Shown here in pieces: positions 1 through 38,726 of a stretch of DNA of 38,726 bases. Within the stretch, counting starts at the first letter, position 1; each line of letters opens with the position of its first letter. A program made the translations under genes and the position numbers. The DNA lies in IMG/VR virus record IMGVR_UViG_2695420821_000010, positions 1 to 38,726 of that record; one strand, 5' to 3'. Source of the stretch: a virus (taxonomy: Duplodnaviria; Heunggongvirae; Uroviricota; Caudoviricetes). The notes below the pieces were generated by a model. That model saw only the letters and a program-made list of their open reading frames with translations. It was not told where the DNA came from and did not search any database.

Positions 1-1362
1 ATGTTTAAACCGGAACTCCTTTCCCCGGCGGGAACGCTGAAAAATATGCGTTACGCTTTCGCTTATGGCGCAGATGCTGTTTATGCGGGCCAGCCGCGTT
101 ATTCCCTGCGTGTGCGCAACAACGAATTCAACCACGAAAATCTTCAGCTCGGCATCAATGAAGCCCACGCGCTGGGGAAAAAGTTTTATGTCGTGGTCAA
201 CATTGCACCGCACAACGCCAAGCTGAAAACCTTTATCCGTGACCTGAAACCGGTGGTGGAAATGGGGCCGGATGCGCTGATTATGTCCGATCCAGGGCTG
301 ATTATGCTGGTGCGTGAGCACTTCCCTGAAATGCCGATCCACCTTTCGGTGCAGGCTAACGCCGTGAACTGGGCGACGGTGAAATTCTGGCAGCAAATGG
401 GCCTGACCCGCGTGATCCTCTCTCGCGAGCTGTCGCTGGAAGAGATTGAAGAGATCCGCAATCAGGTGCCGGATATGGAGATCGAGATCTTCGTTCACGG
501 CGCGCTGTGCATGGCCTACTCCGGTCGCTGCCTGCTCTCTGGCTATATCAACAAGCGCGACCCGAACCAGGGCACCTGCACCAACGCCTGCCGCTGGGAG
601 TACAACGTCCAGGAAGGGAAAGAAGATGATGTTGGCAACATCGTACACAAGTACGAGCCGATTCCGGTGCAAAATGTTGAGCCGACGCTGGGTATCGGCG
701 CACCAACCGACAAAGTGTTTATGATCGAAGAGGCCCAGCGTCCGGGCGAGTATATGACCGCGTTTGAAGATGAGCACGGCACTTACATCATGAACTCGAA
801 AGATCTGCGCGCCATCGCCCATGTAGAACGCCTGACCAAAATGGGCGTGCATTCGCTGAAAATCGAAGGTCGTACCAAATCTTTCTACTATTGTGCACGC
901 ACCGCACAGGTTTACCGCAAAGCTATCGATGACGCCGCTGCGGGAAAACCGTTCGATACCAGCCTGCTGGAAACTCTGGAAGGTCTGGCGCATCGTGGCT
1001 ATACCGAAGGTTTCCTGCGTCGTCATACTCACGACGATTATCAGAACTACGAATACGGTTATTCAGTTTCTGACCGCCAGCAGTTTGTTGGTGAGTTTAC
1101 CGGTGAGCGCAAGGGGGACCTCGCGGCGGTAGCGGTGAAAAATAAATTCTCCGTTGGCGACAGCCTTGAGCTGATGACGCCGCAAGGCAACATTAATTTT
1201 ACCCTTGAGCACATGGAAAACGCCAAAGGCGAAGCTATGCCGATAGCACCAGGCGATGGTTATACTGTGTGGCTCCCGGTCCCGCAGGATCTTGAGCTCA
1301 ATTACGCGCTGCTGATGCGTAATTTCTCCGGGGAAACCACGCGTAATCCCCACGGTAAGTGA
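1..1362 (+). CDS. yegQ: U32-family peptidase-like protein YegQ (tRNA hydroxylation protein); host gene flanking the prophage
   Basis: 453-aa ORF from position 1; sequence recognised as E. coli YegQ, with Cys-rich CxxxC region typical of U32 family; precedes cyaR as in E. coli K-12. Confidence 0.9.
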   Translation: MFKPELLSPAGTLKNMRYAFAYGADAVYAGQPRYSLRVRNNEFNHENLQLGINEAHALGKKFYVVVNIAPHNAKLKTFIRDLKPVVEMGPDALIMSDPGLIMLVREHFPEMPIHLSVQANAVNWATVKFWQQMGLTRVILSRELSLEEIEEIRNQVPDMEIEIFVHGALCMAYSGRCLLSGYINKRDPNQGTCTNACRWEYNVQEGKEDDVGNIVHKYEPIPVQNVEPTLGIGAPTDKVFMIEEAQRPGEYMTAFEDEHGTYIMNSKDLRAIAHVERLTKMGVHSLKIEGRTKSFYYCARTAQVYRKAIDDAAAGKPFDTSLLETLEGLAHRGYTEGFLRRHTHDDYQNYEYGYSVSDRQQFVGEFTGERKGDLAAVAVKNKFSVGDSLELMTPQGNINFTLEHMENAKGEAMPIAPGDGYTVWLPVPQDLELNYALLMRNFSGETTRNPHGK

Positions 1363-1446
1363 TTAATTTCGATTATTTTTCCCGGATGGAAAATTCTTAG
1401 AAACCGATCACATACAGCTGCATTTATTAAGGTTATCATCCGTTTC

Positions 1447-1533
1447 GCTGAAAAACATAACCCATAAAATGCTAGCTGTACCAGGAACCACCTCCTTAGC
1501 CTGTGTAATCTCCCTTACACGGGCTTATTTTTT
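1447..1533 (+). ncRNA. cyaR: CyaR (RyeE) small regulatory RNA; its 3' terminator overlaps the prophage att core
   Basis: Sequence GCTGAAAAACATAACCCATAAAATGCTAGCTGTACCAGGAACCACCTCCTTAGCCTGTGTAATCTCCCTTACACGGGCTTATTTTTT recognised from memory as cyaR; ends in hairpin plus T-run; located between yegQ and ogr as in K-12. Confidence 0.75.
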
Positions 1534-1534
1534 A
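1507..1534. other. Prophage attachment core (ogr-proximal copy), P2-type 27-28 bp core
   Basis: AATCTCCCTTACACGGGCTTATTTTTTA is repeated exactly at approx 38224-38251; it is the reverse complement of the P2 att core AAAAAATAAGCCCGTGTAAGGGAGATT as I recall it. Confidence 0.75.
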
Positions 1535-1595
1535 CGCGTAATACAATGAAATAAAAGGATTTATTTCTGGTCACGTCCACACATTGACCACATCG

Positions 1596-1630
1596 ACAAA
1601 AAAGCCCCTCGACTGAGGGGCTTTCTGTTT
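1596..1630. terminator. Bidirectional rho-independent terminator downstream of ogr
   Basis: AAAAAAGCCCCTCGACTGAGGGGCTTTCTGTTT: 8-bp GC-rich stem (AGCCCCTC/GAGGGGCT), 4-nt loop, flanked by A-run and T-run; lies immediately 3' of the ogr stop on the minus strand. Confidence 0.6.
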
Positions 1631-1634
1631 GTAA

Positions 1635-1853
1635 TTACATCCACATAATTTGCTGCCCTGACGGCAACGGGTGCGGCCTCACGGCGTGGACTTCTCCCGG
1701 CTTCACGATGTATCGCTGTACCGACTCATAAGTGATGAACGTGGCGCTGCAATTCACGTTCTGACACTGGTGATAACGCTCTTTTGTCGTGTCAGTGATA
1801 TAGCGACTTGTACGCGCATGTGCGGCATGCTGGCATAAAGGACAATGAAACAT
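1635..1853 (-). CDS. ogr: Ogr zinc-finger late-gene transcription activator (72 aa); ORF-track N-terminal extension rejected
   Basis: MFHCPLCQHAAHARTSRYITDTTKERYHQCQNVNCSATFITYESVQRY... matches P2 Ogr/OgrK with CxxC...CxxxxC zinc-binding motif; start placed at the internal Met of ORF 1635..1928. Confidence 0.88.
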   Translation of the reverse strand: MFHCPLCQHAAHARTSRYITDTTKERYHQCQNVNCSATFITYESVQRYIVKPGEVHAVRPHPLPSGQQIMWM

Positions 1854-1934
1854 CGCGAGCACCTCTTCCGGTTTTGTTAATGGTGCCATTTTAGTTAATT
1901 TATCATTATAAAACAAATAGATAAACAATAGACA

Positions 1935-3098
1935 TCACTCATCATCTTCTGTTTCGTACTCCACATCAGAAAGCCTGACCTCAAGCTCTAAGGACGTCGT
2001 GAAGCCGCTATTATTCAGAAAATGTGCCACCTTAGTGATTGTCCAGTCCTGCTCGTCTATGACGCGCTTAAAGCCTGACACTTTAACCGGTGTTTCCGTG
2101 TAAATATCTGCCCGACCGGTAGCCAGGCTGATGGAGAACTCCGCGACGCCCCGTTGCAGTTTGTCCCACTTCGCCTGAGCGGCGCGCATGGCCTGCGCTT
2201 TTGTGGCATATACCGTAGTCAGGGCAAAAACGTTGTCAGCTTCACCGGCCATGTATTCACCTTCGCGCGCTTCCGGTACTTTTGGCGCTTTCTTCTGCGT
2301 GACCGGTTTCGCTTTCGGGTGCTCCAGTGCGCGCAGGTGTTTTTCTTTCTTTTTGCGTTTCAGTTTTACCTTCTGCTTTTGCGGCTTCGGGTCTTTGGTG
2401 TGTAACCACTTTGCCGTTACGCCGGTATAAGCTCCACGGTCAACAATCGCAAAATGATGACGGTCGCCGTCGCTGCGGGTGATGGTAATCTGCGGGATTT
2501 TTTTACCGCTGGCCGTCACCCCCTGCCCCGCTTTGAGAAACAGCAGTTTTCCCATTTTTACCGACACCTCACCGCCGTTGCGTTCAGCAAGGCGGGTCAG
2601 GAATTTTGCATCAGACTCCTGCGACTGGTCGATGTGCGGGATTTTAATTCCGGCCAGTGACGGAGCGACACTGGCTTCCAGCTTGTTACGGGAGGCTATC
2701 GCCTCAACAATCGCACCGAGCGTGGTGTCATGCCAGGAGCCTTCCCGGCGGGAATTGAGCGTCCCGCGAAAATCTGCACTCCGGGCGCGGATGGTAACCA
2801 CATCCGGCGCGCCCCGGTGTTCAACCTCATCAACGGTAAATTTCCCTTTGCATACCAGGGCAAAACCTTTCCAGCCGATATACACCGTCAGGACAGCGCC
2901 ACGAACCGGCAGTCCGACCTGCCCGTCGGCATCGTTCAGTTCAATATCAAGCTGGTCAGCCTCAAAGCCCCGGTTATCCGTCAGAGTCATGCTCATCAGA
3001 CGGTCGCTGATATTGCCGGTAATATCCCTGCTGTCGAGCATCAGCATGTAATCCGGCGTCAGCGTACTGCCTGCATCAAATGTCAGCGCATCCAGCAT
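1935..3098 (-). CDS. D: Tail protein D (late control/tail formation, gpD)
   Basis: 387-aa ORF directly upstream of ogr; synteny U-D-ogr as in P2; sequence recognised as gpD family. Confidence 0.9.
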   Translation of the reverse strand: MLDALTFDAGSTLTPDYMLMLDSRDITGNISDRLMSMTLTDNRGFEADQLDIELNDADGQVGLPVRGAVLTVYIGWKGFALVCKGKFTVDEVEHRGAPDVVTIRARSADFRGTLNSRREGSWHDTTLGAIVEAIASRNKLEASVAPSLAGIKIPHIDQSQESDAKFLTRLAERNGGEVSVKMGKLLFLKAGQGVTASGKKIPQITITRSDGDRHHFAIVDRGAYTGVTAKWLHTKDPKPQKQKVKLKRKKKEKHLRALEHPKAKPVTQKKAPKVPEAREGEYMAGEADNVFALTTVYATKAQAMRAAQAKWDKLQRGVAEFSISLATGRADIYTETPVKVSGFKRVIDEQDWTITKVAHFLNNSGFTTSLELEVRLSDVEYETEDDE

Positions 3099-3577
3099 TA
3101 TCCCGCCCCCGTCATACCTGTGAATCTGGTCGCCATACTGCCGGCCTTACCGATGAGCGACTCCGCCTGTTTACCGATATCGCCATAAAGCGCGGCCAGT
3201 GATTCATCAACGCGGGTGAGCGACAGCGTAAAATCAATTTTCCGGGGTGTGCCGTCTGCAAAGAAAATACTCCCTGTTTCACTCACCTTGCTGATGACAT
3301 ACATGCCGTAAATCATGCCGGTGCCATCCAGCAATGGCCACGCCCGGCCTTCATCTGCCATCAGCCTGAGCGTGGTCATCGTCAGCTTTCCGCCGGTCAG
3401 TTCGGGATAAAGCACACCGGCAAGCGTCATGTTTTCCTCGCCAACACCGAGAAACTGGTAGGCATCCCGTTTACCGATACGGGAATTTGACGGCCAGCGA
3501 TAATCTGATTCACGCTGCATGGTCTGGTGTGGCAGCGTCTGGCGCATAAAAACAAACATACCTAACGCGAGCATCAT
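3098..3577 (-). CDS. U: Tail protein U (gpU)
   Basis: 159-aa ORF overlapping D start by 1 nt; P2 order T-U-D. Confidence 0.88.
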   Translation of the reverse strand: MMLALGMFVFMRQTLPHQTMQRESDYRWPSNSRIGKRDAYQFLGVGEENMTLAGVLYPELTGGKLTMTTLRLMADEGRAWPLLDGTGMIYGMYVISKVSETGSIFFADGTPRKIDFTLSLTRVDESLAALYGDIGKQAESLIGKAGSMATRFTGMTGAG

Positions 3578-3591
3578 TTTTAGTCACCTCC

Positions 3592-6039
3592 TTAACCGTC
3601 ATGCATCATGCTGGCACGGGCGCGCGCACGTTTATCCCGCTCGTATTTTTCGAGCGCATCCTGTAACTGGCGGTCGAGCTGTGTCCCCGGCGCAGTACCA
3701 CCCGTCAGGCTGATGTGATATTCGTTTTTACTCTGGTCTACATAAGAGCGGCCAGCAGGTGCCGTGACCGGCTGATAAGCCTGATAACCTGCATAAGAGC
3801 TGGTCGCCGGAATATAACCACCGCTGCCATACGTGGCGGCTTGAGTTCTGGCGGCGGTCTGGTCAAGTGTGTCTGACTCTTTGTTGATAACACCGAGTTT
3901 TTCCAGTACCCAGTCAATACCACTGCGCAGTTTGTTGAACGCATTAAGCGGCAGCATCAGCGCGTCAGCCAGTGCCTGCCCGAACATGACGCCCGTGTCA
4001 CGGCAACGGTTCAGGGTGTCCTGGGTGGCTTTGACCGGGGCAATCAGGTTTTTAAACCACTGCCACGCGGCCTGTAACTTTTCGCCCAGCCAGTCAAACA
4101 CCGGCTTCAGTGGCGTGAACAGTTCCCCCACCGGCGCAAATGCCGCTTTCAGCCCTTCAACCACACCGCCAAAGAATGCGCTGACAGGCTCCCAGTATTT
4201 ACGGATAAGCAACGCCCCGGCGACAATGGCGGCCACCACGGCCACAACCGGCCAGCTAATCGCCCCGATGGCGGTCATAACAGCACTGCCAACCGTCGTG
4301 AAGACTGCCCCCATTGCGCCTGCTGCCGCGATGATGGCATTGATGCCAGTGATAACCGGCCAGGCTACAAGACCAATGGCACCGATGATGCCAATAAGCG
4401 CCAGCGCGCCACCGACAATGAGGCCGATGGTTGACGCCAGTGATTTGTTTTTCTGGATCCAGCCGTCGAGTTTTAACACATACTTTGTGGCCGTCTGCGT
4501 GAGCTTACGCAGTGCGCCTTCCTGCTGGTCAAACAGGTCTGTCCCCACCGCCTCATAAGCGGACTGAAACTCCTTAAAGTCACCGCCGAGGTTGTCCTGC
4601 ATGATATTTACCAGCTCGGCAGTCTTCCCGTCTGAGGCTTTAAACGCAGCGGTCAGTTTGTCCAGCTTTCCGGTTGAGGCGGCAGTCATCAGCACAGCGG
4701 CGGCTGAGCTGGCCTCCTCCCCGAAAATGGTTTTCATGTATTCAGCCTGCTGGGCAGTACCGAGCCGGTTTTTCTCAAAACTGGCCTGCATTTCTTTCAG
4801 AATGGTAAATATTGGCCGGGTGTTTCCCTTGCTGTCTGAGGTTTTCACTCCAAGCTCTTTGAGTGCATCCCATGCTTTTCCCGTCGGTGCCTGCAGGCGG
4901 CTTAACACGGCACGGCTTCCCGTCCCCGCCATTGAGCCTGTGATTTTTGCATCATGCAGCGCCCCGACCATTGCGGCGGTTTCTTCAATGCTGACACCGG
5001 CATTTTTTGCCACAGGTGCGGCATAGGTCAGCGCATCGCTCATGCCGTCAAAATCGGCGGCGGTTTTGTTCATCGTCATGGAGAGAACATCCCCGATATG
5101 AGCGACCTTATCGTTTGAAAGCTGAAAGGCGGATTTCATCCCCATCAGCAGGGCGGCGTTTTCTTCCATCGTGCGGCGGTTCGCCAGCGCCATGTTCAGC
5201 GTGACCGGCGTTGCCGCCTGAATGGCATCAACATCCCCACCGGCTTTCGCAATAATAATCTGCGCACCGGCCGCATCATCCGCCGAGGCGGCGGTATTGT
5301 CGCCGAGCTGGCGCGCCTGTTTGCGTAGTGCGGTCATTTCGGCGGAGTCTTTTGCCACTCCGAGCACGGCCTGCAATTCTGAGTTTTTCTGCGCAAACTC
5401 ATAACCGGGCATCAGCAACTTAACTCCGGCCATCGTTCCCGCCGCCGCAATCCCCACACCGGCAGCACCCACTGAGGCCATATTTCCGGCCAGTTCCTTG
5501 CCTGCCTGATAACGCTGTTTTACTGCGTTAAGTTTTGCCTGTTGCGCACTGACACGCGCCAGCGCGTCACGCTGACGGTTAAGCTGTGCGGTGGTTTCAC
5601 TGATACGGTTTTTCAGTCCCTGCTCATCATGTGCAAGATTGCGGGTATTAATTCCCACAACGGCCAGTTCCCGCTGCTGGCGTTTAACGGAATCCGTCAG
5701 GCGGTTATATTTCGCCTGTAAGTCCTCCGCCGCACGCTTTGCGGATTCCAGCACTTTCGCCTGAGCACGGGTCGGACGTTCAGTGTTTTTAAACTGTGTG
5801 GCAAGGGCTTCGGCCTCCTGCCGTGCCTTTTCAAGTGCATGACCAGTCACGGCAAGCTGTGCACTGGTCTTGCGAAATCCCTCAATACGGGATGCCTGAC
5901 CGTTCAGCTCGCGCAGTGATTTTTGTGTTTCCCGGATATCCCCCGACAGCGACTTACTCGCTGTGCGGATGGATTTAAACGGGCGGGATGCCTGGTCAAC
6001 AGCCCTGAGCAATACCTGTAATTTTACATTGTTACTCAT
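3592..6039 (-). CDS. T: Tail tape measure protein (gpT)
   Basis: 815-aa ORF, Ala/Gln-rich coiled-coil N-terminus, Gly/Ala-rich membrane-like stretch, downstream of E/E' as in P2. Confidence 0.9.
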   Translation of the reverse strand: MSNNVKLQVLLRAVDQASRPFKSIRTASKSLSGDIRETQKSLRELNGQASRIEGFRKTSAQLAVTGHALEKARQEAEALATQFKNTERPTRAQAKVLESAKRAAEDLQAKYNRLTDSVKRQQRELAVVGINTRNLAHDEQGLKNRISETTAQLNRQRDALARVSAQQAKLNAVKQRYQAGKELAGNMASVGAAGVGIAAAGTMAGVKLLMPGYEFAQKNSELQAVLGVAKDSAEMTALRKQARQLGDNTAASADDAAGAQIIIAKAGGDVDAIQAATPVTLNMALANRRTMEENAALLMGMKSAFQLSNDKVAHIGDVLSMTMNKTAADFDGMSDALTYAAPVAKNAGVSIEETAAMVGALHDAKITGSMAGTGSRAVLSRLQAPTGKAWDALKELGVKTSDSKGNTRPIFTILKEMQASFEKNRLGTAQQAEYMKTIFGEEASSAAAVLMTAASTGKLDKLTAAFKASDGKTAELVNIMQDNLGGDFKEFQSAYEAVGTDLFDQQEGALRKLTQTATKYVLKLDGWIQKNKSLASTIGLIVGGALALIGIIGAIGLVAWPVITGINAIIAAAGAMGAVFTTVGSAVMTAIGAISWPVVAVVAAIVAGALLIRKYWEPVSAFFGGVVEGLKAAFAPVGELFTPLKPVFDWLGEKLQAAWQWFKNLIAPVKATQDTLNRCRDTGVMFGQALADALMLPLNAFNKLRSGIDWVLEKLGVINKESDTLDQTAARTQAATYGSGGYIPATSSYAGYQAYQPVTAPAGRSYVDQSKNEYHISLTGGTAPGTQLDRQLQDALEKYERDKRARARASMMHDG

Positions 6040-6459
6040 TCGTGTTTCCGCTTCGCCTGAGCGCCTTTTCGCGCCATGTGATGAGTTCGGTCAGGCTCAT
6101 GGGATACAGTTCTGATGGCGGCCAGTGAAATACCACTGCCACATCCGCCATCAGGTCATCGACCGAGAGATTTTTCGGAAACGTCACTGCACCGAGTTCG
6201 GCGACAAAAAACCGACCACCTTACCGGCCAGCGCCACAAGGTCAGGCAGTTCCAGTGCGGCGACCTCCTGCTCGGTCAGCATCGGTGCCGTCATGCGCGG
6301 CAGCACCTTAATCAGTGCATCGACTTCGGAGTTCGCGACCGCTGCCAGACTGACACCGCGCAGCGTCCCCGCACTGGGTTTCATCAGCGTGACCTGTTCG
6401 ATAACCTGCTCACCACGCTTGACCGGATTGTCCAGGGTAATCACATTTTCTTTGTTCAT
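6032..6459 (-). CDS. E+E': Tail assembly chaperone E+E' produced by programmed -1 ribosomal frameshift (slippery site approx 6205-6211)
   Basis: Minus-strand slippery heptamer T TTT TTG inside E (codons GFL); hand translation of the -1 frame runs to a TAA at approx 6032-6034, overlapping the T start, as in the P2 E/E' arrangement. Confidence 0.7.
6184..6459 (-). CDS. E: Tail assembly chaperone E (gpE, 91 aa)
   Basis: 91-aa ORF between FII and T; sequence and size match P2 gpE. Confidence 0.88.
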   Translation of the reverse strand: MNKENVITLDNPVKRGEQVIEQVTLMKPSAGTLRGVSLAAVANSEVDALIKVLPRMTAPMLTEQEVAALELPDLVALAGKVVGFLSPNSVQ

Positions 6460-6486
6460 GGTTTTCTCACTTCTGAATCAGGGTTA

Positions 6487-6507
6487 ACCGGTCAGCCTGG
6501 CTGACCG
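6487..6507. promoter_or_regulatory. Perfect palindrome/hairpin in the FII-E intergenic region (possible attenuator or RNA processing/stability element)
   Basis: CCGGTCAGCC-T-GGCTGACCGG, 10-bp inverted arms; repeated identically at approx 12359-12379 in the duplicated copy. Confidence 0.4.
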
Positions 6508-6515
6508 GATGAAAA

Positions 6516-7034
6516 TCACAGGCCGATATTGCGGCGGTGTTGCTCCAGCCGGTCGACGCCGTTCACCTTCTCAATCATGTTGATGGTGTCGATTTCGACC
6601 AGCTCCTTACCGTCCATCGTCAGCCGGAAATAGGTGCAGACCACGGAGATTTTCGACTCGGTGTCTTCTCCCTGTTTGCCCTCGCCGGTGTCGATTTCTT
6701 TCTGACGTCCACGCATGACCACCTCGACGGCCACCGTTTCGCCGGTATCGTCGCGCTGGTAAGAGCCTGCAAAACGAATCGGTACGGCATCCACACCGGT
6801 TGCGGCGTAAAGCTCCCAGATAACCGAATCCGGGAAGCCACCGAGCGACCACTCCATTGACAGCGCATCGTCATCAAGGCCGAGGTCTACCGGTGCGCTG
6901 CCGTTCATCCCCGCACCGCGATAGTTTTCGAGCTTACGGGTCAGTTTTGGTAGCGTGACGGACTTCGCGACGCCCTGATAGCTGTAGCCGTTCAGAAAGA
7001 CGTTCATTAACTTGAGTTTGCGCGGCATTGCCAT
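6516..7034 (-). CDS. FII: Tail tube protein FII
   Basis: 172-aa ORF; sequence recognised as P2 gpFII; follows sheath gene FI. Confidence 0.92.
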   Translation of the reverse strand: MAMPRKLKLMNVFLNGYSYQGVAKSVTLPKLTRKLENYRGAGMNGSAPVDLGLDDDALSMEWSLGGFPDSVIWELYAATGVDAVPIRFAGSYQRDDTGETVAVEVVMRGRQKEIDTGEGKQGEDTESKISVVCTYFRLTMDGKELVEIDTINMIEKVNGVDRLEQHRRNIGL

Positions 7035-7046
7035 CGGTCAGGCTCC

Positions 7047-8237
7047 TTAATTGCTGTTAACCGAAGTGACCAGATTTGCCAGGTATTTATCGGTAATACG
7101 CTGGCGCAGGGTCAGGTTTTCAAGAGGAGGCACCGGTGTATAGTCGTAGTCGATATACAGTTTTCCGGCCTTGAGGGTTTCCGCATCGTTGGATTCTTCG
7201 CTAAACCAGCAGGTCGCATCCACGATATAGCCGTTTGTTTTCAGCTCACGGAATTTGGCATTGATGCCGTCAACGATGTCACGAATCAGCGTTGCGGTGA
7301 TGGGCTTGTCCACCGCCCACATGTGCGCCTCAGCCATCGTGTCGGCCAGCACCTGCGCGGTGCGGGTATAGTTTTCAAAGAGGAACAGCGGGTCATCAGA
7401 GCAGGTACGGTTACCCCAGAAGCGGAAACCGTCGCGGCGAATCAGCGTTGTGACGCCTGACTCGTTAAGCAGGTCAGCATCGGTGCCGGACTCCTGCAAA
7501 TCCCAGAATACAGATGCGCTGATGCCGGTAACACCATTCACCCCGACATTGGACAGCGTTTTATGCCAGCCCTGCTCCTGGTCGATTTTAGCGCGCAGAC
7601 CCAGCGCACGGGCGGTGGCATACGCGGTGGCGGTGGTACTGGTGACCGTATCCCATGCGAGGAAATCCGGCCAGATGACCATCAGCTCACGCTGGCTGAA
7701 ATTCTGGCGGTAGGCTTTCACCTCGGAAATGGTTTTACAGTCCCATGCGCTGATATACCCGAAAGCGCGCAGCTTCTGACAGACTGATGCCAGTGCAACA
7801 GCCACCTCTTTGGTGTCCAGTCCCGGCACGCCGAGAATACGCGGTTTAACACCGGTTACCGACTCTGCCGCCAGCAGGGCTTTCAGTCCGGTGTACTGAC
7901 CGTTTTCGTCGGTGGTGCCGATGATATTGGAAACGGTCTGCGCGAGTTTCGTTTCTTCGTCGTCGCCGGTGCCGTCTTCCACACGCACGACTACGGTGAC
8001 CGGTTTTGACTGGTCAGCGATGGCCTGTAACGACGCCGCCAGCGTGCCTTTTTTACCGGCCTTTGCAATTGCACTCTGCACATTGGTAATCAGCACCGGT
8101 TTATTGAGGGGGAAGGTTTCCGCATCCGCATCGCTGGCCGTGCAGACCATGCCGACAATGGCAGTGGATACGGTGGAAATGACGCGGGTGCCGTCGTTAA
8201 TCTCCAGCACCTGCACGCCGTGATGATAGTCACTCAT
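7047..8237 (-). CDS. FI: Contractile tail sheath protein FI
   Basis: 396-aa ORF; sequence recognised as P2 gpFI sheath; FI-FII-E-T synteny. Confidence 0.92.
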   Translation of the reverse strand: MSDYHHGVQVLEINDGTRVISTVSTAIVGMVCTASDADAETFPLNKPVLITNVQSAIAKAGKKGTLAASLQAIADQSKPVTVVVRVEDGTGDDEETKLAQTVSNIIGTTDENGQYTGLKALLAAESVTGVKPRILGVPGLDTKEVAVALASVCQKLRAFGYISAWDCKTISEVKAYRQNFSQRELMVIWPDFLAWDTVTSTTATAYATARALGLRAKIDQEQGWHKTLSNVGVNGVTGISASVFWDLQESGTDADLLNESGVTTLIRRDGFRFWGNRTCSDDPLFLFENYTRTAQVLADTMAEAHMWAVDKPITATLIRDIVDGINAKFRELKTNGYIVDATCWFSEESNDAETLKAGKLYIDYDYTPVPPLENLTLRQRITDKYLANLVTSVNSN

Positions 8238-8296
8238 CCGTTTAACTCCGTGGTTAATGGGTGAGTGATATTTTCAGTTGTGCCGGAGATGTCAGG

Positions 8297-8896
8297 CTAT
8301 TTGTCCCGGTTGGCTAAGGGATGACACAATTTATTCTTTGTCGCTGATGAGGGAAATTTTTTATAGAGCGTGGACAGACCAATATCAAAAATCAGTGCCA
8401 CGCGTTGACGTGACTCCCCTGCAGCCAGCAAACGCCCGGCCTGCTCCCACTCACTCGCGGTGAGTTTCGGTCGTCTGCCACCAATACGACCTTTGGCTCT
8501 GGCCGCTTCCAGCCCGGCCCGAGTCCGCTCGACAATGAGTTCTCGTTCCATTTCAGCCAGGGCACCCATCACATGAAAGAAAAAACGCCCCATCGGCGTG
8601 CTGGTATCAATAGCATCCGTCAGGCTGCGAAAATTAATGCCGCGTTCGCGCAGCTCCTCAACCAGAATGACCAGATGCCGCATACTACGCCCCAGCCGGT
8701 CCAGCTTCCAGACTACCAGTGTATCCCCCTCCGATAATGTCCTGAGCAGTTTTTTCAGTCCCGGCCTGTCGGACTTCGTGCCGCTGATTTTGTCCTCAAA
8801 AATCCGCTCACATCCTGCGCACTCCAGCGCGTTACGCTGCAATTCCGTGTTCTGGTCATTTGTTGACACGCGTACATAGCCAATAAGCATGAGCAT
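8297..8896 (-). CDS. Serine site-specific DNA invertase (Hin/Gin/Cin/Pin family), copy 1 of 3
   Basis: N-terminal YVRVSTNDQ catalytic-serine motif, resolvase core, C-terminal HTH (GLSTLYKKF); 199 aa with a short C-terminal extension relative to Pin/Gin; occupies the Z/fun position of P2. Confidence 0.9.
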   Translation of the reverse strand: MLMLIGYVRVSTNDQNTELQRNALECAGCERIFEDKISGTKSDRPGLKKLLRTLSEGDTLVVWKLDRLGRSMRHLVILVEELRERGINFRSLTDAIDTSTPMGRFFFHVMGALAEMERELIVERTRAGLEAARAKGRIGGRRPKLTASEWEQAGRLLAAGESRQRVALIFDIGLSTLYKKFPSSATKNKLCHPLANRDK

Positions 8897-8917
8897 CCCC
8901 CTGAATAAAAACCGGAG

Positions 8918-9415
8918 ATGATGCCAGTTACCCGTTATCTCTGCATTTTCATAAACGTTGGTTTGGGAGAAGGTGCTCCAGCTATTGGCGTTCCGTTCTT
9001 CTGGCCGTCCGCTGCAATGCCAAATACTGTAATCGACAGCTGGTCCAGTATGGTGTTTTTGAAGTTCAACGGCGCGAAATTCTCTGCCACTGATTATCCT
9101 GTGCTGGCGAAAGTGTTTCCTTCGCTGGTATTACCTGAAGCCCGCGGTGATTTCATTCGTATCTGGGATGACGGGCGAGGTGCAGACGGTGGTCGCGAAT
9201 TATTAAGCTGGCAGGCAGCAACAGCTTTATCGCAATTTGGCGGTAATTATCCAGAAGGGTCCGGCCATTCGATTGATAATCACGATGGGATATCAGCACA
9301 CCACCCAGGTTTCTCTCGATTTCAGTACACCAGTAACTCAGTAGGAGATGGGGTTAATTTTATTGCCGTCAGACCACGTAACATTGCATTTAACTTTCTG
9401 GTGAGGGCTAAATAA
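8918..9415 (+). CDS. Tail-fibre variable C-terminal cassette A (silent in this copy; coding part begins at the crossover site, approx 8960)
   Basis: Residues after GLGEGA are identical to the C-terminus of H (16120..17403); the [16 protein letters not shown]-terminus is read from invertase-proximal DNA and is not a real start. Confidence 0.6.
   Translation: MMPVTRYLCIFINVGLGEGAPAIGVPFFWPSAAMPNTVIDSWSSMVFLKFNGAKFSATDYPVLAKVFPSLVLPEARGDFIRIWDDGRGADGGRELLSWQAATALSQFGGNYPEGSGHSIDNHDGISAHHPGFSRFQYTSNSVGDGVNFIAVRPRNIAFNFLVRAK
8946..8971. other. gix/hix-like 26-bp inversion crossover site (invertase-proximal), site 1
   Basis: TTTTCATAAACG-TT-GGTTTGGGAGAA: two 12-bp half-sites resembling the TTATCnAAAACC consensus around a 2-bp core; sequence diverges immediately to the right between copies. 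Confidence 0.6.
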
Positions 9416-10008
9416 TGAAACCTGTTTTTGATGAAAATGGACTGGCTACAGTGCCGGGTGATATGCGTTGTTTTTATTATGATGCAGTAACGTATGAATA
9501 TACGGGCTGGTCTGATGAATATATTAATACTGGTGTAAGTATGCCCGCCTGTTCCACTGGTATTGACCCTGGCGAAAACATTCCGGGAAAAGCGGCTGTA
9601 TTTACAGGTAAGGGATGGAGCCATGAAGAGGACCATCGCAATGAGACTGTTTACTCAATCGAAAATGGCGCAGCTGTTACAGTGGGTTATATCGGTGCTA
9701 TCAAAAACGGTTATGTCACGCTTTCACCGTTAACGCCATATGATAAATGGGATGGTGAGAAATGGGTGACAGATACTGAGGCACAACACAGTGCCGCAGT
9801 AGAAGCGGCAGAAGCACAGCGCCAGTCACTGATTGATGCAGCAATGGCTTCCATCAGTCTGATTCAGCTGAAATTACAGGCCGGACGGAAACTGACTCAG
9901 GCAGAAACAACCCGACTTAACGCCGTGCTGGATTACATTGACGCGGTGACGGCAACAGATACCAGCACCGCGCCGGATGTCATCTGGCCTGAACTGCCGG
10001 AGGCGTAG
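9415..10008 (+). CDS. Tail fibre assembly protein (chaperone for cassette A; gpG/U-like)
   Basis: 197-aa ORF immediately downstream of cassette A; the conserved C-terminal motif ([17 protein letters not shown]) is shared with the alternative chaperone. Confidence 0.85.
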
Positions 10009-10408
10009 GCCATTCAATATCGGGTGCTGTTGAAGTATCAACACGCATCAGCAGCACACGGTATTTCTTCCATTCGGTGAGAGTTGAAGTTTCTTCATCA
10101 GTTGCGATATCAGCATCAACAGCATCCTGACGCCAGGATATTTCACTGTCAGCTTTTTCCCGTAATTGGGATTTTTTAACTTCAGCAATAGCTATTAATT
10201 CCTTTTTGGTCGGCTGAGGAATATCTATCAGTGCTGGTTTTCCATTCAGTGTTCCAATCTGTTTTCCTGGTGGAATATCCATAAATAACTTTTTATGTTC
10301 TTCCTCACTGACTATTACACCATCATCAGGCCACAGACCTGATGCCTCAAATTTTTCTTTCTCCGATATGGGGAAAAAGCCATTTGCTTTAGCGCTCCAT
10401 ACGTACAT
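9980..10408 (-). CDS. Tail fibre assembly protein (alternative chaperone for cassette B; U'-like)
   Basis: 142-aa ORF convergent with the other chaperone; C-terminal [16 protein letters not shown] motif; position equivalent to Mu U'. Confidence 0.8.
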
Positions 10409-10409
10409 A

Positions 10410-10745
10410 TCAATACCCCACCGCTATAATGTCCACATTAAATCCCCCGGGACCTGCCTGCCAGATGCTGGCCCCTGTTAATGATTTTGTTTGATGAACA
10501 ACCGCCACATTTGCTGGCGATAGTGTTTCAGTTGTTACAGTACCGATATCATTCCAGTTAATTGAGATGGAATAGTTCGTTGTTGTAAACGACCGGGGGA
10601 AAGTTATGTGTCTTGCATTGGTGCCAACAGGAAATCCAAGATAAACACGCTGAATTATCATTCCTCCAGGTAACATAACCCAGTTAGCACCTTCTCCAAA
10701 ACCAACGTTTATGAAAATGCAGAGATAACGGGTAACTGGCATCAT
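10410..10745 (-). CDS. Tail-fibre variable C-terminal cassette B (silent in this copy)
   Basis: 111-aa ORF whose coding part starts at the crossover site (GFGEGANWV...); the N-terminus is invertase-proximal sequence. Confidence 0.6.
10692..10717. other. gix/hix-like inversion crossover site, site 2 (inverted copy of invertase-proximal site)
   Basis: TTCTCCAAAACC-AA-CGTTTATGAAAA; reverse complement of site 1 except for the cassette-linked polymorphism. Confidence 0.6.
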
Positions 10746-12010
10746 CTCCGGTTTTTATTCAGGGGGATGCTCATGCTTATTGGCTATGTACGCGTGTCAA
10801 CAAATGACCAGAACACGGAATTGCAGCGTAACGCGCTGGAGTGCGCAGGATGTGAGCGGATTTTTGAGGACAAAATCAGCGGCACGAAGTCCGACAGGCC
10901 GGGACTGAAAAAACTGCTCAGGACATTATCGGAGGGGGATACACTGGTAGTCTGGAAGCTGGACCGGCTGGGGCGTAGTATGCGGCATCTGGTCATTCTG
11001 GTTGAGGAGCTGCGCGAACGCGGCATTAATTTTCGCAGCCTGACGGATGCTATTGATACCAGCACGCCGATGGGGCGTTTTTTCTTTCATGTGATGGGTG
11101 CCCTGGCTGAAATGGAACGAGAACTCATTGTCGAGCGGACTCGGGCCGGGCTGGAAGCGGCCAGAGCCAAAGGTCGTATTGGTGGCAGACGACCGAAACT
11201 CACCGCGAGTGAGTGGGAGCAGGCCGGGCGTTTGCTGGCTGCAGGGGAGTCACGTCAACGCGTGGCACTGATTTTTGATATTGGTCTGTCCACGCTCTAT
11301 AAAAAATTTCCCTCATCAGCGACAAAGAATAAATTGTGTCATCCCTTAGCCAACCGGGACAAATAGCCTGACATCTCCGGCACAACTGAAAATATCACTC
11401 ACCCATTAACCACGGAGTTAAACGGATGAGTGACTATCATCACGGCGTGCAGGTGCTGGAGATTAACGACGGCACCCGCGTCATTTCCACCGTATCCACT
11501 GCCATTGTCGGCATGGTCTGCACGGCCAGCGATGCGGATGCGGAAACCTTCCCCCTCAATAAACCGGTGCTGATTACCAATGTGCAGAGTGCAATTGCAA
11601 AGGCCGGTAAAAAAGGCACGCTGGCGGCGTCGTTACAGGCCATCGCTGACCAGTCAAAACCGGTCACCGTAGTCGTGCGTGTGGAAGACGGCACCGGCGA
11701 CGACGAAGAAACGAAACTCGCGCAGACCGTTTCCAATATCATCGGCACCACCGACGAAAACGGTCAGTACACCGGACTGAAAGCCCTGCTGGCGGCAGAG
11801 TCGGTAACCGGTGTTAAACCGCGTATTCTCGGCGTGCCGGGACTGGACACCAAAGAGGTGGCTGTTGCACTGGCATCAGTCTGTCAGAAGCTGCGCGCTT
11901 TCGGGTATATCAGCGCATGGGACTGTAAAACCATTTCCGAGGTGAAAGCCTACCGCCAGAATTTCAGCCAGCGTGAGCTGATGGTCATCTGGCCGGATTT
12001 CCTCGCATGG
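10699..12010. repeat. Inverted copy (~1.3 kb) of 7653-8964: invertase, site and FI 5' end
   Basis: Identical ORF translations on the opposite strand; coordinates of the two arms sum to 19663. Confidence 0.85.
10767..11366 (+). CDS. Serine DNA invertase, copy 2 of 3 (inverted orientation)
   Basis: Protein identical to the 8297..8896 product; lies within the ~1.3 kb inverted repeat. Confidence 0.9.
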   Translation: MLMLIGYVRVSTNDQNTELQRNALECAGCERIFEDKISGTKSDRPGLKKLLRTLSEGDTLVVWKLDRLGRSMRHLVILVEELRERGINFRSLTDAIDTSTPMGRFFFHVMGALAEMERELIVERTRAGLEAARAKGRIGGRRPKLTASEWEQAGRLLAAGESRQRVALIFDIGLSTLYKKFPSSATKNKLCHPLANRDK

Positions 12011-12012
12011 GA
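11426..12012 (+). pseudogene. FI: Truncated tail sheath FI fragment (N-terminal ~195 codons) ending at a rearrangement junction
   Basis: ORF 11426..12376 matches FI for residues 1-195 (to ...[11 protein letters not shown]) and then reads antisense-E sequence ([10 protein letters not shown]...); junction approx 12011-12016. Confidence 0.8.
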
Positions 12013-12055
12013 TACACCGCCATCAGGTCATCGACCGAGAGATTTTTCGGAAACG

Positions 12056-12331
12056 TCACTGCACCGAGTTCGGCGACAAAAAACCGACCACCTTACCGGC
12101 CAGCGCCACAAGGTCAGGCAGTTCCAGTGCGGCGACCTCCTGCTCGGTCAGCATCGGTGCCGTCATGCGCGGCAGCACCTTAATCAGTGCATCGACTTCG
12201 GAGTTCGCGACCGCTGCCAGACTGACACCGCGCAGCGTCCCCGCACTGGGTTTCATCAGCGTGACCTGTTCGATAACCTGCTCACCACGCTTGACCGGAT
12301 TGTCCAGGGTAATCACATTTTCTTTGTTCAT
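12056..12331 (-). CDS. E: Tail assembly chaperone E, copy 2 (E intact; the E' frameshift extension is disrupted by the junction)
   Basis: Identical 91-aa product; direct-repeat offset of 5872 bp from copy 1; only ~43 nt of the E' extension remain before the junction. Confidence 0.8.
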
Positions 12332-12387
12332 GGTTTTCTCACTTCTGAATCAGGGTTAACCGGTCAGCCTGGCTGACCGGATGAAAA

Positions 12388-12906
12388 TCACAGGCCGATA
12401 TTGCGGCGGTGTTGCTCCAGCCGGTCGACGCCGTTCACCTTCTCAATCATGTTGATGGTGTCGATTTCGACCAGCTCCTTACCGTCCATCGTCAGCCGGA
12501 AATAGGTGCAGACCACGGAGATTTTCGACTCGGTGTCTTCTCCCTGTTTGCCCTCGCCGGTGTCGATTTCTTTCTGACGTCCACGCATGACCACCTCGAC
12601 GGCCACCGTTTCGCCGGTATCGTCGCGCTGGTAAGAGCCTGCAAAACGAATCGGTACGGCATCCACACCGGTTGCGGCGTAAAGCTCCCAGATAACCGAA
12701 TCCGGGAAGCCACCGAGCGACCACTCCATTGACAGCGCATCGTCATCAAGGCCGAGGTCTACCGGTGCGCTGCCGTTCATCCCCGCACCGCGATAGTTTT
12801 CGAGCTTACGGGTCAGTTTTGGTAGCGTGACGGACTTCGCGACGCCCTGATAGCTGTAGCCGTTCAGAAAGACGTTCATTAACTTGAGTTTGCGCGGCAT
12901 TGCCAT
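12388..12906 (-). CDS. FII: Tail tube protein FII, copy 2
   Basis: Identical 172-aa product to 6516..7034. Confidence 0.9.
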   Translation of the reverse strand: MAMPRKLKLMNVFLNGYSYQGVAKSVTLPKLTRKLENYRGAGMNGSAPVDLGLDDDALSMEWSLGGFPDSVIWELYAATGVDAVPIRFAGSYQRDDTGETVAVEVVMRGRQKEIDTGEGKQGEDTESKISVVCTYFRLTMDGKELVEIDTINMIEKVNGVDRLEQHRRNIGL

Positions 12907-12918
12907 CGGTCAGGCTCC

Positions 12919-14109
12919 TTAATTGCTGTTAACCGAAGTGACCAGATTTGCCAGGTATTTATCGGTAATACGCTGGCGCAGGGTCAGGTTTTCAAGAGGA
13001 GGCACCGGTGTATAGTCGTAGTCGATATACAGTTTTCCGGCCTTGAGGGTTTCCGCATCGTTGGATTCTTCGCTAAACCAGCAGGTCGCATCCACGATAT
13101 AGCCGTTTGTTTTCAGCTCACGGAATTTGGCATTGATGCCGTCAACGATGTCACGAATCAGCGTTGCGGTGATGGGCTTGTCCACCGCCCACATGTGCGC
13201 CTCAGCCATCGTGTCGGCCAGCACCTGCGCGGTGCGGGTATAGTTTTCAAAGAGGAACAGCGGGTCATCAGAGCAGGTACGGTTACCCCAGAAGCGGAAA
13301 CCGTCGCGGCGAATCAGCGTTGTGACGCCTGACTCGTTAAGCAGGTCAGCATCGGTGCCGGACTCCTGCAAATCCCAGAATACAGATGCGCTGATGCCGG
13401 TAACACCATTCACCCCGACATTGGACAGCGTTTTATGCCAGCCCTGCTCCTGGTCGATTTTAGCGCGCAGACCCAGCGCACGGGCGGTGGCATACGCGGT
13501 GGCGGTGGTACTGGTGACCGTATCCCATGCGAGGAAATCCGGCCAGATGACCATCAGCTCACGCTGGCTGAAATTCTGGCGGTAGGCTTTCACCTCGGAA
13601 ATGGTTTTACAGTCCCATGCGCTGATATACCCGAAAGCGCGCAGCTTCTGACAGACTGATGCCAGTGCAACAGCCACCTCTTTGGTGTCCAGTCCCGGCA
13701 CGCCGAGAATACGCGGTTTAACACCGGTTACCGACTCTGCCGCCAGCAGGGCTTTCAGTCCGGTGTACTGACCGTTTTCGTCGGTGGTGCCGATGATATT
13801 GGAAACGGTCTGCGCGAGTTTCGTTTCTTCGTCGTCGCCGGTGCCGTCTTCCACACGCACGACTACGGTGACCGGTTTTGACTGGTCAGCGATGGCCTGT
13901 AACGACGCCGCCAGCGTGCCTTTTTTACCGGCCTTTGCAATTGCACTCTGCACATTGGTAATCAGCACCGGTTTATTGAGGGGGAAGGTTTCCGCATCCG
14001 CATCGCTGGCCGTGCAGACCATGCCGACAATGGCAGTGGATACGGTGGAAATGACGCGGGTGCCGTCGTTAATCTCCAGCACCTGCACGCCGTGATGATA
14101 GTCACTCAT
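12919..14109 (-). CDS. FI: Tail sheath protein FI, copy 2
   Basis: Identical 396-aa product to 7047..8237. Confidence 0.9.
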   Translation of the reverse strand: MSDYHHGVQVLEINDGTRVISTVSTAIVGMVCTASDADAETFPLNKPVLITNVQSAIAKAGKKGTLAASLQAIADQSKPVTVVVRVEDGTGDDEETKLAQTVSNIIGTTDENGQYTGLKALLAAESVTGVKPRILGVPGLDTKEVAVALASVCQKLRAFGYISAWDCKTISEVKAYRQNFSQRELMVIWPDFLAWDTVTSTTATAYATARALGLRAKIDQEQGWHKTLSNVGVNGVTGISASVFWDLQESGTDADLLNESGVTTLIRRDGFRFWGNRTCSDDPLFLFENYTRTAQVLADTMAEAHMWAVDKPITATLIRDIVDGINAKFRELKTNGYIVDATCWFSEESNDAETLKAGKLYIDYDYTPVPPLENLTLRQRITDKYLANLVTSVNSN

Positions 14110-14168
14110 CCGTTTAACTCCGTGGTTAATGGGTGAGTGATATTTTCAGTTGTGCCGGAGATGTCAGG

Positions 14169-14768
14169 CTATTTGTCCCGGTTGGCTAAGGGATGACACA
14201 ATTTATTCTTTGTCGCTGATGAGGGAAATTTTTTATAGAGCGTGGACAGACCAATATCAAAAATCAGTGCCACGCGTTGACGTGACTCCCCTGCAGCCAG
14301 CAAACGCCCGGCCTGCTCCCACTCACTCGCGGTGAGTTTCGGTCGTCTGCCACCAATACGACCTTTGGCTCTGGCCGCTTCCAGCCCGGCCCGAGTCCGC
14401 TCGACAATGAGTTCTCGTTCCATTTCAGCCAGGGCACCCATCACATGAAAGAAAAAACGCCCCATCGGCGTGCTGGTATCAATAGCATCCGTCAGGCTGC
14501 GAAAATTAATGCCGCGTTCGCGCAGCTCCTCAACCAGAATGACCAGATGCCGCATACTACGCCCCAGCCGGTCCAGCTTCCAGACTACCAGTGTATCCCC
14601 CTCCGATAATGTCCTGAGCAGTTTTTTCAGTCCCGGCCTGTCGGACTTCGTGCCGCTGATTTTGTCCTCAAAAATCCGCTCACATCCTGCGCACTCCAGC
14701 GCGTTACGCTGCAATTCCGTGTTCTGGTCATTTGTTGACACGCGTACATAGCCAATAAGCATGAGCAT
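14169..14768 (-). CDS. Serine DNA invertase, copy 3 of 3
   Basis: Identical 199-aa product; this copy is adjacent to the segment that is joined to H (canonical arrangement). Confidence 0.9.
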   Translation of the reverse strand: MLMLIGYVRVSTNDQNTELQRNALECAGCERIFEDKISGTKSDRPGLKKLLRTLSEGDTLVVWKLDRLGRSMRHLVILVEELRERGINFRSLTDAIDTSTPMGRFFFHVMGALAEMERELIVERTRAGLEAARAKGRIGGRRPKLTASEWEQAGRLLAAGESRQRVALIFDIGLSTLYKKFPSSATKNKLCHPLANRDK

Positions 14769-14789
14769 CCCCCTGAATAAAAACCGGAG

Positions 14790-15125
14790 ATGATGCCAGT
14801 TACCCGTTATCTCTGCATTTTCATAAACGTTGGTTTTGGAGAAGGTGCTAACTGGGTTATGTTACCTGGAGGAATGATAATTCAGCGTGTTTATCTTGGA
14901 TTTCCTGTTGGCACCAATGCAAGACACATAACTTTCCCCCGGTCGTTTACAACAACGAACTATTCCATCTCAATTAACTGGAATGATATCGGTACTGTAA
15001 CAACTGAAACACTATCGCCAGCAAATGTGGCGGTTGTTCATCAAACAAAATCATTAACAGGGGCCAGCATCTGGCAGGCAGGTCCCGGGGGATTTAATGT
15101 GGACATTATAGCGGTGGGGTATTGA
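14790..15125 (+). CDS. Tail-fibre variable C-terminal cassette B (silent, awaiting inversion)
   Basis: Identical to the 10410..10745 product. Confidence 0.6.
14818..14843. other. gix/hix-like inversion crossover site, site 3 (invertase-proximal)
   Basis: TTTTCATAAACG-TT-GGTTTTGGAGAA; same position relative to the invertase as site 1. Confidence 0.6.
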
Positions 15126-15126
15126 T

Positions 15127-15555
15127 ATGTACGTATGGAGCGCTAAAGCAAATGGCTTTTTCCCCATATCGGAGAAAGAAAAATTTGAGGCATCAGGTCT
15201 GTGGCCTGATGATGGTGTAATAGTCAGTGAGGAAGAACATAAAAAGTTATTTATGGATATTCCACCAGGAAAACAGATTGGAACACTGAATGGAAAACCA
15301 GCACTGATAGATATTCCTCAGCCGACCAAAAAGGAATTAATAGCTATTGCTGAAGTTAAAAAATCCCAATTACGGGAAAAAGCTGACAGTGAAATATCCT
15401 GGCGTCAGGATGCTGTTGATGCTGATATCGCAACTGATGAAGAAACTTCAACTCTCACCGAATGGAAGAAATACCGTGTGCTGCTGATGCGTGTTGATAC
15501 TTCAACAGCACCCGATATTGAATGGCCTACGCCTCCGGCAGTTCAGGCCAGATGA
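15127..15555 (+). CDS. Tail fibre assembly protein (alternative chaperone for cassette B)
   Basis: Identical to the 9980..10408 product. Confidence 0.8.
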
Positions 15556-16120
15556 CATCCGGCGCGGTGCTGGTATCTGTTGCCGTCACCGCGTCAATGT
15601 AATCCAGCACGGCGTTAAGTCGGGTTGTTTCTGCCTGAGTCAGTTTCCGTCCGGCCTGTAATTTCAGCTGAATCAGACTGATGGAAGCCATTGCTGCATC
15701 AATCAGTGACTGGCGCTGTGCTTCTGCCGCTTCTACTGCGGCACTGTGTTGTGCCTCAGTATCTGTCACCCATTTCTCACCATCCCATTTATCATATGGC
15801 GTTAACGGTGAAAGCGTGACATAACCGTTTTTGATAGCACCGATATAACCCACTGTAACAGCTGCGCCATTTTCGATTGAGTAAACAGTCTCATTGCGAT
15901 GGTCCTCTTCATGGCTCCATCCCTTACCTGTAAATACAGCCGCTTTTCCCGGAATGTTTTCGCCAGGGTCAATACCAGTGGAACAGGCGGGCATACTTAC
16001 ACCAGTATTAATATATTCATCAGACCAGCCCGTATATTCATACGTTACTGCATCATAATAAAAACAACGCATATCACCCGGCACTGTAGCCAGTCCATTT
16101 TCATCAAAAACAGGTTTCAT
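15527..16120 (-). CDS. Tail fibre assembly protein (cognate chaperone of the currently expressed H C-terminus)
   Basis: Identical to the 9415..10008 product; directly downstream of H on the minus strand. Confidence 0.85.
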
Positions 16121-17403
16121 TATTTAGCCCTCACCAGAAAGTTAAATGCAATGTTACGTGGTCTGACGGCAATAAAATTAACCCCATCTCCTACTGAGTT
16201 ACTGGTGTACTGAAATCGAGAGAAACCTGGGTGGTGTGCTGATATCCCATCGTGATTATCAATCGAATGGCCGGACCCTTCTGGATAATTACCGCCAAAT
16301 TGCGATAAAGCTGTTGCTGCCTGCCAGCTTAATAATTCGCGACCACCGTCTGCACCTCGCCCGTCATCCCAGATACGAATGAAATCACCGCGGGCTTCAG
16401 GTAATACCAGCGAAGGAAACACTTTCGCCAGCACAGGATAATCAGTGGCAGAGAATTTCGCGCCGTTGAACTTCAAAAACACCATACTGGACCAGCTGTC
16501 GATTACAGTATTTGGCATTGCAGCGGACGGCCAGAAGAACGGAACGCCAATAGCTGGAGCACCTTCTCCCAAACCAAGGTATGCGAGAAGACCAGCTACA
16601 TCCTTTCCACTCAAATGAGTCAGCGTCTCATCCAGTGGCTGCTTACCTGACAGCGCATTGTTAATGGTGGTACTGAATTTCGGGTCATTGTTGATAGCTG
16701 CGGCAATTTCTTTCAGTGTGTCCAGCGTGTCAGGGGCACCGTTAATCAGAGCGGTAATAGCGGCCTGTACAAACGCAGTGGTCGCAATCCGCGTGGTGTT
16801 ATTTCCTGCGGCAGGCGTCGGCGCTTTTGGTTCTCCGGTAAATGTCGGATTATGTTTCTGTGCATACTGGGTATGAGGATCCTGTGCGGCAATGTGGTTT
16901 CTCATCTGGTCATCCACATACAGCTTTAACTCCAGAACTTCATCATCCACGTATTTACGGGTCGCCAGTACCACCGACGGGTCGATTTTCAGCGTGATGG
17001 CTTCGGTATTCGTGACAACCAGAATCATGCGGATAGTCTGGGTACGACCGCTGCCTTCCTGCAACTGCGGTTTGTACGTTTCCGGGCAGTTCGCCACCGC
17101 AATGAGTACGCCTTCATCATCATAAAGCCCAATCTCACGGATCCAGAATCCGCCCTCGTTCTCAGGGATGATTTGCTCCGCAATAATCTGGCTCTGGTTG
17201 TTCGGGTCAACACTCAGAAGATTCAGCGGTGCAATGCGTTTCTGATTAATCAGTTTTGTCTGTGCCGGGTCTGGTGTCGGCAAGACACCATTCGCATCAC
17301 CAACGGCCATTTGCGTCAGATTCAGCTTACTGCCGAGCATCGTCGCGTTAGCCAGCCGTGCTGCGCCCTGATTAGTCAGAATGGCGTAGTATTTCACTGT
17401 CAT
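16120..17403 (-). CDS. H: Tail fibre protein H (427 aa) with variable C-terminus A currently in the expressed orientation
   Basis: N-terminus MTVKYYAILTNQGAARLANA... resembles the conserved N-terminal domain of Mu S/P2 H tail fibres; C-terminal 140 aa identical to cassette A; followed by its chaperone. Confidence 0.88.
   Translation of the reverse strand: MTVKYYAILTNQGAARLANATMLGSKLNLTQMAVGDANGVLPTPDPAQTKLINQKRIAPLNLLSVDPNNQSQIIAEQIIPENEGGFWIREIGLYDDEGVLIAVANCPETYKPQLQEGSGRTQTIRMILVVTNTEAITLKIDPSVVLATRKYVDDEVLELKLYVDDQMRNHIAAQDPHTQYAQKHNPTFTGEPKAPTPAAGNNTTRIATTAFVQAAITALINGAPDTLDTLKEIAAAINNDPKFSTTINNALSGKQPLDETLTHLSGKDVAGLLAYLGLGEGAPAIGVPFFWPSAAMPNTVIDSWSSMVFLKFNGAKFSATDYPVLAKVFPSLVLPEARGDFIRIWDDGRGADGGRELLSWQAATALSQFGGNYPEGSGHSIDNHDGISAHHPGFSRFQYTSNSVGDGVNFIAVRPRNIAFNFLVRAK
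16564..16589. other. gix/hix-like inversion crossover site, site 4 (inside H at the constant/variable boundary)
   Basis: TTCTCCCAAACC-AA-GGTATGCGAGAA, a near-perfect 12-2-12 palindrome encoding the ...LGLGEGA... boundary of H. Confidence 0.6.
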
Positions 17404-18011
17404 GCGTTTACTCTCAGGTTATCAATTAAATGAATGGCCGAGGCCGGGAAATAATCCCCTCCGACAATAATGGCCTCCGGGGTGTAGGGATAAACCGTCA
17501 TGGCGTCGCCGTGATAGCATCCCGCACCGGCAAAAATGTTGCCGGTTGTACTTAAGCTGATAGCCAGTCCCGTCAGATGGCGGCTTGCCGGTTTTGCATC
17601 AGCAACGAGGCGCTCCAGCTCCTGATACATTTCCTCGGTAATACCCTGCTCAAGCACACCAACAACGATACGGAACGTCCCCGGCTCCTCGTTGAGCTGC
17701 CACCACTCCCTTACCTCAATCAGATAGCCGAGCGGCTCCACCACACGCCGGATTGCGCCTATAGTGCCCTTATGGCAGTGAATGAAATACGCATCGCGGA
17801 TAACAGCGCGTTTTGTCGCTTCCGGCCATTTATCATCCCAGCGGTCAACCGAAAATGACCACGCCAGCCACGGCAGCAGATTTGCCGGGCAGGTGTCCGG
17901 GTTCCACAGCTCACGAATACTGACCGGTGTTTTTTCAATTTCCGCACAGGCTTTTGCGGCGGCGACTTCAAGCGGCGATGAGCCAGTTGGCAGCAGTCGC
18001 GAATCACTCAT
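17400..18011 (-). CDS. I: Baseplate assembly protein I (gpI)
   Basis: 203-aa ORF between J and H; P2 order V-W-J-I-H. Confidence 0.85.
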   Translation of the reverse strand: MSDSRLLPTGSSPLEVAAAKACAEIEKTPVSIRELWNPDTCPANLLPWLAWSFSVDRWDDKWPEATKRAVIRDAYFIHCHKGTIGAIRRVVEPLGYLIEVREWWQLNEEPGTFRIVVGVLEQGITEEMYQELERLVADAKPASRHLTGLAISLSTTGNIFAGAGCYHGDAMTVYPYTPEAIIVGGDYFPASAIHLIDNLRVNA

Positions 18012-18912
18012 CCGAGCCTCCGGTCACGACGCTGTATTCGGTACAGAAAGACGCCTGCGTATTGTTGAGCACGATGTCGGCCAGTGGTGCAGCCAGTTCG
18101 ACACGCTGCACGCCTTCCACATGCAAAGCGGCATAAATGGCAGACAGACGGATGTCGCGCCCCAGCCGGTGCTGTGCCGTGATATACGCTTCCAGCTTTT
18201 TCACGGCGGCCGCGCGTATGGGTTCGCTTTCGGGACCAGGGTAAAGGTAAAGCGTGGCGTTTATCTGGTATTCAACGATGGCGGCAGACTGCACGGTCAC
18301 GCGGTCGGCCACCGGCCTGACGTCCTCGCCATTAAGGGCGTTACGCACCACCGCCAGCAGGTCTTCGGATGCGACACCGTTATTTTCACGTGACAGCACA
18401 GAGATGGTGACGCAGGCCGGAGACGGACTGGTGACAGAGATATCCGCGACACGCCCGTCGGCACTGCGACCATGATACTGATAGGCTCCCACTGACCCGG
18501 CGACGCTTAAACCTTCAAACGCCTGCTGAATACGCAGACGATAATCGGTGTCAGATTCCATCACTGCCGGTGTCGGCGGGATAGTCGAATCATCTGCCGG
18601 GGTGATAATCAGGCGCGTGGTGTTGTAATTGGCACCAATCACATCAAGGTCATTACCGGCGGCACAGGCCAGCATTACCGCCCGTGCGGCCTCATTCACA
18701 CGCTGACGCCAGATAAGCTCACGATAAGCATTTTCCTCCAGCAGTTTGACGAGAGGCTCAGATTCCAGCGTCAGGGTACGGGCGACCGCCTCCTGCTGGT
18801 CTTCCGGGTAAAGGGAAATCAGTGTCGCCTTGCGTTCGGCAAGAATGGTTTCAAAGTCCAGCTCCTCGACCACATCCGGTGCGGGTAGCTGGTTCAGGTC
18901 GATAATCGGCAT
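18004..18912 (-). CDS. J: Baseplate protein J (gpJ)
   Basis: 302-aa ORF; sequence recognised as P2 gpJ family; synteny. Confidence 0.88.
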   Translation of the reverse strand: MPIIDLNQLPAPDVVEELDFETILAERKATLISLYPEDQQEAVARTLTLESEPLVKLLEENAYRELIWRQRVNEAARAVMLACAAGNDLDVIGANYNTTRLIITPADDSTIPPTPAVMESDTDYRLRIQQAFEGLSVAGSVGAYQYHGRSADGRVADISVTSPSPACVTISVLSRENNGVASEDLLAVVRNALNGEDVRPVADRVTVQSAAIVEYQINATLYLYPGPESEPIRAAAVKKLEAYITAQHRLGRDIRLSAIYAALHVEGVQRVELAAPLADIVLNNTQASFCTEYSVVTGGSDE

Positions 18913-18916
18913 GGTT

Positions 18917-19264
18917 TCAACTCACAGGGATGGTTAACGAAAGTGGCTGGCCGGTGTCGTTGTGCTGGCCGGTTAACGTGACAGTCATTCGCCCGTCAAA
19001 ACTGCGCTCAGTGGTGACGGATGACAGGGTGACGCGGGGTTCCCATTTCAGCACCGCCATGTAACAGGTGACCTTAATCTGCAACTCAAGCGCCGGAGTC
19101 TGCGGCTGGTCAATCATTGACGCCAGCAACGAGCCGTAATCACGACGCATCACCCGTGAGCCGACCGGTGTGCGCAGGATATCGCCGATACTCTGGCTGA
19201 TATGCTCAAGGTCAGTGACAGTCAGGCCATCACTGCGATTCATTCCGAGATAACGCGCTGTCAT
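18917..19264 (-). CDS. W: Baseplate wedge protein W (gp25-like)
   Basis: 115-aa ORF; recognised as P2 gpW. Confidence 0.88.
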   Translation of the reverse strand: MTARYLGMNRSDGLTVTDLEHISQSIGDILRTPVGSRVMRRDYGSLLASMIDQPQTPALELQIKVTCYMAVLKWEPRVTLSSVTTERSFDGRMTVTLTGQHNDTGQPLSLTIPVS

Positions 19265-19896
19265 AGAGGACTCCCGGTTGTGCCGCCGCTGTCGCCGGGG
19301 TGTTTATGGGTATGCAGTACCTTACCGTTTGATGAGAGTTCACCGCCGGTATGCGCGATGTTGCCGCGCATCGTCCCGCCCTTCTGCACTTCCAGCGTGC
19401 CGGTAGTCAGTTTGTTGGTGCAGACCACTTCCGGTGTGTCCAGGGTGACGCGGGTTGATGCTTTCACCGTGACCACCGGCACCGTGGCAGTAACAGAATC
19501 AGAAGCCATCACGCTGGCCGTTTTAATTCCGCTTGCCGTGAGTGCACTGGTTTCGGGTTCATACTCAATCACCGCCCCGTCAGGGAAACGGATATGCAGG
19601 GCATCCTCCGACGCAGACGGCGCGGGGTTATCACTGGAATAAATCCCCGGCAGAACGAACGCCGTGTCGAGTTCACCGCCCACGGCCAGAATCAGCACCT
19701 GCTCCCCCACGGAAGGTGCCCACCATGTGCGCGAACGTCCGGCGCGATGGGTCAGCCACTGAAGCCAGTCGGTACACATGCCGCCGGTCTGCACACGGCA
19801 GCTACCGGCGTGAAGGTCGGTTTCGATGATAATGCCGGTGCGAATCATGTTGCGCAGTGCGCGCGCGAGTTCCTGAATATTTGCGAGAGTGTTCAT
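19261..19896 (-). CDS. V: Baseplate spike/assembly protein V
   Basis: 211-aa ORF beginning MNTLANIQELARALRNMIRTG as in P2 gpV. Confidence 0.88.
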   Translation of the reverse strand: MNTLANIQELARALRNMIRTGIIIETDLHAGSCRVQTGGMCTDWLQWLTHRAGRSRTWWAPSVGEQVLILAVGGELDTAFVLPGIYSSDNPAPSASEDALHIRFPDGAVIEYEPETSALTASGIKTASVMASDSVTATVPVVTVKASTRVTLDTPEVVCTNKLTTGTLEVQKGGTMRGNIAHTGGELSSNGKVLHTHKHPGDSGGTTGSPL

Positions 19897-19908
19897 AACG
19901 GGAAGGAT

Positions 19909-19930
19909 GCCGCTAGTTTACACTAGCGGC
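19909..19930. promoter_or_regulatory. Perfect 9-bp-stem hairpin in the 5' leader of V, just downstream of the cyclase moron
   Basis: GCCGCTAGT-TTAC-ACTAGCGGC about 13 nt upstream of the V start codon on the minus strand; no U-run on the transcribed strand, so not a canonical terminator. Confidence 0.4.
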
Positions 19931-19996
19931 AAATTTTGATGCTTTGGTGAGGTATGATACAACAGACTACATTCCCCCCCTCAAATAAATCACAAT

Positions 19997-21349
19997 TTAA
20001 TCGTTAATAAAAACTGAAAAACACCTCTCCCTTTCTATTAATTGATCCCCATTCCAAAAAGATACAAACATATAATGCAGTCCTTTGTAATGACAATCTT
20101 CCCAATGCTTAGCAAAATAACGCTCGCCAGTGTACCTTGCTACCTCATATGACTCATGATTACCCTTATTATCAACATTACCTGCATCAGGACCTGTATT
20201 TTCGACACGAAATTTGAACCTGGGATTAGAGTACTGTTCTTGTGAGTAATAGTACCCTTTAAATGAGATACCCATACCCTTTTTTATCATTCGAGAACAA
20301 CAAATATACTCATCATCAGACACATCATTTTCACTCTTCTTAAGCGTTGCTTTTACAATGAGTTTACCCCCCTCATCATTTATAGGCAGCAAATTACAAT
20401 AACGTTCGTTATCAAATACATATTGTCTGTAATTTATTGGTTTGCCTGAAGCATCTTTATAATTTGGGGTTAAATACAATTCCTTGTGTTCTACGCCATT
20501 GTTTCTGTTAATTTTATGTTTTAATTGAACATCATCAAGGCCTAATAACTCTACAAAACTTGCACCTATCATAATTGAGTTTTTAGGAGCTTTTTGCTGA
20601 AGTTTTGCCGCAACATCAACAAAAAAAGATGTCGCAGTCACTTCATGACTTTCCATATAGCCATATTTTGACCACACCACTTCCTCGTGAGGGCCATAGT
20701 CAAGACCAATTCTTATTCCTAAGTTTTCGTCAACTCCCAAATCACTCAATTTAGGTATAACAACCCCCTTGAACATTTCAATCAAAACAACGGCACAGTT
20801 TATTGCATCAATTGCACTGTCTGCGATCTTATTGTTTTTATATCGGTCATTACTTCGGAAAAATGCCATTACTGCATCACCCATAATTCTATGGACGTGA
20901 CCATCAAATGCATTCACTGTTTCGATCGCACATCTTATAATATCATTTTTGATTCTAAATACTATTTCTGGTGGAAAAACAACCCCAAGTTTAGTTGAGC
21001 CGATTATATCCATAAACATGGTAATGGAATAACCATTTCTCACCTCACCATCATCCATTTTATTAAAGTCCGGATGACATCCAAAACTTGTCATGAGTGG
21101 ACCGTGCTTGCCAAATTTATTTCTAACAATATCTTTCACCTGATAACTTTGAACATCAGCTCCACCTACATCTTTTTTCAATGAAATAGAACTTCTTACG
21201 AAACCAGAAGATTTACTTAAGCTCTCCGTGGCCAACTGTGTATTATCCACTGATTCAAATATAGCATCATGGACTGATTGCGATTTTGATTTTGAAATTA
21301 TCTCTTCCAGCCTTTCATCTAATACTGAATAAATACTCTTTATGGACAT
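19997..21349 (-). CDS. Class III nucleotidyl cyclase-domain protein (approx 450 aa) with unassigned N- and C-terminal domains; candidate Pycsar-like cyclase
   Basis: Cyclase motifs read in order in the translation: FMDIIGSTKL, RIMGDAVMAFF, IRIGLDYGP; start chosen at MSIKSIY (GAAGG Shine-Dalgarno 9 nt upstream) rather than the overlapping MWLL start of the ORF track; AT-rich moron. Confidence 0.7.
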   Translation of the reverse strand: MSIKSIYSVLDERLEEIISKSKSQSVHDAIFESVDNTQLATESLSKSSGFVRSSISLKKDVGGADVQSYQVKDIVRNKFGKHGPLMTSFGCHPDFNKMDDGEVRNGYSITMFMDIIGSTKLGVVFPPEIVFRIKNDIIRCAIETVNAFDGHVHRIMGDAVMAFFRSNDRYKNNKIADSAIDAINCAVVLIEMFKGVVIPKLSDLGVDENLGIRIGLDYGPHEEVVWSKYGYMESHEVTATSFFVDVAAKLQQKAPKNSIMIGASFVELLGLDDVQLKHKINRNNGVEHKELYLTPNYKDASGKPINYRQYVFDNERYCNLLPINDEGGKLIVKATLKKSENDVSDDEYICCSRMIKKGMGISFKGYYYSQEQYSNPRFKFRVENTGPDAGNVDNKGNHESYEVARYTGERYFAKHWEDCHYKGLHYMFVSFWNGDQLIERERCFSVFIND

Positions 21350-21359
21350 ACAAAAACCT

Positions 21360-21899
21360 TCACCAATTAGATAAAGCAACCACATATATTAAAAAACAAA
21401 GCACATAAACAGCCATTTTTATAAAGTCAATGGCTATGATTTGCATCTCATATTTGCTAGTTAATGCTCTGGAAAGAGTATAATTCAATGCAATTAACTG
21501 CTCCAACAACTCCAGATCACTCACTGACTTAAAACTACTAGAATAGCAATCAAGACTACTATAATAACTTGATATATCAACAAATGAAAAAGTATTCTCC
21601 TTATCACTCTTAGAGATATTTGGAGTAACACCTTTTAGAGAAAATAACAAAGAGATTACCAATAACCCAACTATTACAATCAATAAAAGAGAGAGAAAAA
21701 TCCTATCACTATCCACATCTACCAGACATATAACTTTGTCAAAATTTGCTATAATAGCAACAATTACAGCTGAAGCTAAGCTTAGTAATATCGTTGATTT
21801 AGTATTGGCTGAATTTAAATAAGAATCCGTCCGCGCGATTGTTTTCAGCACCAGTTCAATTTTCTTTACAACATCACCTTCATTCTTTTTACATGTCAC
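21360..21899 (-). CDS. Small integral membrane protein (3 predicted TM helices), putative effector partner of the cyclase
   Basis: 179-aa ORF with three strongly hydrophobic stretches; apparent GTG start preceded by GAAGG; ends 10 nt before the cyclase gene; AT-rich like its neighbour. Confidence 0.6.
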   Translation of the reverse strand: MTCKKNEGDVVKKIELVLKTIARTDSYLNSANTKSTILLSLASAVIVAIIANFDKVICLVDVDSDRIFLSLLLIVIVGLLVISLLFSLKGVTPNISKSDKENTFSFVDISSYYSSLDCYSSSFKSVSDLELLEQLIALNYTLSRALTSKYEMQIIAIDFIKMAVYVLCFLIYVVALSNW

Positions 21900-21914
21900 T
21901 TGTACTTTACCTTC

Positions 21915-22376
21915 CTATTCTCTGGATTTTTCCAGAAGACAATTAATGATCGTTGATTCTATAAAGTCAATATCATTATGTGAAAAACCAAGTAGTTTAC
22001 GTTCATCATACTTAATAGGTTTAACGTCGGGATTGGGTCTATCTTTTAAACCATACTGATGCACTCGCGCAATTCGTTGCACTCCGCTGGCAAACTCCAC
22101 CACCGCGGCACTCTCGCTACCGGTTGCTTTCATAAACCGGTTAGTGCGTAATTTCATAAACATTTCCCGCTTTATCCGGCCTTTCTTATTTCGTACTGGT
22201 TGGTTTTTTCTCGGTACATACGGCGTACCATCCGGGGCTTTTTGTAATTTAATTCGCTGCTGCTGGCGCTGGCGCAGCTTCTTCGCAATATCTACCGCCA
22301 GTCGACGACGCCCTGACGGTGACAGCGACTCAATCAGTCCGGTCAGCCGGTCTTCAAAACGCTTAAACTCATTCAT
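21915..22376 (-). CDS. S: Tail completion protein S
   Basis: 153-aa ORF recognised as P2 gpS; overlaps R. Confidence 0.88.
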   Translation of the reverse strand: MNEFKRFEDRLTGLIESLSPSGRRRLAVDIAKKLRQRQQQRIKLQKAPDGTPYVPRKNQPVRNKKGRIKREMFMKLRTNRFMKATGSESAAVVEFASGVQRIARVHQYGLKDRPNPDVKPIKYDERKLLGFSHNDIDFIESTIINCLLEKSRE

Positions 22377-22836
22377 CCCACTTGCTCACCAGTTCACCAT
22401 TGATATAAAGCTCCATCGGGCGGGTGACCGGCTCCGGCGGCGTGGGTTCCGGGATATTCTTCACATGCAGTGCGCCGTCCACCTCACTGACCAGCGTGCG
22501 CTCGGTCAGCATCAGGCTGATGCTGATATCAAAGCTGCTGTCATTGTTGATGTCCGCATAAAACGTGAAGCCCTTTTTCTGGCCTGCGTCGGTGGTCATG
22601 ATGTCGGGCTGATTTTCCCGCAGCCACGCCAGCACCGGCACGATGAGCAGGTCAAAATCACCGGTAAAGTCGGTCACAATCACATTGAGCGTGTAACGCT
22701 TTTCGAATGACAACGACGCCGCCAGCGTGGAGGCAATACTCCCGTTATCCACGAATATCCGCAGCATATCGGGGTTAGTTTTCAGCACCGTGACGGCATC
22801 AGTCAGCGCCCTGCGCAGGCTGTCGGGTTTGAGCAT
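22369..22836 (-). CDS. R: Tail completion protein R
   Basis: 155-aa ORF recognised as P2 gpR. Confidence 0.88.
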   Translation of the reverse strand: MLKPDSLRRALTDAVTVLKTNPDMLRIFVDNGSIASTLAASLSFEKRYTLNVIVTDFTGDFDLLIVPVLAWLRENQPDIMTTDAGQKKGFTFYADINNDSSFDISISLMLTERTLVSEVDGALHVKNIPEPTPPEPVTRPMELYINGELVSKWDE

Positions 22837-23089
22837 CGTTTTCGTCCTGACAGTGTTTAATCATTTTTACCTGGCTGGCACAGCGCGCCAGCGCGTTCTC
22901 AAGCTGCCGGATATCGGCACTTAAATCACCGTTCGTCTCCGGGTCGCTGCCTGGCATCGGGCAAAGACTCACTTTCGGGCAGGCGTTGTGGACAATCACT
23001 GGCATCGGTGCAGGCGGGACGCTGGTGCAACCGGCGCACAGCATCAGGCAGCTCAGCGCCATACCAGCGGCGAAAATCCTCGTTTTCAT
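22799..23089 (-). CDS. lysC: LysC, Rz1-like outer-membrane lipoprotein spanin (o-spanin), nested out of frame in the lysB/R overlap
   Basis: MKTRIFAAGMALSCLMLCAGC lipobox signal peptide, Pro-rich mature part; GAGG RBS; start set at the internal Met of ORF 22799..23206. Confidence 0.75.
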   Translation of the reverse strand: MKTRIFAAGMALSCLMLCAGCTSVPPAPMPVIVHNACPKVSLCPMPGSDPETNGDLSADIRQLENALARCASQVKMIKHCQDENDAQTRQPAQGAD

Positions 23090-23369
23090 TAAGTAACCTC
23101 GTGATGGTTTTCTCGCGCTGTGCTTCACGCTTCGCCGCGTTCTCCAGTTCCTGACGCAGTGCCACCTGCGCCAGCTCGTTTTTGTCTGCCCTGGTGAGTG
23201 CAACATGAAGCTGGTTTTTCAGCATGGTGATGGTCGTCTGCTGTTCACTGGCGACGTTGTTCGCCCTGTCCAGCGAGGCGCGCAGGCTGGCATTTTTATG
23301 TTTCACCAGAAACAGACCGGCCACCGCCAGCGATAACAACACGACCAGCACAGTCATCAGCTTTGACAT
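22926..23369 (-). CDS. lysB: LysB, Rz-like inner-membrane spanin (i-spanin)
   Basis: N-terminal TM helix followed by charged coiled-coil; position after lysA as in P2. Confidence 0.85.
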   Translation of the reverse strand: MSKLMTVLVVLLSLAVAGLFLVKHKNASLRASLDRANNVASEQQTTITMLKNQLHVALTRADKNELAQVALRQELENAAKREAQREKTITRLLNENEDFRRWYGAELPDAVRRLHQRPACTDASDCPQRLPESESLPDARQRPGDER

Positions 23370-23782
23370 GGTTCCCGCCCCTCAAAACGCTGACGGCAGG
23401 CCGTGCGTATCAACCGGAAGAACACCGACGCCACGAGGTAAATCAGCGCGGTAAAAATCCACCCGGCAGCGACCAGCGCGATAAACGTCGCCACCATCAC
23501 CACCAGAGCCGCCGCCCGTCTGCGCCACGGCACCGGCTGCAAAAACAGCGCCGTGACAATCTTCACGGCCAGCGATTCCAGCGGCAGCTCCCGCCCGTAG
23601 CGTTCCAGTACATACTCTGTGGCATACACGCCGACACCACCGGCAACCACACAGATAACCGTCGCCAGAATCGCCCAGGCGGCGACAAAATTGACGGCCA
23701 CGCTCTGCGGGTAAATCAGGGACAGTGCCAGCATCAGCGCCAGCGACACGTTCAGCATCAGTGAAAGGGATAATTTCTTCAT
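23357..23782 (-). CDS. lysA: LysA (lysis timing/antiholin-like membrane protein)
   Basis: 141-aa multi-TM protein following K, as in P2. Confidence 0.8.
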   Translation of the reverse strand: MKKLSLSLMLNVSLALMLALSLIYPQSVAVNFVAAWAILATVICVVAGGVGVYATEYVLERYGRELPLESLAVKIVTALFLQPVPWRRRAAALVVMVATFIALVAAGWIFTALIYLVASVFFRLIRTACRQRFEGREPCQS

Positions 23783-23796
23783 GGTGTTTACTCCGT

Positions 23797-24294
23797 TTAA
23801 GCCGGTACGCCGCCAGCGGTACGCCAGACGGTGACCAGTTTTTCCAGTGAATGCTCACGCTGACCGTAACCGGCACCCGGCAGGGACGCCCAGATATTGC
23901 GACAGCGTGAAATGGCGCGCTCAATGCGTCCTGCCTGGATGTCATCCAGTGCACCGCGTTCGCGGATCAACTGAATGGCGAGTCTGTCCTGTGACAACGG
24001 ACTGAAATCCGGCAGGGCAAGCTGTTTGCGGTAGTGCGGCCAGAACAGGTAAAGCTGCTGATAGCGACCGGATGCCGTGGATTTTTCACCGCGACGGTTA
24101 AACACTTTCGCCGGTCGGCCATGTGCGAACGGGTGGTCACTGTAGTCGGTGAAAATTTCCGGCTTTCCGTCCAGTCCGGTGACTATCACGTCATAGCCCC
24201 GGTTTTTCGTCAGCGGATGATTCGCCGTCCCTTCGGACACGGCCAGCATGTCGAGAAAGGCAGCGATATTCTGATGCGTGTTAATTACCGGCAT
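23797..24294 (-). CDS. K: Endolysin (lysozyme, gpK)
   Basis: 165-aa ORF recognised as P2 K family endolysin. Confidence 0.88.
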   Translation of the reverse strand: MPVINTHQNIAAFLDMLAVSEGTANHPLTKNRGYDVIVTGLDGKPEIFTDYSDHPFAHGRPAKVFNRRGEKSTASGRYQQLYLFWPHYRKQLALPDFSPLSQDRLAIQLIRERGALDDIQAGRIERAISRCRNIWASLPGAGYGQREHSLEKLVTVWRTAGGVPA

Positions 24295-24575
24295 TACTGT
24301 TTCCCCCTGCCCTTAAAACGGCGCTGAATGGCAATCTCAATCACCTGATAACCGGCGATACCCAGCATGGAGCCGATGCCGCACACCGCAGGCAGTGACA
24401 GGTCAGGGAACTGCACCAGAACAACACCGGCAACCATCGAGACAAAACCACCGAGCAACATGCGCCCGATAAACAGACGCGGGGTGATGGGTTCACCACC
24501 GGCAAGCACCTTGCCGACAACAATCAGCACCCCAATCATGAAAAGCGACAGGACGCTTTTTTCTTCTGCTGTCAT
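24294..24575 (-). CDS. Y: Holin (gpY)
   Basis: 93-aa protein with hydrophobic helices and charged C-terminus; precedes K. Confidence 0.88.
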   Translation of the reverse strand: MTAEEKSVLSLFMIGVLIVVGKVLAGGEPITPRLFIGRMLLGGFVSMVAGVVLVQFPDLSLPAVCGIGSMLGIAGYQVIEIAIQRRFKGRGKQ

Positions 24576-24578
24576 GCG

Positions 24579-38726: not shown

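Follow-up and report, generated by a model that had tools for sequence, protein, structure and literature searches.

What kind of system is encoded by the AT-rich pair of genes that separates genes S and V of a P2-like prophage? The window, i.e. the whole stretch of 38,726 nucleotides analyzed here, carries between these two prophage genes a co-oriented minus-strand pair: pycTM (21360-21899), which encodes a Pycsar membrane effector of 179 aa from a GTG start, and pycC (19997-21349), which encodes a Pycsar pyrimidine cyclase of 450 aa from an ATG at 21349. A preliminary description of this DNA had proposed two minus-strand ORFs in an AT-rich island, separated by 10 nt and each preceded by a GAAGG-type Shine-Dalgarno (SD) sequence, and all of this was borne out. 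The GC content is 0.31-0.375 over positions 20000-21999, compared with 0.56-0.61 for the tail and lysis genes on either side, and there are 10 nt from the pycTM TGA (21362-21360) to the cyclase ATG. The same description regarded the pair as prophage cargo related to, but different from, canonical Pycsar. Our results indicate with high probability that the locus is a Pycsar system, carried as a moron by the P2-like prophage at its S/V accessory-gene site.

Both SD sequences were read off the sequence, one ahead of each start codon on the minus strand: GGAAGG (21915-21910) lies 10 nt before the GTG of pycTM and overlaps with the TAG that ends gene S, while GAAGG (21361-21357) lies 7 nt before the ATG of pycC and overlaps the TGA stop of pycTM. 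The latter arrangement suggests that pycTM and pycC are translationally coupled. The mechanical ORF of the cyclase is longer, 462 aa with its start at 21385, and reaches into the upstream gene; this start was rejected because the ATG at 21349 has an SD, the RefSeq start gives 450 aa and the homologs are all about 450 aa long. A consensus scan found a minus-strand sequence resembling a sigma-70 promoter, TTCACA-17-TAGAAT (21956-21984, 10/12 matches), about 57 nt upstream of pycTM. As the promoter and terminator scan is weakly informative and near the shuffled background (12 sites versus 8.4 expected by chance), this promoter is a candidate only. The start of pycTM is 15 nt after S and no terminator was found in between, so the expression of the pair may follow the phage late operon, instead of or besides a lysogenic promoter.

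The smaller protein was described as having three hydrophobic helices, and hydropathy does place three segments at approximately residues 35-58, 66-88 and 154-177. The proposed structure prediction gave an all-helical AF2 model (pLDDT 87) with an N-terminal amphipathic helix, TM1 (about 35-58), TM2 (about 66-88), a helical soluble region (about 93-153) and TM3 (about 154-177). The N-terminal helix contains a motif, R23-T24-D25-x-Y27...N32-T33-K34-S35-T36, which is conserved in an alignment of 29 homologs. The protein matches Pfam PF18967 ("PycTM, Pycsar effector protein") with 28.0 bits at a cut-off of 27.2, as well as four PADLOC PycTM models (among them PDLC02364, E 8.5e-29), and its RefSeq product name is 'Pycsar system effector family protein'. 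Neither a cNMP_binding (PF00027) nor a TIR domain was found in it with Pfam. It had been argued that a protein this small has no room for a cNMP-binding domain and is for this reason not canonical Pycsar. The argument does not hold, since effectors of the PF18967 family lack that domain by design. The presence of a CNBD or TIR domain, which PycTM does not have, defines the PycTIR subtype only and carries no weight against Pycsar membership. Pfam profile searches recognized no nucleotide-binding domain in PycTM, and searches of PDB sequences and of the PDB with Foldseek returned no solved relative, only non-significant helical-bundle matches; gating of PycTM by a ligand is therefore assumed from its family.

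The larger protein possesses the three class III cyclase motifs in the order that was claimed for them: FMDIIGSTKL (residues 112-121), RIMGDAVMAFF (154-164) and IRIGLDYGP (212-220). A search with Pfam PF00211, which the preliminary description had proposed as a check, gave 25.4 bits over residues 111-273 (cut-off 21.9). The catalytic domain (approximately residues 103-273; 20531-21043, minus strand) has the class III cyclase fold. The PADLOC PycC model PDLC00764 matches the cyclase over its full length (E 8.9e-129), and PycC-specific PADLOC models outscore generic cyclase models by hundreds of bits. The metal-binding aspartates are D114 and D158 and the base pocket consists of F112, R154 and M156. 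All five residues are invariant in 48 homologs and align with D102, D146, F100, R142 and Q144 of EaPycC, and the catalytic site of PycC is intact. The helical N-terminal extension that characterizes PycC enzymes may be present: the core is preceded in the model by helices at residues 8-33 and 71-78, with residues 27-66 modeled at low confidence, and the profile alignment to EaPycC begins at residue 19. The C-terminal part, at about residues 330-448 (20006-20362, minus strand), is an immunoglobulin-like AGS-C domain, whose Pfam AGS_C match is just below the cut-off. This feature is already known from PycC and from CD-NTases and is presumed to be a regulatory or phage-sensing module. Taken together, the enzyme is a class III cyclase of the clade E type that ends in an Ig-like AGS-C. 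RefSeq gives it the generic name 'adenylate/guanylate cyclase domain-containing protein'.

The E. coli E831 Pycsar system was reportedly described by Tal et al. in 2021 (Cell 184:5728). It consists of EcPycC and EcPycTM and shares the architecture of the window pair, in which a class III cyclase ending in AGS-C is combined with a membrane effector of the PycTM type. For full-length EcPycC fragments alone were found, and an EcPycC-like sequence was rebuilt from a frameshifted Logan contig (L007). This sequence and the window cyclase both match PDLC00764 over the whole length and both have an F/R/M base pocket, with about 33% identity over 383 columns. The structure 9ARD, whose 'EcPycC' we take from its name to be the E831 enzyme, is about 19% identical in the AGS-C domain and was not found by a phmmer single-sequence search with the window cyclase. 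On these grounds identity of the window pair with the E831 system was rejected. No copy of EcPycC was found in 5,426 complete E. coli genomes. As far as the sequences go, the window cyclase is a different member of the family. It is known that EcPycC makes cCMP and that E831 Pycsar protects against T5 and P1, in experiments that include cCMP toxicity (10.1101/2025.08.24.671296, PMC9117128). Given the low identity to EcPycC, the phage range and the trigger of the window pair may differ from those of the E831 system.

The window pair also shares its logic with CBASS, in which abortive infection likewise depends on a small TM effector alongside a nucleotide cyclase and the same Ig-like AGS-C is fused to the signal-making enzyme. 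PycTM shows full-length homology to PADLOC CBASS '2TM' effector models (E 1.2e-20). The CBASS enzyme, however, is a CD-NTase and its signal an oligonucleotide, while the window enzyme is a class III mononucleotide cyclase with an expected signal that is a cyclic mononucleotide. PADLOC CD-NTase and 'oligonucleotide-cyclase' models match the AGS-C part only (residues 327-442, E 1e-4 and 3e-3). CBASS membership was rejected because there is no CD-NTase (SMODS) oligonucleotide cyclase and the catalytic part folds like a class III cyclase.

The position of the TM gene upstream of the cyclase had also been held against Pycsar. This does not stand either, as PycTM followed by PycC is the usual order and is kept in four other genera, with 62-66% identity in Klebsiella, Yersinia and Pectobacterium and 44% in Pseudomonas. 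A TM gene followed by a cyclase has been called "a typical Pycsar system" (PMC13069673), and 12 homolog pairs of the two proteins appear to share contigs, as the lengths of their contigs are identical. The identical pair is present in 6 of 5,426 complete E. coli genomes, where RefSeq already labels it Pycsar, and all eight contexts of the exact protein that were read are P2-like S/V sites. The homologous cassette in Klebsiella is at the S/V site as well, with the same wiring as the window pair, the one in Yersinia is beside gpA in a different orientation context, and those in Pectobacterium and Pseudomonas are situated at non-phage chromosomal sites. The pair had been placed at the position of P2 orf30 and does sit in the corresponding slot between S and V, where P2 is known to carry accessory genes. 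P2 orf30 differs in that it is one gene, read from the other strand and with a terminator context of its own, while the window pair runs in the direction of the late genes and directly adjoins S. Defense systems in P2 late-gene hotspots have been described, as has the gpA-portal defense hotspot (PMC9122126; 10.64898/2026.02.27.708500). In its main text the 2026 P2/P4 survey (10.64898/2026.02.27.708500) does not use the word 'Pycsar', and in the 2022 paper (PMC9122126) it occurs a single time, in a context other than P2 cargo. There is no NCBIfam model for either protein, PHROGs contains near-identical families (phrog_19370 and phrog_20615) that are both labeled 'unknown function', and the cassette DNA was not found in the phage GenBank collection. 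The view that an AT-rich prophage cargo of a class III cyclase and a small membrane protein, related to Pycsar, lies at S/V is hereby confirmed. The part that declared it novel or "not canonical Pycsar" fails on the PF18967 and PADLOC PycTM matches, the conserved gene order and the RefSeq Pycsar annotation. The locus is an ordinary, already annotated Pycsar system and not a new kind of cyclic-nucleotide defense.

How the system would work can be drawn by analogy with characterized Pycsar systems (PMC11224242, PMC12489823), from which we infer the nucleotide made, the trigger, the membrane disruption and the defense phenotype. In the lysogen PycC would be kept inactive, and infection by a heterologous phage would activate it, the cue possibly being read via AGS-C. 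PycC would then cyclize a pyrimidine NTP, in the most probable case turning CTP into 3',5'-cCMP, and the nucleotide would activate (open) PycTM, which would compromise the inner membrane. Growth arrest or death before the cycle of the invader ends would amount to abortive infection, protecting sibling lysogens and with them the prophage. The pair is in this respect probably an abortive-infection module, as the preliminary description also proposed.

The messenger of such a Pycsar system could also be cUMP or another cNMP instead of cCMP. EaPycC of Elizabethkingia anophelis (PDB 8JSF, PMC11224242) is a clade E cytidylate cyclase of 342 aa without AGS-C and with 25-27% identity to the window cyclase. 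Joint mutation of its F100, R142 and Q144 abolishes cCMP synthesis (PMC11224242). Q144 is replaced in the CTP pocket of the window cyclase by Met156, a residue that does not vary within the subfamily, and this leaves room for cUMP or a further cNMP as the product. The window cyclase is moreover just 25-33% identical to the two cytidylate cyclases that are known. Against this, both closest solved relatives were deposited as cytidylate cyclases, the EcPycC-like gene carries the identical F/R/M triad, and uridylate cyclases match far worse (8JSZ, E 0.13; 7R65, E 0.14). In addition, only clade E PycCs make cCMP and the pockets of uridylate cyclases differ, being Y50/D94/R97 in BcPycC and F60/K104/F109 in AnPycC (PMC11224242). 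A product other than cCMP is for these reasons rather unlikely.

Other explanations concern the system as a whole. The proposal that this is a novel or non-canonical defense, in which the extra domains of the cyclase are the receptor and the small TM protein is not a Pycsar effector, draws on the missing PF00027 domain and on AGS-C being without a demonstrated function. It is highly improbable and, at the level of sequence, largely refuted by the family assignments: the small protein is above the curated Pfam threshold for PycTM and matches the four PADLOC models, the gene order is the typical one, the extra domain is the AGS-C of PycC and CD-NTases, and the EcPycC-like gene matches the same PDLC00764 even more strongly (511 bits). 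It is hardly conceivable that the pair is a housekeeping adenylate/guanylate cyclase next to an unrelated membrane protein. The generic RefSeq name of the cyclase and its match to the general PF00211 family would fit, but the PycC-specific models are far ahead of the generic ones, the two genes are tightly linked and mobile, and they reside in an AT-rich prophage island in so few of the complete E. coli genomes. The pair could also serve the lytic program of the prophage, as auxiliary membrane permeabilization or lysis timing with the late O operon, and not the defense of the lysogen. It is co-oriented with the late genes without a terminator after S, the genes for holin, endolysin and spanin precede it, the P2 O-operon terminator is directly after S, and the Klebsiella homolog is wired alike. 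A lytic role is nevertheless very unlikely, because the same cassette occurs at the non-phage sites of Pectobacterium and Pseudomonas and in the gpA-side hotspot of Yersinia, there are viable P2-like phages whose S/V site is empty (e.g. L-413C), and the family is established as anti-phage defense.

The Pycsar reading of the locus can be extended in one direction. The missing terminator after S and the same wiring in the 62%-identical Klebsiella cassette make late O-operon transcription possible. There is a small chance that the pair is transcribed in this way and armed in the lytic cycle of the prophage, with its strongly divergent AGS-C reading a cue that is different from that of E831 and absent from P2 virion proteins. 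If so, it would be a Pycsar variant tuned to competition between phages or with phage satellites in lytic growth, and not to lysogen protection alone, and it would give a handle on what activates PycC.

Prophage hotspots with defense cargo are already well documented, and this locus is recognized by current tools and RefSeq. Its value is that of a compact natural E. coli Pycsar in a defined P2 slot, markedly unlike the single laboratory model. A comparison of the window and E831 systems in phage range and in escape mutants could inform on AGS-C sensing and on how a small PycTM without a classical cNMP-binding domain reads its signal.

On the upstream side of the cassette, gene S (21915-22376, minus strand; tail completion and virion morphogenesis; Pfam Phage_tail_S, E 3.5e-31) has its last approximately 45 codons AT-rich and divergent from S of P2, L-413C and R18C, and it is in this 3' end that the candidate promoter falls. 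BLAST breakpoints lie at 22057 versus R18C and at 22259 versus L-413C. The divergent, AT-rich end places a recombination junction inside S. On the downstream side, gene V (19261-19896, minus strand; baseplate spike) is 96% identical to L-413C V. A stem-loop, GCCGCTAG-N6-CTAGCGGC (19908-19931), lies 12-35 nt ahead of V, where the cassette has its downstream edge. L-413C and R18C have it too, with compensatory changes in the stem, and it is probably phage backbone, either as terminator of the O operon or as a portion of the leader of V.

The two-gene, AT-rich cargo reported in the preliminary description is confirmed. By ORF reading of the window, both genes lie in the same orientation on the minus strand: pycTM (21360-21899) encodes 179 amino acids from a GTG start, and pycC (19997-21349) encodes 450 amino acids counted from the ATG at 21349. 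A pycC start at 21385, given by the longest mechanical ORF, was rejected, as it overlaps pycTM and both RefSeq and the homologs start elsewhere. The 10 nt gap between the genes was found as described, as were the GAAGG-type ribosome-binding sites, each overlapping the stop codon of the preceding gene (S in the case of pycTM, which starts 15 nt past the S stop), three hydrophobic segments in the small protein (approximately residues 35-58, 66-88 and 154-177) and the three class III cyclase motifs, in correct order, in the pycC product. The pair has a GC content of 0.31-0.375, compared with 0.56-0.61 on either side, and the proposed insertion in the P2 orf30 slot agrees with flanking genes, which are P2 tail genes S (upstream, 21915-22376; Pfam Phage_tail_S, E 3.5e-31) and V (downstream, 19261-19896).

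The nucleotidyl-cyclase identity of the larger protein was upheld by profile searches. Guanylate_cyc of Pfam matches residues 111-273 above the gathering cut-off, the PADLOC PycC model PDLC00764 covers the protein end to end (E 8.9e-129) and 12 further PADLOC PycC models match as well, while AGS_C is found at residues 330-448, 0.2 bits under its cut-off. The best solved relative is the clade E cytidylate cyclase EaPycC from Elizabethkingia anophelis (PDB 8JSF), which was recovered with phmmer (E 1.5e-25), with a profile of 48 homologs (E 1.6e-46) and by Foldseek with the AlphaFold model (mean pLDDT 84) as query (E 1.6e-20). D114 and D158 are the counterparts of EaPycC D102 and D146, and F112 and R154 those of F100 and R142; none of these four varies across the 48 homologs. 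Judged from this alignment, the catalytic residues of PycC are intact. The CTP-pocket residue Q144 of EaPycC is replaced by Met156, which is also invariant in the 48 homologs.

The small protein passes the curated threshold of PF18967 ("PycTM, Pycsar effector protein") and matches the PADLOC PycTM models (best E 8.5e-29); CBASS "2TM" effector models in PADLOC also match it across the full length (E 1.2e-20). Its predicted model is all-helical (pLDDT 87), and neither the PDB sequence search nor the Foldseek PDB search found a solved structural relative. In the alignment of 29 homologs a strongly conserved R23-T24-D25-x-Y27...N32-T33-K34-S35-T36 directly precedes TM1, with R23, T24, D25, Y27, L28 and A31-L41 invariant in 29 of 29; R23, D25, Y27, N32 and S35 are retained even in a Pseudomonas protein 23% identical to PycTM. 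This near-invariant stretch, RTDSYLNSANTKSTILLSLxSA, corresponds to residues 23-44 (window approximately 21770-21833) and adjoins TM1. It is a candidate functional site, possibly for ligand binding or gating, in an effector with no recognisable cNMP-binding domain.

From these assignments, the pair is very probably a Pycsar operon. The preliminary description had considered it not canonical Pycsar, and its three arguments do not hold: the small protein said to have no room for a cNMP-binding domain passes the PycTM threshold, the unexplained flanking domains of the cyclase include a C-terminal part matching AGS_C (0.2 bits under cut-off), and the effector-first order is kept, with short or overlapping junctions, in four other genera and was called "a typical Pycsar system" in a 2026 paper (PMC13069673). 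The cyclases of these pairs are 64% (Pectobacterium, chromosomal), 44% (Pseudomonas, chromosomal), 62% (Klebsiella, in the S/V slot of a P2-like prophage) and 66% identical (Yersinia, adjoining the gpA replication gene, on the gpA side flanking the major P2 hotspot). Since the cassette of the Yersinia enterocolitica contigs sits next to gpA and the E. coli and Klebsiella copies between S and V, one cassette lineage occupies two different P2-type hotspots. In RefSeq, 6 complete E. coli genomes out of 5,426 contain DNA identical to the pair, and all eight genomic contexts read for the exact protein are P2-like S/V sites. Neither the kind of system nor the kind of site it occupies is new, and public annotation already carries the label (RefSeq: "adenylate/guanylate cyclase domain-containing protein" and "Pycsar system effector family protein").

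A novel non-Pycsar system is contradicted by the family assignments of both proteins, and a housekeeping role for the cyclase by its mobility, its rarity and the PycC-specific scores. The wiring of the pair would permit a lysis function of the phage's own; however, the cassette is also found outside phages and phages with an empty site are viable, which argues against it.

We initially expected the pair to be the Pycsar system of E. coli E831, which produces cCMP and confers protection from T5 and P1, and rejected this on low identity to PDB entry 9ARD and to an EcPycC-like gene. The EcPycC domain in 9ARD, which from the shared name we infer to be the E831 enzyme, is only 19% identical to the window cyclase and was missed by single-sequence search with it. 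From a frameshifted public Logan contig (ERR10498409_528, positions 1-1148, split over three frames) we reconstructed 382 residues of an EcPycC-like sequence. In the overlap, its AGS-C part, it is 96% identical to 9ARD; against the window cyclase its identity is 33% across an alignment of 383 columns. It also matches PDLC00764 (511 bits) and has domain order and F/R/M pocket residues in common with the window cyclase, which is therefore a different, uncharacterised member of the same architectural family. The EcPycC-like gene adjoins a resolvase and a GmrSD-type restriction gene. Its DNA is absent from all 5,426 complete E. coli genomes, suggesting that the laboratory model Pycsar is very rare.

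The best-supported mechanism, by analogy, is the standard Pycsar model (PMC11224242; PMC12489823), in which PycC would be activated upon infection and synthesise a cyclic pyrimidine, which would activate PycTM, impair the membrane and abort infection. In the E831 system, T5 escapes through capsid mutations and the capsid protein by itself does not activate. The product of the window PycC is probably cCMP specifically, because each of the two closest solved relatives is a cytidylate cyclase, cCMP synthesis is reported solely for clade E enzymes, and solved uridylate cyclases match far less well and have other pocket residues. The glutamine to methionine difference in the pocket would allow cUMP, which we consider unlikely. 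The remaining interest is family-wide, i.e. what AGS-C senses and how PycTM reads the signal without a classical cNMP-binding domain, for which this divergent ortholog offers a possible comparison.

In phage P2 the same S/V slot is occupied by orf30. Homology to the empty-site phage L-413C stops at 19913 and restarts at 22259; with phage R18C, where another gene (246 aa) fills the slot, homology restarts at 22057. The last approximately 45 codons of S (21915-22058) are AT-rich and diverged from S of P2, L-413C and R18C, although still S-like, while the first approximately 107 are nearly identical to R18C S. The S gene is thus a mosaic with a cargo-exchange junction within an essential tail gene, which suggests that recombination with a different P2-like phage of lower GC brought in the cassette. 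P2 has the O-operon terminator directly after S and a pV activator site ahead of V. A stem-loop at 19908-19931, 3' of pycC, lies 12-35 nt before the start codon of V. It is conserved between this phage, L-413C and R18C, the stems GCCGCTAG/CTAGCGGC, GCCGCCGG/CCCGGCGGC and GCTGCTGG/CCAGCGGC showing compensatory changes, whereas P2 differs in sequence there. The stem-loop may terminate the O operon or form part of the V leader. The sole lysogenic promoter candidate, TTCACA-17-TAGAAT (21984-21956), lies within the divergent S end and comes from a scan with a match count near background. The pair could be expressed by late-operon read-through, from its own promoter, or both.

Elsewhere in the window, a 288-aa ORF (31432-32298, minus strand) without a match in Pfam or PADLOC lies between gpA and the portal gene, at the classical defence hotspot of P2, where the related ST2747 prophage has three different hypothetical genes instead. 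At 6145-16589, large 100%-identical repeats surround the genes for tail sheath, tail tube, invertase and tail-fibre assembly: inverted arms of 3,070 nt (8946-12015 and 13520-16589) and 1,330 nt (7648-8977 and 10686-12015), and a direct repeat starting at 6145 and 12017. Because of them the sheath, tube and resolvase-type invertase ORFs are present two to three times. The ST2747 prophage has a single copy, and the repeats look like a mis-assembly or a rearrangement with the invertible tail-fibre segment at its centre.
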